A stretch of DNA of 64,000 nt from the IMG/VR virus record IMGVR_UViG_3300035670_013167, positions 1 through 64,000 of that record; one strand, 5' to 3'. Positions 1-64,000 of the stretch are shown one piece after another. The notes beneath the pieces are model-generated. The model had not been told where the DNA came from, searched no databases, and saw only the letters and a program-made list of their open reading frames with translations. Both the position numbers and the translations under genes were made by a program. This DNA comes from a virus. How positions within the stretch are numbered: position 1 is the stretch's first letter; every line of letters starts with the position of its first letter.

Positions 1-1069
1 TCGGAGTTTGAGTAGAAGTTAAAGTTGAAGTTGGGGTCTGAGTTTCTTGTGCAGTAGGAGTTTGAGTATTTGTCGGAGTTTGAGTAGAAGTTAAAGTTGG
101 AGTTTGAGTATTGGTGGGAGTTTGTGTGTTTGTAGGCGTAGAAGTTGGAGTCTGAGTTTCTTGTGCAGTAGGAGTTTGAGTATTGGTGGGAGTTTGTGTG
201 TTTGTAGGCGTAGAAGTTGGAGTCTGAGTTTCTTGCGAAAATCCTTCTGTGGGCGTGGTTGTTCTAGTTAGAGTGGGCGTCTTTGTTAGTGTTGGAGTTG
301 GTGTTTGAGTTGCTATGCGAGATTGGGTAGAAGTTAAAGTATTAGAATTAGTTATGGATACAGTAGGAGTAGGTGTTCTAGTAACAGATCTACTAGGAGT
401 TTTTGTTAAGGTTATTGTTGGCGTAGATGTTAATGTTTTTGTTAAAGAAAGAGTTTGAGTTATTGTAGAAGTAGAAGTTGTAGTTTTGGTAAGCGTAGGA
501 GTTGGAGTTGGGCTGGCGGTTAAAGTTTGAGTTTTTGTTGTTGTTGGAGTTGGTGTAGGTGTTCTTTTCCTATCTGTTTTTGTTAGAGTTAGAGTATTTG
601 TAAGGGTTTGAGTAGATGTTAAAGTTGGCGTTACTGTTGGTGTTGGGAATAAGCTAAAAGTAGGAGTAGTAAATATTTCAGGCGTTCTAGTTGGAGTTGG
701 AGTTAGTGTTCTAGTTTTTGTAATTGTAGGAGTCGAAGTTAATGTAGGAGTTAGTGTGGGAGTAGAAGTATTAGTGCTTGTTGAAGTTAAGGTTTGAGTA
801 TTTGTTGGAGTATTAGTTGGAGTTGATGTTCTTGTTCTAGTGGCAGTATTGGTATTAGTCGGAGTAAGCGTTAATGTAGAAGTAATTGTAGAAGTTAGTG
901 TAAGAGTTTTAGTCTGGGTTGAGGTTTGAGTAAAGGTGGGAGTTAAAGTAGGAGTAGAAGTTAAGGTGGGAGTTGCAGTAGGAGTTAAAGTGGGTAGAGG
1001 GGTTTCCGGAGACAAAGAAATTGTCGGAGTCAAATTTGGAGTAGGTGTCTGATAATAATATTCTGTCAT
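1..1069 (-). CDS. Mucin-like Thr/Pro-rich (xT)n repeat protein, 3'-partial; probable virion/surface protein
   Basis: ATG at 1069 preceded by AAGGA; open to the window edge; [45 protein letters not shown]...; absent from the ORF track because it is partial. Confidence 0.85.
99..236. repeat. 72-bp-period tandem duplication inside the Thr/Pro-rich gene
   Basis: ggagtttgagtattggtgggagtttgtgtgtttgtaggcgtagaagttggagtctgagtttcttg begins at both 99 and 171. Confidence 0.8.
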
Positions 1070-1085
1070 TTGGTCCTTGTTATTA

Positions 1086-1472
1086 TCAAGAAGCGGCCAG
1101 TTCGTTTTCTAACTTGTAAATTCTTTCCAAAGTAGCGCTAGCCGCACTTTGTTCATTTGACTTTTTAGAATTATTAATAATATAATTAGCTAATTCTTTT
1201 AAATTTGCCATTTCCTCATTAGATGCAAGAACTGTCTTCCAATCGACACTATCACCCCTTCTGTCTAATAATCGGTCGCAAATTTTAAATTTATTAATAT
1301 TTGAATATCTCTTGAAAACATTATATGTGTCATAGCCCAGCCTGATAGGAATAATATTGAATTTATTACTATCAGGACTGATTTTAGAATAACTTCTAGG
1401 CCCTAAATTACTGTGAATCTGAGGCATATTTACAGACGATATTTCGGCAATATATTTATAAAAACCAATCAT
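1086..1472 (-). CDS. Hypothetical protein with capsid-targeting-like N-terminus ([10 protein letters not shown])
   Basis: Start moved to ATG 1472, 5 nt downstream of a TATAAATA box. Confidence 0.7.
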
Positions 1473-1477
1473 AATTA

Positions 1478-1485
1478 TATTTATA
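1478..1485 (-). promoter_or_regulatory. T4-like late promoter box TATAAATA
   Basis: Exact match 5 nt upstream of an ATG; the same arrangement recurs at other genes. Confidence 0.55.
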
Positions 1486-1528
1486 CGCCTGCGGCCAGAA
1501 AACACAGCAAAAGTAGCTTATTAAAAAG

Positions 1529-1558
1529 AATAAAGCCACCTCGAAAGGTGGCTTTATT
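1529..1558 (-). terminator. Rho-independent terminator with UUCG loop
   Basis: AATAAAGCCACCT-TTCG-AGGTGGCTTTATT, 13-bp stem followed by a T-rich tract, downstream of 1583..1918. Confidence 0.85.
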
Positions 1559-1582
1559 TAATTTAATTTTAATAATAAAATC

Positions 1583-1918
1583 TTACATGTTGTTTTTGTA
1601 AGATTTATTGATTTTTATAGGCGGATCAGAAGAAAATTCTTTGTCGTCCCAATAATTTTCTTCTTGTTTTTCTAAGATTTTACCAGCAGATCTTATAATT
1701 TCTTTGTGTTGCTTATAAGCCTGCTGCTGTGGATATTTATTCCAATTTTTTCTATTAGGAATATCATCTTCACCATTGTCCATGTTGAACAAATTGTAGC
1801 CAAGAGCAGCAAGCTGCTTGTCTTCTGTTCCCTTGGACACAATAAATTCACCTAAACGAACAGCCAAATCATACTCTAAAGAAATGCTTATCTTAGAATC
1901 TATTTCAAAACTTGACAT
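1583..1918 (-). CDS. Hypothetical protein
   Basis: 111-aa ORF with AAGGT SD-like motif, followed by a terminator. Confidence 0.7.
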   Translation of the reverse strand: MSSFEIDSKISISLEYDLAVRLGEFIVSKGTEDKQLAALGYNLFNMDNGEDDIPNRKNWNKYPQQQAYKQHKEIIRSAGKILEKQEENYWDDKEFSSDPPIKINKSYKNNM

Positions 1919-1965
1919 TTTTACCTTTCAAAGTAAAGAAAAAACAAAAATCCTTTCGAAAACAA

Positions 1966-2532
1966 TCAGTCCCTTTTACCAAACGCAACGCACCAAAAAA
2001 CCTCTCCTCTAGAATTTGGAGTTATTGAAACTCCCATTTCCTGAAAAGAAGGCTTGAGAATTTGAGCTTTGTGACCTGGACTTCTCATCCAACCGCCTAC
2101 TGCTATGTCCGCTCTGTACGGATAAGATTTATCTGCTCCGGGCCTGCCGTGAGCTATAATTTCGCCCCAGTAATCATCAACATTTGAAACCGTGTTGACG
2201 CTAACGCCTGTAGGCGAGTACTTTATATTGTATATCTTGTCAATGGAATAATAGCCAGACTTAATGATTCTGTCTACGGGGTGGTTTTCGCTTTTTTTGA
2301 AATCTTCAAATGACTTCGGGCTTTGTCCTCTTGTATGTTCCATTCTACCAACTTTTGCCATCCAAATCGAATGATTTTTTGCCGCTTTCGCTAATTTTTC
2401 ATTCCACTTTAGGTAATTTAAATTATTTAATTTTCTTTGGTGATTGATCATGTCAAAAGTTTGCTTTTCGAGCGGAGTTTGAGCGAAACAATTACTTGAA
2501 AAAAGAAGAATAAACAAAAATAAAATTCTCAT
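1966..2532 (-). CDS. CAP/SCP-domain secreted protein
   Basis: Signal peptide MRILFLFILLFSSNCFAQ; motifs INHQR..L.W...LAKAAKNHS.WMA, GEIIA, WMRSPGHKAQIL, MGV. Confidence 0.9.
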   Translation of the reverse strand: MRILFLFILLFSSNCFAQTPLEKQTFDMINHQRKLNNLNYLKWNEKLAKAAKNHSIWMAKVGRMEHTRGQSPKSFEDFKKSENHPVDRIIKSGYYSIDKIYNIKYSPTGVSVNTVSNVDDYWGEIIAHGRPGADKSYPYRADIAVGGWMRSPGHKAQILKPSFQEMGVSITPNSRGEVFWCVAFGKRD

Positions 2533-2608
2533 AAATTTACTTTCAATTTTTAGTCTTGCTGATACAAAATCATTGTAGAACAAAAAAATCAAATGTAAAC
2601 ATAAAAAA

Positions 2609-2821
2609 TTAGCAAGTTTTAATTTTTAATTTATTACCAAATTTATAAGATAAATTTTTATTTATTTTGTATGTTGTAAAACATCCTTTTTTCACAACTA
2701 AATTTTCAGTAGATTCTTCTTTTTTTGAACAACAACAACTGCAACTACAATTATTTTCAGGCTTGTATTTGCCGTTTGAGTCGCCAGGTCCAGAGACCCC
2801 CGTTACAGAAGACGCTACCAT
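2609..2821 (-). CDS. Small Cys-rich hypothetical protein
   Basis: ATG 2821 with GGAGG SD; contains CSCSCCC. Confidence 0.65.
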   Translation of the reverse strand: MVASSVTGVSGPGDSNGKYKPENNCSCSCCCSKKEESTENLVVKKGCFTTYKINKNLSYKFGNKLKIKTC

Positions 2822-2825
2822 GTTA

Positions 2826-2884
2826 CCTCCAAAAAAAAGCGGGCATCCTTGCCCTAATTGACATCCTGTCAATAATTATTTATA
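2826..2884 (-). promoter_or_regulatory. TATAAATA box followed by two GGA-loop hairpins and an SD (CsrA/RsmA-type leader)
   Basis: TATAAATA (2877-2884), ATTGACA-GGA-TGTCAAT, GGGCA-AGGA-TGCCC, T8, GGAGG. Confidence 0.55.
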
Positions 2885-2920
2885 CATATTAAGTTTTAAG
2901 AAAAGAGAAATTTTCACCAA

Positions 2921-3355
2921 CTATGGGTTGTCTATTTTAAAGTTGTAAACTTGATTAGATAAATTTTTATGAATTTTTTGCAAGCCGATTAGTCTTTTTC
3001 TTACCAATGAAGATTCTTTGCTTCCAGCAAATGGACAAATAAATTCTCTTATGTCGCCAAGTAAATTTTTACCAGACAACCTTCTGTATTTTCTATCTTT
3101 TTTAATTATTATTTTTGTGTCTTGTGCAATTCCTTCAGAATAAACAGAAGCTCTTCTAACGCAAGAAACGTCTACTTCAAAACTTTTAAAATCATTTTGT
3201 TTTGGAATATTTTTTATAGTTATTTCTGGATCTGGTATTTGGTCTTGTCGAACTGGGGAGTTTCTGACCTTAGGATCAATTTCTATTCTGCTCTGAATAA
3301 AAATTCCATCAAATATTTGAAGAGTTCCTTTTGCTGAGAATCCAAATTCGCTCAT
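2921..3355 (-). CDS. Hypothetical protein
   Basis: 144-aa ORF, AGGAG SD, ATGA overlap with the upstream gene. Confidence 0.75.
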   Translation of the reverse strand: MSEFGFSAKGTLQIFDGIFIQSRIEIDPKVRNSPVRQDQIPDPEITIKNIPKQNDFKSFEVDVSCVRRASVYSEGIAQDTKIIIKKDRKYRRLSGKNLLGDIREFICPFAGSKESSLVRKRLIGLQKIHKNLSNQVYNFKIDNP

Positions 3356-3660
3356 TTTTCTCCTTTTTTATATTTTTCTAAAATCCATTTTGAAAAAAAA
3401 CTGAATTTTTCAGGCGGGCATTTTATCTTAACATAAATAACATCATTTCTCTCTTCTATATTTACATCTTGAAATGTAATATTTTTTAATTTTTTTATCA
3501 ATTGTTGCTTTTGATTATTGTCTATTTTTTCATCTAAAACAATAACGCATTCAGCACTGCGATTAACAAAGCTATAAATTCTATATTGATAAACAGAAAA
3601 AGTACAAACAATAAAAAAAATCATCAAAATTGAAAAGTATTTACTGAATCTCTTAAACAT
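3352..3660 (-). CDS. Hypothetical membrane-anchored protein
   Basis: N-terminal hydrophobic helix; CTAAATA 5 nt upstream of the ATG. Confidence 0.7.
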   Translation of the reverse strand: MFKRFSKYFSILMIFFIVCTFSVYQYRIYSFVNRSAECVIVLDEKIDNNQKQQLIKKLKNITFQDVNIEERNDVIYVKIKCPPEKFSFFSKWILEKYKKGEK

Positions 3661-3681
3661 ACTAATATTTAGATTTATCTC

Positions 3682-3710
3682 TAGACAAATTTTATACTAT
3701 AAAGTAAAAT
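3682..3710 (+). promoter_or_regulatory. Sigma70-like promoter (leaderless arrangement)
   Basis: TAGACA-N17-TAAAAT, 6 nt before ATG 3717. Confidence 0.45.
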
Positions 3711-3716
3711 AAAAAC

Positions 3717-4142
3717 ATGGATTTTGGTAGAATAGTAGAAATGAGTTTTGCACTGGCTGGTCGTCACAAACACGCCCAAAGATGCAAACACTTTAGTTTT
3801 ATTTTTCAAAAAAATAAACTTTTATCTATAGGAATTAATAGTCCTAAAACTCATCCTTTAAATTTAAAATATAATTACGTTAATAAGCAAAAAGACAAAA
3901 TAAGCCACATAGTAGGCACCCATTCAGAAATGAGTGCTGTTATAAAATTGGGAACAATAGAAGGTTATGATGGACTAACTATCGTAAATACAAGAATAAA
4001 TAGAAAAAAAGAATTAGACTATAGTCATCCTTGTAATGGCTGCATGGAGATGTTGTTAGATTTAAAGTTTGAAAAAATTTATTTTACAACCAAAGAAAAA
4101 AAATTTAAGTTAATTAAATTAAACTATGAATATTCGCATTAA
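3717..4142 (+). CDS. Zn-dependent cytidine/deoxycytidylate deaminase-fold protein
   Basis: HSE and PCNGC zinc motifs; 'LLSIGIN' strand. Confidence 0.75.
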   Translation: MDFGRIVEMSFALAGRHKHAQRCKHFSFIFQKNKLLSIGINSPKTHPLNLKYNYVNKQKDKISHIVGTHSEMSAVIKLGTIEGYDGLTIVNTRINRKKELDYSHPCNGCMEMLLDLKFEKIYFTTKEKKFKLIKLNYEYSH

Positions 4143-4878
4143 AGATTGTTACAAAAAAGGCTACAATACTCTTCCTAATCTCAATAAGATTGGAGAAGAA
4201 GAAGTGTTTGAAAAAGAAACACAAGATTGTTTTGCCATACAACTGGAGAAGAAAGAAGCTTTAGCCAATCAAAATGTTTTTTTTGAATACAATAATAATC
4301 CTAAGCACTATGAAATTAGCGAAAATTGGATTGTAAAAAACTATCCAAGAAAACTAAAAAGCACTAATTTTTTAGAAATAGCAAAAGAAACAGAAGAAGA
4401 CTTTTTAATTCATAAAATAGATAATGAAAAAGATTATCTGAGTAGTGCCCATGTTTGTTTTGCTAGTCACTGGAGACCAGAAGACAAGATAGGAAAATCT
4501 TTTGAAGAAATCCATCAGCCAGTTCCAATGAACTTAAAAAACAGCAAAAAGCTAGTTTATGCAATGATTCACGGAGGCATATTTGAAAGATTTGTTTGGA
4601 GCGTTGTTTATGAAAAAAAATACAATTTTCATCCAAGATTTGAATCTAAAAAATTCAATCCAGAAAATCCAGAAGTTTACATAAAGGTAGAACGACAAAT
4701 AACAGTAGGCTTTTCCGAACATAATTTTTGTTTGTTCATATTAAGACAATACTTAATAGAAGATATAGATAAAAGCATATTGGCAAATGTTATAGAAAAC
4801 ATGAGTCCAGAACAAAAAAAATACAAAGGTCTTAATAATTCAAAAGAACTATTATTTTTCCTAAGAAATAAAACGTGA
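4126..4878 (+). CDS. DUF3445 / heme-dependent oxidative N-demethylase alpha-like protein
   Basis: EDFLI, VCFASHWRPEDKIGKSFEEIHQPVP, ERFVWSV, YIKVERQ motifs. Confidence 0.8.
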   Translation: MNIRIKDCYKKGYNTLPNLNKIGEEEVFEKETQDCFAIQLEKKEALANQNVFFEYNNNPKHYEISENWIVKNYPRKLKSTNFLEIAKETEEDFLIHKIDNEKDYLSSAHVCFASHWRPEDKIGKSFEEIHQPVPMNLKNSKKLVYAMIHGGIFERFVWSVVYEKKYNFHPRFESKKFNPENPEVYIKVERQITVGFSEHNFCLFILRQYLIEDIDKSILANVIENMSPEQKKYKGLNNSKELLFFLRNKT

Positions 4879-5826
4879 TTTTGTTGTATTGAAATTGTCT
4901 GAAATTTCTGTTGCACTCAAGCCTCTGTTATAAAAATAACAAGCTCCGATTTTACCATTCAAATAAGGAGAAGAAACGCCGTTTCCTATGTATCCTAAAT
5001 ATAAATCATTCGATTCGTTATAAGAATCATTGCCATGAGAAGTAGAAATGTATTCTACATCATTAATATAAACCTTGGTAGTATTAGATGTAGAGGTTAT
5101 CTGTGACATAAAGGTATAAAGATACCAAGTATTTGTTGCTAAAGTGAGAGTGGAGCTGGTAATTTTTTGAGCAGCAGTTCCATTTGTCACACATCTAGCG
5201 AAAGAATTATTAGAAAATAAACCGCCCCAATATCCATCAAAAGAAAAACTTGATGAAAGCTTGCCAAAAACAGGCTGGCCTTGAGTGTTGGCTGGAGGTA
5301 AGATATCAAATTTAACCCAAACCTGGATCGTTTTTTGAATTGTTGTTGATAATGAAAATTCAGATTTATGAAAAATTTGAATTGTATCGTTAGTGCCGTC
5401 TAAATCAAACACGCCTCCATTGTCCGAAAGCCAAGTCGCCCCATTAATAGTAGCGTTATTTCCATTTGTTGTTTCATCCAACCATAGACCGCTAGTATAA
5501 TTTGCTGCGTCCAGTTTCATAAACAGCCCATCTTCAACAGGTTGATTAGATTCTGTTATCAATCCTTGCGTGAGAGTTGGAGTGGGGGTTGGTGTAAGTG
5601 TGGGAGTGCTGGTGGGGGTTGGAGTGGGATAAAGGAACGCAGAACACGTTAAGTTATATTCTAAAACAGTTATTTCATAAGTTCCCCAAATATCGTCAGC
5701 AGAGTAAGTAAAAGGAGCCGTAAAGGCGCCTAAATTAATTCCAACTTCCGGATTGTTGAAAGAATAGAAGGTGACATTAACCACTTTTCCATCAAAATTT
5801 TGAGAACTTATATTTGCTATTGGCAT
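4861..5826 (-). CDS. LamG/concanavalin A-like lectin-domain virion protein with PT-repeat linker
   Basis: [18 protein letters not shown] linker; LDAANY..WLD..GNNAT, FDLDGTND, YLNGKIG...YNRGLSATEI; CATAAATA 4 nt upstream. Confidence 0.85.
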   Translation of the reverse strand: MPIANISSQNFDGKVVNVTFYSFNNPEVGINLGAFTAPFTYSADDIWGTYEITVLEYNLTCSAFLYPTPTPTSTPTLTPTPTPTLTQGLITESNQPVEDGLFMKLDAANYTSGLWLDETTNGNNATINGATWLSDNGGVFDLDGTNDTIQIFHKSEFSLSTTIQKTIQVWVKFDILPPANTQGQPVFGKLSSSFSFDGYWGGLFSNNSFARCVTNGTAAQKITSSTLTLATNTWYLYTFMSQITSTSNTTKVYINDVEYISTSHGNDSYNESNDLYLGYIGNGVSSPYLNGKIGACYFYNRGLSATEISDNFNTTKSRFIS

Positions 5827-5852
5827 ATATTATTTATGTAAAAATTTACGAA

Positions 5853-6566
5853 TTATCTAAATTGAGGATTGACTTTTTCACACTTTCCCCCACAAGAAGG
5901 AGGATATTTCTCAGGAAACATCCTGACCATCACCATCGGATCAACCCACATTGGACCATTTTCATCAGGTTTTCCCTGTGCATTATTGAACATAGGAACC
6001 CAAACTTGCCTATCCTCTTTCTCTTCTTCATTGTTGAAATTGGGCAAAATATTGTTATTTACCAAGGGACAATTCCCATCAGGGCAATTAGCATTTGGAT
6101 TTTGACCAAAAGGACCAAATTCAAAATCGTTTTGCGGAGTTGCTCTCCTGTTGGCGGCAACTTTAGAAACTATCTCTTCATCTGATATAACCAAGTTGTT
6201 GTCTATTTTTTTCGCAACTATAGAAGAAATAATCGTATTAATATTTCCGCCTATATCTACGGAATATCTAGCAGTAAACTCTATTGTATCTTTGGTAGTG
6301 TCGGTAATTGAAAACTTTTCAAGCTCCATTTCCATGTCGTGCTGAAGGAATAAGGCTGCCATTTTTTTCTTGTTCTTAGAAGACAGCTCTTTTGTAAAAC
6401 AAGAAACATAAGCTTTATAATCTTCATTATTAATAGAATTTTGTAGTTTTTCCATTAAGTTTTGCACTTCGTTTTCTTCATTAGAAGGAATTACCATGCC
6501 GACTCTATCTTCTGCCAGCACGACAGAAGTAAAAAAAACACAAAAAACAAAAACTAAAATTCTCAT
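5853..6566 (-). CDS. Secreted protein, possible NTF2-like domain
   Basis: Signal peptide MRILVFVFCVFFTSVVLA; 'INNEDYKAYVSCF'; AAGGAG SD. Confidence 0.65.
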   Translation of the reverse strand: MRILVFVFCVFFTSVVLAEDRVGMVIPSNEENEVQNLMEKLQNSINNEDYKAYVSCFTKELSSKNKKKMAALFLQHDMEMELEKFSITDTTKDTIEFTARYSVDIGGNINTIISSIVAKKIDNNLVISDEEIVSKVAANRRATPQNDFEFGPFGQNPNANCPDGNCPLVNNNILPNFNNEEEKEDRQVWVPMFNNAQGKPDENGPMWVDPMVMVRMFPEKYPPSCGGKCEKVNPQFR

Positions 6567-6576
6567 AAAAAACTCC

Positions 6577-7086
6577 TTAGAAATAGATAGACTCATACTC
6601 ATCCAAAATCAACCTGTACTTTTTTCTTATTTTGTGAATTGCGTCTGAACCTTTTTGTCTGACGCGCTCTCTGGTGATGTTCATCTTTCTGCCGATTTCG
6701 GCCCATGAAATGTTATTTATAAAATGATCAATTAATATTTTCTTATTTTCTTTTTCTATTTTTGTTTCGTCTTTGTCTTCTTGAAGAAGAACAGACAAAA
6801 ATTCAATTGGAAATTCTTTTTTTTTATTTTCTGAAAGTTCCGCCTCAATGTCTACGATAAAGTCTTTTTCTTTTTTGCTTTTCCTAAAATTATCGAAAAT
6901 AGATTGTTTAATTAATTTTGTGGCCCAAGTCGAAAAAGAACCCTTTGCAGCATCGTAAGAATTGAAAGCCTCTACAAGAGCAACGCAACCAATACCATAA
7001 AAATCATCATAGTCGCAGCTTCTGCGAGCAAATTTGGAAACAATTGATCTTACTAAACCCAAGTGGTCTTCAATTTTGTTTGTCAT
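6577..7086 (-). CDS. Sigma-70 family RNA polymerase sigma factor
   Basis: Region 2 (HLGLVRSIV, YD..KGSFSTWA) and region 4 (SWAEIGRKMNITRERVRQ); TTTACT-N17-TATAAT 6 nt upstream. Confidence 0.9.
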   Translation of the reverse strand: MTNKIEDHLGLVRSIVSKFARRSCDYDDFYGIGCVALVEAFNSYDAAKGSFSTWATKLIKQSIFDNFRKSKKEKDFIVDIEAELSENKKKEFPIEFLSVLLQEDKDETKIEKENKKILIDHFINNISWAEIGRKMNITRERVRQKGSDAIHKIRKKYRLILDEYESIYF

Positions 7087-7139
7087 GCAAGAATTATAGG
7101 CAAACAAATTCCAAAAGTAAAGTATCAATTTAAATTAAA

Positions 7140-7814
7140 TTAAAAACAATTTTTGCTATTATCAATGCTCAAACCTTCTCTTTTTAAAAATATTTGTTCA
7201 ATTTCTTCAAAAGAAATTGGTCTGTATTCTCCTAGTATTTTATAGACATTATCAACACCAACATCCATGCTTAGTCTTTGAGGCATAAATTTATCCAGCC
7301 AATCTTCTGCCGTGGAGTGACAATGACCATAAAGCATCCAAGAACCTTGGTGAGATTTGTTCCAAACAGCTTGAGCATAGTGACTTAATATTATTAATTT
7401 ATTATTTATTTTAATTTCATTTCTTTCATGACACTCTTTAAAAAATCTAGCTATTTTTTTATTGTCGTGATTGCCCCAACAAAGAAAAATATTTTTACAA
7501 TTTATTCTTTTAAGATGCTTCTCAACAAATTCTTCAAGTCTATTTTTAGGAGCGTAACAAAAGTCACCTAAGTGCCAAAGAAAATCATTTTCTTTAACCA
7601 CTTCATTTATTTTATTAATTAAATAATCATTCATTCTTGCAATGGACTGCCAACTTGGAGTCCATGTTGACCAGATGGGGCAAGAAGGACCACCAGAACT
7701 CCAAATAAAATCTACTTTTTTTCTTTCTTCTTTAGAAAGACAGAAGTATCTTTTTGTATAAAGAGGTATTCTTCTGTGTCCGAAATGTGTATCAGCAGTG
7801 AACCAAATTTTCAT
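7140..7814 (-). CDS. Calcineurin-like metallophosphoesterase (phage type)
   Basis: TADTHFGH, HLGDF, GNHD, HY, YGHCH, DVGVD. Confidence 0.9.
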   Translation of the reverse strand: MKIWFTADTHFGHRRIPLYTKRYFCLSKEERKKVDFIWSSGGPSCPIWSTWTPSWQSIARMNDYLINKINEVVKENDFLWHLGDFCYAPKNRLEEFVEKHLKRINCKNIFLCWGNHDNKKIARFFKECHERNEIKINNKLIILSHYAQAVWNKSHQGSWMLYGHCHSTAEDWLDKFMPQRLSMDVGVDNVYKILGEYRPISFEEIEQIFLKREGLSIDNSKNCF

Positions 7815-8857
7815 GAACCATAACCATGTATCCATTCAGGATTATTTACAGACCAATGGACTACCCTTTCTAGCGTCTGTTGAAAGGTGTAAGGTTGCTT
7901 CCAACCAGCTTGACGCAATTTAGATCCATCTAAAGCATATCTTCTATCATATCCCGGCCTAGCTGATTCGCTAGGAATTAATTTATATTTGAGTTCTTTA
8001 TTCATAATTTTAGCAACCATCTCTGCTAATTCGAGATTATTCAGTTCCGTGTCGCCACAAATGTTCCATCTATCTGGTCGTTTTGCTCCATCTTTATACA
8101 TAGCAACGGGCTGCTTGAGTATATAAATCAAGGCGTCCGCTTTATTTTTTGCATCTAAATAAACTCTTTTTCCTATGCTGTCTAGAGAATCGCCATAAAT
8201 AGGCATTTCTTGATTCAAGGATATTTTTTGAATTATTTTGGGCAAAAACTTTTCAGGGTCTTGATATTCTCCTATTATATTCATGGTGTTGGTAATTATA
8301 ACGGGAACCCCAAAAGATCTCCAGTAACTTATTGCTACCGCTTCTTGTGCGGCTTTACTTGCAGCATAAGGATTTGAAGGCAAAATCACATCCCATTCAT
8401 GATGTCCAGGAGAACCCTCAGAAGCTTCTCCATAAACTTCATCTGTGGATATTTGAACAAATTTCTCTGGCTTTGTTTTTCTAGCAAACTCTAGCATGTT
8501 GATGCCGAGTTCATAATTATTTCTTAAACACGAAACAGGATCTTGCGTAGATCTCTCCACAGCAGAGTCTGCCGCCATGTTTATGATGTAATTTATTTTC
8601 TTTCTATTTAAATTGCCTCGCTCATCCACTCTTAAATCGGTAATTTGATTGTATAAAGAATCATTTATAGGCAAAGAAAGATCATGATACAAAATCTTAA
8701 CTCTATTTTTAAAATCAATATCTACTAATCTTCCCAAATCTCCTTTGTGTCGAAAAGAGTCGATGCCTATTATTTCCCAATCGGTATTTTCTATAAAATA
8801 ACTCAGACAATGAGAACCAATAAATCCACCAACTCCAGTCAATAAAACTCTTTTCAT
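7811..8857 (-). CDS. rfbB: dTDP-glucose 4,6-dehydratase-like NAD-dependent epimerase/dehydratase
   Basis: TGVGGFIG, ISTDEVYG, YAASKA, RPGYDRRYALD. Confidence 0.88.
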   Translation of the reverse strand: MKRVLLTGVGGFIGSHCLSYFIENTDWEIIGIDSFRHKGDLGRLVDIDFKNRVKILYHDLSLPINDSLYNQITDLRVDERGNLNRKKINYIINMAADSAVERSTQDPVSCLRNNYELGINMLEFARKTKPEKFVQISTDEVYGEASEGSPGHHEWDVILPSNPYAASKAAQEAVAISYWRSFGVPVIITNTMNIIGEYQDPEKFLPKIIQKISLNQEMPIYGDSLDSIGKRVYLDAKNKADALIYILKQPVAMYKDGAKRPDRWNICGDTELNNLELAEMVAKIMNKELKYKLIPSESARPGYDRRYALDGSKLRQAGWKQPYTFQQTLERVVHWSVNNPEWIHGYGS

Positions 8858-9231
8858 TTTGCGTTCCTTGTAAAAATATAAAAGTCAGAATCTTGAATTT
8901 TTTTTATTTCTTTTGCAATGAAATTATTTTGTTTTAATATAAGTTGAAATCTTAAATCGTATTCAGAAACAGCAACTTCTATTTTTTTATTAGGATTTTT
9001 ATTAATTAAATAATCTATTATTTCGTTTGCTATTTCTTCATTCGTGAAACTCATTTTGGCTATTCTAACTTTTTTTTCTAATGATTTGTAAACAATCCAT
9101 CCTAAAACTTCTTCGTTCGATTCAACAACATTTGCTATTATCTTATTATTTTTCAATAAAAATAATAAGTCTTCTTTATTGCTTATTTTATCTAAATCTT
9201 TTTTTTGCATCCAGCGATACTTTAGGCCCAT
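8854..9231 (-). CDS. Degenerate GNAT/RimI-like protein
   Basis: YRWMQKKDLDKI, VLGWIVY, V.VSEYDL..Q..LKQ..F resemble RimI. Confidence 0.5.
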   Translation of the reverse strand: MGLKYRWMQKKDLDKISNKEDLLFLLKNNKIIANVVESNEEVLGWIVYKSLEKKVRIAKMSFTNEEIANEIIDYLINKNPNKKIEVAVSEYDLRFQLILKQNNFIAKEIKKIQDSDFYIFTRNAK

Positions 9232-9836
9232 AGAATTTCTTCTCCAAAAGGAAATTTGTTATCGGAAAGATAGTCAGGAAGTAATAGTTTTTCGCAAATT
9301 ATTTGAGAGTTTTTATTGGCAAAATAACTAGTCCATCCTTTACCAATGCCTTCAAAAGACTCTTCGTTTTTGCTGTCTGCTTTTGTAAAGCCATAAAAAA
9401 ATCTTTGCAAAGCTTGTTTTGTAACACTAGAATATTGATTTTGAAACAAAGTTTTTTCATAATTTACAAAATCATATGAAAGTCCACACCTAAGAAGCAG
9501 AGTGAACAAAGACCTTTTTAAAGAACATTCCATCCAGAATTCTGCTGGCTCTACCCAGAGTGCAAAATTCAGGTTAGTCTTATAAAAATTAGAAAAAACT
9601 ATATTTTGCAAAGCGGCTTTTAAAAGTATTTCTTCTGTTTTTTCTATAAAGGCTATAACATTTTTTTCTTGTTCGTGCCCGCAAGAAAAATAAAGACCTT
9701 TTTGCTTTCTATTGAATTTCTTTGCGAAATTTTCTCTACAAGGCTCCCATTCCAATTCCTCTTTTTCAAGAGCATATTGTCCCGGCGTAGGTTTTTTTCT
9801 AACTTGTTTTGCGTATTTTTTCTCTTCGCTCAACAT
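9222..9836 (-). CDS. Hypothetical phage protein, paralog of 37959..38588
   Basis: Shared motifs WxxCRExF, KRSLFTxLLRCG, RFxxGFT, KGW. Confidence 0.75.
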   Translation of the reverse strand: MLSEEKKYAKQVRKKPTPGQYALEKEELEWEPCRENFAKKFNRKQKGLYFSCGHEQEKNVIAFIEKTEEILLKAALQNIVFSNFYKTNLNFALWVEPAEFWMECSLKRSLFTLLLRCGLSYDFVNYEKTLFQNQYSSVTKQALQRFFYGFTKADSKNEESFEGIGKGWTSYFANKNSQIICEKLLLPDYLSDNKFPFGEEILWA

Positions 9837-9843
9837 GAACAAT

Positions 9844-9872
9844 ATTATAATTATAAAAAAAAGAAACGTCAA
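9844..9872 (-). promoter_or_regulatory. Sigma70 promoter (leaderless arrangement)
   Basis: TTGACG-N17-TATAAT, 7 nt before ATG 9836. Confidence 0.6.
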
Positions 9873-9881
9873 CATTAAGAT

Positions 9882-10472
9882 CTAAAGTTTTCTACTTATA
9901 ACTATTTTTTTAATATAATGCGATGTTTCTTGGATTTTCTTTGTGGCTACTAAATTAAAAGAATAGCTATCTTTGTCATTTGAAAATCTAAAAGAATAAA
10001 CTCCCGATTTGTTTGGCATAATCCAAACATAATGCAAGAAAAAATCTTTTGTTTTTTCTATTAATGAAATGTTTGTATCAAGAAAAACGTTGTAATCTTT
10101 ATAGAAATTAAAACTACAAAAATCGAACTTTTGATTCGATCTAGATAAAAGAACAACCTCTAAAATCTTATTGTAATTTATTTTAATTTTACAAGCATTA
10201 GGATTAATTATCGTTGTAACTTTAGATCCAACATCTAAATAAAAAGACAAAGTCTTTTTATTAATTTCTAAGTTGCCCAAATACATATTAGAAAAATTCC
10301 ACTTTTCTAATATGTCATCTCTAATTGTGAGCGTGTTGTCTTTTAATTTGAGATATTTGCTATAATTTTTTATTGATAAACTTTCATTAAATAAAACTTT
10401 TTGATATGGCCTTAGATTATAAGAACACAAAGAAGAAGAAACATGATTTATTATTATATTTTTATAACTCAT
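9882..10472 (-). CDS. Hypothetical protein
   Basis: 196-aa ORF in co-directional array. Confidence 0.65.
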   Translation of the reverse strand: MSYKNIIINHVSSSLCSYNLRPYQKVLFNESLSIKNYSKYLKLKDNTLTIRDDILEKWNFSNMYLGNLEINKKTLSFYLDVGSKVTTIINPNACKIKINYNKILEVVLLSRSNQKFDFCSFNFYKDYNVFLDTNISLIEKTKDFFLHYVWIMPNKSGVYSFRFSNDKDSYSFNLVATKKIQETSHYIKKIVISRKL

Positions 10473-11041
10473 GAGTTAATAATTTTTGCAAGCCAATACG
10501 AATAATTTTTTATGTTGTCTTCTATTGTTTTCCAAGAATAATAAACAGAACAAAATTCTTTTTTTAGCAGTTCAGAAAATTTATTAATATTTTTTATTTT
10601 TTTTGAATTAGAAATAGATTCATCTAAAGTTGGATAAATTAAATTAGGACTTATATTTTCTCCTAAAACAAAATCATTATAAATAAGAAAAGTTTTCCAA
10701 CCAATTATAAACACTAGATCCGGGTCGCATATAGAATTTTTTTTAGATTTTAAATTTTCAATAATATAATTTTCATATTCTTCAAACTCTAAATCTAAAA
10801 TATATTTTACATTTAACTTTCTACTAATAGAGCTAGGCTCACTTTCTTGAATAAAAAATCTACAGGGTTGATTATTTGAACAAATTTTAGATATACTTAA
10901 CAAATTATAATGATCTTTTTTTAAAAAAACAAAAGATCTAGAGTTGTACCTAACTAAGTGATCAATATTGTAATTTGTTCTTTTTGCGTATTCTTCGTAA
11001 ATATACATTATTTCAATATTGATTCTGCTTTTTTCAAACAA
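10469..11041 (-). CDS. Hypothetical protein
   Basis: 190-aa ORF; start uncertain. Confidence 0.6.
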   Translation of the reverse strand: MFEKSRINIEIMYIYEEYAKRTNYNIDHLVRYNSRSFVFLKKDHYNLLSISKICSNNQPCRFFIQESEPSSISRKLNVKYILDLEFEEYENYIIENLKSKKNSICDPDLVFIIGWKTFLIYNDFVLGENISPNLIYPTLDESISNSKKIKNINKFSELLKKEFCSVYYSWKTIEDNIKNYSYWLAKIINS

Positions 11042-11229
11042 ATAAAATCATTAGTTTTTGTCCATTTTTTATTAGAATCGTCCCAATAAAAAGGACAAGA
11101 AGGCACGGCCTCAAGAATTTCAAATAGCTCTACGGCGGTTTCGGATTTTTCCAAAGAACGATGAAAAACCAATGGATTTAAATTTTTATGTCTTTCTTTC
11201 AATCCGCTAATAATATTTTCTTCAATCAT
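11008..11229 (-). CDS. Hypothetical protein
   Basis: 73-aa ORF overlapping its neighbours. Confidence 0.65.
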   Translation of the reverse strand: MIEENIISGLKERHKNLNPLVFHRSLEKSETAVELFEILEAVPSCPFYWDDSNKKWTKTNDFICLKKAESILK

Positions 11230-11476
11230 TTGCTTTGCTATAAATGAAACAAGCTAAAACTCCGCCCAATATGCCCAAAACAATTCCAGATGGTTGAAAA
11301 GGGTTTCCGTTACCTGTTAGAAAGAACTTGATAAAGCCTCCTATAAAAGAACCAAAAACACCAACTAATAACGTTGGTAAAAATCCTGTTGGCACTCTGC
11401 CTTTGTATATGGATTTTGATACCAATCCAACTAAAACACCATAAATCAACCACCCAAGCAAAATAAACAAGTCCAT
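11222..11476 (-). CDS. GlsB/YeaQ/YmgE (transglycosylase-associated) membrane protein
   Basis: W.I.GVLVGLVSK.I..G, TLLVGVFGSFIGG, GILGG; three Gly-rich TM segments. Confidence 0.8.
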   Translation of the reverse strand: MDLFILLGWLIYGVLVGLVSKSIYKGRVPTGFLPTLLVGVFGSFIGGFIKFFLTGNGNPFQPSGIVLGILGGVLACFIYSKAND

Positions 11477-11478
11477 TT

Positions 11479-12276
11479 TTATCTCCTATTAATTTTAATA
11501 TAATCTTTCGGAGTTTTATTATTTTTTAAATCTTCCAAAAGATTAACACAATATCTACTCAAAGTATTTTGAAATTTTTCTTCATTATCAAAACCATAAC
11601 AAGAAAGATTTTTTTTCTTCAAATATTCAATGAAATTTTCTTGTCCATATTCTTTTCTCATAAGAAGACAAACAACACCAGCCTGCACGTCTGTCATGCT
11701 TTTTGAAAATTCAATATCTAATATTGAATCTTTATTTTGTAAAATATTATTTTTAATAAATTCAAAATCTCGACTTAGAAAACACATGCCCTGATTGCAG
11801 AAATCAGGGATTTCATTAGCCAATCCATACTCAGCAAGACAAATTTTCATAATCTCAGCCGTAGGCATATTTTTATCTTCTAAAGAAAACCAAATTGCAC
11901 TAAGTTGGATTTTACCATCTTTATTTTTTCTAATTTCAAATTTAGAATTTTCTAATTTAAATATTCTTTTTAATAATTCTTTATTAGAAACACAAACAAT
12001 TTTACAGTCTCCAGTAAAATCAAAATCATCTAATCCCCATCTTGTAATCAACCATGTTTTAGTTTTTTCTATATTGTTTTTTAAATACAATCCTTGATCT
12101 TTATCAATACTTATGATTATAAAATTTTTTGTATTCCACTTATTCCAAACCAAACCTCGCAAATCTTCAGGTATTTCTGGAGCGCTTGCTTTAGTTTGAT
12201 TTGGAAACGGAACAGCTTCTTGAGCACAAGCAAACGAAGAAAGTAAAACAAAAAACAAAAAATAAAACAATTTCAT
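11479..12276 (-). CDS. Secreted hypothetical protein
   Basis: Signal peptide MKLFYFLFFVLLSSFACAQ; AAGGA SD. Confidence 0.7.
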   Translation of the reverse strand: MKLFYFLFFVLLSSFACAQEAVPFPNQTKASAPEIPEDLRGLVWNKWNTKNFIIISIDKDQGLYLKNNIEKTKTWLITRWGLDDFDFTGDCKIVCVSNKELLKRIFKLENSKFEIRKNKDGKIQLSAIWFSLEDKNMPTAEIMKICLAEYGLANEIPDFCNQGMCFLSRDFEFIKNNILQNKDSILDIEFSKSMTDVQAGVVCLLMRKEYGQENFIEYLKKKNLSCYGFDNEEKFQNTLSRYCVNLLEDLKNNKTPKDYIKINRR

Positions 12277-12289
12277 AAATTTTTCCTTC

Positions 12290-12571
12290 TTAGTAATTAT
12301 ATGCATATGTGTCTTCTAAGTAAATACAAGTTTTATTTTTTCTAATAAAATCACAAATTTCACCTGAAATTCTTATTTTTGCATAAGAAAAAAAAGAACA
12401 ATTGCGTTTATTATCAAATCTAATTGCAGCATCTACTAAGCCCATATAGGCCGCAGATTTTAGTTCTTCAAAAGTAATATTTTTTGAAACAAATTTGTTT
12501 TTTTGAAATGCCAATTTGTTTGCAAGAGGTATATAATTAGTTATTAATTCGTTTCTTTCTTTTATAGTCAT
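12290..12571 (-). CDS. Minimal sigma-70 region-2-only protein (FliA/WhiG-like)
   Basis: RNELITNYIPLA, ELKSAAYMGLVDAAIRFD, FFSYAKIRISGEICDFIRK; no region 4. Confidence 0.8.
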   Translation of the reverse strand: MTIKERNELITNYIPLANKLAFQKNKFVSKNITFEELKSAAYMGLVDAAIRFDNKRNCSFFSYAKIRISGEICDFIRKNKTCIYLEDTYAYNY

Positions 12572-12607
12572 TTTTCTCCGTTATTGTTAGTTGTTAGAAA
12601 GTTAATA

Positions 12608-13468
12608 TTATATATGATTTTTAGCTATTTTTTTCCATTTTTTAGTCGTATTGTAATTCAACAATCTATTAAAAAACCATTTTTTGTTATTGTTATCAGA
12701 TACTCCCAATATATCAACCAAAGAATTAACATTCGAAACGCAATAAAGATTATCAGGCATTTTTCTAAACTTAATATTTTCGACAAAATTAACAAACAAT
12801 AAAACCCAATTCTTTATGTCAATATAATTAAAAGTCCCTTCTGGGAATCTAAATTCTACTGTAGGCCTGCTGCATCGTAGATATGGCATTTGCAAGTAAG
12901 CGGCATAATTAACCAAATTCATGGTAACTCTTTTGTCTTTATTATTATGAATAGATAAGTTTTTCGGACCGTAACAATCCCAAAAATCTAGCGGATGCCA
13001 AGATTGTTTTTTAGTTAATATTTTTTTTTCAATTACTTTGCAATATTTGTTTTTTAATCTAAAAAAAGGAACAGTTCTTAGGACTATTTTTTCTACCTTT
13101 ATCCAATAAGCCAATAAAACGGCTGCTTGTTCTAGGTTGTAGTCAGAAATATCAACGTGAACATGAAGGCCACAATCCTCGCCGCAAACTAGTCCTGACA
13201 AAGAAAGAGCTTTAGAAACAGAACATATCTCTAAAAGATCTTTTTTGCCACTAGCCTTAAAGGAAGCAATTTCCCATCCTTTTGGAAATCCTCCTCCACA
13301 AGTCGAATCGGTTTTTACATGCCAAAAATCATTCCCAATAGATTGCTTCCATTTGGTCTTTAAGATTCTTCTAGAAGAATTCTTATTAATTATTTCTACA
13401 ATTTCGTCAATAGAAATTGAAGGATGAGACTCTAATTCAACACCAAAAAATCTAGAAGAAAGATTCAT
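12608..13468 (-). CDS. Putative amidoligase (Amidoligase_2-like)
   Basis: FGVELE, WHVKTDSTC, WEIAS, CGLHVHVD, TVEFR. Confidence 0.85.
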   Translation of the reverse strand: MNLSSRFFGVELESHPSISIDEIVEIINKNSSRRILKTKWKQSIGNDFWHVKTDSTCGGGFPKGWEIASFKASGKKDLLEICSVSKALSLSGLVCGEDCGLHVHVDISDYNLEQAAVLLAYWIKVEKIVLRTVPFFRLKNKYCKVIEKKILTKKQSWHPLDFWDCYGPKNLSIHNNKDKRVTMNLVNYAAYLQMPYLRCSRPTVEFRFPEGTFNYIDIKNWVLLFVNFVENIKFRKMPDNLYCVSNVNSLVDILGVSDNNNKKWFFNRLLNYNTTKKWKKIAKNHI

Positions 13469-13474
13469 GCTGTA

Positions 13475-13675
13475 TTAATTTAAATCCACCAGTCCGCTGT
13501 CTTCTTTTTGAGGAGAATTACTTCTATTATCTTTGATATAATAAAAATCCTCCAAATCTTTAGATAATTTTTTAATGGAATCGGCCAACTTGACGACAAA
13601 ATTAGATAGTGTCAATAAAAAAACTAAATTTAAAAAACTAAAAAACAAAATTGTATAAACAAAATAATCCAACAT
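13475..13675 (-). CDS. Small membrane protein
   Basis: N-terminal TM helix; GAGG SD. Confidence 0.65.
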   Translation of the reverse strand: MLDYFVYTILFFSFLNLVFLLTLSNFVVKLADSIKKLSKDLEDFYYIKDNRSNSPQKEDSGLVDLN

Positions 13676-13718
13676 TTCAATCCTCTAAAAAATTAGATTT
13701 TTATTATAATCTATTTGA

Positions 13719-16067
13719 CTATGGATTTTCAATAGTAACAGAACAGCCATCAAATATTGCTTGGTCAATATTTGTGATGGGAGCATTGAAATTTATTTTA
13801 AATTCAGGGAAAGTTCCTCTAACAAATGGTCTAGAAACAGAACTAGACGCAGGACTGCTTGTGTTGTTAGAACAATACCTTGGTCTAGCGGGCGAATAAT
13901 CTATTCTATTTCCCCAGAAATTATTTGAAAATAATCCAATATCGTCTACGAGTTTGTAGAAATCTGTCTGCTCGTTGTCTATAAAAACTAAATTTTCGAT
14001 ATTGTTATAAGTTATTATTGTAGAAACTTGATCTTGTTCGTTTTGACAAATTTTATTTGAGTTTATATTAACAATAAAATTAGTAAATAAAACTTTGTTA
14101 GATTTGTAATATTTTACTAATAAATTAAATTTTAAATAAGAATCATCGAATTGTTGATTTTCTATGATATTTGTACAAGACAGTTCAGATATAAATTGCC
14201 AAGTAACAGGCTGACCCTCTTCGGATAGCCCTTGTATCGAGGTAGAATTACTCCAAGAACTTCTACTACTTTTATATCTTAACAAGAAGTTATTTTCAAA
14301 ATTCACAAGAGGATTTCTTACTAAGAATTTTGAAAAAACACCTGTAAATTGTAAATTATGATCCAATGCCAAATTCAAAGAAGAACTACACCCGCAAACA
14401 GTGACAACACCAGAGTTTATGCTTAGGTTACTTTGATTTTGCTGATTCGCAGTAATCTCTGAGTCTATTTGTAAATTTAAATAAGAAAAACGCAAGTTCG
14501 CATTGGCAACAAGCAAGCCAAAATTAGTAAAATTCAAATCCGCTATGCCTTCTAAATCAATAGAATCTCCAATTGAATTATAAATTCGATTTGGAGAAAC
14601 AATTTCGGCAGAACCGTGCAGCTCTATAGAACCAGAAAAATTAAACGCCGAATTGCTATTTGCACTTGCTGATCCGCCAGTGTTTAAAAAGGCAATTGAA
14701 TTATAACACCTTCCTATCTTAAAACTATTATTGAATATATAAATAGATCCTGAGCCTGTATACCCCCAAGCTGAACTCAATAGTTCCGCATTTCCCGCTG
14801 TAGAGAAAGATCCAGAAGATTGATAATTGTAATAAGTCGATTCTAAATTTTCTAAAGAACTATCAATAACAATAAAGCCTTCGGGATCATAAATAAAGTT
14901 TTGATCAGTGTTGAGTTCGGCAGAACCATCAACTTCTAATACCGCGATGGATTCTTGATTTACTATAAATAAAATATTTGTGTTAGAGTCAATTTGCAAA
15001 ATAACACTTGGTTCATAAAAATACTTGGGAGAAATAAAGTCCTGTATCGCTCCGGAAATCTGGATAGAGCCATCAAAATTTCTTATAAAAGGATTTATAT
15101 AAAATTCAATTTGAGATTGTAAAGATAGCTCAACATCAGAATTTATTGAAAATATAGGAGAAGAAAAATTGGCCGAGCCAGATAAAGAAATAAATCCAGA
15201 TCCTAATTGATCGAGATATAAGGTTTGAGCACCTCCTGATAAAGACAAGCCTCCAATAAATTCATGATAAAAAATATCAAATACAACAGACATCTCAAAT
15301 TGAATATTGGTCGTATTTTCTTTTGTAAAATCAAAATCAAGACAAAAATCCAAACAAGAAGGCGAGTTGCAAAATTCTTCTTCTACAAGTAAAGACCTAA
15401 CGCCCGATCCTATTATTGGATCGACATATCTCTTAATTGATATTAATTTAAAATCAACACTTGGGCCTAATTTTGGATTTTTTAATATAGAACAAACTTC
15501 GTCCACACTTCTAGCAGCTATTGCCGTTAGCATAGAAACTTTGCCATACCCACACTTGGGATCTTTAAATTTTTCATCAAAAACTTCATTAGAGTATATT
15601 GCATCTTCATTTTCGTATTCTGAGGAATGTCTTGAACAAGCAAAAACCCTATACCAATAATAATTATTAGAATTTATATTCCATTGAGAATCAAAGGATA
15701 AATTAAAATCAGGATCTCCAGTTCCGTATGCTATAAATTGCGACTGCAAATCAAAATTCAAACTGGCATTGTAACTTCTTAAATTCGTAGAAGATAATTT
15801 TATTCCACCACGGGCAATATAGTCAGAAATATAATATGTAGAAGAGCCAAAAGAACCAATAGATCCAGAACCAATATGATAAAATTGAACTTTCGCCGGG
15901 ATGTTTGAAGACAAATTAATATTTACAATTGAATCAAATATCCAATATACACTGTAATACTGATAACTTGTTACATTAATATAAGATCTACTTTCGAATA
16001 CGTTATTGTATAAAACATATTCGGAGTTACCAGTTATGTGTATAAAACCTTGTGATTCAAATTGCAT
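13719..16067 (-). CDS. Large Gly/Ser-rich beta-repeat protein, probable virion structural protein
   Basis: 782 aa with recurring GSIxLxGSA-type strands and Cys clusters. Confidence 0.65.
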   Translation of the reverse strand: MQFESQGFIHITGNSEYVLYNNVFESRSYINVTSYQYYSVYWIFDSIVNINLSSNIPAKVQFYHIGSGSIGSFGSSTYYISDYIARGGIKLSSTNLRSYNASLNFDLQSQFIAYGTGDPDFNLSFDSQWNINSNNYYWYRVFACSRHSSEYENEDAIYSNEVFDEKFKDPKCGYGKVSMLTAIAARSVDEVCSILKNPKLGPSVDFKLISIKRYVDPIIGSGVRSLLVEEEFCNSPSCLDFCLDFDFTKENTTNIQFEMSVVFDIFYHEFIGGLSLSGGAQTLYLDQLGSGFISLSGSANFSSPIFSINSDVELSLQSQIEFYINPFIRNFDGSIQISGAIQDFISPKYFYEPSVILQIDSNTNILFIVNQESIAVLEVDGSAELNTDQNFIYDPEGFIVIDSSLENLESTYYNYQSSGSFSTAGNAELLSSAWGYTGSGSIYIFNNSFKIGRCYNSIAFLNTGGSASANSNSAFNFSGSIELHGSAEIVSPNRIYNSIGDSIDLEGIADLNFTNFGLLVANANLRFSYLNLQIDSEITANQQNQSNLSINSGVVTVCGCSSSLNLALDHNLQFTGVFSKFLVRNPLVNFENNFLLRYKSSRSSWSNSTSIQGLSEEGQPVTWQFISELSCTNIIENQQFDDSYLKFNLLVKYYKSNKVLFTNFIVNINSNKICQNEQDQVSTIITYNNIENLVFIDNEQTDFYKLVDDIGLFSNNFWGNRIDYSPARPRYCSNNTSSPASSSVSRPFVRGTFPEFKINFNAPITNIDQAIFDGCSVTIENP

Positions 16068-16068
16068 A

Positions 16069-18006
16069 TTATTCGCCTATTTTCTCAAGTATTCTCGATA
16101 TTACAGGATTTCTTATTATGTCTGTTTTGTCTAATTGAAAAGTTCCGACATCTTTAATTCCTTTTAATTTATCAAGCCAATAATACAAACCAGATTTTCC
16201 ATTTGGCAAATCTGATTGCTTGTCATCACCCACAAGAACCGCCTTACTGTTAAATCCTACTCTGGTTATGAATAGCTTAATTTGCTCTTTTGTGCAGTTT
16301 TGACATTCATCAAGAATCATGTAAGAATCATGGTAATTCATGCCTCTCATATAAGCCAAAGGAGCAATGACTATTTCATTTTCACCTCGTCTATTAATTC
16401 CATTATTTATAAATGTTTCTAATTCTTGCTTGCTAAGATAGTGAGATAATTCATAATAAATTGGTTGCAAATAAGGATCTAATTTTTCAGAAAAAGTATT
16501 GTGTGTGACTATGAAATCGTCGGTTATATATAAGTGTTCTGGGTTTTCTACCATTATACATTGAACTTCATCAAATCTAGCTTTTTCTATTGATATTACT
16601 TCTAGTTTTGAAACATTTTTACCCTTAAATCTCTCTGCTTTTCTTTTAATATAAAAAGGATTGATATCTTTCGTCATGTAAATTGAGACCTCGTATGAAA
16701 TTCTTTTTGCTTTAATAAAATTATTTTTAGTCTCTTTTCTTCTATCTCTTATTCTTAATTTTGCTTTTCCTCCCAAAGATCTAACTATTTCAATAACATC
16801 TTCAGCAAGACTTATAGAAGTTGTATAAAAATTAACTTGATCAGCAGATCTTTTTCTACAAGACCCATCTGTGTCTAGTAGCCCTCGAAGGATATCTATT
16901 CTATCTTGAATGCTTGAGTATTTATAATCAAAAGGAATAAACTTATCCCAGGCTTTTTTTCCATACAAACCAGAATCTCTAAAAAATTTCAACACAGGAT
17001 TTTTCCATGATTCTCCATTTTTTTCATATTTAAACCCATTGACAGTAGCTCCATAAAAAACTCTTGTGCTTAATGTTTTATAACCGCAATCAACAAATTC
17101 TAAAGCTTTTTTATTAGTAGGAAAATAATAAGAATTTTTGGTTTTAATTTCAGTAATTTTTACGGGTTTTGCACTTTCAATATATCCATCTATACTTGAA
17201 ATTGTATAAATACAAGCTTTACTATATTGTTTTTTAGCTTTTTTACAGAATAGTCCAATCGCTTTTATTTCATCATTTACTCTGTCAACTATTTCTTGAT
17301 CCGCGCTTGCGAATCTAACATGGGTTCCTTCTACGCAACCATCTCCAAGCATCACTCCTAAAGTATAAGGAGGAACAGGCAAATGTTTTTTTTCAAAATG
17401 AACTGCTTCATTTCTCGGAATAAAATGTCTTATGCCATTTTTGATATCAAACATAATATCTCTTGTTAATCTAACTTTACCTTTTTGTTTTTTATTTTTT
17501 TCCTCTTTTGTTTGCGTGTACCAAAGATGATCCTCACAACAAGATGTAGAAGTGCCATCAGAAGTAAATAAATTATATACGTCTTTTTTGCCCTTAGGAT
17601 ATATTTCCAAAATTTTTGTTGGAAGGCCGTCTCTACCTATAATAAAATCTCCCACTTTAACTTCTCTCATGGTAGTCCAGCCATTTTGTGTTAACAATCT
17701 AGCATCTAGTGGTTGAGGACCTGGGAGATAGCCCATGCTTGGACCAGATTCTACGACAGGCCTTGTTATAATTAATTTTTTATAATATCCATTTAGTAGT
17801 TTTTCTATTCCATAAGCAACGGCCAACTTTGTTTTTCCACTGCCCGCTGGCCCTGTTGCTAAAGTGACGGTATTTTCCGCTAAAGTCACTATTAGGTCCT
17901 CTTGATTTTTTGTTTTAGGTTTTAGCAAAGATCTTGTTTTGCATTGTTGTACATTAGCTTGTTTGTTTTGCTGACTTTCTTTTTTATTTCTTTTAGGTCT
18001 AGGCAT
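16069..18006 (-). CDS. phoH: PhoH-family ATPase containing an intein
   Basis: GPAGSGKT, ITRPVVE, GYLPG|...|TFSEKLDPY, PLAYMRG, ILDECQN, GDDKQSDL. Confidence 0.95.
   Translation of the reverse strand: MPRPKRNKKESQQNKQANVQQCKTRSLLKPKTKNQEDLIVTLAENTVTLATGPAGSGKTKLAVAYGIEKLLNGYYKKLIITRPVVESGPSMGYLPGPQPLDARLLTQNGWTTMREVKVGDFIIGRDGLPTKILEIYPKGKKDVYNLFTSDGTSTSCCEDHLWYTQTKEEKNKKQKGKVRLTRDIMFDIKNGIRHFIPRNEAVHFEKKHLPVPPYTLGVMLGDGCVEGTHVRFASADQEIVDRVNDEIKAIGLFCKKAKKQYSKACIYTISSIDGYIESAKPVKITEIKTKNSYYFPTNKKALEFVDCGYKTLSTRVFYGATVNGFKYEKNGESWKNPVLKFFRDSGLYGKKAWDKFIPFDYKYSSIQDRIDILRGLLDTDGSCRKRSADQVNFYTTSISLAEDVIEIVRSLGGKAKLRIRDRRKETKNNFIKAKRISYEVSIYMTKDINPFYIKRKAERFKGKNVSKLEVISIEKARFDEVQCIMVENPEHLYITDDFIVTHNTFSEKLDPYLQPIYYELSHYLSKQELETFINNGINRRGENEIVIAPLAYMRGMNYHDSYMILDECQNCTKEQIKLFITRVGFNSKAVLVGDDKQSDLPNGKSGLYYWLDKLKGIKDVGTFQLDKTDIIRNPVISRILEKIGE
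16498..17718 (-). mobile_element. Class-3-type intein with LAGLIDADG homing endonuclease (407 aa)
   Basis: Begins PQPLDA (no Cys/Ser1); EDHLW, VQCIMV, IVTHN|T; LGVMLGDG and LRGLLDTDG. Confidence 0.88.
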
Positions 18007-18067
18007 ATTTTTTTTCCTATAAAAAGGTGTATATTATTTATTCAAATAAAAAGCATAAATAAAATAT

Positions 18068-19150
18068 ATGAATTTTAAAAAATGGTTTTTATTAAAAGAA
18101 AATAATATTGAAAAAATGCAAATAGACTCAAATGAAATTTTGTTTTTTCAATATGCTCCTCAAATACAAATACATTCCGGCTTAGGAAGTATAGATAAAG
18201 AATATTTCGTTAAGCTTTTTAATGAAGAAAAGTCTTTATCAAAAATAAAAGAATTCGTGCATTCTTATGTGAAAAACGACCCAAGTGGGGAAAGGCTTGG
18301 CTGTCGATTGGTTGTTTATAATAATGGCGACATAGTGCTTGGAAAAGCGATGAATCATGTTTATCTAATTTATCAACCAAACGGACAAGGAAGACCAAAC
18401 ACAGAAGGGTATTTTGATTTCAATAATCAAAAAATAACACTTTCAGAATCTAATGATAAAGAGTCTTTCCAAAAAATATCAGTTTGGAAAAAAATATTAA
18501 ATAATTTGATAAAATCTGGTCTGATTAATAAAAACTGGCGGGTTGTTGGTTGTCCGCCGAGTTGCGAAAAAGATTCGAACGCGAAAGTCCAAGACATATT
18601 GAATCAAAAAAATAACATACAAAATTCATCAGAAGATTCTTTAAAGAAAAAGGAAACAGATGCTTTGGTTCGATCTTTTATGACACAGCAAGCAATTCAA
18701 AATAAAAATTCAAACATGATGGGATACATGTACAGATACGGTGAAAGCAATGAAAACAAAGATGTTAATAAAACTCTTAGAAAATTGCCGAAAGATCATT
18801 TCGATCTAATAAAAAAATATAAAATACAATTCGAGCCAAATAACACCCTCAAAGGCGACTCGGATCACATAGGCTTCATAGATGAAGAAAAGAAAAAAAT
18901 AAAAGTTGCCGCTCCATGGCGTTATGGACGAGAATTTACGCTATTACACGAAATTGCCCATGCAGTTTGGAAATACAAAGTGTCCGAAGAGAAGAAAAAA
19001 GAATGGAGCAAAATAATCAAGAATACTAAAAACAAACAAAAACAAAATAACGAAGAGTTATTTTGCATGGCGTATGCAAACTACTATTCAAGACACAAAG
19101 TTGAAATTCACAACCATGAAAAATGGAATAATTTTATAAAATCGCTCTAA
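18068..19150 (+). CDS. Protein with capsid-targeting-like N-terminus and C-terminal HEXXH zincin-like domain
   Basis: MNFKKWFLLKE; TLLHEIAHAVW...EELFC; CATAAATA 6 nt upstream. Confidence 0.75.
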   Translation: MNFKKWFLLKENNIEKMQIDSNEILFFQYAPQIQIHSGLGSIDKEYFVKLFNEEKSLSKIKEFVHSYVKNDPSGERLGCRLVVYNNGDIVLGKAMNHVYLIYQPNGQGRPNTEGYFDFNNQKITLSESNDKESFQKISVWKKILNNLIKSGLINKNWRVVGCPPSCEKDSNAKVQDILNQKNNIQNSSEDSLKKKETDALVRSFMTQQAIQNKNSNMMGYMYRYGESNENKDVNKTLRKLPKDHFDLIKKYKIQFEPNNTLKGDSDHIGFIDEEKKKIKVAAPWRYGREFTLLHEIAHAVWKYKVSEEKKKEWSKIIKNTKNKQKQNNEELFCMAYANYYSRHKVEIHNHEKWNNFIKSL

Positions 19151-19959
19151 ATTAGACGTAAATCATTCGAACAATTGTCTAAAAAACTTTTTGTAACTTT
19201 TTTAAAGTTTATAATATTTTTATTTTTATTAGGGATTGACAAAATACTCTTAAATGGCAAAGATTCTCCGAAAGAAAATTCTCTAAGATTGTTATGAATT
19301 CTTTTGTTAAAATAAGGAAGACAACCATTGCAATAATGGATAAAATTAGAACTTTTATCTTCCATTAAAGAAGATTCTAAATCAACACGCACATCACTTT
19401 CTAAATTTTTTGATAAAACATAGGCAAATGCAACCATTTCTATTTGCCAACGAGCAGCACCTTTCATCAGATAATAAAAAATGTCGAACATCTTGATTAA
19501 AATATTATGAATGTCTAGTAGCAAATTGTTATCGAAATTATTAAAATAATAAACTCCACCACAAGGTTTCCATTGACTTTCTTCTATATCAAAATTATAT
19601 CCGCATTTTTTTAAATTTTTATACTCTGAAAAAGACCAGTATTGTGAATATGAACAACTTGAATAATCGAGCGGACTGACCATGATCATATCTGGGTCGA
19701 TTACAGCAAATGGCTGCTTTATTATATTATTTTTAAGAGCAGTCCATAAAGAAAATGTTTTATTAAAAGGAAGATAATTTTTTTTTCTTCCATAATTTTC
19801 ATGATAAAAAACATTCCGAAATCTTAGTTTTTTCTTTTCGAAATTAGCACAACCTATAACCAAATTATTTTCTAATCCAAAAAGCCTCATGCTTTCATGC
19901 AAAAGTTCTATTTGCCATCTAAAAAATTGACAATTTTCTATACTAACGAAGTATTGCAT
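19147..19959 (-). CDS. Peptidyl-Ser/Hyp O-glycosyltransferase-like protein (plant SERGT1/HPAT, GT96/GT95-like)
   Basis: SIENCQFFRWQ, YLPFNK, AVIDPDMI (DxD), GGVY, WQIEMVAFA, FIHYC occur in the same order as the plant SERGT1/HPAT motifs. Confidence 0.65.
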   Translation of the reverse strand: MQYFVSIENCQFFRWQIELLHESMRLFGLENNLVIGCANFEKKKLRFRNVFYHENYGRKKNYLPFNKTFSLWTALKNNIIKQPFAVIDPDMIMVSPLDYSSCSYSQYWSFSEYKNLKKCGYNFDIEESQWKPCGGVYYFNNFDNNLLLDIHNILIKMFDIFYYLMKGAARWQIEMVAFAYVLSKNLESDVRVDLESSLMEDKSSNFIHYCNGCLPYFNKRIHNNLREFSFGESLPFKSILSIPNKNKNIINFKKVTKSFLDNCSNDLRLI

Positions 19960-20579
19960 ACTTTATATTTTTTAAATACTTCTTTATATTTTTTATGGAG
20001 AGCTTTTTTGTTGGTCACATCTTTAGTTAAAAAATAACTAATCTCCGTTGCCATGTACGCCTGAATCTCGTCATTCAAAACAGAAGAGCAATAACCTTTT
20101 GATTTTAGGTTATTTTTTAATTTATTGTAATTTGCTTTTGATATGCTTTTGGTTATTAAATCCATTTCTTTTTTATATTTTTGATCGGAGTAGTACAATC
20201 CGTGACAAAGCTCATGGTAAAAAGTTGGAGTATTTAATTTAGTAACACCTATTATGTAAGATTTTTTTATTTTTATTTTTTTTAATATTTCAATAAAAAT
20301 ATCATCATAAGGAGTTTCTCTTTTATTTATTTTATAACAACTCTTAGCAACTTCGGTTGGCAAATTAAAACCAGACCAATCCTTTGCATAAGAAAAACAA
20401 CCAGAATTAGTTTCTGAGTACCACTTGTGATAATCCCAGATTGAAAATTTGCTTTTATTAAATTTTTTGTTTGGACTTTCGTAAAATTCTTGAACTCTAC
20501 AAAAAAGCATTCCCAAGTCATATTGGCTCGAAACAACAACCGTAAATATTTTTTCAGCAATTTGCTTTATGCTATACAT
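19938..20579 (-). CDS. HEXXH-containing phage protein
   Basis: FCRVQEFYESP, FYHELCHGLY, DEIQAYM. Confidence 0.7.
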   Translation of the reverse strand: MYSIKQIAEKIFTVVVSSQYDLGMLFCRVQEFYESPNKKFNKSKFSIWDYHKWYSETNSGCFSYAKDWSGFNLPTEVAKSCYKINKRETPYDDIFIEILKKIKIKKSYIIGVTKLNTPTFYHELCHGLYYSDQKYKKEMDLITKSISKANYNKLKNNLKSKGYCSSVLNDEIQAYMATEISYFLTKDVTNKKALHKKYKEVFKKYKVCNTSLV

Positions 20580-21039
20580 ATGGACAATTTTTATCTAGTT
20601 CGTGTCTGATTTCATCAACTTCATAACATTTTCCAAATCCTCCATATAAAACATTAGGAGCATTGAAAACCAGACCAGGAAAATCAGATACGTTTTTATA
20701 AGCATGAATAACACCAGGAGGAACAATGACCGCGACCGGATTGTTTTTTCCTACCAAGTGAGTTTCTTTGTGAATATTGTCATTCGTATTTTTCCACAAA
20801 TATAATTCAAAATTAGCAGGTCCAACAAAACAAAAATAATCAGACTGAGTTCTGTGCTCGTGCGGGCCTCTCATCACGCCAGGCTTAGTTTCGCTAAAAT
20901 AGGCCATAACAGGTCTATGATCCGGCTCCAAGCAGTCGTTTCTAAATAGCTCTATTAAAGAACCTCGGTCATCGCTAAAAATTTCCAAATCAAAAAAAAC
21001 AACTCCCTCAATTGCCGTCTTTTGTTTTGACTTTTTCAT
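20572..21039 (-). CDS. rfbC: dTDP-4-dehydrorhamnose 3,5-epimerase-like cupin
   Basis: FSDDRGSLIELF, S.TKPGVMRGPHEH, VIVPPGVIHAY. Confidence 0.85.
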   Translation of the reverse strand: MKKSKQKTAIEGVVFFDLEIFSDDRGSLIELFRNDCLEPDHRPVMAYFSETKPGVMRGPHEHRTQSDYFCFVGPANFELYLWKNTNDNIHKETHLVGKNNPVAVIVPPGVIHAYKNVSDFPGLVFNAPNVLYGGFGKCYEVDEIRHELDKNCPYV

Positions 21040-21767
21040 AATGATTGGCCCTGTTTTTCTCTAACAATCTGCGGTATTGTCACCATGGCTTTTTCTATGA
21101 TTCTCTCATAATCATTAATATCTAAAGAAAATATCCGGTAGTGGTGAGCGATTATATTTTTCATAATCTGAGGCTTGAATCCTTTAGATTGAGCCTCAAC
21201 AGTAAAAATAAAAGGAGCGCCCACTTGTGGCAATCTTTCTTCAAAAGGACCTACCTTATCCCAGCAATCGCGAGTAACAAGCATACACCATTCTTGAATA
21301 AAATCCACCTTTTGATTTTGAAGATAATAAGACTGAAGCTCCAAACCTACTAAACCTGAATTAGACGATTCAGAAACATTAATTAATAAATCTATCCAAG
21401 CTGGGTTGGTTATCACAACATCAGAATGTAAAAAAATTAAATATTTCGAATCTTTATCTGCTTTTTCTACGCCTTTGTTTGCAGCCCCGCTCCAATATAA
21501 ATTTTCTTTATTTTTTACAACAACAACTTCGTCTTTTATGTCTTCTAAAAAATCTTGAGTATCTTGACCAGAATTGTTGTCAGAAACAATAACTTCATAA
21601 TTATTATTTACACTAGTAACCGCTATTGATTGAAGACAAATATTTAAGTACTCAGGGCGGTCTTTGTGAACGACAATTATCGAAACTTGTTCTTCGCTAT
21701 TATTTTGAAGACTCAAATTTAATTCAGGTCTTTCACCTTCTAAGGGATTATGTGGAGGGGTTATCAT
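21036..21767 (-). CDS. GT2-family glycosyltransferase
   Basis: VSIIVVH, LNICLQSI, YEVIVSDNNS, ANKG, LIFLHSDV. Confidence 0.85.
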   Translation of the reverse strand: MITPPHNPLEGERPELNLSLQNNSEEQVSIIVVHKDRPEYLNICLQSIAVTSVNNNYEVIVSDNNSGQDTQDFLEDIKDEVVVVKNKENLYWSGAANKGVEKADKDSKYLIFLHSDVVITNPAWIDLLINVSESSNSGLVGLELQSYYLQNQKVDFIQEWCMLVTRDCWDKVGPFEERLPQVGAPFIFTVEAQSKGFKPQIMKNIIAHHYRIFSLDINDYERIIEKAMVTIPQIVREKQGQSL

Positions 21768-21909
21768 TTTCTTTTTCTTCTTCCTTTATGGTAAAAACAA
21801 AATCCGGCACAGGAGGAGCCAAAGGCCCTAGTTCTATTGTAGCTCCATTTTCTAAATTTATAACTACATTATCACATTCTTTTTCATTATTGTCAATTTT
21901 ATCATTCAT
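21748..21909 (-). CDS. Small acidic hypothetical protein (53 aa, not in ORF track)
   Basis: MNDKIDNNEKECDNVVINLENG...; GGAGG SD; fills the gap between two genes. Confidence 0.55.
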   Translation of the reverse strand: MNDKIDNNEKECDNVVINLENGATIELGPLAPPVPDFVFTIKEEEKENDNPST

Positions 21910-22159
21910 CATTTTCCTCCAATTCTAATTCAAATACTCCAACTTCACATTGACAAGTTGCTTCGCCTTGAGCAGTAGAAATTAATTGAGGTTTCCACTT
22001 GCCTTCAGAAGTAACATAATTGTTTTTTAATGTTTTCAACAAGCTGTCTGCTTTTTGAGCAGATTCAAATGCTTTTTCAGTTTTGATAAAAACATACTCA
22101 CCATCAATCTGTCTTGCAACTGTTATTACTGCGTATAATTTTTTCATATTTCTGTCCAT
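21902..22159 (-). CDS. Hypothetical protein
   Basis: 85-aa ORF in operon. Confidence 0.7.
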   Translation of the reverse strand: MDRNMKKLYAVITVARQIDGEYVFIKTEKAFESAQKADSLLKTLKNNYVTSEGKWKPQLISTAQGEATCQCEVGVFELELEENDE

Positions 22160-22608
22160 TCAAAATAATATACAGGATCTATCCAAATCAAGCCTATTTT
22201 TTGTTTGTGTTCAACTGTTACGGCATCGCCTAAATTAAGCACTCCTAAATTTATTCTAAATTGCTCATTATGAGTTTGATCAGGAGTACTAGTTAATATA
22301 AGTCCTTTGTTTGAAAAAACACTATCTAAAGAAAAAGAAACCTTATAACCAATTGGAGTTTTTATTGAAAATCCGCAATCAATCAAAACATAATCAGATT
22401 TACTTATTTTTAATAATTTATTAGGAATATTTGCGTAAATACTTGCTGAATTTGAATCAATATAAGCTGGAACAAAGTCATCTTCGTCCGAACTAATTTC
22501 AACGTTTATTTTTTCTATTTGAGGCTTATAATAATTATCCGCTGGGCAATTTGGCAATTTTGAATTTACAAAAATTTTTTTATTTTCTTTCCAATAATTA
22601 TTTTGCAT
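22144..22608 (-). CDS. Degenerate trimeric dUTPase-like protein
   Basis: LIDCGFSIKTPIGY, S....KGL, V.HKQKIG echo the dUTPase fold, but catalytic motifs are eroded. Confidence 0.55.
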   Translation of the reverse strand: MQNNYWKENKKIFVNSKLPNCPADNYYKPQIEKINVEISSDEDDFVPAYIDSNSASIYANIPNKLLKISKSDYVLIDCGFSIKTPIGYKVSFSLDSVFSNKGLILTSTPDQTHNEQFRINLGVLNLGDAVTVEHKQKIGLIWIDPVYYFEWTEI

Positions 22609-22867
22609 TTTTAGTAACTTTATTCAAGTAAATATTGAAATTTTTTCTAAAATTTGGCAAAGATCCATGAGGAGTGTTTTTTGCCAAATTTATCATTTTC
22701 TTTTCTGATTCCTCTGTTAATTTTTTATTTTTAATAAAATTTATTATATCTTCTAAATTAGGAGAATCATGCCTATAAAATCCTGTTTTATCCGTTATTT
22801 TTTTAGATCCTGATTTTTCTTCTCCGTTAATGTTTACGGAGAAATTAAAACTTTCTGCTTCTCTCAT
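22598..22867 (-). CDS. Hypothetical protein
   Basis: 89-aa ORF with overlapping start/stop. Confidence 0.7.
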   Translation of the reverse strand: MREAESFNFSVNINGEEKSGSKKITDKTGFYRHDSPNLEDIINFIKNKKLTEESEKKMINLAKNTPHGSLPNFRKNFNIYLNKVTKNAK

Positions 22868-23148
22868 GTTTCTCTTCTAAATATATGTTTTGAATTTTGT
22901 TCAGAAAGATCTTTTTCAGTTCTCATAACTTCAAAAATTTCTTCTAAAGGCAACTCTGGGTTCATTGTTTTCTGCTGTTCTTGCACGTCCTCAAAACATT
23001 CTTCGGAAGTTTCGCTGTCTATTTGACTTAAGAATAATTTTGAGTCTTTAATTAGTATTTCATAAACTTTCATATCATTAAAATCCATAAATACTAATTG
23101 ATTTTTTTCTTTAATAATCATCGGAGTCAATAAATTCATTTTATTCAA
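22864..23148 (-). CDS. Hypothetical protein
   Basis: 94-aa ORF. Confidence 0.65.
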   Translation of the reverse strand: MNKMNLLTPMIIKEKNQLVFMDFNDMKVYEILIKDSKLFLSQIDSETSEECFEDVQEQQKTMNPELPLEEIFEVMRTEKDLSEQNSKHIFRRET

Positions 23149-23171
23149 ATTACCTCATACATAGTATAGTA

Positions 23172-23549
23172 ATGAATTTTAAACAATACATAAAAATACT
23201 AGAACAAAACACAGTCGGAAAACACAACGATTTTGCAACAAGTTCTTTTTTACAAAGTAGCTGGACGGGTTCTGAATCCGCCCCAGATTTACGCTTGCCT
23301 TTTTTACCCAGCCTTGATCTAGAAATACCTCAAGTGACCAGATCTTCTATTGTTTCTAATATTATATTAAATAAAAATCCAATAATAATAGAGCTACAAG
23401 ACGGAACAAGATTATTTCTTTCCTTAGATGAATATAATAGAATTCAAAACAAACCAGCAATAGGAAAAAATATTACAGTTGTTTTCCAAAGAAACGAAAC
23501 AGATAAATCAGAAAATTCTTCTAAAATTATTAAGATAGAGGTCAATTAG
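23172..23549 (+). CDS. Hypothetical protein with capsid-targeting-like N-terminus (MNFKQYIKILE)
   Basis: 125-aa ORF on the opposite strand to the array. Confidence 0.75.
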   Translation: MNFKQYIKILEQNTVGKHNDFATSSFLQSSWTGSESAPDLRLPFLPSLDLEIPQVTRSSIVSNIILNKNPIIIELQDGTRLFLSLDEYNRIQNKPAIGKNITVVFQRNETDKSENSSKIIKIEVN

Positions 23550-23766
23550 ATTCTATTTGAGTTTCTGAAACTTCAGGCCTGAATAGATTAGGGTTTATTT
23601 TATCCGGATCGTATGCTGGATCGTATGGTCCCGGAGTGTACTCTCTTTTGAGTTCTTGAATAACGTTTCTTGTTATTCTTGGAACAAAAAATAAATTTAA
23701 AAATAAAATCAAAAATAAAAACGCAGACAAACCAACAACTCCAATTAATAAACTTCTATTTTCCAT
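23542..23766 (-). CDS. Small membrane-anchored protein
   Basis: N-terminal TM helix; GGGAG SD. Confidence 0.7.
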   Translation of the reverse strand: MENRSLLIGVVGLSAFLFLILFLNLFFVPRITRNVIQELKREYTPGPYDPAYDPDKINPNLFRPEVSETQIESN

Positions 23767-23783
23767 TTAGTTTCTCCCATTTA

Positions 23784-24752
23784 TTATATATTATAGTCAA
23801 TTGAATTAAGTTTTTCTATTGTTTTTTTATATTCTTGTGTTATTTTATTTGGAAGCCTTAACTGAACTGTTAGTTCTAAATTACCTCGTATATCTTGATT
23901 TTCTAAAAATGGCATACCAAAATTTTTTATTATAATTTTAGAGCCTGTTTTTGTTCTCGGCTTTACCTTAACTTTTATTTTTTCTCCAAACAAATCTAAA
24001 TCCAACAATCCACCTAAAACAAGATAGTAAAAAGGAACTTCAAAATCACACAATAAGTCATTTCCTTTTCTTTCCCAAACAGAATGTTTATTTATATTAA
24101 TTGCAACATACAAATCTCCTCCGCCAGATCCTTGATTTGCCAATCTAATTTGAGTTCCGTCAGAAATTCCAGCAGGAACATCCACTTTTATCTTGCTTTT
24201 TTCCTTCACGACAAATCCATTTCCTTTACAAAATTCACATTTGTCGCGAATTATATTTCCCTTGCCTTCGCAAAAAGAACAAGAAGAATTATATAAAATA
24301 GAATCTGTTTTTTGAATGAATCCTTTGCCTTCGCATTTTTTACAAGAAACCCAAGAAGAACCGCCTGTTCCTTCGCAATTCTTACAAAATTCATGCTTAT
24401 CAATTTCTATTTCTTTTACACATCCTCTGTAAGATTCTTCTAGATTTATTCTTAGACGAACTCTTGAAGAATTATTATTCTTTTTTTGATCTCCAAAAAT
24501 ATCATTAAAAATATTATGAAAAACATCATCAACAGAATTTTTTTTACCAAAACTAAAAAAAGACTTTGAATTATTAATAATTATTTTATCGTAAGCTTCT
24601 TGTATCTTTTTAAATTTTTCTGTAGATTCTTTTTCTTGATTAATATTTTTATCTGGATGATATTTTAGAGCCAGAGACCTATAGGCTTTATCTATTTCCT
24701 CTTGAGAAGAATTTATACTTACGCCTAGTATCTCGTAATAATTTTGCATCAA
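23784..24752 (-). CDS. dnaJ: DnaJ-like co-chaperone
   Basis: J domain with HPD, four CxxCxGxG repeats, C-terminal domain. Confidence 0.93.
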
Positions 24753-24755
24753 GCA

Positions 24756-25118
24756 TCAATCTTCTTTAAGAATGGCCTTAATTTGATTTGGCTCAACTAA
24801 AATCCAAGGACGATGAGAATTTGGACGTTCTACATTTTCAGAAATGGGAGTATAACTGCCGTGAAGAGTTACTCTGTCTCCGACATTAAATCCCCAATCA
24901 TCCAATACTCTTGGCCCCTTTTTTCTAACATAGCCCTGTGGAGCACCTGTTATTGAGGCGTCCGATTCTATTTGGAGAATAGTTCCCAAAGCTTCTTGAG
25001 CAGTTAGAAGTTCAACTAAAACTTGCGAACCACAAGGAACTACATCTTTTATAGAGGGTACGTTTGCACAAGAAACCTTTTGACCATCAACACCTAAAAT
25101 TTCATTTTTCTTAGCCAT
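24756..25118 (-). CDS. GroES-like co-chaperonin
   Basis: VVPCGSQVLVE, QGYV...GP, FNVGDRV, ILVE..QIKAIL. Confidence 0.65.
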   Translation of the reverse strand: MAKKNEILGVDGQKVSCANVPSIKDVVPCGSQVLVELLTAQEALGTILQIESDASITGAPQGYVRKKGPRVLDDWGFNVGDRVTLHGSYTPISENVERPNSHRPWILVEPNQIKAILKED

Positions 25119-25158
25119 TTATTCTCCTTTTCAGATAATATAGTATAGTTTTATTTTT

Positions 25159-25443
25159 TCAATAATTAAAAGAAAAAAATGTTTGTTGTTCTGTACTTAT
25201 AGTGTTCATAGAAACAATTTCGTTCGACGCTATAATTTCTGTCGTGCTATAACTTGCCGGACTAGTATTCAGTGAAATATCGCTAAATTCTAAAGATTGT
25301 TTTGAAGATAAATAATTATTAATTAAAGAATTAACATAATCATCTCTCAGCTCAAGATATCCATTATAACCTTCTTCATAAGACTTACAAAGAAGTTCAA
25401 ACAATTGATTTTTATTTATTATCAGGTTTTCCATTTTCATCAC
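25159..25443 (-). CDS. Hypothetical protein
   Basis: 94-aa ORF. Confidence 0.6.
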   Translation of the reverse strand: MMKMENLIINKNQLFELLCKSYEEGYNGYLELRDDYVNSLINNYLSSKQSLEFSDISLNTSPASYSTTEIIASNEIVSMNTISTEQQTFFSFNY

Positions 25444-25549
25444 TTTCTATTTTTTCTTCTTCTTTTTTTACACATCCACACCAAAAACATTTAGATTCGT
25501 ACTCATCAACAACTTTGCCACAATTATAACAAAAAACGTAGTAAACCAT
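25412..25549 (-). CDS. Small zinc-ribbon protein (45 aa, not in ORF track)
   Basis: MVYYVFCYNCGKVVDEYESKCFWCG; TAATG coupling to the aldehyde dehydrogenase stop. Confidence 0.55.
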   Translation of the reverse strand: MVYYVFCYNCGKVVDEYESKCFWCGCVKKEEEKIESDENGKPDNK

Positions 25550-27021
25550 TACTTAAGTCCTTGTGGAAAATTCAAACTTTCTGCGTGGTTGATCGAAACA
25601 GAAACTTTGTGAACTATAGTATCGAACATTCCAGCAGCAGAGGGCCAGCCATTACCAGAAGCTTTAACACCTCCAAAAAAGAAGTGAGACTCCGCTCCTA
25701 TAGATCCTAAATTAAAGTACATCATTCCGGCATCACATTCATTTCTAATTTTTCTCATTTTTCTAAAATCATTAGTTATTGCCCCTAAAGACAATCCAAA
25801 TTTAGTATCGTTATAAATGTTTATTGCATCATCTATTGTATCAAAAGGAACAATTGCAACATGGGGGCCAAAAACCTCCTCTTTCAAAAAAGATTTATCA
25901 GACCATTCACATTCATAAACAAAAGGACCAACAAAATAACCCTTGTTTCCAAAATCAAAGAACAAAGAGTCAAATAATACTTTAGCAATAGAATCTTGTC
26001 TTACCAAGCTATTGTAGTTTTCTATTTTTTCTTTTTGTTCTTTGCTAATAACTGGTCCGAAAGAAACAGACGCACCAACCGGTATTGTTTCATCGGGAGA
26101 ACCAACATGAATTTTTCTAACCTGATCTAAAAAATTATCTTTAAATTTTTCTAAAATTGATCTTTGAACAAGCAACCTGCCTGAAGAAACACATCTTTGA
26201 CCACTCAACTTAAAGGCACTATTAATACACGCAGAAACAGCCAAATCTAAATCGCAATCATCAAAAACCATTACTGCCGACTTACTTCCCATTTCACAAT
26301 TGCAAGTTTTATGCCAACTATTAGCACAGGCAGCCCTAATTGATCTGCCGACTTCAGCACTTCCTGTAAAAGCGACGTGATCAACAATATCACTATTTAC
26401 TATCATTTCTCCAACTTGACCATCACCGTGAACAAGATTAAAAACTCCGGCAGGAAATCCTGCTTCGTGGTAAAGTTCCGCTGTTATTTGCCCCACCAAA
26501 GGAGATAACTCGGAGGGTTTTAAAACAACAGTGTTTCCCTCTAAAATAGAAGGGCCGGCATTCCAACAACCTCCAACAGCAAAAGGAAAATTCCAAGGAG
26601 CAATAACAGCAACAACCCCTTTGGGTTTGCGAATAATGTATCCATCTCTTTCAGGAATTTCTGAGGAGATGATGTCGCCATTATTTTCTCTACCCTTTCC
26701 AAAGCAATATTGAATCATGTGCAATGATTCTACCACTTCGGCCTTACTTTCATTCAAAGATTTTCCAGTTTCTATCGAAATTGCATTAGAAATATAATCT
26801 ATTTTAGATTCTATTATTTTTGATAATTTCCAAAAATATTCGGCTCTTTGAACTCTACTAAAATTTCTCCAAGTGTAAAAAGATTTTTTAGCAGCAGACA
26901 AAGCATTTTCTATCTCAATTTGAGTTGATTGCGGAAAAGATCCAACAACTTGTTCGTTAGATGGATTGTAGCTGTTGAAATCTGCTCTTTTGTTGACAAA
27001 TTCACCATTTATATAATTCAT
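25549..27021 (-). CDS. NAD(P)-dependent aldehyde dehydrogenase
   Basis: IAPWNFP, KPSE, FTGSAEVG, EMGSK, SGQRCVS, EEVFGP. Confidence 0.95.
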   Translation of the reverse strand: MNYINGEFVNKRADFNSYNPSNEQVVGSFPQSTQIEIENALSAAKKSFYTWRNFSRVQRAEYFWKLSKIIESKIDYISNAISIETGKSLNESKAEVVESLHMIQYCFGKGRENNGDIISSEIPERDGYIIRKPKGVVAVIAPWNFPFAVGGCWNAGPSILEGNTVVLKPSELSPLVGQITAELYHEAGFPAGVFNLVHGDGQVGEMIVNSDIVDHVAFTGSAEVGRSIRAACANSWHKTCNCEMGSKSAVMVFDDCDLDLAVSACINSAFKLSGQRCVSSGRLLVQRSILEKFKDNFLDQVRKIHVGSPDETIPVGASVSFGPVISKEQKEKIENYNSLVRQDSIAKVLFDSLFFDFGNKGYFVGPFVYECEWSDKSFLKEEVFGPHVAIVPFDTIDDAINIYNDTKFGLSLGAITNDFRKMRKIRNECDAGMMYFNLGSIGAESHFFFGGVKASGNGWPSAAGMFDTIVHKVSVSINHAESLNFPQGLK

Positions 27022-27030
27022 GCCGCTTCC

Positions 27031-27375
27031 TTATTGAAAACTTTTACCACAACCGCAACTTTTTGTAGCATTTGGATTATTAAACTTAAATCCTCTTTGA
27101 CTCAAGTCATCAACCCACTCTAATGTAACGCCATTTAGAAACAATAAACTTTTTTTATCTACAACAAGACTTATATCTCCGTATTGTTGAACAACATCTG
27201 CTTTTTCGTCCACTTCCTCTTGCTCAACAAAACCCAAACCATACATAAACCCAGAACAGCCTCCACCCTGTACTGAAACCCGAACTAAATGATTAGTAAG
27301 TTCTGACTCTTCCATAGCTCTTTTTATTTCTTTTTGAGCGGTTTCTGTTACCATAAAATCTATATCAACTTTCAT
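27031..27375 (-). CDS. iscA: A-type Fe-S cluster carrier (IscA/HesB/ErpA family)
   Basis: GGGCSGFMY, FKFNNPNATKSCGCGKSF. Confidence 0.93.
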   Translation of the reverse strand: MKVDIDFMVTETAQKEIKRAMEESELTNHLVRVSVQGGGCSGFMYGLGFVEQEEVDEKADVVQQYGDISLVVDKKSLLFLNGVTLEWVDDLSQRGFKFNNPNATKSCGCGKSFQ

Positions 27376-27390
27376 AATTCACCTTTCTTT

Positions 27391-28323
27391 TTATATCCAA
27401 TAAGAAATAAAGTAACACTTTCCATCTTTTTCTCCAAGCAATATTGGAATTGCATTTTTTTCTTTTATGTCAATCAAATCTTGATTTATTTGTCGTGAAT
27501 TGAAAGAAGGAACTAACACCATATAGTGATCAAATAAAGGAGTTGATTCTAAATCAATAAACAACGACTTAATATAGTCAGTTTTTATATCTTCTAAATA
27601 ATGAATTGGATATATTTTTGGATTATAAATTTCATTATTTAAACAAATTAAGTATTTTTTTTTGTGAAATGAATTTTCTAGGTTCTTAACTACCAATTCA
27701 AATCTATTAATTTTAGCTAAAATTACAGAAGCATTTTTTATAGAAATTCTACGATATCCACAATATGAATCTTTTATTATATCTTTAACAACATCTATAG
27801 AATCTCTAATGTTTTTTGAAAGCTCATAACACCCAACGCTATCGTACCTGTCAGCTTTGCTTTCGGCATCAGCAATTATTTTTTCAAAAGATGTATCATT
27901 TTTTGAAAAAATAGAAAAGTCTTCAGGAAGATTATTCCATATTAATCTGGCTTTTTCATAAAAGCCAGATAGACTAACTTCACTTATTTTTTTGTTTTTT
28001 CTAATTTCTTTTCTAGTTTTTTCATCTTTGATTAATCTAACATATTTTTTATCTAAATTAATTAAATTATAATCAATACATTTGGTATAAAATTTATTAA
28101 TTCCGTCAACAGATAAATTTAAATTATTTTTTAGAGCATAATCAACAAGATTAAGAATCTGACACAACTTCTCAGAAAGGTCATCGTTAATGGGTATTTC
28201 ATAAATACCAAAATGATTAATATTTATAACTTTAGAAAATCTTAATAAACTTAGTCCAAACTCTCCAAGAGCACATTCTATGATTTTTTCTTCAAACCTT
28301 AGAATTTCAGAAAATATTTTCAT
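27391..28323 (-). CDS. Hypothetical protein
   Basis: 310-aa ORF with ATGA overlap. Confidence 0.7.
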   Translation of the reverse strand: MKIFSEILRFEEKIIECALGEFGLSLLRFSKVININHFGIYEIPINDDLSEKLCQILNLVDYALKNNLNLSVDGINKFYTKCIDYNLINLDKKYVRLIKDEKTRKEIRKNKKISEVSLSGFYEKARLIWNNLPEDFSIFSKNDTSFEKIIADAESKADRYDSVGCYELSKNIRDSIDVVKDIIKDSYCGYRRISIKNASVILAKINRFELVVKNLENSFHKKKYLICLNNEIYNPKIYPIHYLEDIKTDYIKSLFIDLESTPLFDHYMVLVPSFNSRQINQDLIDIKEKNAIPILLGEKDGKCYFISYWI

Positions 28324-28832
28324 TTTGTTGGTTCAACTAAACAAGACAAAAATTTACCGTCCATATTTGGCTTTTTTGAAACAGTTGCCTTTTCTTCTGG
28401 TATTTTGGACAAGAACTTATTTAAAACTGCGTAACCTAATTCTTTGTGATTGTTCTCTCTTCTTCTAAATTCTAGTCTAATTTGAACTTTATGTCCAGAA
28501 CTTAAAAACTTCAACATTTGATTGAACTTTGTTTCTAAATCGTGATCTTCAATTCCACAGGACAATCTTATCTCTTTAATTTGAAATTGTTTTTTTCGCT
28601 GTTTTTTTTCTCTTATTTCTTGCTCATACTTAAATTTACTAAAATCCATTATTTTACATACAGGAGGTCTAGAATTTGGAGAAACCTCAACTAAGTCCAA
28701 ATTTTTATTTAGTGCCATTTCCTTTGCCTTAAACAAAGGAATAGAACCTAAATTATCGCCTTTGTCATCTATCACAACAATAGGAGATATTCTTATTTTA
28801 TCATTTACTCTATAAAACTTTTCGCTTTTCAT
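28320..28832 (-). CDS. infC: Translation initiation factor IF-3
   Basis: RVNDKIR, LDLVEVSPNSRPPVCKIMDFSKFKYE, IKEIRL, IEDHDLETK. Confidence 0.95.
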   Translation of the reverse strand: MKSEKFYRVNDKIRISPIVVIDDKGDNLGSIPLFKAKEMALNKNLDLVEVSPNSRPPVCKIMDFSKFKYEQEIREKKQRKKQFQIKEIRLSCGIEDHDLETKFNQMLKFLSSGHKVQIRLEFRRRENNHKELGYAVLNKFLSKIPEEKATVSKKPNMDGKFLSCLVEPTK

Positions 28833-28853
28833 TTAAGACTCTTTAAAATTCCA

Positions 28854-29552
28854 TCAAGTTGCAGAATCGTTTATTTTTATCAAAAAACCTTCGCCAGAGG
28901 AAGGAAATCTTCTTACAGACAATATTTGAGATAAATCTTCATTCAATTCTGACAACTTGTATTCGAGCCAGTAACACCCGGGCAAGCTTGTAGAATCTTC
29001 TGTCCAGTTGAAAGTGAGGTATGTTGCCGTCAATTGATTTTCCAGTATGGTTCCATCTTCTTTTTCAATATTTTCAAAAACAGATTCTATGTCTGCGTCT
29101 TCTTCGAACAATCTAAAGACTCTAAAACCAGAACCTTTGTTCCAAGATTGAGGAGTCGTATTATCATATCCTCTTGTAACAACAACTGTTTTTTCAGATT
29201 CATTAAAGCTAACTATTTGCATTTTTTCAGCATTTCTGGCCCTGTTCATAACTAGTATATCATTTTGCTTTATCTGCTCAAATCCTATATTGTCCGCAAA
29301 AGATATAGTTGTTTCTACACTATTAATAGACTTTTTTAATTTAGAAGAAATCCACATGCTGACTTGCAAAGCGTAATTTTCCGTTAAATCTACAACTCCA
29401 TCGCAATCTTCTAAATTAATTTTAAATGGAGGAGTTGTGTCGTTTCTTTTTAAACAAAAATCAGGAGCAACACCGTCTGGACATCCTGTCTGTGCATCTA
29501 GACAGTTGTTCGAATTACTGCAACCTATTCCTAAATTTATATTCATTGTCAT
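28854..29552 (-). CDS. BppU/baseplate-upper-like virion protein
   Basis: LKRNDTTPP..DLT, FNW...STSLPGCYWLEY, RRFP; TATAAATA 6 nt upstream. Confidence 0.6.
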   Translation of the reverse strand: MTMNINLGIGCSNSNNCLDAQTGCPDGVAPDFCLKRNDTTPPFKINLEDCDGVVDLTENYALQVSMWISSKLKKSINSVETTISFADNIGFEQIKQNDILVMNRARNAEKMQIVSFNESEKTVVVTRGYDNTTPQSWNKGSGFRVFRLFEEDADIESVFENIEKEDGTILENQLTATYLTFNWTEDSTSLPGCYWLEYKLSELNEDLSQILSVRRFPSSGEGFLIKINDSAT

Positions 29553-29574
29553 AAAGTATATTTATAGTTTCATA

Positions 29575-29666
29575 AATAAAAAACGGCAGAACAAAAAGCC
29601 CTGCCGTTTTTCACCAAATGCAGAATAAAAATCACCCCCTTTATAGTCAGCATTTGTATCATTATT
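29575..29666 (-). ncRNA. Candidate ~90-nt small RNA between a sigma70 promoter and a terminator
   Basis: CAAATGC/GCATTTG stem enclosing GGGGGTGA, then terminator hairpin. Confidence 0.4.
29579..29611 (-). terminator. Rho-independent terminator
   Basis: AAAAACGGCAG...CTGCCGTTTTT inverted repeat with T tract. Confidence 0.75.
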
Positions 29667-29671
29667 TTTAT

Positions 29672-29700
29672 ATTATACAAAGTAAAAAAATATCAGTCAA
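29672..29700 (-). promoter_or_regulatory. Sigma70 promoter
   Basis: TTGACT-N17-TATAAT. Confidence 0.65.
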
Positions 29701-29706
29701 TTATAA

Positions 29707-30225
29707 TCAAGAAAAAATACCAAATTTTTCTAAAACACTGATTCTTTCTTTCATCCAACCAAGACTTCCAGAAAAAGAAATCAATTCAACACCAGCAAGT
29801 TTTGCAATCTTGTTCGTCACTTCTCTTTCATTATTGCTAGATAGCATTGAAGAGGGATCTACAATTTTACTCATATCAAAATAAATAACCTTTGATATTT
29901 CGGCATCTACTATTTCCAACATGCATTTTTGACAAGGAATTCCCGTTACATATAAAGTGCAATCTTTTGTAGAAACCAAAGAGTGGTCAATAGCATTTGC
30001 TTCTGCATGTTTGATATATGGGTATTTATGAGGTCTATCCCAATCAATTTCATTATCATTTATTTTCTTAGGAGGACCATTATATCCAATCCCAGTTATT
30101 TCATTATTTTTATTGACTATAACAGCGCCAACTTGAGTATTAGGATCTTTTGAAAAACTAGCATAAAAAAATGCTAATCCCATGTATTTCTCATCGCGAG
30201 AGGGAACTGATCTTGGACCTATCAC
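29707..30225 (-). CDS. dCMP deaminase
   Basis: SKDPNTQVGAVI, GYNG, HAEANA, PCQKC; GTG start overlapping the upstream TGA. Confidence 0.92.
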   Translation of the reverse strand: MIGPRSVPSRDEKYMGLAFFYASFSKDPNTQVGAVIVNKNNEITGIGYNGPPKKINDNEIDWDRPHKYPYIKHAEANAIDHSLVSTKDCTLYVTGIPCQKCMLEIVDAEISKVIYFDMSKIVDPSSMLSSNNEREVTNKIAKLAGVELISFSGSLGWMKERISVLEKFGIFS

Positions 30226-30416
30226 TTTTTTTTCTTTTTCTTTCTTCTTTTTTTCTTTTTCTTTATTTCTAACATCCAAGGAGATGCGGTCGAACGACTA
30301 TGCATCGAGGCATCAGGAATTGGTGGACCTAATCCTAATGCAGCGGCTTGTCTGGCTCGCGTAAAAGCACTTGATTCTTTTGATAAAATCCAATCATGAA
30401 AAGACATAAATTTCAT
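30222..30416 (-). CDS. Small basic protein with capsid-targeting-like N-terminus and Lys-rich tail
   Basis: MKFMSFHDWILSKE...KKKKKRRKKKKKK. Confidence 0.65.
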   Translation of the reverse strand: MKFMSFHDWILSKESSAFTRARQAAALGLGPPIPDASMHSRSTASPWMLEIKKKKKRRKKKKKK

Positions 30417-30427
30417 AAAATTATATA

Positions 30428-31180
30428 TTATGTCCACAAGCTTTTTCTTATTTTTATTAAATTAATAAGCATATTTTCGTCTTCCTTTTCATATTTTGCC
30501 TCTAATTTAGTCAGAAGCTTAAAGGCTTTATCTTTTGCTTTTTTATCTTTTGATTCAAAATTTATATCCCAACCGCTTTCTTTATGCGGATCTCTGGTCG
30601 GCCTTATATTCTTCCACCAATCATAAATTTCTCGTATTTTTTTTGCAACTTCTGCTTGATGCGTTGGCTCTCCATAACCCTTTTCCCCTTTCTTAATTCC
30701 ATATTCTTCATCTTTCACAAGATTAGAAGCCCAATTTAAATAATCAATTCCGGCTTCCGGACATCTTCCTTTTTTAAATTTGAATTTTTTTTCCTTAGAA
30801 CAAATGTGATTCATCCACGCCTGCTCTACTTCTACAAAATCTACCAACTCATTAAATAATCCGTGAATAATTCGATAATCTAAATCATGATAATAACCAG
30901 GAGTTAGTCCAGTTTTTAAGTAATGAGTTTTTGTTATAAATCTATTATTAATATAATAATAAATAGATCTATAAACATCTTTTGGGAAATAAATTATATT
31001 TTGAAGCTTGCACAAAAGTTTATCAGAAATCCAGTATCGCCATTTATTATTATTTTTTTGATTATCTTTCCAAACGTCCCACTCATCTAAAGTGAGCGCC
31101 ATTGGCTTCTTTTCTCCTCTAATCCAATCTGCAAACTTAGAACAAGACCAATAGTTAAATCTGTGCCTGTGGATTTTCAT
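30428..31180 (-). CDS. Conserved hypothetical phage protein
   Basis: 250 aa; YWSCSKFADWIRG, LFNELVDFVEVE, IRKSLWT. Confidence 0.8.
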   Translation of the reverse strand: MKIHRHRFNYWSCSKFADWIRGEKKPMALTLDEWDVWKDNQKNNNKWRYWISDKLLCKLQNIIYFPKDVYRSIYYYINNRFITKTHYLKTGLTPGYYHDLDYRIIHGLFNELVDFVEVEQAWMNHICSKEKKFKFKKGRCPEAGIDYLNWASNLVKDEEYGIKKGEKGYGEPTHQAEVAKKIREIYDWWKNIRPTRDPHKESGWDINFESKDKKAKDKAFKLLTKLEAKYEKEDENMLINLIKIRKSLWT

Positions 31181-31479
31181 GCTTTGTAGTTTCCCATTTC
31201 TATTTCAGATAGCTTTTCAAGATCAAAGTTTTTTTTAGCATCTTCATGAGCTTTTTGCAACTTGTAAAAAAACTTTTTCATTTTTTTTAAGTATCTGGTT
31301 GTGCAGTAAATTCCTGTGTGCCTAACAAAGTAAAAACAACTTCCAAAAATTAAAAAATAAATTAAAAATCTTTTTTGAATAGAAGTTGTAAAATATTTTG
31401 TCATCCATAATTTATCTGGCGGGATGTAATCTTCTAAAAAAAAGCCAGAAACTAAATTTCTATCTCTATTTTCTACCAA
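31177..31479 (-). CDS. Hypothetical protein
   Basis: 100-aa ORF in operon. Confidence 0.7.
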   Translation of the reverse strand: MVENRDRNLVSGFFLEDYIPPDKLWMTKYFTTSIQKRFLIYFLIFGSCFYFVRHTGIYCTTRYLKKMKKFFYKLQKAHEDAKKNFDLEKLSEIEMGNYKA

Positions 31480-31913
31480 ACCTCCATCCCCTCAACAAGC
31501 TCAATGTGCATTAGTATCATCCCTCCTACAAATTCTTGAGGAACCCATTTCGAAATGTTTTCTATAAGCTTAACCATATACTTAATTTCATCTTCTACTA
31601 TTAAATTATTTTGATTCGAAAATTGAAAATTATTGTCTTCCATAATCTCATAAGCTTTATTTACACCATCTGATACAGTTGTTTTTATTACCATATCTAA
31701 ATAATGAGGCAAATCTAAAATAGTTTTAGATATTTTTCTTCCATCATGCAGCTTTTTGTCAGCAAAATAATTATTTATGCATTTTTTAATTATAGGTTCA
31801 ATTTCTTTATAAAAAGAACTTATAAATCTAGAATCATTAGATTCAATATCAAAATTTTCAAATTCAAAATCAATATCGATTTCGTCTGAGACTTCTAACA
31901 TGCAGGAATTCAT
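31473..31913 (-). CDS. Hypothetical protein
   Basis: 146-aa ORF, GGAG SD; TTGACT-N16-TAAAAT upstream (31954-31981). Confidence 0.7.
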   Translation of the reverse strand: MNSCMLEVSDEIDIDFEFENFDIESNDSRFISSFYKEIEPIIKKCINNYFADKKLHDGRKISKTILDLPHYLDMVIKTTVSDGVNKAYEIMEDNNFQFSNQNNLIVEDEIKYMVKLIENISKWVPQEFVGGMILMHIELVEGMEVW

Positions 31914-32021
31914 AAATTCTCCAATTGTATATTTTCAGAAATAACAAAATCGGATTTTATCATAAAAAATCAGCAAGTCAATATATACCATTAGAAAAAA
32001 CTATAAAATTTAAGGATTAAA

Positions 32022-32492
32022 ATGAATAAAATAATCATTGTAATGTTAACATTAATATTAAGTGGATGTAATGTTAGTCCACTAAGCCCTAGCAACAGAC
32101 CTAAAATAAACAATCAAAATGGAACAATAGAAGACATAAAAAATAATCAAAACGGACTAATGGCTGATCTAGCAAATATCAGAAGCAGGCTAGAAATAAT
32201 GGCAAGAGACGTAGAAAATCTCCAAAACGGATTTATTAATTCAAATAATAGAAATTATGGAGTGCAAATTTTCCAAGGAGAAGGAGGACTGATTGCGGGA
32301 GTCTTATTGATTTCTTTCCTAGGATTTTTAGTTTTTAACTACAGATCAAAAGCAATAAAATACGAAAAAGTAGCAAATATTATGGGCAAAGAAATAAAAT
32401 CACTAAAAAACAAAAATATAGAGAATGAAATTTTTATAACAGCTTTGGGCGCAAAAGTTGAGGAAGATGTTTATAAAATATTAAAAAATTAA
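32022..32492 (+). CDS. Putative lipoprotein with coiled coil and TM segment
   Basis: Lipobox LSG-C after a hydrophobic N-terminus; second hydrophobic helix. Confidence 0.7.
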   Translation: MNKIIIVMLTLILSGCNVSPLSPSNRPKINNQNGTIEDIKNNQNGLMADLANIRSRLEIMARDVENLQNGFINSNNRNYGVQIFQGEGGLIAGVLLISFLGFLVFNYRSKAIKYEKVANIMGKEIKSLKNKNIENEIFITALGAKVEEDVYKILKN

Positions 32493-32764
32493 ACATCATA
32501 TCCTTGTTTTATATTTCTCAATAACAAAAAGCCTTCACAATTGTTTCCAATCGGCTTATCTATAAGTTTAGGATTGATTTTTTTCATTTTACAATTTGCT
32601 ATAAAGTTTTCAGTAGCTTCATCTATTTTATTTTTTTCTATTGGCCTTAATTTCAAGCAATGAAATTTAGAAGAATCAAATTCATCATTGTGCAAATAGC
32701 GACAAGTTTTACTTCCGCAATTTAATAAACAAACATTCTTAACATGATTTTTCGATAAAGTCAT
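32489..32764 (-). CDS. Cys-rich hypothetical protein
   Basis: 91 aa; CLLNCG..CRYL..C..NCEG. Confidence 0.7.
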   Translation of the reverse strand: MTLSKNHVKNVCLLNCGSKTCRYLHNDEFDSSKFHCLKLRPIEKNKIDEATENFIANCKMKKINPKLIDKPIGNNCEGFLLLRNIKQGYDV

Positions 32765-33279
32765 TTTGATATCTTTTCTTGAATTTGAATTTCTTGACCT
32801 ATATTACTTATCAATATATTATTATGATGATCTATTTCATGCTGAAATATGCAACACTCTAAATCTTGCTTAAAAACTTTTTCAAAATCTAAAACTTCTA
32901 ATTTATCTTTATCACTTAATATTTTACCAACAACTTTTATTTCCTTGAATCTCATAACTTTAAAATGTCTAATTTTTCCACTATGAGATTTTATAGACAA
33001 GCATCCCTCTATAGACAAGTGCTTGTCTTCATTTACAGGAAAGTATTCACAATCAATCATATAATTAAATTTATTATTTTTTTGATCTTGATATACAAAA
33101 AATTTCCAAGGAATTCCAACTTGGACAGCGGATAACCCAACCCCGTTATTTTTTAAACAAACGTTTTCCATTTTTTGACCAATTGAATACAATTCACTTA
33201 ATTTATCACAAGGAGTATTTTCTACAATACTAGGAATTTGTTCAATTGGAACTATTTCTATTTGCTTGTTCATTCGCAC
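32761..33279 (-). CDS. def: Peptide deformylase
   Basis: GVGLSAVQVG, EGCLS, QHEIDH. Confidence 0.93.
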   Translation of the reverse strand: MRMNKQIEIVPIEQIPSIVENTPCDKLSELYSIGQKMENVCLKNNGVGLSAVQVGIPWKFFVYQDQKNNKFNYMIDCEYFPVNEDKHLSIEGCLSIKSHSGKIRHFKVMRFKEIKVVGKILSDKDKLEVLDFEKVFKQDLECCIFQHEIDHHNNILISNIGQEIQIQEKISK

Positions 33280-33539
33280 AAAGCCTTAACAACAGCATCT
33301 GTTCTAACCTTAAGCCAAGCTTCAAGTTCTTGAGGATTGTTTTTCAAGTTAGATGGAATTTTTAATATGATAGGAATTTCATCATTATCATTGACTAAAA
33401 GATCAAGATATTTACTTATTAAATCTCTTATCATTTGAGAAACATTTTTATGGCCAAGTTTTTTTGATGAAGTTTTAACCAAATCATACATTTCAGAATC
33501 TAACGAGAGACTCATTATTTTTAATTTATTATCAGACAT
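33270..33539 (-). CDS. Ribbon-helix-helix (CopG-like) DNA-binding protein
   Basis: IMSLSLDSEMYDLV..SSKKLG..NVSQMIRDLI. Confidence 0.6.
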   Translation of the reverse strand: MSDNKLKIMSLSLDSEMYDLVKTSSKKLGHKNVSQMIRDLISKYLDLLVNDNDEIPIILKIPSNLKNNPQELEAWLKVRTDAVVKALCE

Positions 33540-33551
33540 AATTTTTACCTC

Positions 33552-33797
33552 TTAATTTGAAAACCTACCTCTGATTTTTTCTTTTTGAATCTCTGCTTCG
33601 GATTCTTTTGCTTTTCTTTTTCTTTTTTCACTTGGACTTTCGTAATACTGTCTTTGTTTGTACTCAGATAAAATTCCCGCCTCATTTACCTGTCTTTTGA
33701 AAGCTGCGAGCATGTTTTTGAATGCTCTTTCTCTTTCTTCTCTTGATGGATTAGGAGGCAAATCTTTCATTTCTACTCTAACAATACCTTTTTTCAT
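33552..33797 (-). CDS. rpsU: Ribosomal protein bS21 homolog
   Basis: ML..FKRQV..AGIL.EYKQRQYYESPSEKRKRK. Confidence 0.85.
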   Translation of the reverse strand: MKKGIVRVEMKDLPPNPSREERERAFKNMLAAFKRQVNEAGILSEYKQRQYYESPSEKRKRKAKESEAEIQKEKIRGRFSN

Positions 33798-33804
33798 ATA
33801 AAAC

Positions 33805-34947
33805 CTACATTTCCTCTCTATTAATTTTTATAAATCTAGAACCAAATTTTTTAATTTTATTTTTTCTAACATAATCATAAGGAACAATCTTATTAGAAGC
33901 GGCCGTAGAAGGCCATAAATCCCTATTTAATAAAGGAATTATTTTCCCCAACTTAGAAACAACAGCGTCTAATAAATTGTTTTTCCAACTATTTTTATCT
34001 TCTCCACTTATTATAGTAGGAAAACTAAAAATATAATCTTTTGGTAAATCTTTCGCACACAAATCATCAATTTCGTATTCTTTTAATGCATTAAAACGAT
34101 TTCTTTCGTCAAACATTAAAAATGGAGTTCTTGAACATATTGCTAGTCGAGAAATTCCCGTAAAAAAGTCTAAAACAAATCCAGTGGCCCGCATGGCAGA
34201 CATAATCTTGGAAAGATCTTTATCCCACAAATGCAAACAATTTTCATGCGTGTCTGCTGATATGTCGTGACAGAATAAGTCTCTATATATTACAGGGTAA
34301 TGTCCTTCACTTATGAGTCTTTTTACAAGTGTAATCCAAAATTCTCTATCGCTTCTTACTTTTTCGCATCGACCCATTTTCCATATATTTATTTCTATTG
34401 AAGGATATATGAAAACTTTCAAATCTTTAGCAGCAATATGTCTTGCAAAATCAATTCCTAAAGAAGAGCTAGAATTAATTGTAGGCAAACTAACTTTTAC
34501 ATGTTTGAACTTATCAAAAAATTCTTTTGTTATTCCTTTATCATAATATTCAATTAAATCTTTATCGGTCATTATTTCATAAAAATATTCATTAAGAGAT
34601 CTAATCAACAAGGTATAGTAAGAAGAATTATTAGAAAAATTATTAATTTGAAAACGAAGTTTCTCTAAAGCAACATCCTCTTCTATAGTCCAATATTCGT
34701 CAACATAAGGATACAGAGACTCATGTCCGGGCCAAGACAATAATATAAAATATTTTGATGCCTTGGCTTCTTCTTTTATTCTTCGCAACAACAAAGAAGA
34801 AAGAATAAAAGAAGATCTCATGTCCCCAAAAAAAGGAAAAATAACAACATTTTCTATAGAAGTAGGGACTTTATTATTATTAAAAACAATTCTCTTAAGG
34901 CCTAATTTGTCGCAAGATTTTTTTAAAATTTCATTAACATTAAACAC
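33805..34947 (-). CDS. Glycosyltransferase-like protein (GT-B/GT9-like)
   Basis: FFGDM, LYPYVDEYW, FWITLVKRL, DFFTGISRLA. Confidence 0.5.
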   Translation of the reverse strand: MFNVNEILKKSCDKLGLKRIVFNNNKVPTSIENVVIFPFFGDMRSSFILSSLLLRRIKEEAKASKYFILLSWPGHESLYPYVDEYWTIEEDVALEKLRFQINNFSNNSSYYTLLIRSLNEYFYEIMTDKDLIEYYDKGITKEFFDKFKHVKVSLPTINSSSSLGIDFARHIAAKDLKVFIYPSIEINIWKMGRCEKVRSDREFWITLVKRLISEGHYPVIYRDLFCHDISADTHENCLHLWDKDLSKIMSAMRATGFVLDFFTGISRLAICSRTPFLMFDERNRFNALKEYEIDDLCAKDLPKDYIFSFPTIISGEDKNSWKNNLLDAVVSKLGKIIPLLNRDLWPSTAASNKIVPYDYVRKNKIKKFGSRFIKINREEM

Positions 34948-36140
34948 TATAAAGCCCCTATTCTTTTATCATTATTTTTTTTTGTTTGTAAAACTAAATC
35001 TTTATTTTCAACCATGCCAATCATATCAGAAAAATTATTCATTTTAATTTCTTCAATACATCTTCTAACAACATTTATTCCTTCATCATTATTATCATAA
35101 ATATTTAAAAAATGATTAACAGATAATTTTCTTTTTCCTAAATCGCAAAGATTTCTTCTAATTCCTTCCTGTCCGCGTTTGCCCCAAATCTGGTCTGGGC
35201 TTTCAAATAATATATAAGGAACACCCATCATGCCAGACAATCTAGTTGAGGCCGTCCAAAATTGAATCGTAAATTCGCAGCTTTTTATTATAGAAAAAGT
35301 AATCTCTAAATCCTTAGAATCTTCCATTCTAGAAAAATCAACCACATCATCTACTGGGCACTTTTGAGTACTAACTTTTTCTCCTAACCAAATTACATCA
35401 TAATTAAGATCTCTAAGCAATTTAATTAATTTAATATAGAATTCAGGTTGCAAATTTCTTCCATAACATTTTCTTCCTCTCGCAAAAACTCCAACTGTCG
35501 GTTTTTTTATAAATTTTTGCACCTTAATTAATTTTTCTTCACTAGGAATCGGAATACTAATTGCTCTTTTTTTCCAATAACTAATTTCGCTTCCTATTAT
35601 TGGCGGAATTGTATTTTTACTTTTACATTTTGGACAGAAATCATGAGGAAATAAATCTCCGCTCTGACGAACTGTGTTCCAAAAATTATCGCAATCTTTA
35701 CAACGTGCCGATATAGAAAAATTGCCTAAATCAGAAGACTTAATAACATGACCAAATTGACCCATCTTTTTTTCTATAATAGATAAATTATCAGAATCAT
35801 GATGAAAAGCTCTAGCAAATTCTCTTAGACTCATAAATTCTTCATTGATTTCCCAAAACTCATCAACAAGATGCTGATATAAATATTTTCTTCCATGCCA
35901 ACCGATAACAATTTTATATTTATTAGGATTTCTAATTATTATCTGTGGAACTGTATACATTACTCCTACAGTCTCACAACCAAATTCAGAAAAACAACAA
36001 AATATTATCGTCTTGTTTTTATCATTTGGATTTGGCCTATTGCTTAATTTGTGAATTTTAAATTTAATATTTTCTATTTTTTCTTCAATAATATTATCAT
36101 GAGAATATGGATTTCTTCTATATGTTTTAAATAATTTCAT
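34947..36140 (-). CDS. GT9-like glycosyltransferase with Cys4 insertion
   Basis: SEFGCE, LYQHLVDEFW, CKDC...CPKC, YGRNL...FYIKLI, VIWLG, TASTRLSGMMGVP. Confidence 0.55.
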   Translation of the reverse strand: MKLFKTYRRNPYSHDNIIEEKIENIKFKIHKLSNRPNPNDKNKTIIFCCFSEFGCETVGVMYTVPQIIIRNPNKYKIVIGWHGRKYLYQHLVDEFWEINEEFMSLREFARAFHHDSDNLSIIEKKMGQFGHVIKSSDLGNFSISARCKDCDNFWNTVRQSGDLFPHDFCPKCKSKNTIPPIIGSEISYWKKRAISIPIPSEEKLIKVQKFIKKPTVGVFARGRKCYGRNLQPEFYIKLIKLLRDLNYDVIWLGEKVSTQKCPVDDVVDFSRMEDSKDLEITFSIIKSCEFTIQFWTASTRLSGMMGVPYILFESPDQIWGKRGQEGIRRNLCDLGKRKLSVNHFLNIYDNNDEGINVVRRCIEEIKMNNFSDMIGMVENKDLVLQTKKNNDKRIGAL

Positions 36141-36151
36141 GTAATCACGAA

Positions 36152-36334
36152 CTAAGATAACCTAAACATTTTAGCAGATTGTCCACATTTTTGACACTTA
36201 AATCTTCTAGGCTTTCCGCAAGAAGAACAAGATCTAACTATTTCTACAAGATTTAAGTTAGAAATATCTTTTTTAGAACCGTTTGTTTTTATATTCCAAT
36301 TGCAGTTTGAACACTTAATTAAAAATTCAGCCAT
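36152..36334 (-). CDS. Small zinc-finger protein
   Basis: Three CxxC pairs in 60 aa. Confidence 0.7.
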   Translation of the reverse strand: MAEFLIKCSNCNWNIKTNGSKKDISNLNLVEIVRSCSSCGKPRRFKCQKCGQSAKMFRLS

Positions 36335-37371
36335 TATTTATTTCTTATTATCTTGAAGACTCTTTTTATTTCTTTTTTTTCAAAAAGTTGCCACGAATAT
36401 TGTTTTATTTCTTCATCATCGTCTTCATCGAGAGAAGCCCCAGCAAGTTCGTACCTGTAGGCTCCTTTGCCTAATTTACCGCCGCCCTTGCCGTATTTGC
36501 CGCCTAATTCTTGGCACAAAGCAGGCACCGATAAAGAAGAGGCTTTGGTTCTAACACATCCTTCGATTCTATTGCCTTCTACAAGAGCAAAAACAACAGC
36601 AGTATTAATATCTTCCCAAGTAACCATCTCATCAGCCATATCTGCGATCATGTCTCTGTGTTTTGCAGGTATACTTCCCATCCCAACAACTCCGACACTC
36701 TCTTCTACAACGGCATTTGAACATGCATTTGCTTTTGAATCTATCCAAAATTTTGGTCTTTCAAAATTAACTATTTGCTTCAATAAAACAGAATCTCTAA
36801 AAGGAAATAATTTGCTCCAAGCGTCAAATTCAAAATCGCTACAATCATCGCTCATTAAATTTTCAGTGTCTGTTGTTATGCCTACCATCATGGCAGTTGC
36901 CACTTTTGTGTCAAATTGATTGTCTTCGTCAAAACAAAGTCCTAACTTATCTATCAGTTCATAAACAGTGGCACAAGCACTACCAGCTTTTAAGTTTATA
37001 AACATGCCTTCAAAATTAGAAGGAGATTCTTTATGATGATCAATTATCAGATCAAAAACAATCTCAGAATCACAAGACACCCCTGCATTATTGGGGACGG
37101 AATCAACTAAAACTCTTAAAGCAATTTCATCATTACACCTGTAAGAATCAACAGGTTGCAATTCAGGGTCTAACAAATTTACCATAGATCTATTTTGAGG
37201 GTGAGATATGGCCCCTGAATAGTACAACTCTGAAGAAACTCCAAATTTGGAAAGAATCCAATTCATACCCATCATAGATCCAATTGCATCAGGATCTGGA
37301 AATGGGTGAGTAAAGATTACCGCTTTATTAAATCTGCTAATTAGAGACTTAAATTTTTCTATATCAATCAT
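36334..37371 (-). CDS. DHH-family phosphoesterase (NrnA-like)
   Basis: HPFPDPDAIGS, VLVD, IIDHH, GITTDT, GGG. Confidence 0.92.
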   Translation of the reverse strand: MIDIEKFKSLISRFNKAVIFTHPFPDPDAIGSMMGMNWILSKFGVSSELYYSGAISHPQNRSMVNLLDPELQPVDSYRCNDEIALRVLVDSVPNNAGVSCDSEIVFDLIIDHHKESPSNFEGMFINLKAGSACATVYELIDKLGLCFDEDNQFDTKVATAMMVGITTDTENLMSDDCSDFEFDAWSKLFPFRDSVLLKQIVNFERPKFWIDSKANACSNAVVEESVGVVGMGSIPAKHRDMIADMADEMVTWEDINTAVVFALVEGNRIEGCVRTKASSLSVPALCQELGGKYGKGGGKLGKGAYRYELAGASLDEDDDEEIKQYSWQLFEKKEIKRVFKIIRNK

Positions 37372-37937
37372 TATATATTTTCTAACTGCTTGGGCTGGTC
37401 TTCATTTTTGTATGCTCTGCCCATACTGTCGCTTAACTTATGAATTTTTTCTTTAACAGATTCAATTTTAGATTCAAGTTTTTTTTGATTTTTATCATCA
37501 CCAAAACCCATAGATGTCATCAATTTTGATTCTAAATCATAAAGTTCTTTTTTTAATTCAGTGAGTTCTTCAAGCTCTTCTTCTGAATATGTTGCTCCTA
37601 ACGATTGAGGAGTCATTTTTTGATCGCAACCAATAGAGTCGCGAGAAACGGGGTTGCTTGGAGACGATTTGTGCTCGGATTCATTAATAATTTCACTAAT
37701 TATTTCACTTCCATGATCGTCGGCTGCCGAATTAATTGCTTTCCAATATTCGTTGTCTGTTAAGCTTGGAGAGTCCGAAGGATTGGTATTTGTAAAGCCA
37801 AAAAAACTATTACTTGATGTTTGTGGGTTTACCTCTGGGATTTTTGGGGCATCAAACAGTCCCTTCTTAATTGCGTCTTCCCATTTATTTACGAAATCAT
37901 CAAGTTCGTTTTTTTGTTTTTCCATAAAATCACTCAT
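37371..37937 (-). CDS. Hypothetical coiled-coil protein
   Basis: 188 aa, GGAG SD. Confidence 0.75.
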   Translation of the reverse strand: MSDFMEKQKNELDDFVNKWEDAIKKGLFDAPKIPEVNPQTSSNSFFGFTNTNPSDSPSLTDNEYWKAINSAADDHGSEIISEIINESEHKSSPSNPVSRDSIGCDQKMTPQSLGATYSEEELEELTELKKELYDLESKLMTSMGFGDDKNQKKLESKIESVKEKIHKLSDSMGRAYKNEDQPKQLENI

Positions 37938-37958
37938 AATATCTCCAATTGTTAGTTA

Positions 37959-38588
37959 TTAATTATTTATTATAGTTTTTATTTTTTTAAAAGGTTTAAT
38001 TAATAATTTATCAACCTCATCAGAATTGGGCCTTTTGTGGCTCCATCTATTTCCGCCACCCCAATAAAATTGATTATACCATCCTTTTTTCTTGCCGGTG
38101 TATACAGTAAACCCATCAATAAATCTTCTAACAGCGTATTCTGTATGTCTGGTGTAAACCGAATTAAAGAGAGCCTCTTCAAAATTATTTTCTTTTGGCC
38201 TAAAACTAACTCCGCATCTTAATAAAATTGTAAATAAACTTCTTTTCATGGAACTTTTAGTCCACCAAGGAGAAACATTTATCCAACTTATATTATATCT
38301 CTGAGTTGGACCCATTAGAGTTTTTTCTGTTAGATTCAACTTATCTTCTAATGTAGCAATAAAAGCTGCTATGTTTTTACAACGATGAGCCGTGTGACAA
38401 AAAAGCATTCGCCTTATGCCACTAGATTCATCTTGAAAATATTCTCTACAATACAGCCATTCTTTTGCGACCAAAGTGCCATCAAATTTTGTATAAAGTA
38501 TTTTAGAAAACGACCCTCTGTAAAGCCTTTGGTGTCTAGAGGCATCTGGCATTTCTACAGACTTAATTTTACCTATTCTATAAGTCAT
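37959..38588 (-). CDS. Hypothetical phage protein, paralog of 9222..9836
   Basis: WLYCREYF, KRSLFTILLRCG, RFIDGFT, KGWYNQF. Confidence 0.8.
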   Translation of the reverse strand: MTYRIGKIKSVEMPDASRHQRLYRGSFSKILYTKFDGTLVAKEWLYCREYFQDESSGIRRMLFCHTAHRCKNIAAFIATLEDKLNLTEKTLMGPTQRYNISWINVSPWWTKSSMKRSLFTILLRCGVSFRPKENNFEEALFNSVYTRHTEYAVRRFIDGFTVYTGKKKGWYNQFYWGGGNRWSHKRPNSDEVDKLLIKPFKKIKTIINN

Positions 38589-38590
38589 AT

Positions 38591-39121
38591 TTATTCTTCC
38601 TGAATTTTTTGATTTAATTCTTTATTTTCTTCATCAGAAAGCAAATGAGACTTTATCCTTTCTTTTATTTTGATATTTATTTTTTCATTTTCTTCAGGAG
38701 AATATTCTTTTGTTTTTAATTCATCTAAGTTTAGAACAGAAATAGAACACCAGTGAGGATCATCTTTAGGAACATGTCCTGGCTTGGTGTAGAAAAACAT
38801 TTCCAATGTGTACTTATAAGATTTCTTAGCAACCTCATCGGCAGTCATGCCAGCCAAAAGATCTTCCGCCATTAGTCTTGGAACTTTATGAGCGTCTATT
38901 TCTGAAGCAAACAGTAACTTTCTCATTATTTGAACTGTTGCTTCCATCTTGTTTTCCGTATCTGTCAGAAGCGATATTATTTGTCTTTTTTCGCCTCCAT
39001 CAACAAATTCAGCAATCGCAGAATATTTAGCTATAATTTCGCCCTTTTCGGGCTTTGACCTTCTGATATCTTTAAAATATTCACTAAAATTAGATTCATT
39101 TATTTCTACTTCTTCAATCAT
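38591..39121 (-). CDS. Hypothetical protein
   Basis: 176-aa ORF coupled to dnaE-C. Confidence 0.75.
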   Translation of the reverse strand: MIEEVEINESNFSEYFKDIRRSKPEKGEIIAKYSAIAEFVDGGEKRQIISLLTDTENKMEATVQIMRKLLFASEIDAHKVPRLMAEDLLAGMTADEVAKKSYKYTLEMFFYTKPGHVPKDDPHWCSISVLNLDELKTKEYSPEENEKINIKIKERIKSHLLSDEENKELNQKIQEE

Positions 39122-41687
39122 TTTCGCCTCTTTTTGCAGGTGCTTCCATTACTTGTAGTCTGTGGTCTTTTGATTTATCTTGCGGAAGCTTGTATCTTTC
39201 TTGTTTTCTAGGAGACTCAAAGGTATAAGACTTAAACCCTTTTCCGGGTTTTGTGACTCTCATTTGAATTAAATTACCTCTATTTTCTTCACAATTCCAA
39301 TAATTCAATTCTTCTTTGAACCTATTATAATCTTCTTCCCAAAAAGTTACAACTTCAACATTCCAATCCTCATCTTCAACAAGAACATAATAATATTTGT
39401 TGCCATTTTTTGAAATTTTTTCTTCCGGCTTTTTAGTAATCATACACTCAACACCAGCATTGTATATCATTTCGTCTTCTTTGAATCTTGTAAAAGACAA
39501 GTCTCCTTTATAATCAGGACTTTTTTCTAGAGGGTGCTGCCAACTAAAGCCGTAATATTTTTTTTCTATGTCAAATTGATTTGGTATTTCATCTGCTGGG
39601 TGTGTGTTTTTGCATTCCCAATTTTCAAGAGAAATAAAATTTTGCTCTAGCAATTCGGCTTTTTGCTCATAGGAGGTCACAGATTTCCAATACTTTCTTA
39701 ATATTTGATAAAAATCTTCTTTAGTAAATTCTTCTAGCAAATAAGATTGTTCAAAATTATCAAAATTTTCATAAAGATTCATTAAGTTTTCATGAATCAA
39801 TATATCATGATTTTTTAATAGGCCTTTCATTTCCTCTATTAGTAAAGATCTTCTTTTTTCTTGAGCTTTAATTTTAGAAACATTGCTTTTATCCCATTTC
39901 TTAAATTCTTCATAAAACTCAAGAAGAATATGAATTGGCCTTTCTTTAAAAACTTCTAAGTAAATCAAAGGCTCTACAATTCTCTTGTCTGTTCCGAACC
40001 TTTTTAAGAAATCTTCAATTCCAGAAAAAGGTTGTTTACTAACTATTTCTTCTGCGACTTCTTTGCCTATTCCTTTTATGTTTGAAAAACCAATATAAAT
40101 TTCATTATCAACTATTTCAAAATTAGCTTTAGATTTATTTAAGTCGCATCTATTTATTTTTATATTTAATCTTTCCGCTTCTCGTTTATATGACTTGAGC
40201 TTGTCCTCATCAGACTCTAAACTTAAAGTCGAAACAAAAAACTCAAGAGGATAATGAGCCTTAAGATAAAGTAGTCTCGAAGAAAGGTGAGTATAAGCAC
40301 AAGCATGACTTTTATTAAAACCATAGCCAGAGAAAGCTTCAATCTGATTGAATAAAAAGTTCATGTTTCTATTATCATCGGATTCTATAGGCCAGCCAGT
40401 TTTCCTACTGCCGTTCTCTAAAAACATCTGTTTGTATTTTGCAAATTCTGATATTTTCTTTTTACTAATTGCTTTTCTAATTTTTTCACAATGTATTAAG
40501 GGAATATCTCCGACCACATTCAACACTTGCATACATTGTTCTTGATAACAGAGAATTCCATGGGTTTTTTTCAAAACTTCTCTAACACATTCAGGAACCT
40601 GATCCTCCCATTTTTCTCTGCCCTTTTTTCTTTCGATATATCTTTCGTGCATCTGCATCTTTAATGCAGATGGTCTAAATAAAGCAGTATACGCAACCAA
40701 ATCATCAAAAGAATCGACGCCTCCTGACTTGATCAAATTTCTCATTCCTTCACTATCAAATTGAAAAACGCCTCTAGTTTTTGCTTCATTGGCCAAAAAT
40801 AAAGATTTTGGATCATTCAAATAAGAAGTGTCAGACCAATCAGAACAACCTTCTATAGCAGAAATGGACTTTATTTTATGCCTATCTTTAATTAATTTGC
40901 AACAATTAGCGATTCTCAACAAGTCCTTAATTGCAAGAACGTCAAATTTTATGAGACCTACAGGTTGCAAATCTTGATCATGTAAACCTTCTGTCCAGCC
41001 CGATACAGGATTGCCATCAGTATCAATCATTACTGGAACAAAGTCATCTATTTTTACACTAGAAATTACAGTACCGCCCGCGTGTTTGCCTCTGCTCCTG
41101 TTCCTGTCAATCAATCTTCTTGCAGCGTCGGTAACTTCTGGGTATTTTTTAGAATACTCACTTAATTCAGGAGATAACTCTAACGCCTTTTCCCAAGTAA
41201 GAGGATTGCCTTCTTCATCTCGGTCTTGAAGATTTTTTGTAATAGATTGAATTTCATTTCTATCGACCCCATGAACTCTCGCCATATCTAACAAAGCAGA
41301 CTTCATGCCGAAAGTGCCATAATTTCCTATATTAACAACATTGTCTCTTCCAAAAGCTCTTGGACAATAATCATTTCTCAAGTAATCTTGAATAATGGGC
41401 AAATAATCCACATCAATATCTGGAAACTCTCCTTGGACATATTTTGGTTCTTTGCTAATGTCAAAGTCATCGCATAAATCTAAAAGATAAGCTATAAATA
41501 AATTATTTTCATTATTAGAAAATTTAGCTTTCTTTTCATGTAAATTTATAAAATACTCATGATCTGCTTGGTTGTCCGTTTCTTGCAATTCCTTTTTCAA
41601 TCTGTTTTTGTAAATTTCAGAATTGCAATTCTTAGACTGCATACTCTTGATGCAAATCTTTATTAATTTTTCTCTTAAATCTATCAT
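39114..41687 (-). CDS. dnaE: DNA polymerase III alpha, C-terminal part (catalytic palm, fingers, HhH, OB)
   Basis: FPDIDVD, GKHAGG, GLIKFDVL, GVFQF, ALFRP, YQEQ, YGFNKSHA, GFSNIKGIG. Confidence 0.93.
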   Translation of the reverse strand: MIDLREKLIKICIKSMQSKNCNSEIYKNRLKKELQETDNQADHEYFINLHEKKAKFSNNENNLFIAYLLDLCDDFDISKEPKYVQGEFPDIDVDYLPIIQDYLRNDYCPRAFGRDNVVNIGNYGTFGMKSALLDMARVHGVDRNEIQSITKNLQDRDEEGNPLTWEKALELSPELSEYSKKYPEVTDAARRLIDRNRSRGKHAGGTVISSVKIDDFVPVMIDTDGNPVSGWTEGLHDQDLQPVGLIKFDVLAIKDLLRIANCCKLIKDRHKIKSISAIEGCSDWSDTSYLNDPKSLFLANEAKTRGVFQFDSEGMRNLIKSGGVDSFDDLVAYTALFRPSALKMQMHERYIERKKGREKWEDQVPECVREVLKKTHGILCYQEQCMQVLNVVGDIPLIHCEKIRKAISKKKISEFAKYKQMFLENGSRKTGWPIESDDNRNMNFLFNQIEAFSGYGFNKSHACAYTHLSSRLLYLKAHYPLEFFVSTLSLESDEDKLKSYKREAERLNIKINRCDLNKSKANFEIVDNEIYIGFSNIKGIGKEVAEEIVSKQPFSGIEDFLKRFGTDKRIVEPLIYLEVFKERPIHILLEFYEEFKKWDKSNVSKIKAQEKRRSLLIEEMKGLLKNHDILIHENLMNLYENFDNFEQSYLLEEFTKEDFYQILRKYWKSVTSYEQKAELLEQNFISLENWECKNTHPADEIPNQFDIEKKYYGFSWQHPLEKSPDYKGDLSFTRFKEDEMIYNAGVECMITKKPEEKISKNGNKYYYVLVEDEDWNVEVVTFWEEDYNRFKEELNYWNCEENRGNLIQMRVTKPGKGFKSYTFESPRKQERYKLPQDKSKDHRLQVMEAPAKRGEND

Positions 41688-41690
41688 GCA

Positions 41691-42641
41691 CTAAAATCCA
41701 ATTTTATTATGATCATCTTCATCAGATCTAGGCGTATAATCCATCATGCTTCTTAGTGTTTCGATGGACTCTTGATAAGAATTACCAAGTATACAAACAG
41801 CAATAAATAATTCTTTTAAGTGAGCTATTGACATATTTTCAGTATCTTCGACCCATTTTTCAATATTGATTTTGTATTCTTTTTTTGTTTCGTCATCTAT
41901 TAGGTGATTAAAATAATTTCTTCTTGAATTTTTCTTGGGATGACCCATCTTAAATCTTTTATCAAACCTGCTTGGTCTATTCAACAATCTTTGACCAAGA
42001 CGTTCGGGATAATTGCTCGTTGCCAAATAAACAACCTTACTTATCTGATCTACCCCGTCCAATATATTTAAGACCTCAGATTCATTAAAACTATCAATTA
42101 TCGAATCTATATCTTCCATCAAAACAACTATTGGGGTTTCAGGTTGTATTTCTCTAAAAATTCTAACTCCATCAGAAAAAATTCCTGGGCTAACAAATTT
42201 AAAAACAACTCCATGTCTCTTAATCACATCCTCGCAAATTAGCTGAATGGTGCTGCTCTTGCCCGATCCCGGAGGGCCGTATAAAAACAAGCCCCTACGA
42301 TAATTTAAGTTGTACTTTTTGAAAGCTTCTTCTCTTTCCCAGAATTTAGCAATTTCAGCTATGACTGCTTCTGAATTTGTTTCTGGAAATCTTAGAAGGC
42401 CGTCTGTTTTAACATTTATTTTTTGAAAAAATATACCTTTGGCATGACAAACTTGAATGTCATAAATTCCAGGAATGATCTTGCCAACTGTTGCTCCTGC
42501 CGGGTAGAATTTAGACCCATCACTTGTTGTGAATTGTTTATAGCCAGCCAAATCTAATGAAGTTTTATCATAAAATTCGGCTATATAATCATCTACAATA
42601 GAAGAAGAAGAACGAATTTTTAATTTATTTTTAGGTGTCAT
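41691..42641 (-). CDS. AAA+ ATPase
   Basis: GLFLYGPPGSGKS, VLMEDID, LNILDG, TSNYPE, RPSRFD. Confidence 0.92.
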   Translation of the reverse strand: MTPKNKLKIRSSSSIVDDYIAEFYDKTSLDLAGYKQFTTSDGSKFYPAGATVGKIIPGIYDIQVCHAKGIFFQKINVKTDGLLRFPETNSEAVIAEIAKFWEREEAFKKYNLNYRRGLFLYGPPGSGKSSTIQLICEDVIKRHGVVFKFVSPGIFSDGVRIFREIQPETPIVVLMEDIDSIIDSFNESEVLNILDGVDQISKVVYLATSNYPERLGQRLLNRPSRFDKRFKMGHPKKNSRRNYFNHLIDDETKKEYKINIEKWVEDTENMSIAHLKELFIAVCILGNSYQESIETLRSMMDYTPRSDEDDHNKIGF

Positions 42642-42697
42642 AAATACAAATTATAATCAGACAAACCAATAAAAACAATACATATTAGGTGTAAAAC

Positions 42698-42853
42698 ATG
42701 GAAAAAAAAGAAAATCCAAACAAAGATTTGGAAAAAAAAGATGAAAAATTAATAAATAATAATCTTAATAAATATGATGTTTATATGTGCGATAATGACA
42801 GCGTGTATGTGCCAATAGATTTAGAAAACTTAAAAGTAAAAAATAAAGCATAA
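42698..42853 (+). CDS. Small hypothetical protein (51 aa, not in ORF track)
   Basis: AGGTG SD; MEKKENPNKDLEKKDEK... Confidence 0.45.
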   Translation: MEKKENPNKDLEKKDEKLINNNLNKYDVYMCDNDSVYVPIDLENLKVKNKA

Positions 42854-42886
42854 ATATATGAGTATTATTTTTTTGGAGAAAAACAA

Positions 42887-44044
42887 ATGAAATCTTTTCT
42901 TGATTATTTAAACGAAGAAAAACTAAAAGGAAGTCAACATAAATTAGACATTAATAAAAATGGAAAATTAGACAAGTTTGATTTCAAAGCATTACAAAAT
43001 AAAAATAAAATTAAAAAAGAATATGTTAATGATCAAGGAAAATTAATAGAAAAACCAGAAGTAAAAAAAATAGCAGATTATGACGGACCAAATCCTAAAA
43101 GCCCACCAGAAAAAAATGCTGCATCCTACAAACCGGCAAATGACAACACAAAATCTCCCACTGTAGATGTAGAAAAAAATGGACTAGGAGAAATGGGAGA
43201 TCAAAAATTAAAATACGAACCAAACACAGAATACAAACAAGAAATAGTAAAAGCTTCTTGGGCAAAAACTGAAAACTTCTTAAATAAAACAAAAGGAATG
43301 TCTTTATCAGAGTTTACCAAATATATGCTTGATGAATGCGGTTGCGGAGCCGTTCAGGATGAAGAGCTTCCTTATGTAACAGCTTACACAACAGGAAAAT
43401 TTCAACCACATCCTCCAGAAGCGGTCAAATACGTTGTTGTTCTAGCAAATAAAAATAATAATATATTAGACAACATGATAAGAGAAATGAAATCAACCGG
43501 GATGTTGGGAAAGCTTATGCAGGCTTTGCTGGAGAATCCAGAAGCTTACGATGAATTAACAAACTTATTAGGCGATTCTCAACAAGGACCTAGCAGATGT
43601 AAATTGTTGGCAAAATCAATGAGCAATTCCTATCAAAACTTCTTAAAAGATCAAAGCTCAATGTACGAATCAGTAAGCTCTCCAATCGGATTTGACGTGG
43701 AAGACGATGATATGGACATGGAAGACGATGATATGGACGATGATATGGACATGGAAGACGATGATATGGACATGGAAGACGATGATATGGACATGGAAGA
43801 CGATGATATGGACATGGAAGACGACGATATGGACATGGAAGACGACGATATAGACATGGAAGACGACGATATGGACATGGAAGACGACGATATGGACATG
43901 GAAGACGACGATATGGACATGGAAGACGACGATATGGAAGAAAAAGAATTAGATGCAACAAAATTTGCACCAAGAATTAAGAAAAAATTCGCCCATAATC
44001 ATTTATTAGATGCCATGAAAGAATTTGATCATTTTAGAAAGTGA
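42887..44044 (+). CDS. Acidic-repeat protein with capsid-targeting-like N-terminus; possible prohead core/internal protein
   Basis: MKSFLDYLNE; EF-hand-like DINKNGKLDKFD; (DMEDDDM)n tract; CATAAATA and GGAG upstream. Confidence 0.75.
   Translation: MKSFLDYLNEEKLKGSQHKLDINKNGKLDKFDFKALQNKNKIKKEYVNDQGKLIEKPEVKKIADYDGPNPKSPPEKNAASYKPANDNTKSPTVDVEKNGLGEMGDQKLKYEPNTEYKQEIVKASWAKTENFLNKTKGMSLSEFTKYMLDECGCGAVQDEELPYVTAYTTGKFQPHPPEAVKYVVVLANKNNNILDNMIREMKSTGMLGKLMQALLENPEAYDELTNLLGDSQQGPSRCKLLAKSMSNSYQNFLKDQSSMYESVSSPIGFDVEDDDMDMEDDDMDDDMDMEDDDMDMEDDDMDMEDDDMDMEDDDMDMEDDDIDMEDDDMDMEDDDMDMEDDDMDMEDDDMEEKELDATKFAPRIKKKFAHNHLLDAMKEFDHFRK
43694..43939 (+). repeat. 21-bp coding tandem repeat, about 11 copies (DMEDDDM)
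   Basis: GACATGGAAGACGAYGATATG units, one 12-nt partial unit, no spacers. Confidence 0.95.
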
Positions 44045-44056
44045 ACTACCCACCCG

Positions 44057-45223
44057 CTAAAGCGAGTGGGCTTCAAGTTTCATAGCCTTGTCTAACGACA
44101 ACGACTCCACTTGTTTTTGTTTATTGAGCGACTTGGTTCCCAAGCCACTCATATTCAAACCTTGTTTTAGTATGTTGAGACTAGCGTTATAGTCTCGGTC
44201 AATGTTCTTTCCGCAAACGCATTTCCATTCACGGTCTTTCAGCGTCAACTCTTGATTGATGTGTCCACAATCATAGCAAGTTTTACTGCTCGGAAAGAAT
44301 CTGTCTATTTTCACAATTGTTCGCCCGTACCATTCTGCCTTGTAGGATAGTTGACGAACAAACTCTCCCCAACCGCAATTCATCACTGATTTTGCCAACT
44401 TATGATTACGCATAATGCCTTTAACATTAAGGTCTTCTACGCATATGACTTGGTTTTCGTCAATCAACTTTTTGGAAAGTTTATGCAAGAAGTCCGTTCT
44501 ATTGTTGGTGATTTTTTCATATATCTTGGCTAGTTTTATTCTTTGTTTATTTCTAGTTGATCCTCCTTTATTCTTTTTGCTTAACTGTTTTTGGTTGTAT
44601 TTCAAATTCTTTTCTAGTTTGTGGTAGTGTTTGGGGTTGTCAAAAACTTCGCCGTTGGAACAAACAACAAAATTTTTGATGCCCAAATCAATGCCTATTT
44701 TGTTCTTGTTTTTCTTGAGTTTATTTTGCCCAACCTCACAAGTCAACGAAACGAAGTATTTGTTGGTGGAAGTCTTGGATATGGTAATGAACCTTATCTC
44801 TCCAAATTCACGATGGATGTTTAGTTTGATTCCTTCCTTGAATTTGGGGAAATATATCTTGTCTTTTTTGATTGAAATGTGTTGCGGAACTCTAAATGAC
44901 TGTTTCTTGTGCTTTGACTTGAAAATTGGAAACTTGGTTTCTTTCCTGAAGAACTTGTTGTATGCTGTATCTAAATCTCGTAATGTATGTTGCAATGTTT
45001 GGCTGTTCACTTCCTTGAGCCAGTTGTATTCAGTCTTCTTTTTAACTTTGGTTAGTTCATTGGCACAATCGTAATAGTTCAATGTCTTTTTGTTGTCCAA
45101 ATATTCTTCTTTTCGTCTGTTCAAGAAGTAGTTCCACACAAACCTTCTGCAACCAAAGTGCTGGCTCAGTTTTTCTTTTTGGTCTTTTGTGGGTAGTAGT
45201 TGAAACTTGAACGACTTTAGCAT
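44057..45223 (-). CDS. tnpB: RNA-guided endonuclease TnpB
   Basis: N-terminal HTH (FGCRRFVWN), RuvC GIDLG / VEDL / DRDYNA, Zn finger CYDC..CVC. Confidence 0.95.
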   Translation of the reverse strand: MLKSFKFQLLPTKDQKEKLSQHFGCRRFVWNYFLNRRKEEYLDNKKTLNYYDCANELTKVKKKTEYNWLKEVNSQTLQHTLRDLDTAYNKFFRKETKFPIFKSKHKKQSFRVPQHISIKKDKIYFPKFKEGIKLNIHREFGEIRFITISKTSTNKYFVSLTCEVGQNKLKKNKNKIGIDLGIKNFVVCSNGEVFDNPKHYHKLEKNLKYNQKQLSKKNKGGSTRNKQRIKLAKIYEKITNNRTDFLHKLSKKLIDENQVICVEDLNVKGIMRNHKLAKSVMNCGWGEFVRQLSYKAEWYGRTIVKIDRFFPSSKTCYDCGHINQELTLKDREWKCVCGKNIDRDYNASLNILKQGLNMSGLGTKSLNKQKQVESLSLDKAMKLEAHSL

Positions 45224-45289
45224 ACAATGGTATGTACGCAGACCGATTCAAATTTATACGATAATTATGGTTTTTGTAAACGGCAAATA

Positions 45290-45526
45290 TTAAAGTCTTT
45301 CCGAAGTCTGCACCCAGTGGTAGTACTCGCTGCTCGCACCAAGACTTTTGATCGCTTCTGAAATATAACCATAAGTAGAACGATGTGATGCCGCCTCTGG
45401 AGGAAAATCTGTATTTTCGTCCGTGTCTGCTCGGTTACAAGCCTCTAGAACCGAAAATAGCATATCAACAGCTTGTTTCTTTGTTATTTTATTGTTTTGT
45501 CCCATCCACTCATTAAAACTTTTCAT
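45290..45526 (-). CDS. Cargo protein with capsid-targeting-like N-terminus (MKSFNEWM)
   Basis: AAAGGTGA SD; lies between the IS left end and tnpB; no HUH/Y1 transposase motif. Confidence 0.7.
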   Translation of the reverse strand: MKSFNEWMGQNNKITKKQAVDMLFSVLEACNRADTDENTDFPPEAASHRSTYGYISEAIKSLGASSEYYHWVQTSERL

Positions 45527-45560
45527 AATTTCACCTTTCTTGAACGACAGCATATATATA

Positions 45561-45586
45561 GTGTGTGTGTGTGTGTGTGTGTGTGT
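45561..45586. repeat. (GT)13 microsatellite
   Basis: 26-nt perfect dinucleotide run. Confidence 0.95.
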
Positions 45587-45657
45587 AATTTTACCGCCAT
45601 TCATCCCAGCCCCTAAAGGGGACTGGGTTTTCTGACGGGGGGGGCGTATAAATAAAA

Positions 45658-46614
45658 ATGAAAATATGCGTTCTTAATGATCCTTCTTGGGACGAGCCAT
45701 TTAATCCAGAATTTTATTTAAAAAATCACATTTGTGAAAAACACGATGTTTTTTATAAATCTTCATGTGATTACTTAAAAAGCATATCAAAAAAGTACGA
45801 TCTGTTCTTGAATTTTTGTGATGCTCCTTTTGTAGAAAAAAGGCCAGGAATAGACATTGTATTGTGTCTTGAAAAATTAAGAGTGCCATTTACAGGTGCT
45901 TACTCGTTTTGTTACGAACCATCAAGAAACAAAATGAAAAATATTTGCAATGGCATTTCAATACTTATGCCAAAATCAGCAACAGTTGCAAACTTAGATA
46001 GATTATCAGAAAAATTAGTTAGCCATATTGATTATCCAATGATAGTCAAACAGTCAAATAGCTACGGAAGCGTAGGTCTTACAAAAAAATCAAAAGTAAA
46101 TAATTTTGAAGAATTGAGAAATCAAGTTCAAGAAATGCTGTGTCATTTCCAAGCAGTTAGAATAGAAGAATTCATAGAAGGAAAAGAATTTAGTTGTCTG
46201 ATTTCTCAAAATCCACTAGATATAAAAAATCCAATAGCATACGAACCAGTAGAAATTAATTTCCCAAAAGAAGAATCTTTTAAACATTCCGATCTAAAAT
46301 GGGTTGATTATGAAAAAATGAATTGCTCGCCTGTTGAGATTTCAGAATTGTCCGAAGAAATAAAAAATATATGCAAAAAATTATTTATTCATACAAATGG
46401 AAGAGGCTATGCGAGATGCGACTTAAGAATGAATAATAAAAAAGAACTATACATGCTTGAAATAAACTACCAAGCAGGAATACTTTACTCAAAAGAAAAT
46501 CCAGGAACGGCAGATATAATTCTATTGAACGAAAAAAATGGACATGAAAAATTCATGGAATATTTAATAAAGTCCGCGTTCGTAAATGTTTCGTTGAATA
46601 ATCACATAATCTAG
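45658..46614 (+). CDS. D-Ala-D-Ala ligase-like ATP-grasp protein
   Basis: LNFCD, VPFTGA, YPMIVK...YGSVGL, IEEFIEGKEFS, GYARCDLR, LEIN. Confidence 0.85.
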   Translation: MKICVLNDPSWDEPFNPEFYLKNHICEKHDVFYKSSCDYLKSISKKYDLFLNFCDAPFVEKRPGIDIVLCLEKLRVPFTGAYSFCYEPSRNKMKNICNGISILMPKSATVANLDRLSEKLVSHIDYPMIVKQSNSYGSVGLTKKSKVNNFEELRNQVQEMLCHFQAVRIEEFIEGKEFSCLISQNPLDIKNPIAYEPVEINFPKEESFKHSDLKWVDYEKMNCSPVEISELSEEIKNICKKLFIHTNGRGYARCDLRMNNKKELYMLEINYQAGILYSKENPGTADIILLNEKNGHEKFMEYLIKSAFVNVSLNNHII

Positions 46615-46615
46615 A

Positions 46616-47299
46616 TTATTTTTTAATTATAATAGAAGTTATACTTGTTGGGCCAACTCTAAAAACTTTTACGGACTTAATATTTTCTTCTAAATATTTT
46701 AATTCGCCATCTGAGAGACTATGTGGCTTTGAAGTTTCTACATTAAAATTATTGTGTTTTTCAAATTGATCTAATAATTCAAGCGGAGTCACATAACCAG
46801 GAATTCCCCATCCCCAAGTTTGTGCTTTTTCAGGAACTTCAACTTCAATACTACTGTGCAAGTCTTCTAATATGTAAACTCCTCCAGATTTCAAAGATCT
46901 AAAAAAATAAGCAAATGTTATTTGTTGGTCATAAACATTATGCGATCCATCATCTATTATAACATCATAATTTTGTAGCTTTTTAGAATATTCAATAACT
47001 AAATCTCTTCTAGATTGATCAAACCATTCAGTAGTTATTCTTTCTGAATCTTTTATTTCATGTAAATTTATATCAAGACCTAGTATTTTTGCATTTGGAA
47101 AATAATCTCTCCACACTTTTAGGGAATTTCCAGGCACCCAACCAACTTCCTCCCAAAACCCCCCTATTCCGATTTCACAAAGCAAACTTACTTGGTCCCT
47201 AATCGAGCCAAGTGCTTCTTCATATGCGGTATTATAATAATTGTGAGTAAAATCTTTATCAGTCGGATATTTTTTAGAAATTTCACTTAAAGTTTTCAT
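46616..47299 (-). CDS. Class I SAM-dependent methyltransferase-like protein
   Basis: TDK..HNYY, LCEIGI, SLKVWRDYFPNA.ILGLDI, DVIIDDGSH, GGVYILED. Confidence 0.8.
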   Translation of the reverse strand: MKTLSEISKKYPTDKDFTHNYYNTAYEEALGSIRDQVSLLCEIGIGGFWEEVGWVPGNSLKVWRDYFPNAKILGLDINLHEIKDSERITTEWFDQSRRDLVIEYSKKLQNYDVIIDDGSHNVYDQQITFAYFFRSLKSGGVYILEDLHSSIEVEVPEKAQTWGWGIPGYVTPLELLDQFEKHNNFNVETSKPHSLSDGELKYLEENIKSVKVFRVGPTSITSIIIKK

Positions 47300-47472
47300 T
47301 TTTGATTCCACATCTCCCAGTTTTGTTCTGATTTTTTTTTATTACCTTCTTTATAGCCTTCTAAATAAGCTTTTTTTAGTAAGCTTAAATTTTTGTCATC
47401 TTCAAAATGCTGATTTTTCAACCACATTTCAAATAAATAATTAGGATCTATATAAAAATCATCAGTGCTCAT
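47296..47472 (-). CDS. Small hypothetical protein (58 aa, not in ORF track)
   Basis: ATGA overlaps at both ends; MSTDDFYIDPNYYFEMW... Confidence 0.6.
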   Translation of the reverse strand: MSTDDFYIDPNYLFEMWLKNQHFEDDKNLSLLKKAYLEGYKEGNKKKSEQNWEMWNQK

Positions 47473-47750
47473 TCTGTTATCACCATGTTGTTTTTAGGAA
47501 TTACAATTCCATTTCCAAATTGACCATTATATCCATTTCTTAAATCATCTTCTGGTTCTGACATGAGAACAACATGAATTAAAGAAATTTTATACTCTTC
47601 ATCCTTAGAAAAAGGCATAAGAGGCATGGTGGCGATACCTTCAGGAGTCATTATAAATTTTTGTGGTTTTTTTAATAAAACAAAATTTTCCTGAACTTCG
47701 GCTTCTGAAATTATATCTTCACCCGATACTAATTTTATAACTTTTATCAT
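47469..47750 (-). CDS. Conserved myovirus small protein (Sm-like beta-barrel candidate)
   Basis: MIKVIKLVSGEDIISE...P.MPFS...YN.QFG.GIV.P. Confidence 0.7.
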   Translation of the reverse strand: MIKVIKLVSGEDIISEAEVQENFVLLKKPQKFIMTPEGIATMPLMPFSKDEEYKISLIHVVLMSEPEDDLRNGYNGQFGNGIVIPKNNMVITE

Positions 47751-47752
47751 TT

Positions 47753-50292
47753 TTAATCCTCTGTTTTTGGTACATCAAAAGGGCAATCATCTTCATCCAT
47801 TATAACAGGATCTATAGAAAATCTCAACTTCATTTGTTTGCCTCCTCTAGATGGACTTAGAAATCTAGAAAAAAGCAAATCATGTTCAATTGGATTAACA
47901 TCTGTGATACCTAGACAATAACAGACCAAAGAACCAACTACGCTACCGCGACCTGGACCTACAGCCTCTGACCCGTCTCCATAACCTAGTAATTTTGGAC
48001 AGATTCTTCTAGCCTCGTCAGTCATCATTTTTTGAATCAAAAAGTAGCTAGCGAATCCTTTTTGACATATCAATTGATATTCTTCTTTTATTCTGTCTAA
48101 ATATTTTTTATTTTTAGGCAATCTTCTGAGCTTAAAGCCAATTTGTATGGCTTCTAATAATTTTTCTTCAGATTCAGGAATATAGGGTAATTTTATAGAC
48201 CTGTCTAACTCTACACCCTTCGATCTTTGGGCGATTTTAGTTGTATTTATTTTGGCTTGCTCAAAAATTTCATAAGGAATATCTTCACTATAGTCACTTA
48301 GCCATTTTGCATTTAATTCTTCTTCGCTTTTCATCCAAAGATTTTGATCTTGAAGCTCAAACAAATCTGCCGTTTCGTTTTCTGCTTTTTTTTCTTCTAT
48401 TTCCTTTAAGGTCTTCTTTGTTTGAACCATTAACATAAGACGCTGCATTTTGCTATCTTCTTGCAAGCAGTAATGACAATCATTACTTAATATTATTGGC
48501 AAATTGTATTTTTCATGAGCTTTAATTATAAACTTGTTATAAGGCTTTTGCTTGTTAAAATCCAAAAGCATTATTTCAAGATAAAAATTATCTTTGCCAA
48601 AAAATTCGATATATCTCTCGACCATTCTAAAGCCTTCTTCTTCGCCGCCACGGTCAAAGGCCTGTCCTATTTCAGAATTATAACAACAAGATGTAAAAAT
48701 TAATCCTTCTTTATGATCTTGCAATAATTCGTAATTTATTCTTGGTCTGTAATAGAAGCCTCTAGTCCATGCGGCAGAAGACAAGTTAACTAAATTACTG
48801 TAGCCTTTTTGGCTATAAGCTATGGCTAATAAATGAAAAGATTTTTTAAAGTCTTTTCTTTCTTCTGGACTCATATGTTCGGTAATTTCCGAAGCTTTTT
48901 GTCCGATATTTAAAGTGGGTTGAAGAGGATTGATGTAAAGTTCACAGTTATGAACTATAAAATCACTAACATAACTATTATCTTCTTCAACCTCAAAATT
49001 AAAAACTTCTATATTTTTTTCTTCTACTGATATACTAGAGATAGGCTTGATTATGTAATTATTTTTAATAAAGTTTCTTCTATATTTTACATTTTCGGTT
49101 ATAGGGACAGTATAACAAGTTCTTCCATCTAAAGTTTTATTAGAATACACATTTGACCAAAAACCTAAATTAGAAATTATTATTCGAACCTGATACGCGA
49201 GGTGGGAGGAGGATGTGCGTAAAGTTTTTTGTTTATTTTTTTTATTTATTTTTTTGCCATCTCCATCTAACAAGCCATCTAAAAATGCTTTTTGTACTTT
49301 TCGTGGCGAATCAAAAATTTGATGAGGGATTTTTTTATTTTTTGATCCCATTCCAATCAAATCAGACACAACATAACACAAAGGAAGGCAACAAAAACAA
49401 CAATCCATTTTACTATTTTCTTTATCTTCATAGCACGAAAGATTGATTCCAAATTTATTCAAAAAATTTGCTGCTCTTTTTGCCAAATCAAGTTCAAAAT
49501 AATTAAGAGAAAACCTCATGCCGCCTGTAAGCCTGCCATCTTTTTTAGAAAAACTTCCTTCTGCTGCGAACAGTCCTAAAAAATATGCAAATTCCTCATC
49601 TAATTCTATGAACAAAGGAATTTTTTCCCACTTTTTTTGTCCTTTCGAAAAAAATAAATTATCTATTTTGATTTCATCAGGTTGATATTCTTCTAATTTT
49701 ATTTTAATATTTTCATGTACATCTTGCATTTGTGGAAATGCAACATAACTAAAATGATTATCTAGACCCAAACCTGATCTGTGTCTTTTAACAATAATAT
49801 TCTCTGTTTTTGTCCAAGAATAATTGCCATGTTTGTCAAAAATCATAACTGGGTGGTCTCCAGTTAGTTGAGTTGTCTTCTTCGATCTTCCTACGCCAGA
49901 TAATTTGATACTGTAAATTTTACCATTATAATTTTTTTTCATTATTCTCAAAACCGATTTAAATCTACCTTTGTGCGTGAGAACTTTATCTCCGACATCT
50001 ATTTCCGATATGTCCTTAAAACCATCAATTGTATGAATTGGAGTCCCAGCAGGCATACAAGCAAATATAGGATTTATTCCATACTTTTCACATGCTTGAA
50101 TTTGCCTTGGAATTCCACCTAGAGAACCATGGTCACTTATACAGAGAAATTGTTGATTGATCTCTTTGGCTCTTTTAGCATATTCGTGCGCTGTGCCGTA
50201 TCCGTCAAGAACAGAAAAATCAGAGTTAACTAGTGCAGGTGAAGATGTTCAAAACCAACAATCTTCACCTGCTTGTCTCCTTTCTGCGTCAT
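47753..50292 (-). CDS. dnaE: DNA polymerase III alpha, N-terminal part (PHP + start of palm); intein-containing; interrupted by an 8-nt stop-containing insert at 50225-50232
   Basis: FEHLHLH|TAGTTAAC|SDFSVLDGYG, ISDHG, PIFA|intein|CELY, NDCHY, GPGRGS, LLFSRFL; start ATG 50292 or GTG 50268 (AAAGGAG SD). Confidence 0.88.
48947..50059 (-). mobile_element. Intein with LAGLIDADG endonuclease (371 aa) in the DnaE PHP domain
   Basis: CMPAGT..., LTGDHP, FLGLFAAEG, FLDGLLDGDG, VFNFEVEEDNSY..FIVHN|C. Confidence 0.93.
50225..50272 (-). other. Candidate recoding signal: 12-bp hairpin + CAC-TAG + 8-nt gap
   Basis: GCAGGTGAAGAT(N14)ATCTTCACCTGC immediately followed by ACTAGTTAACTCT. Confidence 0.6.
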
Positions 50293-50323
50293 TTTTTTTC
50301 TCTGCTGCGTGGTGTTGCTTAAA

Positions 50324-50533
50324 CTAATCCTTCTTCAATTGCTTTTTTTTCCAATCTTCCCATTTAGAATTAGCTAATGAGACTTTATTTTCTAAAGCAG
50401 TTTTTTTATTTTTATAGTCTTCAAAGTATTTTTTAAATTCTTCTTCCAGCAACTTTTTTTCTTCATGTATTGCGGCAACAGCCTTGCTAAAAACAGCAAA
50501 TTCTTCAGTTAATAACAATTCAATTTCATTCAT
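50324..50533 (-). CDS. Small coiled-coil protein
   Basis: 69 aa, AAAGG SD. Confidence 0.7.
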   Translation of the reverse strand: MNEIELLLTEEFAVFSKAVAAIHEEKKLLEEEFKKYFEDYKNKKTALENKVSLANSKWEDWKKKQLKKD

Positions 50534-50543
50534 AAAAACCTTT

Positions 50544-51269
50544 CTAATTAATATCTTTTTTCTTACGGCCTGTTCTTGTTTTGGCTAATGTTTCAAAACC
50601 TTTTTCGCCCAAAATACCATCGGCAAATCCGTAATAAACAGCTTCATCAGCAGAAAGATACCAATCCGAATTATGTCTTATTTTGGAATCAATAAAATTC
50701 ATAGTCTTTTTAATTCCATAACTTCTGTCTGTGAAGTATTTTCCCATTATAGCTCTTTGAGCAAATATTTGCAACATCCTTTTGTTGTATTTTTCATTCT
50801 GATCAATAGCAGATTTTACAGCAATCGCATTATCGCTTACAGAAACAGATCCATGATGAATCATAACTTCGCAATCTGGCAGTAAGACTCTTTTATCCGC
50901 TGCTTGAAGTATAATACCACTCATGGACGAAGCTTGAGCGTACGATAATATAGTCACAGGAGAAGATATTAATCTAATTATATTAAACATCGCCATTCCA
51001 TCAGACCAACATCCACCTATTGTGTGCATATGAATTAATATATTTTTATGATTTTGAGCCTCTAGGATATGCATGTTTTTTATAAACTTGGTGGCCATTC
51101 GATAATCTACGCCAGGCTCTTCCTCATCAACACCATCCATATGACCATGCAAATAAATCTCTCTAGAATGATGATTTACATTATTATTATGAATGTCACT
51201 AATCAACTGCTCTATGGCAGTAACTTTTTTGGGCGTATAAATTTGACTCATAAGTGTATCTGTGGGCAT
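50544..51269 (-). CDS. clpP: ClpP-like protease
   Basis: REIYLHG, IHMHTIGG, ASSMSGIILQAA (Ser), VMIHHG (His), DWYLSADEAV.YG.AD. Confidence 0.85.
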   Translation of the reverse strand: MPTDTLMSQIYTPKKVTAIEQLISDIHNNNVNHHSREIYLHGHMDGVDEEEPGVDYRMATKFIKNMHILEAQNHKNILIHMHTIGGCWSDGMAMFNIIRLISSPVTILSYAQASSMSGIILQAADKRVLLPDCEVMIHHGSVSVSDNAIAVKSAIDQNEKYNKRMLQIFAQRAIMGKYFTDRSYGIKKTMNFIDSKIRHNSDWYLSADEAVYYGFADGILGEKGFETLAKTRTGRKKKDIN

Positions 51270-51348
51270 TTGAGTTACACCTATATTTAGACATAATAAA
51301 ATCCATAATGCATTTTTTTAATAAATTATTAATAATTTATTAAAAAAA

Positions 51349-52968
51349 TTAATAAGAGTCATAATTTGGAGATCCTATTCCCAAATATTGGTCTCTTTCT
51401 ACAACGTCAATTACATCCTCTCCTAAACACCTATAAATAAGCTCTGTGCCGTCTGCGGTCTTGGTCGATAGGCAGACATCATTTTTCCATAAATACCTCA
51501 GAGATTGAATTACAGGCCTTATATAGGGGTCGTAAAGCGGTCTGCCGTCCGATTTGTGCTCTAAAAATAAAATTCCTTTTCCTTTGTGATTACAATCAGT
51601 TAGATAAATTTCGGGCAATCCGCCATTTGTGTATCTTTGAATTAATTTTTTTTTAATTTTTTTATGATCTCTACTTTCTATTTTATATTCGCCATTCGGA
51701 TATTTTTTCCATTCAAAAAATTGATACTTTTCACAAAATTCAGGAGTAAAAAACTCCATAATAAAAGTCAAATCATTATAGAACTTTCTAACTTCAAAAA
51801 CCTTATCATGACCCAAATTTAATTTTTTATCCCAATTTTCTTTCTCTCTAATATCTTCGCAGTCTTCCCACTCAGTGCCAAATTGTCCTTTATTCCATCT
51901 TTCTTCAATATCCAAAAATAAACAAAAACCTAATTTATAAGGATTCATAGAATATTTTCCACCAAGAACCCCCATTTTATGATGAGAGTATTCTATAATT
52001 CCAGAACTTTCATGACTCTGGCCTAAAGCACTGAATCCTTGTTTTGCCATTATATTATAGTCACAGAAAGAAGCCCAACCCTCATTTATAGTTTTGGTCA
52101 ACCTCTGGGGGGCGAAGTACATACTCTCATCATAAAGCATAGCGACTATGTCTGCTTCCCAAGGCTTGAGGGGAGCATAATCCCTAATAAACCTCATTAT
52201 GTCCTTCGTAGAATTATTAAATATATCTAAATATTCCGCAGCTTCTATTTTTTGAATTTTTTCTTGTTGCTTGTTTATCCAATCTTGTGGATTTAAATAG
52301 TCATCCATATAGTCATGGTCTTCTTTTGACTTTAATCTACTCGGATGTCTATAAATTCTTTCATCCTTTATTATCGGATTTTTAATTTTTTTTCTTTCCC
52401 AAGATTTTGAAAAATCTATTAAAGTTTCAATTCTCAAGACATGATCTATAAATTCTGTTACTCTTTCTTTGCCCCAACGACTCATGTACTCTCTAATTCT
52501 GGTGCCGTGGTTAGCCAATTGATTCATCATGTTTTGGCTTGTTTGAGAAAAATAAATATTATTCTTAAAAAAATCAGCGTGGCCTAAAGCGTGAGCAACC
52601 ACAGTAACATTATCGACCAAAGTATTAGAATCTAAACAATAAAGGTATACTGGGTTTGTGTTAACTACCATTTCGTATATCTTATGCATTCCATAAACAT
52701 ATCCTCTTTGTAGCTCTTCATATTCCATTCCCCATCTCCAATGAGGAAAGCGAACAGGAAACCCTCCATATGCTGCTATCTCACTAATTTCATCATAAGT
52801 CAGCATTTCAACAACAGTTGGATAAAAATCACAACCAAAATCACTTACTTTTTTATAAATTTCAGGCAATAATTTTTTAAGTTCAGGAGGAAGAGAAACT
52901 CCTGGAATTGTGTTGTCTCCCATTAAGACAGGAGACCCATGCATAAATTTTTCAGATTTTTTATTCAA
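51349..52968 (-). CDS. spoVR: SpoVR/YcgB family protein
   Basis: AYGGFPVRFPHWRWG, KIYEMVVN, AHALGHADFFKNN, TKTINEGWASF, NPYKLG. Confidence 0.95.
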   Translation of the reverse strand: MNKKSEKFMHGSPVLMGDNTIPGVSLPPELKKLLPEIYKKVSDFGCDFYPTVVEMLTYDEISEIAAYGGFPVRFPHWRWGMEYEELQRGYVYGMHKIYEMVVNTNPVYLYCLDSNTLVDNVTVVAHALGHADFFKNNIYFSQTSQNMMNQLANHGTRIREYMSRWGKERVTEFIDHVLRIETLIDFSKSWERKKIKNPIIKDERIYRHPSRLKSKEDHDYMDDYLNPQDWINKQQEKIQKIEAAEYLDIFNNSTKDIMRFIRDYAPLKPWEADIVAMLYDESMYFAPQRLTKTINEGWASFCDYNIMAKQGFSALGQSHESSGIIEYSHHKMGVLGGKYSMNPYKLGFCLFLDIEERWNKGQFGTEWEDCEDIREKENWDKKLNLGHDKVFEVRKFYNDLTFIMEFFTPEFCEKYQFFEWKKYPNGEYKIESRDHKKIKKKLIQRYTNGGLPEIYLTDCNHKGKGILFLEHKSDGRPLYDPYIRPVIQSLRYLWKNDVCLSTKTADGTELIYRCLGEDVIDVVERDQYLGIGSPNYDSY

Positions 52969-54146
52969 GATTTTACCTTTCCTAAAAGATCAACTATTGA
53001 TTTCTTAATTTGAGAATCTCTATCGTCCTCTGACAATTGCATGTTTGGCAAACTATGTGCTGGATGTGCTATTTGAGTTGTAACCAAATTTGAAAAATTA
53101 CTTTGATCTATAGCTTGCTTTAAGCTTCCATCGTAGTTCCAAGCTAATACTTGTGTTATTCCCACCATGTTGACAATTTTAGAATTAAAATCATCTTGTA
53201 AAATTTTTATAAATTGCTGATTGTCCCCGTCCCAATTTTCACCATCTGTAAAATAAAATAAATAAATATTCCACTTTAAGGGATTGTATCTGTTTTCAAA
53301 CATTTTTTGAATTAATTTTAGTGCTGACGAACAAGTTGTGCCTCCGCCATATCTGTACTTGTAGAATCTGCTTTCATCGACTTCTTTGGCAACGGTATCA
53401 TGCCAAACATACACTCGCTCTACTTTTTCATAAAATCTTCTAATCCATACATCAATCCACCAACTCATATCACTAACAATATCGCATTTATATTGATCCA
53501 TTGAGGCAGATCCATCTCTAGCAAAAAATATAACTGCATTGCTTGAAGGTATTTTTATCTCATTGAATTGACGGTATCTCTTATCGCTATTAATAGGAGT
53601 TATAAGTTTTACTGGATGAGCAAATCCTGGTATGTCGTGGAGATTATTTATGGAACCATCAGAACATTGTCTTTTTAAGGCTTGCCTAAGAGTTCTTGCA
53701 TTGTGCCTTAAGGACTCAGGGCCAGTCAGCGATATATTATTATATTTCTTAATAATTTCTTCATAAGTGTCACTAGGCTTTGGCTTCATGTCGGGAAGTT
53801 GCAATTCTTCTTGAAGAAATTTCAAAACCTCTTCAAGATCAACAGCAATCTCTATGCCTTCGCCTTCTTCTTGTCCGGCTTTATTGCCTTTTCCGTCTCC
53901 TTGATCTTTATCTTTTCCTATGACCTTACCATTTTCTCCTTCTCCTCTTCCTATTCCTCCGCTTCCATTATCACCAAAAACAATATGCGGAATATCTATT
54001 TTTGGAATAGTTAATATAACTTTACCATCTTTACCGCGATTCCTAAAAATACTTCCATTTTTAATGTATTTTTTTAATTCTTTTCTTTTTCTGCCGGCAT
54101 ATACGTCATGGAACTCTTTATGGTCTTCATGTATTCGGCGGGGCAT
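52965..54146 (-). CDS. yeaH: YeaH/YhbH (DUF444) vWA-like protein
   Basis: Gly-rich linker, FLQEELQLP, AVIFFARDGSASM, GGGTTCSSA, WNIY.F.FTDGEN. Confidence 0.93.
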   Translation of the reverse strand: MPRRIHEDHKEFHDVYAGRKRKELKKYIKNGSIFRNRGKDGKVILTIPKIDIPHIVFGDNGSGGIGRGEGENGKVIGKDKDQGDGKGNKAGQEEGEGIEIAVDLEEVLKFLQEELQLPDMKPKPSDTYEEIIKKYNNISLTGPESLRHNARTLRQALKRQCSDGSINNLHDIPGFAHPVKLITPINSDKRYRQFNEIKIPSSNAVIFFARDGSASMDQYKCDIVSDMSWWIDVWIRRFYEKVERVYVWHDTVAKEVDESRFYKYRYGGGTTCSSALKLIQKMFENRYNPLKWNIYLFYFTDGENWDGDNQQFIKILQDDFNSKIVNMVGITQVLAWNYDGSLKQAIDQSNFSNLVTTQIAHPAHSLPNMQLSEDDRDSQIKKSIVDLLGKVKS

Positions 54147-54160
54147 TTTTCATCCTTTGA

Positions 54161-57100
54161 TTAGTCGTTATCAGCAACATCGCCGCGAGCGAAAATTGAA
54201 CCCACGTAGTCCAAAACATCAGTAGCAGATTGTTCGTTATATCCGTATTGAGATATAAGTCTTTGCTTTACTGCGTCTATCTTTTCTTGAACATCCTTAT
54301 CAACAACAGCAGCTCCCTTAATATTTAGAGCCGAAAGCTTGATGTGATCCTTTGTGTCTTCAAAAAGCTTAGCTTCTAAAGCTTTCTTGAGTTGAGGATT
54401 GCTATCCCATCTAAATTGCTTTCCACTATGGGCCAAGTGCCCAATAAATCCTGCTAAAGATCTTCTAAAATCATCTGCTCCGACTTCGGGAATATCTATC
54501 TTCTCTTCTATAGATCTCATTAATCTTTCGTCTGGCTCTTGGTCTTGTTCTGTGAATGGATTTTTAATCTTAGTGCCATCAATATAAGCCATCACATTAT
54601 CAATATAATTGCCACATAGCCTTTCGATAGCAGTTTCATCTCCTACAAGAGCCTTTTGAACTTCTGTTTTCAATATTTGATCCAGTTCTTTTCTAGCCAA
54701 GTCTACACACGTAATATATTTAGACTTTTCTTCTTCACTAGTAAATAAAGATTGATGATCTATTCCATTTTTCAATTCATTTAGAACCATAAAGAAATTT
54801 ATATAATCATAATGAGAACTAAGACAATTAGAAATTTTGTCTTGAGTATATCTACAACTTACTCCCACAAACATGCCTTCATCGGGATATTTATCCTTGA
54901 GTTCTTTTATAGAGTCTTCAGTCCAACCAGGAAGAGATCTTCCATCATATAATTTAGCTTTCTCAACTAGAGTTATTTTGCCATCTTTATCATCTTGAAG
55001 TCTGGTTAAGACTGTCCAGAGAGCAGCAATTTCCAAGGTATGGGGAGCAATGTGCTGCTTTACTCTTCCTCTACCGTAGTAGTACTCTAGTATCTTAAGT
55101 TCTTCGCTCCATCTTAATAAGTACGGAACATCAATCTTCACAGTACGATCTCTCAAAGCTTCCATAGTCTGATCGCTTTTTAACTTTTCATACTCTGGAT
55201 TATTGGTGTGAGAAATTAAAACAGTGTCTATGCTAATTTGTGGAAATTTTTTAGGCTTGATTTGACGTTCCTGAGATGCTCCAAGCAAATCATATAAAAA
55301 TTCTTTAGCCAACTTTAGAACTTCGATAAATTCAACAACGCCTCTATTTCCAACACAGTTGTGAACAACTATATCATTTGCCAAAAACGAATGATCTTCT
55401 TCTACCTCAAAATCAAAAACCTGTAGGTCAGAAACATTGTTGAAAGAAATAGATTTAATTTTTCTTGCATATCCAAAAACAGTTCTGTTGACATCTGTCT
55501 CGTATAATTCAATTCCATTTTGCCTAACTTCTTCGGCAAAGTCTTCAAAAATGTCTAAGGACTTTTTGCCTGACGCTCCTACAACATATGCTTTTTTATG
55601 GTTTTCAAAAGCAGGCCTGGCATAGGACGATGATCCCATGCCGCTGGACAGCATAAGAACAGAAATATCTCTGGCTAATTTTTCTGATATTGTTACGCCC
55701 GTTATTGACATTGCGGGCTTACCTTTAATTTTTTTAATTTTTCTGTGGCCGTCTCCATCAAGCCACCCAGATATCAATCCCATCTTAACTGACTCGTTTG
55801 AGGTCATAAATACAGGAGGTATTCTTTTTGTTCCGGCCAAACCCGCACAAAACTTAGAGAAAAATTTGGCTAAATTAACATTGTTGACCTCGACTATTCT
55901 TCCTGTTTTATTTTTATTAACTAACCTATGAGTGGCATTTACTCCGAAAATACTATTGACCAATAGTATTATTTCATTAGCTAAATTTTCTTCTTTAGCG
56001 CTCAGATTAAAAATAACCTTTTTACTAGTGCAATTTCCTTCTGCTAAATATAGGCCAAATAACCTGGCAAAGGAGTGTGTTACGTGCAAATATCTATTGA
56101 CTACATTTTTCTTTTCTCCAGTTGGGATTCTAACTTTTTCCACGCCATTTTCAAATGTAGAAACAAAATTATCCAAATAAATAGATAAATCAACAACTTG
56201 ATCAATACAATTTCTATTCCAGCCTATTAACACCCTGTCGTTTTCGTTCAAATCAGAAGCTTTTTTCCAAACTAAATTGCCGGGCTTCCATCTCCAATTT
56301 TGACTACTTTCCATAACCGCAACAGGATGATCTGCGGTCATTGTAATTGGAAAAGGAAAATGAGAAACATTCAAAGTAACCATTTCCCCAGTATACTTTC
56401 TATTCATCGTATCGATAACAGACCTTACATTGCCAAGATGAGTAACAACTTCATCTCCAATTTTTACATCTTCTATGTTTTTTTCAGACCCATCTCCCAT
56501 GCGAACCAAAGTTCCAGCAGGAAAACAAAACTCGCCGTCAAAGTTAAATGCTCTTGAATCAGAATCGGTGCCAAAGTGGGTCAACTTGCCCCAATTAACA
56601 TCTCCAGTTAATTCTGTGCTGTCTTGATTTTTTTCATCCTTTGGCTGGAAGGTGGCTATTCCCATTCTATCTGATTCCGAATGGTTTTTTCTTATTACTC
56701 TTATGTGATTCTCTATAACTTTTTCCCAATCGCCTTCGTACTTAACCAATAGTTCTTTCATGAACTTTTTAGATCTCGGATCAAGGTCTCCCTCAACATT
56801 TAATTTATACAAATTTATTTTTTCTTTTTCATCCGTTTGATCTGCCAATATTTCATTAAGTTCTTTTAGAACTTCTTTTCTAATTTCAGAAGGTATTAGC
56901 TTTAGTGGATCTTCGTGCATTGGAGATTCGTCTTCTGGCTGCGTGTATAGGCCATCGTCTTTGCCAGTTGGCAAATTAACCCATTTAAATGTGTACCAAG
57001 CTCCATCATCAGTTAGAGAATACTTTTCCAAGCCTCTCTTGATACACCTTAATATTGTTGATTTAGAAGATCCAACAGGACCGTGCAAAAGAAGCACTCG

Positions 57101-57412
57101 ACGTTCAGGACCATATCCTCCTGCTGCTCCTTTGAAGAATTGAACGAGTTGATGCAACGTTTCTTCTAGACCAAAGATGGGAACTTCAGGATCATCAAAA
57201 AAACTATAGTGAACGTATGTTTTTCTATACTTCTCTACTTTTTTCGTACCTTTTGACATGATCATGTCATAAAGATATTGATAAGCAGTTCTTGCTAATT
57301 TAGGATTTTTATAAACTAATGACAAATAATCAGAAAAACTCATTTCCTCGTTTAGTTTTTGAAAATTATCTTTATTAAATTTATTAGCAATTTTTGATAA
57401 GACGTTTTCCAT
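54161..57412 (-). CDS. prkA: PrkA/YeaG serine kinase-AAA protein containing an intein
   Basis: LLLHGPVGSSKS, DEKNQDSTELTG, FDGEF|intein|CVGNRG..EF.E.LK, HTN..EY, EALRDR, HIAPHTL. Confidence 0.95.
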   Translation of the reverse strand: MENVLSKIANKFNKDNFQKLNEEMSFSDYLSLVYKNPKLARTAYQYLYDMIMSKGTKKVEKYRKTYVHYSFFDDPEVPIFGLEETLHQLVQFFKGAAGGYGPERRVLLLHGPVGSSKSTILRCIKRGLEKYSLTDDGAWYTFKWVNLPTGKDDGLYTQPEDESPMHEDPLKLIPSEIRKEVLKELNEILADQTDEKEKINLYKLNVEGDLDPRSKKFMKELLVKYEGDWEKVIENHIRVIRKNHSESDRMGIATFQPKDEKNQDSTELTGDVNWGKLTHFGTDSDSRAFNFDGEFCFPAGTLVRMGDGSEKNIEDVKIGDEVVTHLGNVRSVIDTMNRKYTGEMVTLNVSHFPFPITMTADHPVAVMESSQNWRWKPGNLVWKKASDLNENDRVLIGWNRNCIDQVVDLSIYLDNFVSTFENGVEKVRIPTGEKKNVVNRYLHVTHSFARLFGLYLAEGNCTSKKVIFNLSAKEENLANEIILLVNSIFGVNATHRLVNKNKTGRIVEVNNVNLAKFFSKFCAGLAGTKRIPPVFMTSNESVKMGLISGWLDGDGHRKIKKIKGKPAMSITGVTISEKLARDISVLMLSSGMGSSSYARPAFENHKKAYVVGASGKKSLDIFEDFAEEVRQNGIELYETDVNRTVFGYARKIKSISFNNVSDLQVFDFEVEEDHSFLANDIVVHNCVGNRGVVEFIEVLKLAKEFLYDLLGASQERQIKPKKFPQISIDTVLISHTNNPEYEKLKSDQTMEALRDRTVKIDVPYLLRWSEELKILEYYYGRGRVKQHIAPHTLEIAALWTVLTRLQDDKDGKITLVEKAKLYDGRSLPGWTEDSIKELKDKYPDEGMFVGVSCRYTQDKISNCLSSHYDYINFFMVLNELKNGIDHQSLFTSEEEKSKYITCVDLARKELDQILKTEVQKALVGDETAIERLCGNYIDNVMAYIDGTKIKNPFTEQDQEPDERLMRSIEEKIDIPEVGADDFRRSLAGFIGHLAHSGKQFRWDSNPQLKKALEAKLFEDTKDHIKLSALNIKGAAVVDKDVQEKIDAVKQRLISQYGYNEQSATDVLDYVGSIFARGDVADND
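55358..56527 (-). mobile_element. Intein with LAGLIDADG endonuclease (390 aa) in PrkA
   Basis: CFPAGT..., MTADHP, FGLYLAEG, ISGWLDGDG, VFDFEVEEDHSF..IVVHN|C. Confidence 0.93.
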
Positions 57413-57449
57413 AAAAGCTTCCTTTTAATATTTAAATTAACCTGTGTTT

Positions 57450-57478
57450 ATTATAATAGAAAATCAAAACCATAGCAA
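57450..57478 (-). promoter_or_regulatory. Sigma70-like promoter of prkA-yeaH-spoVR
   Basis: TTGCTA-N17-TATAAT; AAGGAAG SD downstream. Confidence 0.55.
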
Positions 57479-57480
57479 TA

Positions 57481-57831
57481 TCATTTTACTTCGCCAAAAT
57501 ACTTTCCGCTAGAAATATCATCAATTTGCCTATAGGGAGTTTTGCCCATATGAGATTTTTTTTCAGCGTTTTTTCTTTGATCTCTAACTCCACCAGGCCT
57601 ATCCATATTCCATTTATGTCTATAATCATGACCTTTAGAGTCACTATGCCAACGATCTGTCCCAACTGGATTCGTAAATTTGACAGAAGGGCATCCTATT
57701 AATTCACATATTTTTTTTGACTTGCATTTTGGACACTTGCTCTTTTTTACAACAATTTCTTTTTCGGACATCGAAGCCCAAATGTCGAAATTTTCTTTGC
57801 ATTTTTCGCATTCAAATTCATATCTTGGAAT
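57481..57831 (-). CDS. FmdB-family zinc-ribbon protein with probable ATT start
   Basis: (ATT)PRYEFECEKC...CPKCKS; GAGGTG SD; TATAAATA at 57851-57858. Confidence 0.75.
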   Translation of the reverse strand: MPRYEFECEKCKENFDIWASMSEKEIVVKKSKCPKCKSKKICELIGCPSVKFTNPVGTDRWHSDSKGHDYRHKWNMDRPGGVRDQRKNAEKKSHMGKTPYRQIDDISSGKYFGEVK

Positions 57832-57863
57832 AACGCACCTCTTTCTTTTGTATTTATAATAGT

Positions 57864-58115
57864 TTATTCTTCGTCTATTCCATCAACTAATTTTTCAAGA
57901 AAAGAATAAGTTTTTTTAATTAATTTTATTTTTTTTTCTATGCTATAAAACTTCCAAAAAAAAGAATTTTCACAAATTTTAATTGCAGAACCAATTAGGT
58001 TTTCATTTTCAAGCGGAAACTGTGCCATAGAAAAAAAATCAGGCCCTTGAATGAACTTTTCTTCATCTTCGTAATCTTCGTTCTCTTCGTCTTCTCCAAA
58101 ATTAAATCTTTTCAA
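57864..58115 (-). CDS. Hypothetical protein
   Basis: Probable TTG start (TTGA overlap) after AGGAGG. Confidence 0.65.
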   Translation of the reverse strand: MKRFNFGEDEENEDYEDEEKFIQGPDFFSMAQFPLENENLIGSAIKICENSFFWKFYSIEKKIKLIKKTYSFLEKLVDGIDEE

Positions 58116-58600
58116 AAGGACCCTCCTACTAGTTGTTTGTATAAAGGACAAGCTTGCTCCCATATATTTAATACAGCATATTCATTAATTGTTAAATCAT
58201 ATGTAGAAAATCTTTTTAAGGCGTTTTCAAAAGGCGGCTTCTTAATGTTTGCCCATTTATATAGTTCAAAAGAGCCACATCCGTATCTATAATCCACAAA
58301 AACAGAAGAAATATTTGTTTTTGAGGAAACGACATCTAATAAATTTCCATTAAATTCACGAACAGCCACTACTGATGGCTTTATTTTTTTTATAAAATTG
58401 TTCTTAACTTTAGTTTTCTTTCTAAGAAATCTTACTCGTGCTTTATTCGCCCAATCAAACAAAAAAGAATTGCCAACAGATATAAAAATATCTGCATTGG
58501 GGAGTTGTTTTTGCAAAGAGTACCAAGAAGCAAAACACATCCAAGAATCACAAAAATTAGAATCGCATTCTATAATTATAGACAGATCTTTGTCTTCCAT
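58112..58600 (-). CDS. Hypothetical protein
   Basis: 162-aa ORF. Confidence 0.7.
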   Translation of the reverse strand: MEDKDLSIIIECDSNFCDSWMCFASWYSLQKQLPNADIFISVGNSFLFDWANKARVRFLRKKTKVKNNFIKKIKPSVVAVREFNGNLLDVVSSKTNISSVFVDYRYGCGSFELYKWANIKKPPFENALKRFSTYDLTINEYAVLNIWEQACPLYKQLVGGSF

Positions 58601-58612
58601 AACATAAAATAG

Positions 58613-58744
58613 TCAAACTGTTCTTTTAATTAATTTGATTTGAGGTTTTGCTGGCTTAAACATTCCTCTGGGGTGAATAATATTAGGTTTTGCACCAGAT
58701 CCTTTTCCACCTTCTCTTATTAATAACCATTCACTAAATTTCAT
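58613..58744 (-). CDS. Small basic protein with capsid-targeting-like N-terminus (43 aa, not in ORF track)
   Basis: MKFSEWLLIREGGKGSGAKP...; ATGA overlap. Confidence 0.65.
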   Translation of the reverse strand: MKFSEWLLIREGGKGSGAKPNIIHPRGMFKPAKPQIKLIKRTV

Positions 58745-59031
58745 ATTTTTTTATTATTCATTAATTTTTCTTTATTTTTTTGATCTACTTTATCTGCCAC
58801 GTCTTTTATTTTTAGTATGTCGTCCGGCGAAGAATTTGGATCCATAACGGCTTGCTGAGCTACGTTTTGAAGAGCTTTAGCAGGATCTTGTTTTTGCTTC
58901 ATAGCTCCAACCAAAGCATTTTTAACATTCATTTGAATTTTTTTCTCATCATCCTTCTTTTTTACATTATTCAAATTATTAGAAGGTTGAATTTCTTCTT
59001 TTATTTTAAGCCATTCTGTAAATTTAATCAT
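58741..59031 (-). CDS. Hypothetical protein with capsid-targeting-like N-terminus (MIKFTEWLKIKE)
   Basis: CATAAATA 4 nt upstream of ATG 59031. Confidence 0.7.
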   Translation of the reverse strand: MIKFTEWLKIKEEIQPSNNLNNVKKKDDEKKIQMNVKNALVGAMKQKQDPAKALQNVAQQAVMDPNSSPDDILKIKDVADKVDQKNKEKLMNNKKI

Positions 59032-59038
59032 ATAATAT

Positions 59039-60361
59039 TTATGCTTTATCTTCATTTTTTATTTTAGATATAATTGAAGAAGTAGAATAACCAGGCTCAT
59101 TTGGAATAATTACTACTTCTGCCAAATCTTTTCCAACCACATCGTTCACAGAGTAATCAGAACCCTTTACAATAATATCCGGTTTTATTTTATTAATTAA
59201 TTCATAAGGAGTATCTTCTTCAAAGATAATCACTTCGTCAACAAACCTTAAAGATTCAAGCATTTTTTTTCTTATATCTTGATTATTTACAGGCCTGTCT
59301 TTACCCTTTAATTTTCTTGTAGATTCATCTGAATTTATGCCAACTATTAATTTATTGCCTAATTCTTTAGATTTACTCAAACTTTCCAAATGCCCAGAAT
59401 GCAATAAATCAAACACGCCTGACGTGAAAATAACCTTGTTAAACAAATTATTTGGTTCTATTGGTTTATTAAATTTATTCTTAACATAAATTGAAGCTCC
59501 ATCAAAAGCAATTTCTATTGATTTGTTTATAGAAAAGTCACTAAGTAATCCAGAGCACAATAAAGAAATAAAACAATCACCGGCTCCTATAACAGAAACA
59601 GCCTTTGTAGAGCTTTTTGGAAAAAATTCAAAATAATTATTTTCTACACAACCAACAACTCCTTTTCCTTCTATAGTTATCACTATAATTTCACAATCAG
59701 TATCTTTCTTTATAACTTCTATCTGGTCTTTCCAGTGTTCTTTACCAGTTAGTTCAAAAGCTTCTTTGTAATTAGGCTTTATTAAATCACACCCTCGCCA
59801 TTTAGAAATTGGACCCTTTTTTGGATCCACTATCTTGAATGCATTTTGCAGAGAATCAAACATTTTTTTTATTTCAAAATCATTAAAAATTCCCTTATTG
59901 TAATCCGAAAAAATTACAGCGTCGAATTTGTAAACTTCTAAATTCTTAGAAATCTTATTTTGAAAAAAATTCAATTGACTTTTTGTCAAATTATAATTTT
60001 TAGATTCGACATCAATTCTACACAAAGGAAAATCATTTTGATAAAATCTTTTTTTTCTAGGAACTTTAGAAAAATAAGGAAGCAAAACACTAAATTCTGT
60101 GTTTATGAAACTAAATTCAGACAACAAATCATAAATTTCTAAATCTAAAAATCCAAAATAAAATATTTCTTTGTTAAAATTTAAAAATTGATAACAAACA
60201 TTTGTAGCGCCACCTAATAATCTTTTATCAGGAAAGTAATTTTCGCAATTTAGAATTGGTATAGGAAATTCAGGACTAATTTTTTCTGCATTTACAAAAT
60301 GATAATCATCTATTATTGCATCGCCAACAACTGCTATTTTCTTATTTTGTAAATTAAACAT
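59039..60361 (-). CDS. hldE: Bifunctional heptose-7-phosphate kinase / heptose-1-phosphate adenylyltransferase
   Basis: VVGDAIID, ISPEFP, GGATNV, SDYNKG, IKPN, GAGD; FTSGVFDLLHSGH, GINSDES, KGSDY, STSSII. Confidence 0.9.
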   Translation of the reverse strand: MFNLQNKKIAVVGDAIIDDYHFVNAEKISPEFPIPILNCENYFPDKRLLGGATNVCYQFLNFNKEIFYFGFLDLEIYDLLSEFSFINTEFSVLLPYFSKVPRKKRFYQNDFPLCRIDVESKNYNLTKSQLNFFQNKISKNLEVYKFDAVIFSDYNKGIFNDFEIKKMFDSLQNAFKIVDPKKGPISKWRGCDLIKPNYKEAFELTGKEHWKDQIEVIKKDTDCEIIVITIEGKGVVGCVENNYFEFFPKSSTKAVSVIGAGDCFISLLCSGLLSDFSINKSIEIAFDGASIYVKNKFNKPIEPNNLFNKVIFTSGVFDLLHSGHLESLSKSKELGNKLIVGINSDESTRKLKGKDRPVNNQDIRKKMLESLRFVDEVIIFEEDTPYELINKIKPDIIVKGSDYSVNDVVGKDLAEVVIIPNEPGYSTSSIISKIKNEDKA

Positions 60362-60887
60362 GAATATATTTTATAATTCTAAATTTAGACGAATCAATCA
60401 ATACAGAATCAACTTTCCAATCAGACCAATTTGCATTTGGAAACTTAACATCGCCCTCGTATTCTCCTTGGACATGAGTGACAATCATTGTTTTTACAAA
60501 TTTAGAATCTAAGCTTTCTTTAAATAATCTATATCCGCCTATTATAAATATTTGTTTATCGGCAAATAAATTTAAACAAATATTCATTGCTCCATCAAAA
60601 TCAGGAACCACAAAAAAATCCAAAGAATTAGAATGACCATCTACTAAAGTCTTCATAAAAAGATCAGGATCGGCCCAATACTTTGAAGAAATTATTATAT
60701 TTTTTCTATTTGGAAGAGGCCTAAATTTATTTGGCAAACTTTCCCAAGTATTTCTGCCCATAACACAGATGTTATTGGTAGTTAGTTTCTTAAAATTAGC
60801 CAAATCATCTGGTATGTGCCAAGGTATAGAATTTTTATATCCTATATTATAATTTTTATCGAATGCTACAATTATGTTTGCTATCAT
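60354..60887 (-). CDS. folA: Dihydrofolate reductase
   Basis: IG..NSIPWHIPDD..FKKLT, MGRNTWES, RPLPNR, IIGG, GDVKFP. Confidence 0.95.
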   Translation of the reverse strand: MIANIIVAFDKNYNIGYKNSIPWHIPDDLANFKKLTTNNICVMGRNTWESLPNKFRPLPNRKNIIISSKYWADPDLFMKTLVDGHSNSLDFFVVPDFDGAMNICLNLFADKQIFIIGGYRLFKESLDSKFVKTMIVTHVQGEYEGDVKFPNANWSDWKVDSVLIDSSKFRIIKYIHV

Positions 60888-61756
60888 ACAGCTACGGGTA
60901 TATTTATTTTTTCTAATGGATTGTATTCTGATAAAATAAAATCATCAATATTATAAGAAAAAATATCTTTTGATTTTTTTATCAATAGTTTGGGAGAATC
61001 GGGTGGATTTTCTCTAGAGAGGTACTCTTCAACAGACTTGATTTGATTTTCATAAATATGGCAATCCCCCATAAAATGAATAAATTCAAAAGGAGTGCAA
61101 TTAGTTTGTTGAGCGAGCATAATGATTAAAGAACTATAAAACTGTATATTGGCCGGACATCCTATAGGAGCGTCTACAGATCTCTGGTAAAGAATTCCAG
61201 AAAGATTCCTATTGTCATCAACAAGAACTTGAAAAAGCATATGACAAGGAGGCAAACGCATTTTCTCTAAATCTTTTGGATTCCATAAAGTCCAAAGAGT
61301 TCTCCGGCAAGAATGATCTTGTTTTATTCTTTCTACTACGAATCTTAACTGATCAAAACCGCCGTGGCCATAATAAGGACTTTGATGAATTCCCTTGTTA
61401 TAATTTCCGCCAAAATGTCTCAGTTGAAAACCATAAACGGGACCGAAAACCTCTTCTTCAAAACCATGATTTTTTTCAAATTCTTTATCAACCCAAGGAG
61501 TCCAAAAATTACAGCCTATTTTTTTCAAGTCTTTATTAGAAGTTGATCCAGACAAAAACCAAATCAATTCTGCGAAGACTGACTTGGGCCAAACTTTTCT
61601 TTTAGTTATTATTGGAAAATAACCTGTATTCAGCTTATATCTAGCTGACATTCCAAATACAGATAATGTTTTTATATTCGTTCTCTTGTTTGTCCTAGAA
61701 ACTCCATGATCCAATATTTCTTGAAGACAATTATCGTAAGGATGACAAATATACAT
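60884..61756 (-). CDS. thyA: Thymidylate synthase
   Basis: ELIWFLSG, GPVYGFQ, LPPCH, YQRSVD...PAN, DCHIY. Confidence 0.96.
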   Translation of the reverse strand: MYICHPYDNCLQEILDHGVSRTNKRTNIKTLSVFGMSARYKLNTGYFPIITKRKVWPKSVFAELIWFLSGSTSNKDLKKIGCNFWTPWVDKEFEKNHGFEEEVFGPVYGFQLRHFGGNYNKGIHQSPYYGHGGFDQLRFVVERIKQDHSCRRTLWTLWNPKDLEKMRLPPCHMLFQVLVDDNRNLSGILYQRSVDAPIGCPANIQFYSSLIIMLAQQTNCTPFEFIHFMGDCHIYENQIKSVEEYLSRENPPDSPKLLIKKSKDIFSYNIDDFILSEYNPLEKINIPVAV

Positions 61757-61930
61757 CTAAATGGGCCTTTCCTAAAGCGATCCTTTGGGCTTCGAACCCA
61801 TCAGTCCCAAAAGACAGGATCAATAATGAGGTAGTTCATCGAATTTATCAACTCAGTCGGCACCACCTCAAACCGCTATGGTTTTATCCATAAGTAGGGC
61901 TTTAATGTGTCACATTTGCCTGATCAGGTC
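61757..61930 (-). ncRNA. Candidate structured 5' leader RNA of thyA-folA
   Basis: Visibly GC-richer intergenic stretch with 5-6 stems and a T-loop-like TTCGAAG; TTGATT-N16-TATAAT upstream (61935-61962). Confidence 0.45.
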
Positions 61931-61935
61931 ATCTA

Positions 61936-62037
61936 TTATATTGTTTTTATATAATTAATCAATCCAAGTATTATTTCAAAAAACTTCCACAATCCCAAAG
62001 GAAGTAATATTAACCAAGTATAAAAAACAAACAACAT
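61936..62037 (-). CDS. Small hydrophobic peptide (33 aa, not in ORF track)
   Basis: MLFVFYTWLILLPLGLWKFFEIILGLINYIKTI. Confidence 0.4.
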   Translation of the reverse strand: MLFVFYTWLILLPLGLWKFFEIILGLINYIKTI

Positions 62038-62062
62038 AAAATTAATTACTATATTTGCTCTA

Positions 62063-62755
62063 TCATTTTTCAATTTCTTGAACATAATTAATTTCTACAA
62101 TTCCATTTTTTATCAACAAATAAGAACAAGGATTTTCAGTCCAACATCCGCTATTATAATAATGAACTTTTTCAGAATTATCACAAGTTGCAAAATGACT
62201 GTGTCCGCAACAAATAATATCGCACTTTTTAGCAAAACAATACTCTTTCGCTCTTTTGCAAATTTGCTCAGAACACCTTAGAAAAGTCTTGCTGTTTCTT
62301 TTGGCCAATCTAGACCAATAGAAATCTTTATCAATTTTTTGTAAAAATCTGTAGATGTTGTCTGCTATTTTTGTTAGTCTTGGATATTTCGATATAAAAT
62401 TATCAAATATATCGCCATGAATAATTAGTATTTTTTTATCTCCGCTTGTAAAGCAATATTCGCTTACAAAGTCAACTCCTATTAAATGAGAAATAATTTC
62501 AGAAGGGCCGTCATGATTACCGTTTATCCATATAACTTTTAATATTTTAGATAATTTTCTTATATCAGATAATATCTTCCATTGATTTTTTCTTAGTTTT
62601 CTAAAATCCCAACTATCAAATAAATCTCCGTTGATAACTAATTTTTTAGAAGGTATTTCTTGAGATTGTATTTTCTGTAGAAAATCAATAAGATTTTTAG
62701 ATTGACATACGTTACTGCCCAAATGAATATCACTAATTATTATTGCGTCGTTCAT
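62063..62755 (-). CDS. LpxH-like (UDP-2,3-diacylglucosamine hydrolase family) metallophosphoesterase
   Basis: ISDIHLG, NGDLFD, GNHD, HGD.FD, CGHSH, YYNSGCW. Confidence 0.85.
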   Translation of the reverse strand: MNDAIIISDIHLGSNVCQSKNLIDFLQKIQSQEIPSKKLVINGDLFDSWDFRKLRKNQWKILSDIRKLSKILKVIWINGNHDGPSEIISHLIGVDFVSEYCFTSGDKKILIIHGDIFDNFISKYPRLTKIADNIYRFLQKIDKDFYWSRLAKRNSKTFLRCSEQICKRAKEYCFAKKCDIICCGHSHFATCDNSEKVHYYNSGCWTENPCSYLLIKNGIVEINYVQEIEK

Positions 62756-62900
62756 TTTTCTTTTCTTTGGGCCATTTTCTTCTAACTAGTCCAATTCCAA
62801 CGGGCATTTTATAAGGAGCAATATCTCCAACTCCTCCTGTGGGTACAGAAGACATTGTTCCAGATTCTAATAATTTTAGCCATTCTTTAAAAGATTTCAA
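62733..62900 (-). CDS. Small protein with capsid-targeting-like N-terminus (55 aa, not in ORF track)
   Basis: TTG start after GGAGG; MKSFKEWLKLLESGT... Confidence 0.65.
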   Translation of the reverse strand: MKSFKEWLKLLESGTMSSVPTGGVGDIAPYKMPVGIGLVRRKWPKEKKNERRNNN

Positions 62901-63280
62901 ACTATTCCTCCCATACTAGGATCAGCTTGTGGTTGGTCTTGCCCTTGCATTATTAATTTTTGAAGATCATCCATAGAAATCAAAAACTTTTCATCTGATC
63001 TTGGTTTAACTTTTTTATCATCTACATAATTAATATTTTTAATTTTCGGATCATTTATTTGTTTCACCAAAACATGAGTAATTTTTCCATTATCATTTTT
63101 TTTAAAATCTAAAATTGAATAAGGGCCTATATTAGTAATATTAGAGCCAAACGAAAAAAAAGAGGCTACTTTAGGGTCTTTTTTAAAATCATCCGGGTGT
63201 ATGCCGAGTTGGTCTCTTAGAGCAGAAAAATAATCTTCTTCTTCGTTTTTCAAAAAATTACTAAAAGATAAATTGTTCAT
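62897..63280 (-). CDS. Hypothetical protein with capsid-targeting-like N-terminus (MNNLSFSNFLKNE)
   Basis: 127-aa ORF. Confidence 0.7.
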   Translation of the reverse strand: MNNLSFSNFLKNEEEDYFSALRDQLGIHPDDFKKDPKVASFFSFGSNITNIGPYSILDFKKNDNGKITHVLVKQINDPKIKNINYVDDKKVKPRSDEKFLISMDDLQKLIMQGQDQPQADPSMGGIV

Positions 63281-63309
63281 AATTAATATATATGATCGGA
63301 GGCTTTTTT

Positions 63310-63699
63310 ATGAATTCACCAAATTTTTCTAATTTTAGACAATTATTAGACTTATGGGATAATAAAAAAACTGATTTCAATAAAAAATGTTTTATGGAAG
63401 ATAATAATTTAGTTTTTTTCTTCAAGAAAGACAAAACTTTATACGGAGCCTCAGAAAACAGCAGATTAGTCTTCGCAAGAATGAAAAATCCAGAACCAGA
63501 AGATAAAAAATGGAGCAAAGATGCAACGTTTTCGGCATATAATTTAGAAGAAGAAAAGCCAAATGAAATAGTTTTTGGAGAAAAAGATTTAGATAAAATC
63601 AAAGTAATGGACCAAGAAAAAGCAGAAAAAGAATTAGATAAAAAAGGCAAAAAAATGCCTTCAATGAGCGATTCAAATGACTCTGTAGAAGAAAAGTGA
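63310..63699 (+). CDS. Hypothetical protein
   Basis: GGAGG SD before ATG 63310. Confidence 0.7.
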   Translation: MNSPNFSNFRQLLDLWDNKKTDFNKKCFMEDNNLVFFFKKDKTLYGASENSRLVFARMKNPEPEDKKWSKDATFSAYNLEEEKPNEIVFGEKDLDKIKVMDQEKAEKELDKKGKKMPSMSDSNDSVEEK

Positions 63700-63700
63700 A

Positions 63701-64000
63701 TTAACTTTTATATAATTCAATATCTTTTTTACTTAATTTTATAAATTTTTCTTCTTTTATTCTTTCGTAAAATTCATAATCTAATCTATAGAAATCATTT
63801 AGTTCACGAAGCTTTTCTTGATTTGAAGGAAAATAATCTATTTTTATTTTTTTACCTTCTATAATTTGTGTCAGATGTCCAGAATTGTCCTGTTTAAGTT
63901 CAAAATTTTCTAATTTAGTGACTTTATTCAAATCTTCAATCAAGCTATTCCACTCTCCAAACAAATAAACATTAGTATTTTCAGTAAAAAAATCAGTTTG
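63701..64000 (-). CDS. 5'-partial protein, possibly a sulfotransferase-family C-terminus
   Basis: Frame open to the window edge; FYRLDYEFY resembles sulfotransferase C-termini. Confidence 0.4.
   Translation of the reverse strand, partial: QTDFFTENTNVYLFGEWNSLIEDLNKVTKLENFELKQDNSGHLTQIIEGKKIKIDYFPSNQEKLRELNDFYRLDYEFYERIKEEKFIKLSKKDIELYKS

Follow-up and report, generated by a model that had tools for sequence, protein, structure and literature searches.

Plant hydroxyproline O-arabinosyltransferases (HPAT1–3; family GT95, Pfam PF23452) transfer L-Araf, and the peptidyl-serine galactosyltransferase SGT1/SERGT1 (GT96) transfers Gal, in both cases with a UDP-sugar as donor and a peptide hydroxyl as acceptor. 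GT95 is related to GT96 and to GT8 (PMC8012813, PMC4908140), and a GT-A-type fold is predicted for it (PMC8476585). HPAT is a type II membrane protein (PMC8012813), SGT1 is located at the ER membrane and in the Golgi, and both require hydroxyproline in the acceptor (PMC4908140). Viral glycosyltransferases (GTs) with a demonstrated virion target include A64R of PBCV-1 (2p6w), R699 of Mimivirus (9dyt) and the products of the capsid and tail-tube glycosylation genes of mycobacteriophages (Freeman et al. 2023, cited in PMC12619734). The phage GT described here has HPAT/SGT1 as its nearest sequence family; it differs in sequence family from A64R, R699 and the mycobacteriophage enzymes, and in contrast to these its virion target is only putative. 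Whereas the plant enzymes are membrane-anchored, it is a soluble, cytoplasmic protein of 270 aa that has no Golgi or ER anchor.

The gene is located at 19147..19959 of the window, that is, the whole stretch of 64,000 nucleotides that was analysed, which belongs to a 106,763-bp IMG/VR record of an uncultured phage from subsurface samples, estimated by CheckV to be 21% complete, with the genome scaling to ~500 kb. The record is viral, with bacterial-type DnaE, PrkA and SpoVR and one PHROG virion structural match, as in a tailed phage, and relatives of the GT family have tape-measure and DNA-end-protector genes as neighbours, again in records scaling to ~500 kb. The features referred to in the text are:

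2..1069, minus strand: Thr/Pro-repeat ("mucin-like") protein, N-terminal 356 aa, running off the contig; 44% Thr, 14% Pro
4861..5826, minus strand: protein composed of an N-terminal domain, TP linker and LamG/ConA-like domain (PF13385, E 5e-13)
7811..8857, minus strand: NDP-hexose 4,6-dehydratase, RmlB-like SDR (PF16363 and PF01370, E 1e-41 to 1e-42; TIGR01181, 212 bits)
19147..19959, minus strand: HPAT/GT8-like GT-A glycosyltransferase, intact ORF of 270 aa with ATG start
19938..20579, minus strand: HExxH protein of a phage-only family, 213 aa; its 3' end overlaps the start of the GT by 22 nt
20572..21039, minus strand: RmlC-like cupin of the NDP-4-keto-6-deoxyhexose epimerase or isomerase type, 155 aa
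21036..21767, minus strand: GT2-family glycosyltransferase, 243 aa, soluble, no TM segment (PF00535, E 1.3e-16)
21868..21896, minus strand: sigma-70-like promoter candidate upstream of the block (TTGACA-17-TG-GATAAT, 11 of 12)

The deposited protein (P0001, also the Atlas record) has 247 aa and begins at M24. Conservation among the homologs extends to residue 1, which makes the ATG at 19959, 22 nt inside the upstream gene, the true start and corrects the public gene call; in the AF2 model (pLDDT 93.9) strand 1 begins straight away at residue 2. The highest Kyte-Doolittle value of the GT is 1.28 (19-residue window), and a transmembrane segment is found neither here nor in the other three proteins encoded in the block; the GT, the GT2 and the cupin also have no signal peptide. 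No second copy of the GT family was found in the 106,763-bp record.

An earlier note on this DNA had recognized a glycosyltransferase in a phage from six ordered motifs, and both observations are borne out. The motifs SIENCQFFRWQ (residues 6–16), YLPFNK (62–67), VIDPDMI (86–92), GG (134–135), WQIEMVAFA (171–179) and IHYC (207–210) are all found in the order claimed, which is that of HPAT and SGT1 as well, and they coincide with the most conserved columns of the family, indicating that they do not arise by chance. The family was delimited by an exhaustive profile search, in which 325 cluster representatives pass E<=1e-3 and 237 of these also pass E<=1e-10. Nineteen close homologs share invariant residues Y3, S6, E8, W15, Q16, H53, N55, G57, N66, K67, P83, F84, D90, M91, H208, Y209, F217 and K219. 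In a set of 148 representatives W15 and Q16 are still invariant, N66, D90, Y209, G212, F217 and K219 are conserved to at least 90% (D90 in 91%, G212 in 96% and K219 in 97%), and H208 is present in 84%. At position 88, 131 of the 148 carry D, H or E, the wider family having mostly H-x-D at the place where the window GT has D-x-D. D88-P-D90 and H208 are putative metal ligands, and K219 is a putative diphosphate contact.

Direct searches with the window GT gave no match in Pfam, PHROGs, NCBIfam or the PDB sequences (phmmer and two profiles being used for PDB), and the HPAT family PF23452 (threshold 23.9 bits) gives no match at E<=1 with the protein or at E<=10 in the six-frame translated record; the link to HPAT is thus transitive. 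PF23452 is the sole recurrent Pfam family among the representatives, with matches in 11 of the 148, and is present in 16% and 40% of the members of the viral neighbour clusters in the Atlas. The link goes through the homolog P0036, which is 34% identical to the window GT (E 9e-41) and scores 32.7 bits against PF23452 (cutoff 23.9, E 6.9e-8), with residues 61–234 aligned to positions 71–243 of the 307-position profile. This match spans 173 residues, from the HxN...NK through the DxD to the HY..G..K motif, and P0036 and the window GT belong to one 28-member clade (SH-aLRT 99) containing all the individually identified HPAT hitters. As PF23452 is the only recurrent family and a clade-mate passes its Pfam threshold, the sequences point to an HPAT/GT8-like enzyme by kinship through P0036, probably a distant relative of GT95 and GT96 and not placed inside them. 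The suggestion of a plant HPAT/SERGT1-like protein therefore holds for the nearest sequence family, which is PF23452 by way of P0036, while the window GT itself scores nothing and has no membrane anchor; the accompanying label "plant-type" is misleading, since the family is a large phage-only lineage and shows no recent import from plants. Two further annotations were set aside, namely DUF7164 (Bacillota), the top Atlas match, which stays unconfirmed with no HMMER match to back it among the 148 members, and CoiA_C, a short-motif coincidence in 7 members covering 27 residues of the N-terminal motif only.

GT8 enzymes carry a C-terminal motif of the H-x2-G-x2-K-P-W type. The predicted structure of the phage GT matches GT-A/GT8 folds and has the DxD and C-terminal His/Lys motif of GT8-type enzymes, at 8–12% sequence identity to the retaining GT8 enzymes LgtC (1g9r), glycogenin (1zcu/3u2t) and the Skp1 alpha-galactosyltransferase GlaT1 (6mw8). 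The GT8 profile PF01501 (threshold 24.3 bits) does not match the window GT; the best family member, again P0036, reaches 19.5 bits through the C-terminal motif only, which aligns with the end of the GT8 model.

The family is almost confined to phages of ~500 kb, and the closest homologs (P0002, P0006 and P0008) are found on contigs of 174–487 kb; tblastn with the window GT and P0021 against 50,697 GenBank phage records gave no match. A metagenome scan for loci of the window clade detected only L064 (1.3 kb) and L065 (7.1 kb), and rescans of IMG/VR with P0008 and the alignment of the DxD clade, to which P0002, P0006, P0008, P0011 and P0014 belong, added no further loci of that clade. Fused or longer forms (633–2000 aa) were not found in the family, which is weak evidence. 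The genes next to the GT in a sister clade are not sugar genes; they encode a CCA-adding-type nucleotidyltransferase, a kinase, a SprT-like protein and a tail module, the SprT-like gene (110 aa) being directly upstream of the GT in 26 loci. A conserved pair of HExxH protein and GT was considered and rejected: the 213-aa protein of the window is not a member of the sister-clade SprT-like family, with no match in hmmsearch and an hhalign probability of 3.5% in which just the HExxH is aligned.

In the window the GT is the last gene of a block in the order GT2, cupin, HExxH protein and GT, with stop/start overlaps at 21036–39, 20572–79 and 19938–59, and contigs of 95–99% identity, recovered from wastewater, estuary and marine runs, span the junctions; the sequencing runs listed as carrying the sequence include no RNA data set. 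The cupin matches PF00908 (E 2e-7), FdtA (1.5e-3) and phrog_8784, and TIGR01221 with 28.7 bits, far under the equivalog cutoff; the HExxH protein is possibly a small zincin-type metallopeptidase, which is a lead only. The promoter candidate is only a match to the consensus, and sites of this kind are as numerous in the region as expected after shuffling. RmlB-like, RmlC-like and GT2 genes, as proposed previously, are present at 7811..8857, 20572..21039 and 21036..21767, and the methyltransferase proposed along with them comes down to a sub-threshold match of 13.3 bits at 46616..47311, 27 kb away. Gene context for the window clade comes from two loci, the window and L065. The L065 GT begins within the stop of a dehydratase gene (TGATG), to which it is translationally coupled, and this dehydratase is a 63%-identical ortholog of the product of 7811..8857, so that the GT is tied to deoxy-sugar genes in both loci of its clade. 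An NDP-sugar pyrophosphorylase (NTP_transferase), a 4-reductase and GT1 or GT4 enzymes were not found in the 106,763-bp record, ~21% of the genome.

The gene, its fold and motifs, the family kinship, the arrangement of the block and the linkage to deoxy-sugar genes are established, and for the enzyme's donor, stereochemistry and acceptor we infer the following. The GT would be a soluble, cytoplasmic, metal-dependent GT-A enzyme within the GT8-like retaining enzymes. Its N-terminal half (strand 1 with YFVSIEN, W15-Q16 and N66-K67) would bind the nucleotide sugar, D88-x-D90 and H208 would hold Mn2+ and K219 would touch the diphosphate, and the sugar would be moved onto a hydroxyl group with the anomeric configuration retained. 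Together with the phage NDP-hexose 4,6-dehydratase the block may then make a short glycan containing 6-deoxyhexose on a cytoplasmic acceptor, most likely Ser/Thr of phage structural or decoration proteins, for which the Thr/Pro-rich proteins would be obvious candidates. To this reading as a whole, a soluble GT-A enzyme of a phage family forming a sister lineage of HPAT/SGT1 and acting with the block and the dehydratase in the glycosylation of a cytoplasmic acceptor, we give an even chance.

The narrower form, in which a phage-only sister family of GT95/GT96 starts O-glycosylation of Thr/Pro-repeat virion proteins in huge phages with a phage-made 6-deoxyhexose donor, appears unlikely. Thr/Pro-repeat ORFs are indeed present in the window at 2..1069 and 4861..5826. 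The product of the former is weakly similar to a TP-rich protein of 820 aa from locus L023; that of the latter matches phrog_8510, "virion structural protein" (E 8e-16), and is a possible virion decoration protein. Both are candidate acceptors only, as the two genes are located 13–18 kb away, outside the block, with no link seen to the GT that was supposed to decorate their products. The expected co-occurrence of GT and TP repeats is also not seen in most of the sister clade, where six of the nine other genomes with the GT have no TP repeats above control, four genomes that are at least 85% complete among them. In this clade G002, G005, G023, G046, G010, G039 and G031 have no TP-repeat coding or no more than the control, indicating that TP repeats are not the general acceptor of the family. 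The acceptors of HPAT and SGT1 contain hydroxyproline, so a prolyl 4-hydroxylase would be expected for HPAT-like action; none (PF13640) was found in the 106,763-bp record, ~21% of the genome.

The acceptor might instead be a host molecule, such as a lipid-linked precursor of the envelope, a polymer of the cell wall, one of the host's proteins or a small molecule, and the modification would serve takeover of the host, superinfection exclusion or counter-defence. GT8-type acceptors are very diverse, ranging from LPS and glycogenin to the glycans of Skp1 and SRRP, one clade of ~500-kb phages has the family as near-core and includes TP-repeat-free genomes, its sister-clade gene adjoins RNA-repair-type genes rather than genes for structural glycoproteins, and surveys of huge phages class GTs as envelope-associated auxiliary genes (bioRxiv 10.64898/2026.10.24.761521). 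We nevertheless consider a host acceptor doubtful, at about one chance in five, because the GT, GT2 and cupin have neither membrane segment nor signal peptide, the annotated genes include no flippase, polymerase or Und-P-type initiating transferase, and the nearest sequence family, HPAT/SGT1, works on proteins.

DNA is a still less probable acceptor. Phage GT-A enzymes are known to glycosylate 5hmC (Pyle et al., bioRxiv 10.1101/2023.12.21.572611); the clusters described there contain two GTs, or a GT and an epimerase, and their second-step enzymes are GT8/WaaJ-like with PBCV-1 A64R as the best PDB match. The window follows the same cluster logic: its GT likewise matches GT8 and A64R, adjoins a GT2 and a sugar-modifying cupin, and could with these build or extend a sugar chain on a hydroxymethylated base that blocks host nucleases, all proteins of the block being cytoplasmic. 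Unlike those clusters, the block has no neighbouring C5-methyltransferase, TET-like dioxygenase or hydroxymethylase. Neither a TET/JBP dioxygenase (PF12851) nor a C5-methyltransferase (PF00145) was found in the 106,763-bp record (~21% of the genome), and the sole ThyA-family gene (PF00303, 60887–61741, 284 bits) is 41 kb off, far beyond the ~10 kb taken as the limit for such a cluster. Three sister-clade genomes, each at least 98% complete, also lack ThyA; TET was sought without success in nine sister-clade genomes, which is weak evidence as the TET control was silent. A decayed, non-catalytic protein that has kept only the GT fold for a structural or regulatory function is very improbable. 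Such a role might suit the 17 of the 148 members that have no D, E or H at position 88, but the window GT retains D88, D90, H208, G212, K219 and W15-Q16, purifying conservation is clear over the 325 clusters, and the gene is intact in an operon conserved among relatives from several habitats.

To our knowledge, the study of virion and DNA glycosylation by phage-encoded enzymes is still young; few of these enzymes are characterised, and none of those comes from phages of ~500 kb. The present family comprises at least 325 sequence clusters, with no named member and no solved structure, and gives the plant-specific families GT95 and GT96 their first sizeable non-eukaryotic relatives. As a small soluble protein, the phage GT is an easy target for structural and mechanistic work of a kind that the membrane-bound plant enzymes have, as far as we know, not yet permitted. 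A DNA or host acceptor would make this a new GT family for phage counter-defence or takeover, and a Thr/Pro-repeat acceptor would mean that bacterial viruses have a new system of protein O-glycosylation. In the latter case the phage would encode its own "mucin" coat, a bacterial-virus counterpart of virion glycosylation in chloroviruses and mimiviruses, and this would hint at an old GT8-derived ancestor common to the plant and phage enzymes.

The ORF at 19147..19959 on the minus strand is intact and encodes, from an ATG start, a GT-A-type glycosyltransferase (GT) of 270 aa. The protein is a real glycosyltransferase, and the large, unnamed family to which it belongs is specific to huge phages and distantly related to plant HPAT/SGT1 and to GT8. 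The six motifs quoted in the earlier note are all present in the order given (residues 6-16, 62-67, 86-92, 134-135, 171-179 and 207-210), and they are exactly the conserved columns of the family alignment and not chance matches. The public gene call, P0001, has 247 aa and starts at M24, and the ESM Atlas copy is equally short; this start loses window positions 19891-19959 and with them the first beta-strand and the invariant W15-Q16. Since the homologs are conserved from residue 1 onward (M1, Y3, S6, E8, W15 and Q16), the true start is the ATG at position 19959, where the gene shares 22 nt with the one upstream. Family entries in databases may be systematically shortened where the start overlaps an upstream gene.

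The window protein has no match in Pfam, PHROGs, NCBIfam or PDB sequences, and the AlphaFold2 model made from the family alignment is confident (pLDDT 93.9, pTM 0.92). In the D88-P-D90 motif, 131 of 148 family representatives have D, H or E at position 88 (79 His, 35 Asp, 17 Glu), and the 17 members with other residues may be inactive or use another ligand. D90 is kept in 91% of the representatives, and near the C-terminus H208, G212 and K219 are kept in 84, 96 and 97% respectively. In GT8 enzymes the Mn2+ ligands are the DxD motif and a C-terminal His, with a Lys in contact with the diphosphate; by this likeness D88, D90 and H208 would bind Mn2+ in the window protein, with K219 contacting the diphosphate.

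The assignment to HPAT/SGT1 proposed in the earlier note holds as a kinship, seen through the homolog P0036, the tree and the recurrence of PF23452 (HPAT), but not as formal Pfam membership, as PF23452 gives the window protein no score at all. On 48 related viral records this model gives two weak matches only, of 15-17 bits, and it is the sole Pfam family recurring meaningfully over the 148 representatives (11 members). P0036, which shares 34% identity with the window protein along the full length (E 9e-41), scores 32.7 bits against PF23452 (curated threshold 23.9, E 6.9e-8), with residues 61-234 aligned to positions 71-243 of 307 in a stretch running from the HxN...NK motif over the DxD to the HY..G..K motif, and at 19.5 bits it also touches the C-terminus of the GT8 model. 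A maximum-likelihood tree splits the 148 representatives at SH-aLRT 99 into a 28-member clade marked by D-x-D and a 120-member sister clade that is mostly H-x-D. The former includes the window protein, P0036 and all the other members seen to match PF23452 individually, namely P0009, P0011, P0015, P0024 and P0084. The nearest neighbours in the ESM Atlas include Uroviricota clusters with PF23452 in 16% and 40% of their members. In the literature, GT95 has GT96/SGT1 (PMC8012813) and GT8 (PMC4908140) as relatives, and the prediction for it is GT-A-like (PMC8476585). We read the family as truly, though remotely, related to HPAT/SGT1 among the GT8-like retaining GT-A enzymes, and as a separate, phage-only lineage. 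The plant HPAT/SGT1 proteins have a membrane anchor whereas the window protein has none, and "plant-type" should not be taken to mean a recent transfer from plants.

The window protein has 20 close homologs with 44-75% identity, and more distant ones, all of them unnamed metagenomic proteins. A profile search run exhaustively over 1.84 billion cluster representatives gives 325 matches at E<=1e-3, of which 237 reach E<=1e-10, and the best 150 of the 325 are almost all single-domain proteins of 250-310 aa, with a few fragments and longer forms as exceptions. The family is absent from GenBank phages in tblastn searches with the window protein and the homolog P0021, and among about 186,000 cellular species it is found on three MAG contigs, one of which (546 kb) is probably a mis-binned phage. 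In IMG/VR, 61 loci encode family members, all of the H-x-D sister clade and none of the window's clade. CheckV scaling of nearly all family-bearing IMG/VR records points to about 500 kb (for instance, a record of 55.5 kb is rated 11% complete, one of 436 kb 85%, and those of 527 and 533 kb 100%). The source record, an IMG/VR virus of 106,763 bp that is 21% complete according to CheckV, carries genes for a bacterial-type DnaE with inteins, PrkA, SpoVR and a sigma factor.

The GT gene closes a block of minus-strand genes in which each stop overlaps the next start, and one more sugar-pathway gene lies apart from it:

21896-21868, minus strand: strong sigma-70-like site just upstream of the block, by consensus match only
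21036-21767, minus strand: GT2, first gene of the block
20572-21039, minus strand: RmlC-like cupin, second gene
19938-20579, minus strand: HExxH protein of 213 aa, third gene, directly before the GT gene
7811-8857, minus strand: NDP-hexose 4,6-dehydratase, apart from the block

Annotation bears out the RmlB-type dehydratase, the RmlC-like cupin and the GT2 named earlier. Short contigs from wastewater, estuary and marine runs (95-99% identical) span the GT/HExxH-gene and cupin/GT2 junctions, indicating that close relatives sampled by other studies keep this arrangement. None of the four block proteins has a hydrophobic segment, and they are therefore cytoplasmic. An NDP-sugar pyrophosphorylase was not found in the 106,763-bp record, which is 21% of the genome. 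A bifunctional HldE-like gene at 59039-60361 (minus strand) combines a PfkB heptose-7-phosphate kinase with a heptose-1-phosphate adenylyltransferase (242 bits against NF008454, below the equivalog cutoff), and is a phage-encoded route towards ADP-heptose, another possible sugar donor for the phage glycosyltransferases.

As acceptor, the earlier note proposed mucin-like virion stalks made of Thr/Pro-rich proteins, and two such ORFs are indeed present, as judged by composition and by LamG and PHROG matches:

2..1069, minus strand: Thr/Pro-rich ORF, 44% Thr and 14% Pro over 356 aa, running off the contig
4861..5826, minus strand: ORF with TP linker and LamG domain, the latter matching a PHROG of virion structural proteins

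They lie 13-18 kb from the GT gene, and an S/T/P-rich ORF is found within 10 kb of it in only 7 of the 61 loci; in loci L018 and L023 a small TP-linker protein family is directly upstream. The expected co-occurrence with TP repeats (T-P-T-x-T-P-T, ten GT-bearing genomes) is seen in part: the repeats are abundant in G000, G008 and G027, but G002, G005, G023, G046, G010, G039 and G031 have none or no more than the control, and four of the genomes without repeats above control are at least 85% complete. Because most GT-bearing genomes of the sister clade are without them, TP repeats cannot be the family's general acceptor. Nothing in distance, nearby S/T/P-rich ORFs or co-occurrence ties the GT to the Thr/Pro-rich proteins, and decoration of mucin-like stalks is rather unlikely. 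Phage GT-A enzymes, including GT8/A64R-like second-step ones, build glycans on 5hmC, from clusters of two glycosyltransferases or of one with an epimerase (bioRxiv 10.1101/2023.12.21.572611). The window block resembles these clusters and could by that token build glycans on hydroxymethylated phage DNA, but TET/JBP and a C5-methyltransferase were not found in the 106,763-bp record, the one ThyA gene it carries lies 41 kb from the GT gene, and ThyA is missing from three near-complete sister-clade genomes. We regard this role as improbable.

Other phages of the group encode large multi-domain proteins with globular domains, by eye of FGE/sulfatase-modifying and beta-propeller type, joined by long TP/TxTP linkers. 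The loci for these and for the small TP-linker family upstream of the GT gene are:

L023:668-3130, TP/TxTP-linker protein
L054:1846-6634, TP/TxTP-linker protein
L018:3-575, TP-linker protein
L023:9160-9927, TP-linker protein

A CCA-adding-type nucleotidyltransferase gene adjoins the GT gene, in either orientation, in 56 of the 61 IMG/VR loci, often with a PNK-like kinase and a SprT-like gene in between. The SprT-like gene, of 110 aa, is present in 26 sister-clade loci and often overlaps the GT start, a histidine phosphatase is often found downstream, and the gene group borders a tail module that includes the tape measure and DNA end protector genes. Examples of such neighbours are:

L002:4562-6031, context of a GT homolog
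L002:9631-9963, context of a GT homolog

In the window, a convergent gene for a 360-aa protein (18068-19150, plus strand) shares its last 4 nt with the end of the GT gene. The C-terminal zincin motif TLLHEIAHAV of this protein, and no more than the motif, aligns with the SprT-like gene that precedes the GT gene in other phages (hhalign probability 63%, 10 columns). The 645-aa ORF at 16069-18006 (minus strand) has a large insert, intein-like by eye, and contigs from one subsurface and one marine run join 16488 to 17481 and to 17762, skipping about 1.0-1.3 kb roughly at the limits of this insert; insert-free alleles may thus circulate in relatives.

Gene context is available for two loci of the window's own clade, the window and L065, a 7.1-kb contig from the metagenome scan encoding P0022. 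In L065 a dehydratase gene 63% identical to window 7811-8857 has its stop in the same TGATG as the start of the GT gene, and the next gene is a homolog of the window metallophosphoesterase at 7140-7835. Given this coupling and the window block, both loci link the GT gene physically to genes of the 6-deoxyhexose pathway. This link (n=2) is the best functional clue, and deoxy-sugar enzymes encoded by the phage are the most likely partners of the window GT.

Follow-up and report, generated by a model that had tools for sequence, protein, structure and literature searches.

The window analyzed here, a 64,000-nucleotide stretch of DNA from an uncultured very large phage, belongs to a 107-kb record that covers ∼21% of the genome. 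Its minus strand carries dnaE, the phage DNA polymerase gene. The frame that contains ATG 50292 and GTG 50268 runs to the residues HLHLH, where it is halted by TAG 50232. Excising exactly 8 nt (50232-50225) joins this frame to the open 824-codon N-terminal half of DnaE and regains the canonical PHP motif, HLHLH-SDFSVLDG; the gap lies directly after the first metal-binding motif. All the sequence features that an earlier note had described for this excision are present in the window. The downstream frame is the -1 frame: TGA 50251-50249 closes it, and 824 open codons follow to position 47753. Its first ATG, GTG or TTG is codon 64 after that stop (ATG 50056), which bears out the previous statement that no start codon precedes residue 2 of the intein. 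The features of the locus, all on the minus strand, are as follows.

50290-50292, minus: in-frame upstream ATG, candidate true start; an in-frame ATG lies 17-25 codons 5' of the stop in 18/18 His-site gap alleles
50277-50283, minus: SD-like AAAGGAG, 4 nt 5' of the hairpin foot; AAAGGAG or GGAGG lies 4-6 nt 5' of the 5' arm in 16/18 alleles
50261-50272, minus: hairpin 5' arm, GCAGGTGAAGAT, in perfect 12-bp pairing; contains GTG 50268-50266, an alternative start
50247-50260, minus: hairpin loop from the fold, codons I-V-G-F-E, with a small 3-bp inner helix; its codons vary synonymously among alleles
50235-50246, minus: hairpin 3' arm, ATCTTCACCTGC, from the H-L-H-L-H codons; pairs with the 5' arm
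50233-50235, minus: take-off codon CAC, the last His of HLHLH
50225-50232, minus: 8-nt coding gap, TAGTTAAC; its exact removal mends the frame, and relatives have 18 distinct sister gaps
50230-50232, minus: in-frame stop TAG at the start of the gap
50225-50229, minus: TTAAC, the remainder of the gap after TAG
50225-50227, minus: proposed landing codon AAC at the end of the gap, matching CAC at 2/3 positions
50222-50224, minus: resume codon TCT, first codon of the downstream frame
47753-50224, minus: downstream frame, N-half of DnaE, an open frame with domain matches to the PHP domain, a LAGLIDADG intein and DNA_pol3_alpha positions 18-98
48947-50059, minus: LAGLIDADG intein in the N-half, from domain matches
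39114-41687, minus: C-half of DnaE (PDIDVD palm motif, fingers, HhH), ∼6 kb away, partner of the recoded N-half; relatives are split likewise

The in-frame ATG at 50292-50290, eight codons 5' of the GTG, had been overlooked, and AAAGGAG-N8-GTG had been taken for a ribosome-binding site and its start. The letters are present, but this role is doubtful: because all 18 His-site gap alleles have such an upstream ATG, AAAGGAG may be an internal SD-like signal and not the ribosome-binding site of the GTG. If translation starts at the upstream ATG, AAAGGAG would be read as Lys-Gly and the nascent peptide would be MTQKGDKQVKIVGFEHLHLH. Gapless relatives begin directly at M(x0-3)KIVGFEH.

In a pattern scan, ∼17 of 40 matches were dropped as chance matches outside dnaE, together with L090 and L093. 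At this codon boundary, related phage contigs show 18 distinct gaps with lengths of 5, 6, 7 or 8 nt, a count that does not represent independent events because the gap alleles are mutually related. Gap length differs between sister alleles (for instance L092, L081, L049 and L078), with 5 nt in L092 and 6 nt in L049. Judged from these sequences, no single frameshift class accounts for lengths of 5, 6, 7 and 8 nt at one boundary. A second site, 18 nt downstream, carries a 6-nt gap after a Leu codon in three lineages (CTT/TAACTT/GAC, CTT/TAACTA/GAT and CTC/TAACTT/GAT), and L030 has an additional 48-nt gap in which each of the three frames is closed by a stop codon. The first triplet of every gap is a stop codon in the incoming frame (TAG, TGA or TAA), and excision regains the PHP motif without exception, in the window as well as in the 18 His-site and three Leu-site variants. 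Aligning related dnaE 5' ends for a stop or gap at HxH/S, as the earlier note had proposed, thus yields about two dozen natural variants, each with a hairpin.

The last triplet of the gap is NAY in 14 of the 18 gaps after His and CTN in 3/3 gaps after Leu. A perfect CAC landing codon is found in L037 and L056, and TAC or TAT (a G·U pair being allowed) in eight alleles; the four relatives without NAY have CTT (twice), GTC and CAA. The landing triplet matches the take-off codon fully at the Leu site and at 2/3 positions in the window. The ACT direct repeat and the AGTTAACT palindrome remarked on previously are indeed present in the window, but relatives do not conserve them; both were rejected as signals and appear incidental. 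The "AC" of the ACT repeat is the take-off/landing match itself.

The upstream peptide IVGFEHLHxH is kept in every gap allele, with synonymous variation in the loop codons, and no allele has a disrupted downstream N-half, even at ∼53% identity. Several sister gaps are letter-identical in contigs from different samples (L003/L028, L032/33/35/60 and, in the L050 group, seven contigs). Compared with L051, the window shares a 59-nt cassette at 100% identity, whereas the flanking coding DNA is 83% identical. The gap state is scattered over the DnaE tree. In the nearest GenBank record by protein, LR756511.1 (uncultured phage, 595 kb, 56% identity), the start of dnaE is uninterrupted, and blastn of the region against GenBank phages gave no match. 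When all ORFs of at least 120 codons were scanned for long start-less 5' extensions, only dnaE was flagged as a real gene, so gaps are not a genome-wide feature in this record. According to Aragorn the 107-kb record has no tRNA genes, and there is therefore no phage suppressor or special tRNA to invoke.

The two arms, GCAGGTGAAGAT (50272-50261) and ATCTTCACCTGC (50246-50235), form a perfect 12-bp stem that ends on the first base of CAC and buries the GTG, as had been claimed. The 81-nt fold has a free energy of -26.1 kcal/mol (z = -4.3), and 0/200 shuffles fold as well. The 3' arm begins 11 nt 5' to the take-off codon and ends at that codon's first base. A hairpin of 9-14 bp ending at the take-off codon is found in every gap allele, whereas gapless relatives lack it. 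The suggested covariation of the stem among relatives was also found. Nearly all alignment cells pair in the 12-bp core and 86% in the full 17-pair structure, whereas only 32-47% of cells pair in controls with the partner slid by 1-3 columns. Four core pairs show compensatory double changes, G·U pairs occur in three sequences, and the covariation score was reached by 0/500 shuffles. Pairing between the 3' arm and upstream sequence has an energy of -16 to -24 kcal/mol in 22 gap alleles and of -2 to -10 kcal/mol at the same position in 18 alleles that are gapless there (three of them with the Leu-site gap); the ranges do not overlap. On the 3' side of the gap, RNAalifold across alleles gave no conserved hairpin. 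The only structure in the window's gap is the loopless palindrome, with no take-off stem-loop 3' of the take-off codon; small CACUA/UAGUG stem-loops occur in L003 and L039, and a 12-bp stem-loop in the Leu-site type.

A mobile-element footprint had been listed among the alternatives, and the relatives support a link of this kind in a different sense: in some lineages, this record not among them, an HNH homing-endonuclease gene is associated with the cassette. L088 differs from gapless L019 by the clean insertion of 993 nt with an HNH gene and by divergence over the first ∼130 nt of dnaE, and homologous HNH genes adjoin dnaE in L067 and L073. The HNH matches by PHROGs in three lineages are phrog_559/681/1035, and tblastn with the HNH protein found HNH genes of Bacillus, Vibrio and Lactococcus phages, not of T4. 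The window's genes upstream of dnaE are a 69-aa ORF and ClpP; Pfam found no nuclease domain in the ORFs upstream of dnaE, and the HNH protein of the relatives is absent from the window's own record. The cassette, consisting of N-terminal extension, 5' arm and gap, appears to behave as a swappable unit that in some lineages would have arrived together with the HNH gene. The T4 mobA/gene 60 case suggests, by analogy, that a phage with the gap may thereby shield its dnaE from being cut.

From these features we infer that ribosomes probably hop over the 8-nt gap, in a form of programmed translational bypassing that would be a short-gap analogue of T4 gene 60, not homologous to it. Gap lengths of 5-8 nt, the invariable leading stop, the NAY bias and the covarying, gap-only hairpin all favor the hop over the alternatives, as in the initial reading of this locus, and the NAY codon before the resume codon in 14/18 cases fits the tRNA-His landing on AAC proposed there. 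Translation would begin at ATG 50292 or GTG 50268 and arrive at CAC 50235-50233 with UAG in the A site. The peptidyl-tRNA-His would then release CAC, the mRNA would slide by 8 nt, and the tRNA would re-pair with AAC 50227-50225 at 2/3 positions. Decoding would restart at UCU, giving the product ...HLHLH-SDFSVLDG.... The driver is presumably the hairpin. Since its 3' arm begins approximately where mRNA exits the ribosome, each pair zipped with the exposed 5' arm would pull one nucleotide out, and ribosome positioning may be aided by the SD-like AAAGGAG at the 5' foot.

Several observations speak against a hop. The landing AAC matches CAC only in part, and four relatives land on the non-NAY triplets given above. 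The window lacks the 3' take-off stem-loop that gene 60 requires, and the nascent peptide has only 12-20 residues, with no evident gene-60-like signal. Because it buries the GTG, the hairpin could control initiation instead, and with ∼21% of the genome in the record a second polymerase gene may exist elsewhere. A -1 shift in the window would read open LVN, and its product would gain Leu-Val-Asn.

This last point belongs to ordinary recoding that keeps the extra bases, through a -1 shift (8- and 5-nt gaps), a +1 shift (7-nt) or stop readthrough (6-nt), with a PHP motif that would tolerate 2-3 extra residues. Short gaps leave the alternative frames open, the -1 frame of 8-nt gaps always reads Leu-(Val/Ala/Gly)-x, and a stop codon is an established stimulator of +1 frameshifting (prfB). 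Recoding of this type is nevertheless quite unlikely, given that sister alleles with near-identical hairpins would each need another mechanism, that there is no slippery sequence and that tRNA-His cannot re-pair in -1 or +1 at CTG-CAC-TAG. Extra residues would lengthen the invariant H-x-H-[ST]-D from within, and no gapless relative has a longer version of it; matched Leu codons flank the stop in 6-nt gaps, and L030's 48-nt gap offers no open frame. An alternative genetic code with TAG as sense was rejected, as it cannot mend 5-, 7- or 8-nt gaps. Removal of the 5-8 nt (and 48 nt) from the mRNA by cleavage and re-ligation beside the hairpin, as a micro-intron or by an RNA-repair-type reaction, would suit a strong hairpin that abuts the gap and a gap length that varies freely. 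It is very unlikely: the only conserved features of the gap, the leading in-frame stop and the final near-cognate triplet, matter only to the ribosome, an Rfam search gave no match, and we know of no intron class this small.

It is also unlikely that the gap is a homing-endonuclease scar or immunity mark that is not efficiently decoded, with the N-half made at trace level or not at all, the hairpin serving initiation control or DNA recognition, and another polymerase replicating the genome. HNH genes do adjoin gap alleles in L088, L067 and L073, the hairpin buries the GTG start, and the record covers only ∼21% of the genome. However, the gap alleles keep an intact 430-450-codon N-half and the conserved upstream peptide across deep divergence, and the window and L003 share 48/50 residues at ∼83% DNA identity. 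Furthermore, the G·U pairs point to a sense-strand RNA structure, and nothing at the DNA level explains the bias in landing codons. An assembly or sequencing error in the metagenomic contig has a negligible probability, as many independent assemblies show gaps of this architecture at this site, several of which are letter-identical between samples, and an 8-nt insertion rarely arises from short-read errors.

T4 gene 60, with its homologues, is to our knowledge essentially the only system in which efficient programmed bypassing is known from experiments; besides it, we know of phage phiHau3 (partly tested) and yeast mitochondrial elements. A published description of such a dnaE gap was not found in the literature. 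In T4 an HNH element, MobA, accompanies the gene 60 bypass (Huang 1988; Manning & Atkins, bioRxiv 10.1101/2022.08.31.505936; Wills et al., 10.1101/2024.12.09.627546); for gene 60, a 5' stem-loop and the idea that exiting mRNA drives bypassing by pairing have been put forward (Wills et al., bioRxiv 10.1101/2024.12.09.627546). As in gene 60, an essential phage replication gene is broken by a non-coding gap with a stop (mostly UAG) right after the take-off codon, an upstream stem-loop, related take-off and landing codons and, in some dnaE lineages, an HNH homing-endonuclease link. The two differ in the gene (dnaE versus the topoisomerase II large subunit, with no sequence homology), in gap length (5-8 nt, 8 in the window, versus 50 nt) and in the hairpin 3' arm, which overlaps the take-off codon here and lies 9 nt upstream there. 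The dnaE landing match is usually 2/3, and the window lacks both a take-off or A-site stem-loop and an evident long basic nascent-peptide signal. Unlike T4 MobA, the HNH genes of the dnaE relatives match the three phrogs above and non-T4 phage HNH genes, and the window's record has no such gene.

The terminase of Streptomyces phage phiHau3 has 10-nt UUA-led gaps (Antonov et al. 2023, PMC10732093). As in dnaE, an essential phage gene has short gaps (7-10 nt) and their removal mends a conserved junction; a 5' stem-loop and flanking SD-like sequence have been proposed as signals. The trigger there is a rare UUA sense codon tied to the host bldA tRNA, whereas in dnaE it would be a stop codon; gene and host group also differ, and dnaE offers its two dozen or so natural variants with covariation. 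In E. coli reporters, according to a citing account, peptidyl-tRNA crosses a stop and reaches a matching codon that lies a few nucleotides farther along (Weiss, Dunn, Atkins & Gesteland 1987, cited in PMC10732093). That stop-hopping is of low efficiency and in artificial constructs, whereas the dnaE arrangement is natural, conserved and equipped with a dedicated hairpin. The 6-nt dnaE relatives (CTT TAA CTT or CTA) have the codon layout of CUU UAG CUA, reportedly one of the examples in that work. The "byps" of Magnusiomyces capitatus mitochondria, as summarized in bioRxiv 10.1101/2022.08.31.505936, are likewise many mobile non-coding inserts within essential genes that are skipped in translation. 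In that summary they are 27-55 nt long, mitochondrial, GC-cluster-like and present in many genes, whereas the dnaE gaps are of 5-8 nt and affect only dnaE in this record.

A broader proposal, plausible but tentative, is that a clade of very large phages from freshwater and the sea has miniature bypass cassettes in dnaE, which arose independently of T4 gene 60. In these cassettes an exit-zipping hairpin would pull the message 5-8 nt over a stop; they would have spread with an HNH homing endonuclease, would shield the polymerase gene and could outlast loss of the endonuclease, as in the window. If the bypass is real, it would be a second phage system for this very rare way of gene reading, non-homologous to T4 gene 60, and a second case of a selfish nuclease and a recoding signal travelling together. 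The natural variants, which differ in gap length, in landing codon and by compensatory changes in the stem, form a ready-made mutational series for ribosome release, slide and landing, and particularly suit testing whether pairing of the exiting mRNA drives forward movement. Gene callers split or truncate polymerase genes of this kind.

On the minus strand of the window, the 5' region of dnaE reads ATG (50292-50290) ACG CAG AAA GGA GAC AAG CAG GTG (50268-50266), continues with AAG ATT GTT GGT TTT GAA CAT CTT CAC CTG CAC (50235-50233), and then reads TAG (50232-50230) TTAAC TCT (50224-50222) GAT TTT TCT GTT CTT GAC GGA. This upstream frame translates as MTQKGDKQVKIVGFEHLHLH, ending at the stop. 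The remainder of the gene lies in the -1 frame, which is closed by a TGA at 50251-50249 and thereafter open for 824 codons to 47753; its earliest ATG, GTG or TTG is 64 codons in, at residue 2 of an intein. Pfam matches in the downstream frame are PHP, a LAGLIDADG intein (50059-48947) and DNA_pol3_alpha positions 18-98. Deletion of exactly 50232-50225 yields HLHLH-SDFSVLDG, the canonical first PHP motif. An earlier note had proposed a programmed translational bypass of these 8 nt, and its sequence observations (the frames, the 8-nt deletion restoring the PHP motif and a perfect 12-bp stem) were correct in every detail on rechecking. Among the ORFs of the 107-kb record, dnaE (831 codons) is the only substantial one with a start-less extension this long, the six others flagged having just 123-201 codons.

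Relatives were collected by protein-guided scans of IMG/VR and JGI metagenomes and with the DNA pattern F-E-H-x-H-x-H then TAG, plus two additional patterns. Of the ∼60 dnaE 5' ends obtained, 40 were distinct: 22 carry a gap, meaning bases that begin with a stop codon and whose exact removal rejoins the frame, at the codon boundary used in the window (the His-site, after the last His of HLHLH), and 18 do not, comprising 15 uninterrupted genes and three with a gap 18 nt downstream (the Leu-site). The closest GenBank record, a 595-kb uncultured phage, has an uninterrupted dnaE. The His-site holds 18 different gaps of 5-8 nt, a count that overstates independence as the alleles are related.

Gaps in dnaE, by site and length
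His-site, 5 nt: TGAAT
His-site, 6 nt: TAGCTT
His-site, 7 nt: TAGTTAT (twice), TAGTTAC, TAGCTAC, TAGCCAC, TAGCTAT, TGACCAC
His-site, 8 nt: TAGTTAAC (window), TAGTTCTT, TAGTTTAC (twice), TAGTTGAC, TAGCCGTC, TAGCTAAC, TAGCTGAC, TAGGTCAA
Leu-site (after Leu of SVL), 6 nt, three lineages: CTT/TAACTT/GAC, CTT/TAACTA/GAT, CTC/TAACTT/GAT

Several gaps are shared letter for letter by independent assemblies. Judged by this recurrence, the gap in the window belongs to a family and is not an error. One allele, L030, has two gaps in a single PHP motif (L030:1429-1500), 8 nt after His and 48 nt at the Leu-site; the longer begins with TGA, has its own GC-rich hairpin and contains stops in all three frames. 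A CTT within this 48-nt gap shares the frame of the resume codon.

Read in the incoming frame, every gap starts with a stop codon, and removal restores H-[ST]-D-[FYM]-S-x-L-D-G every time with zero added residues. Fourteen of the 18 His-site gaps (from related alleles) end in NAY, which agrees with the His codon at positions 2 and 3; two of them end in CAC and eight in TAC or TAT, where a G·U pair is possible at position 1. In the window, two of three positions match the take-off codon. The end triplet is CTN in all three Leu-site gaps. Features of this kind concern a ribosome and would mean nothing to a nuclease or ligase. A single frameshift class cannot account for all gaps, because 5, 6, 7 and 8 nt span all three frames, even among the sister alleles L092, L049, L081 and L078, which have a common hairpin and differing gap lengths; a hop would account for every length. 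The I-V-G-F-E-H-L-H-x-H codons are retained in 22/22 gap alleles, with the loop varying synonymously, and the separately encoded N-terminal part of DnaE (N-half) is intact downstream of the gap over 430-450 codons in all alleles long enough to judge, down to ∼53% identity. The window and L003 share 48 of 50 extein residues at ∼83% DNA identity. Together these comparisons indicate that the upstream and downstream segments are both translated and under selection, so that the gap alleles would not be pseudogenes.

The window stem (50272-50261 / 50246-50235) is a perfect 12 bp, and the 81-nt region folds at -26.1 kcal/mol (z = -4.3), matched by 0/200 shuffles. The earlier note had suggested aligning related dnaE 5' ends to look for a conserved stop and gap and for stem covariation, and both were found among the relatives. 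When 17 His-site cassettes (N-terminal extension, 5' arm and gap) were aligned without gaps (alignment A4), nearly all cells of the 12-bp core and 86% across the full 17-pair structure could pair, versus 32-47% when the pairing partner was displaced by 1-3 columns. Four core pairs (35-70, 37-68, 38-67 and 41-64) have changed on both sides, and the covariation score of 0.204 (0.095 for shuffles) was reached by 0/500 shuffles of these 17 related cassettes. Three sequences contain G·U pairs, so the structure belongs to the sense-strand RNA. Where the 5' arm changes an amino acid (Lys/Glu, Val/Met), synonymous changes in His and Leu codons of the 3' arm compensate, and in L042, whose motif is HLHRH, another stem (GCCGGTGG/CCACCGGC) occupies the position. 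For the 22 gap alleles, the 3' arm pairs with upstream sequence at -16 to -24 kcal/mol; the 18 that lack a His-site gap give -2 to -10 kcal/mol, and the two ranges do not overlap (uncorrected for relatedness). Alleles of the Leu-site type have the hairpin shifted along with the gap (arms CACCGTGAAATC / GATTTCTCGGTG), its 3' arm ending immediately before the take-off CTT. In the 6-nt Leu-site alleles (L088:10630-10680, L089, L091), the CGGTG that pairs with an upstream CACCG in the 5' hairpin can alternatively pair with a downstream CACCG, which places CUU-UAA and the landing codon inside a 12-bp stem-loop; this is a possible structural switch. A take-off stem-loop is absent from the window.

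We infer that the hairpin drives the hop over the gap. When CAC occupies the P site and UAG the A site, the 3' arm would still be within the ribosome, its first base approximately at the mRNA exit, and the 5' arm already outside. Every newly formed pair would draw out one further nucleotide, so that 5-8 pairs would move the message by 5-8 nt, after which tRNA-His could re-pair with NAY. Pairing of exiting mRNA has been proposed as the bypass driver for gene 60 (10.1101/2024.12.09.627546); the same principle is proposed here, with a more compact geometry. For the short gaps of phiHau3, a 5' stem-loop and a flanking SD-like sequence were also proposed (PMC10732093). The dnaE gap probably works like that of gene 60. 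By the membership tests of the gene 60 family it nevertheless falls outside that family, differing in gene, gap length, take-off stem-loop and endonuclease family. Full-text literature searches turned up no account of bypassing in dnaE.

The earlier note had also taken AAAGGAG-N8-GTG as ribosome-binding site and start. The sequence is present, but this role is questionable: an in-frame ATG lies 17-25 codons ahead of the stop in 18/18 His-site alleles, and many of these have an SD of their own. In gapless relatives the gene begins immediately with M(x0-3)KIVGFEH; one of them, L020, reads ATG ACA CAA AAA ATT GTT where the window reads ATG ACG CAG AAA (GGA GAC AAG CAG GTG AAG) ATT GTT. The element therefore looks like an 18-nt in-frame insert supplying both the 5' arm and an SD-like sequence. 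A TAG in frame lies ahead of AAAGGAG in the Leu-site type, so GTG is the start there.

In a quick maximum-likelihood tree of 37 N-halves, gap state is scattered, and well-supported branches force at least six His-site state changes. L088 (Leu-site gap) and the gapless L019 encode near-identical proteins, and differ by a clean 993-nt insertion between dnaE and its upstream gene, encoding a 333-aa HNH endonuclease (phrog_559, 681, 1035), and by the first ∼130 nt of dnaE, diverged in L088 and bearing hairpin and gap. HNH homologues (34-56% identity) adjoin dnaE in the His-site alleles L067 and L073; none was found for other gap alleles, including the window, among upstream ORFs of the alleles and in the window's own record. 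The 59-nt cassette is identical between the window and L051, with flanking coding DNA 83% identical. This combination is the pattern of a putative homing-endonuclease cassette outliving its nuclease, and it parallels MobA and gene 60 (bioRxiv 10.1101/2022.08.31.505936). The HNH genes (L088:9594-10595, L067:4599-5420, L073:4409-5578) lie directly upstream of dnaE, in L067 with 3 nt between the HNH stop codon and the dnaE ATG. Their products have N-terminal repeated CxC...CxxC zinc-finger-like modules and a C-terminal WHIDHIFP...NCLENL.

The window dnaE is itself split and lies among the following features.

39114-41687, minus strand: DnaE C-half, split just ahead of the catalytic PDIDVD motif
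47753-50224, minus strand: DnaE N-half, ∼6 kb from the C-half
48947-50059, minus strand: LAGLIDADG intein, 371 aa, in the PHP domain of the N-half (FA/C...HN/CELY)
54161-57412 and 16069-18006, minus strand: two more LAGLIDADG inteins, within a PrkA-like kinase and a PhoH-like ATPase, respectively
50544-57412, minus strand: phage-borne PrkA - DUF444 (YeaH-like) - SpoVR module, then ClpP, directly upstream of dnaE
44057-45223, minus strand: TnpB (OrfB_IS605 / Cas12f-like TNB), between the dnaE halves

No intein motifs were seen at the split junction, and none of the five closest relatives (L003-L007) has the PHP-domain intein. Between the halves lie an AAA ATPase gene, a 385-aa ORF, TnpB, and genes for an ATP-grasp protein and for a methyltransferase; relatives are likewise split, with halves 4.5-6.5 kb apart, and also have ClpP upstream of dnaE, with SpoVR too in L059. 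The whole record (G000, 106,763 bp) has 31% G+C and no tRNA genes. Its CheckV completeness of 21%, about a fifth of a genome, together with the 595-kb closest GenBank relative, suggests a source phage of several hundred kb.
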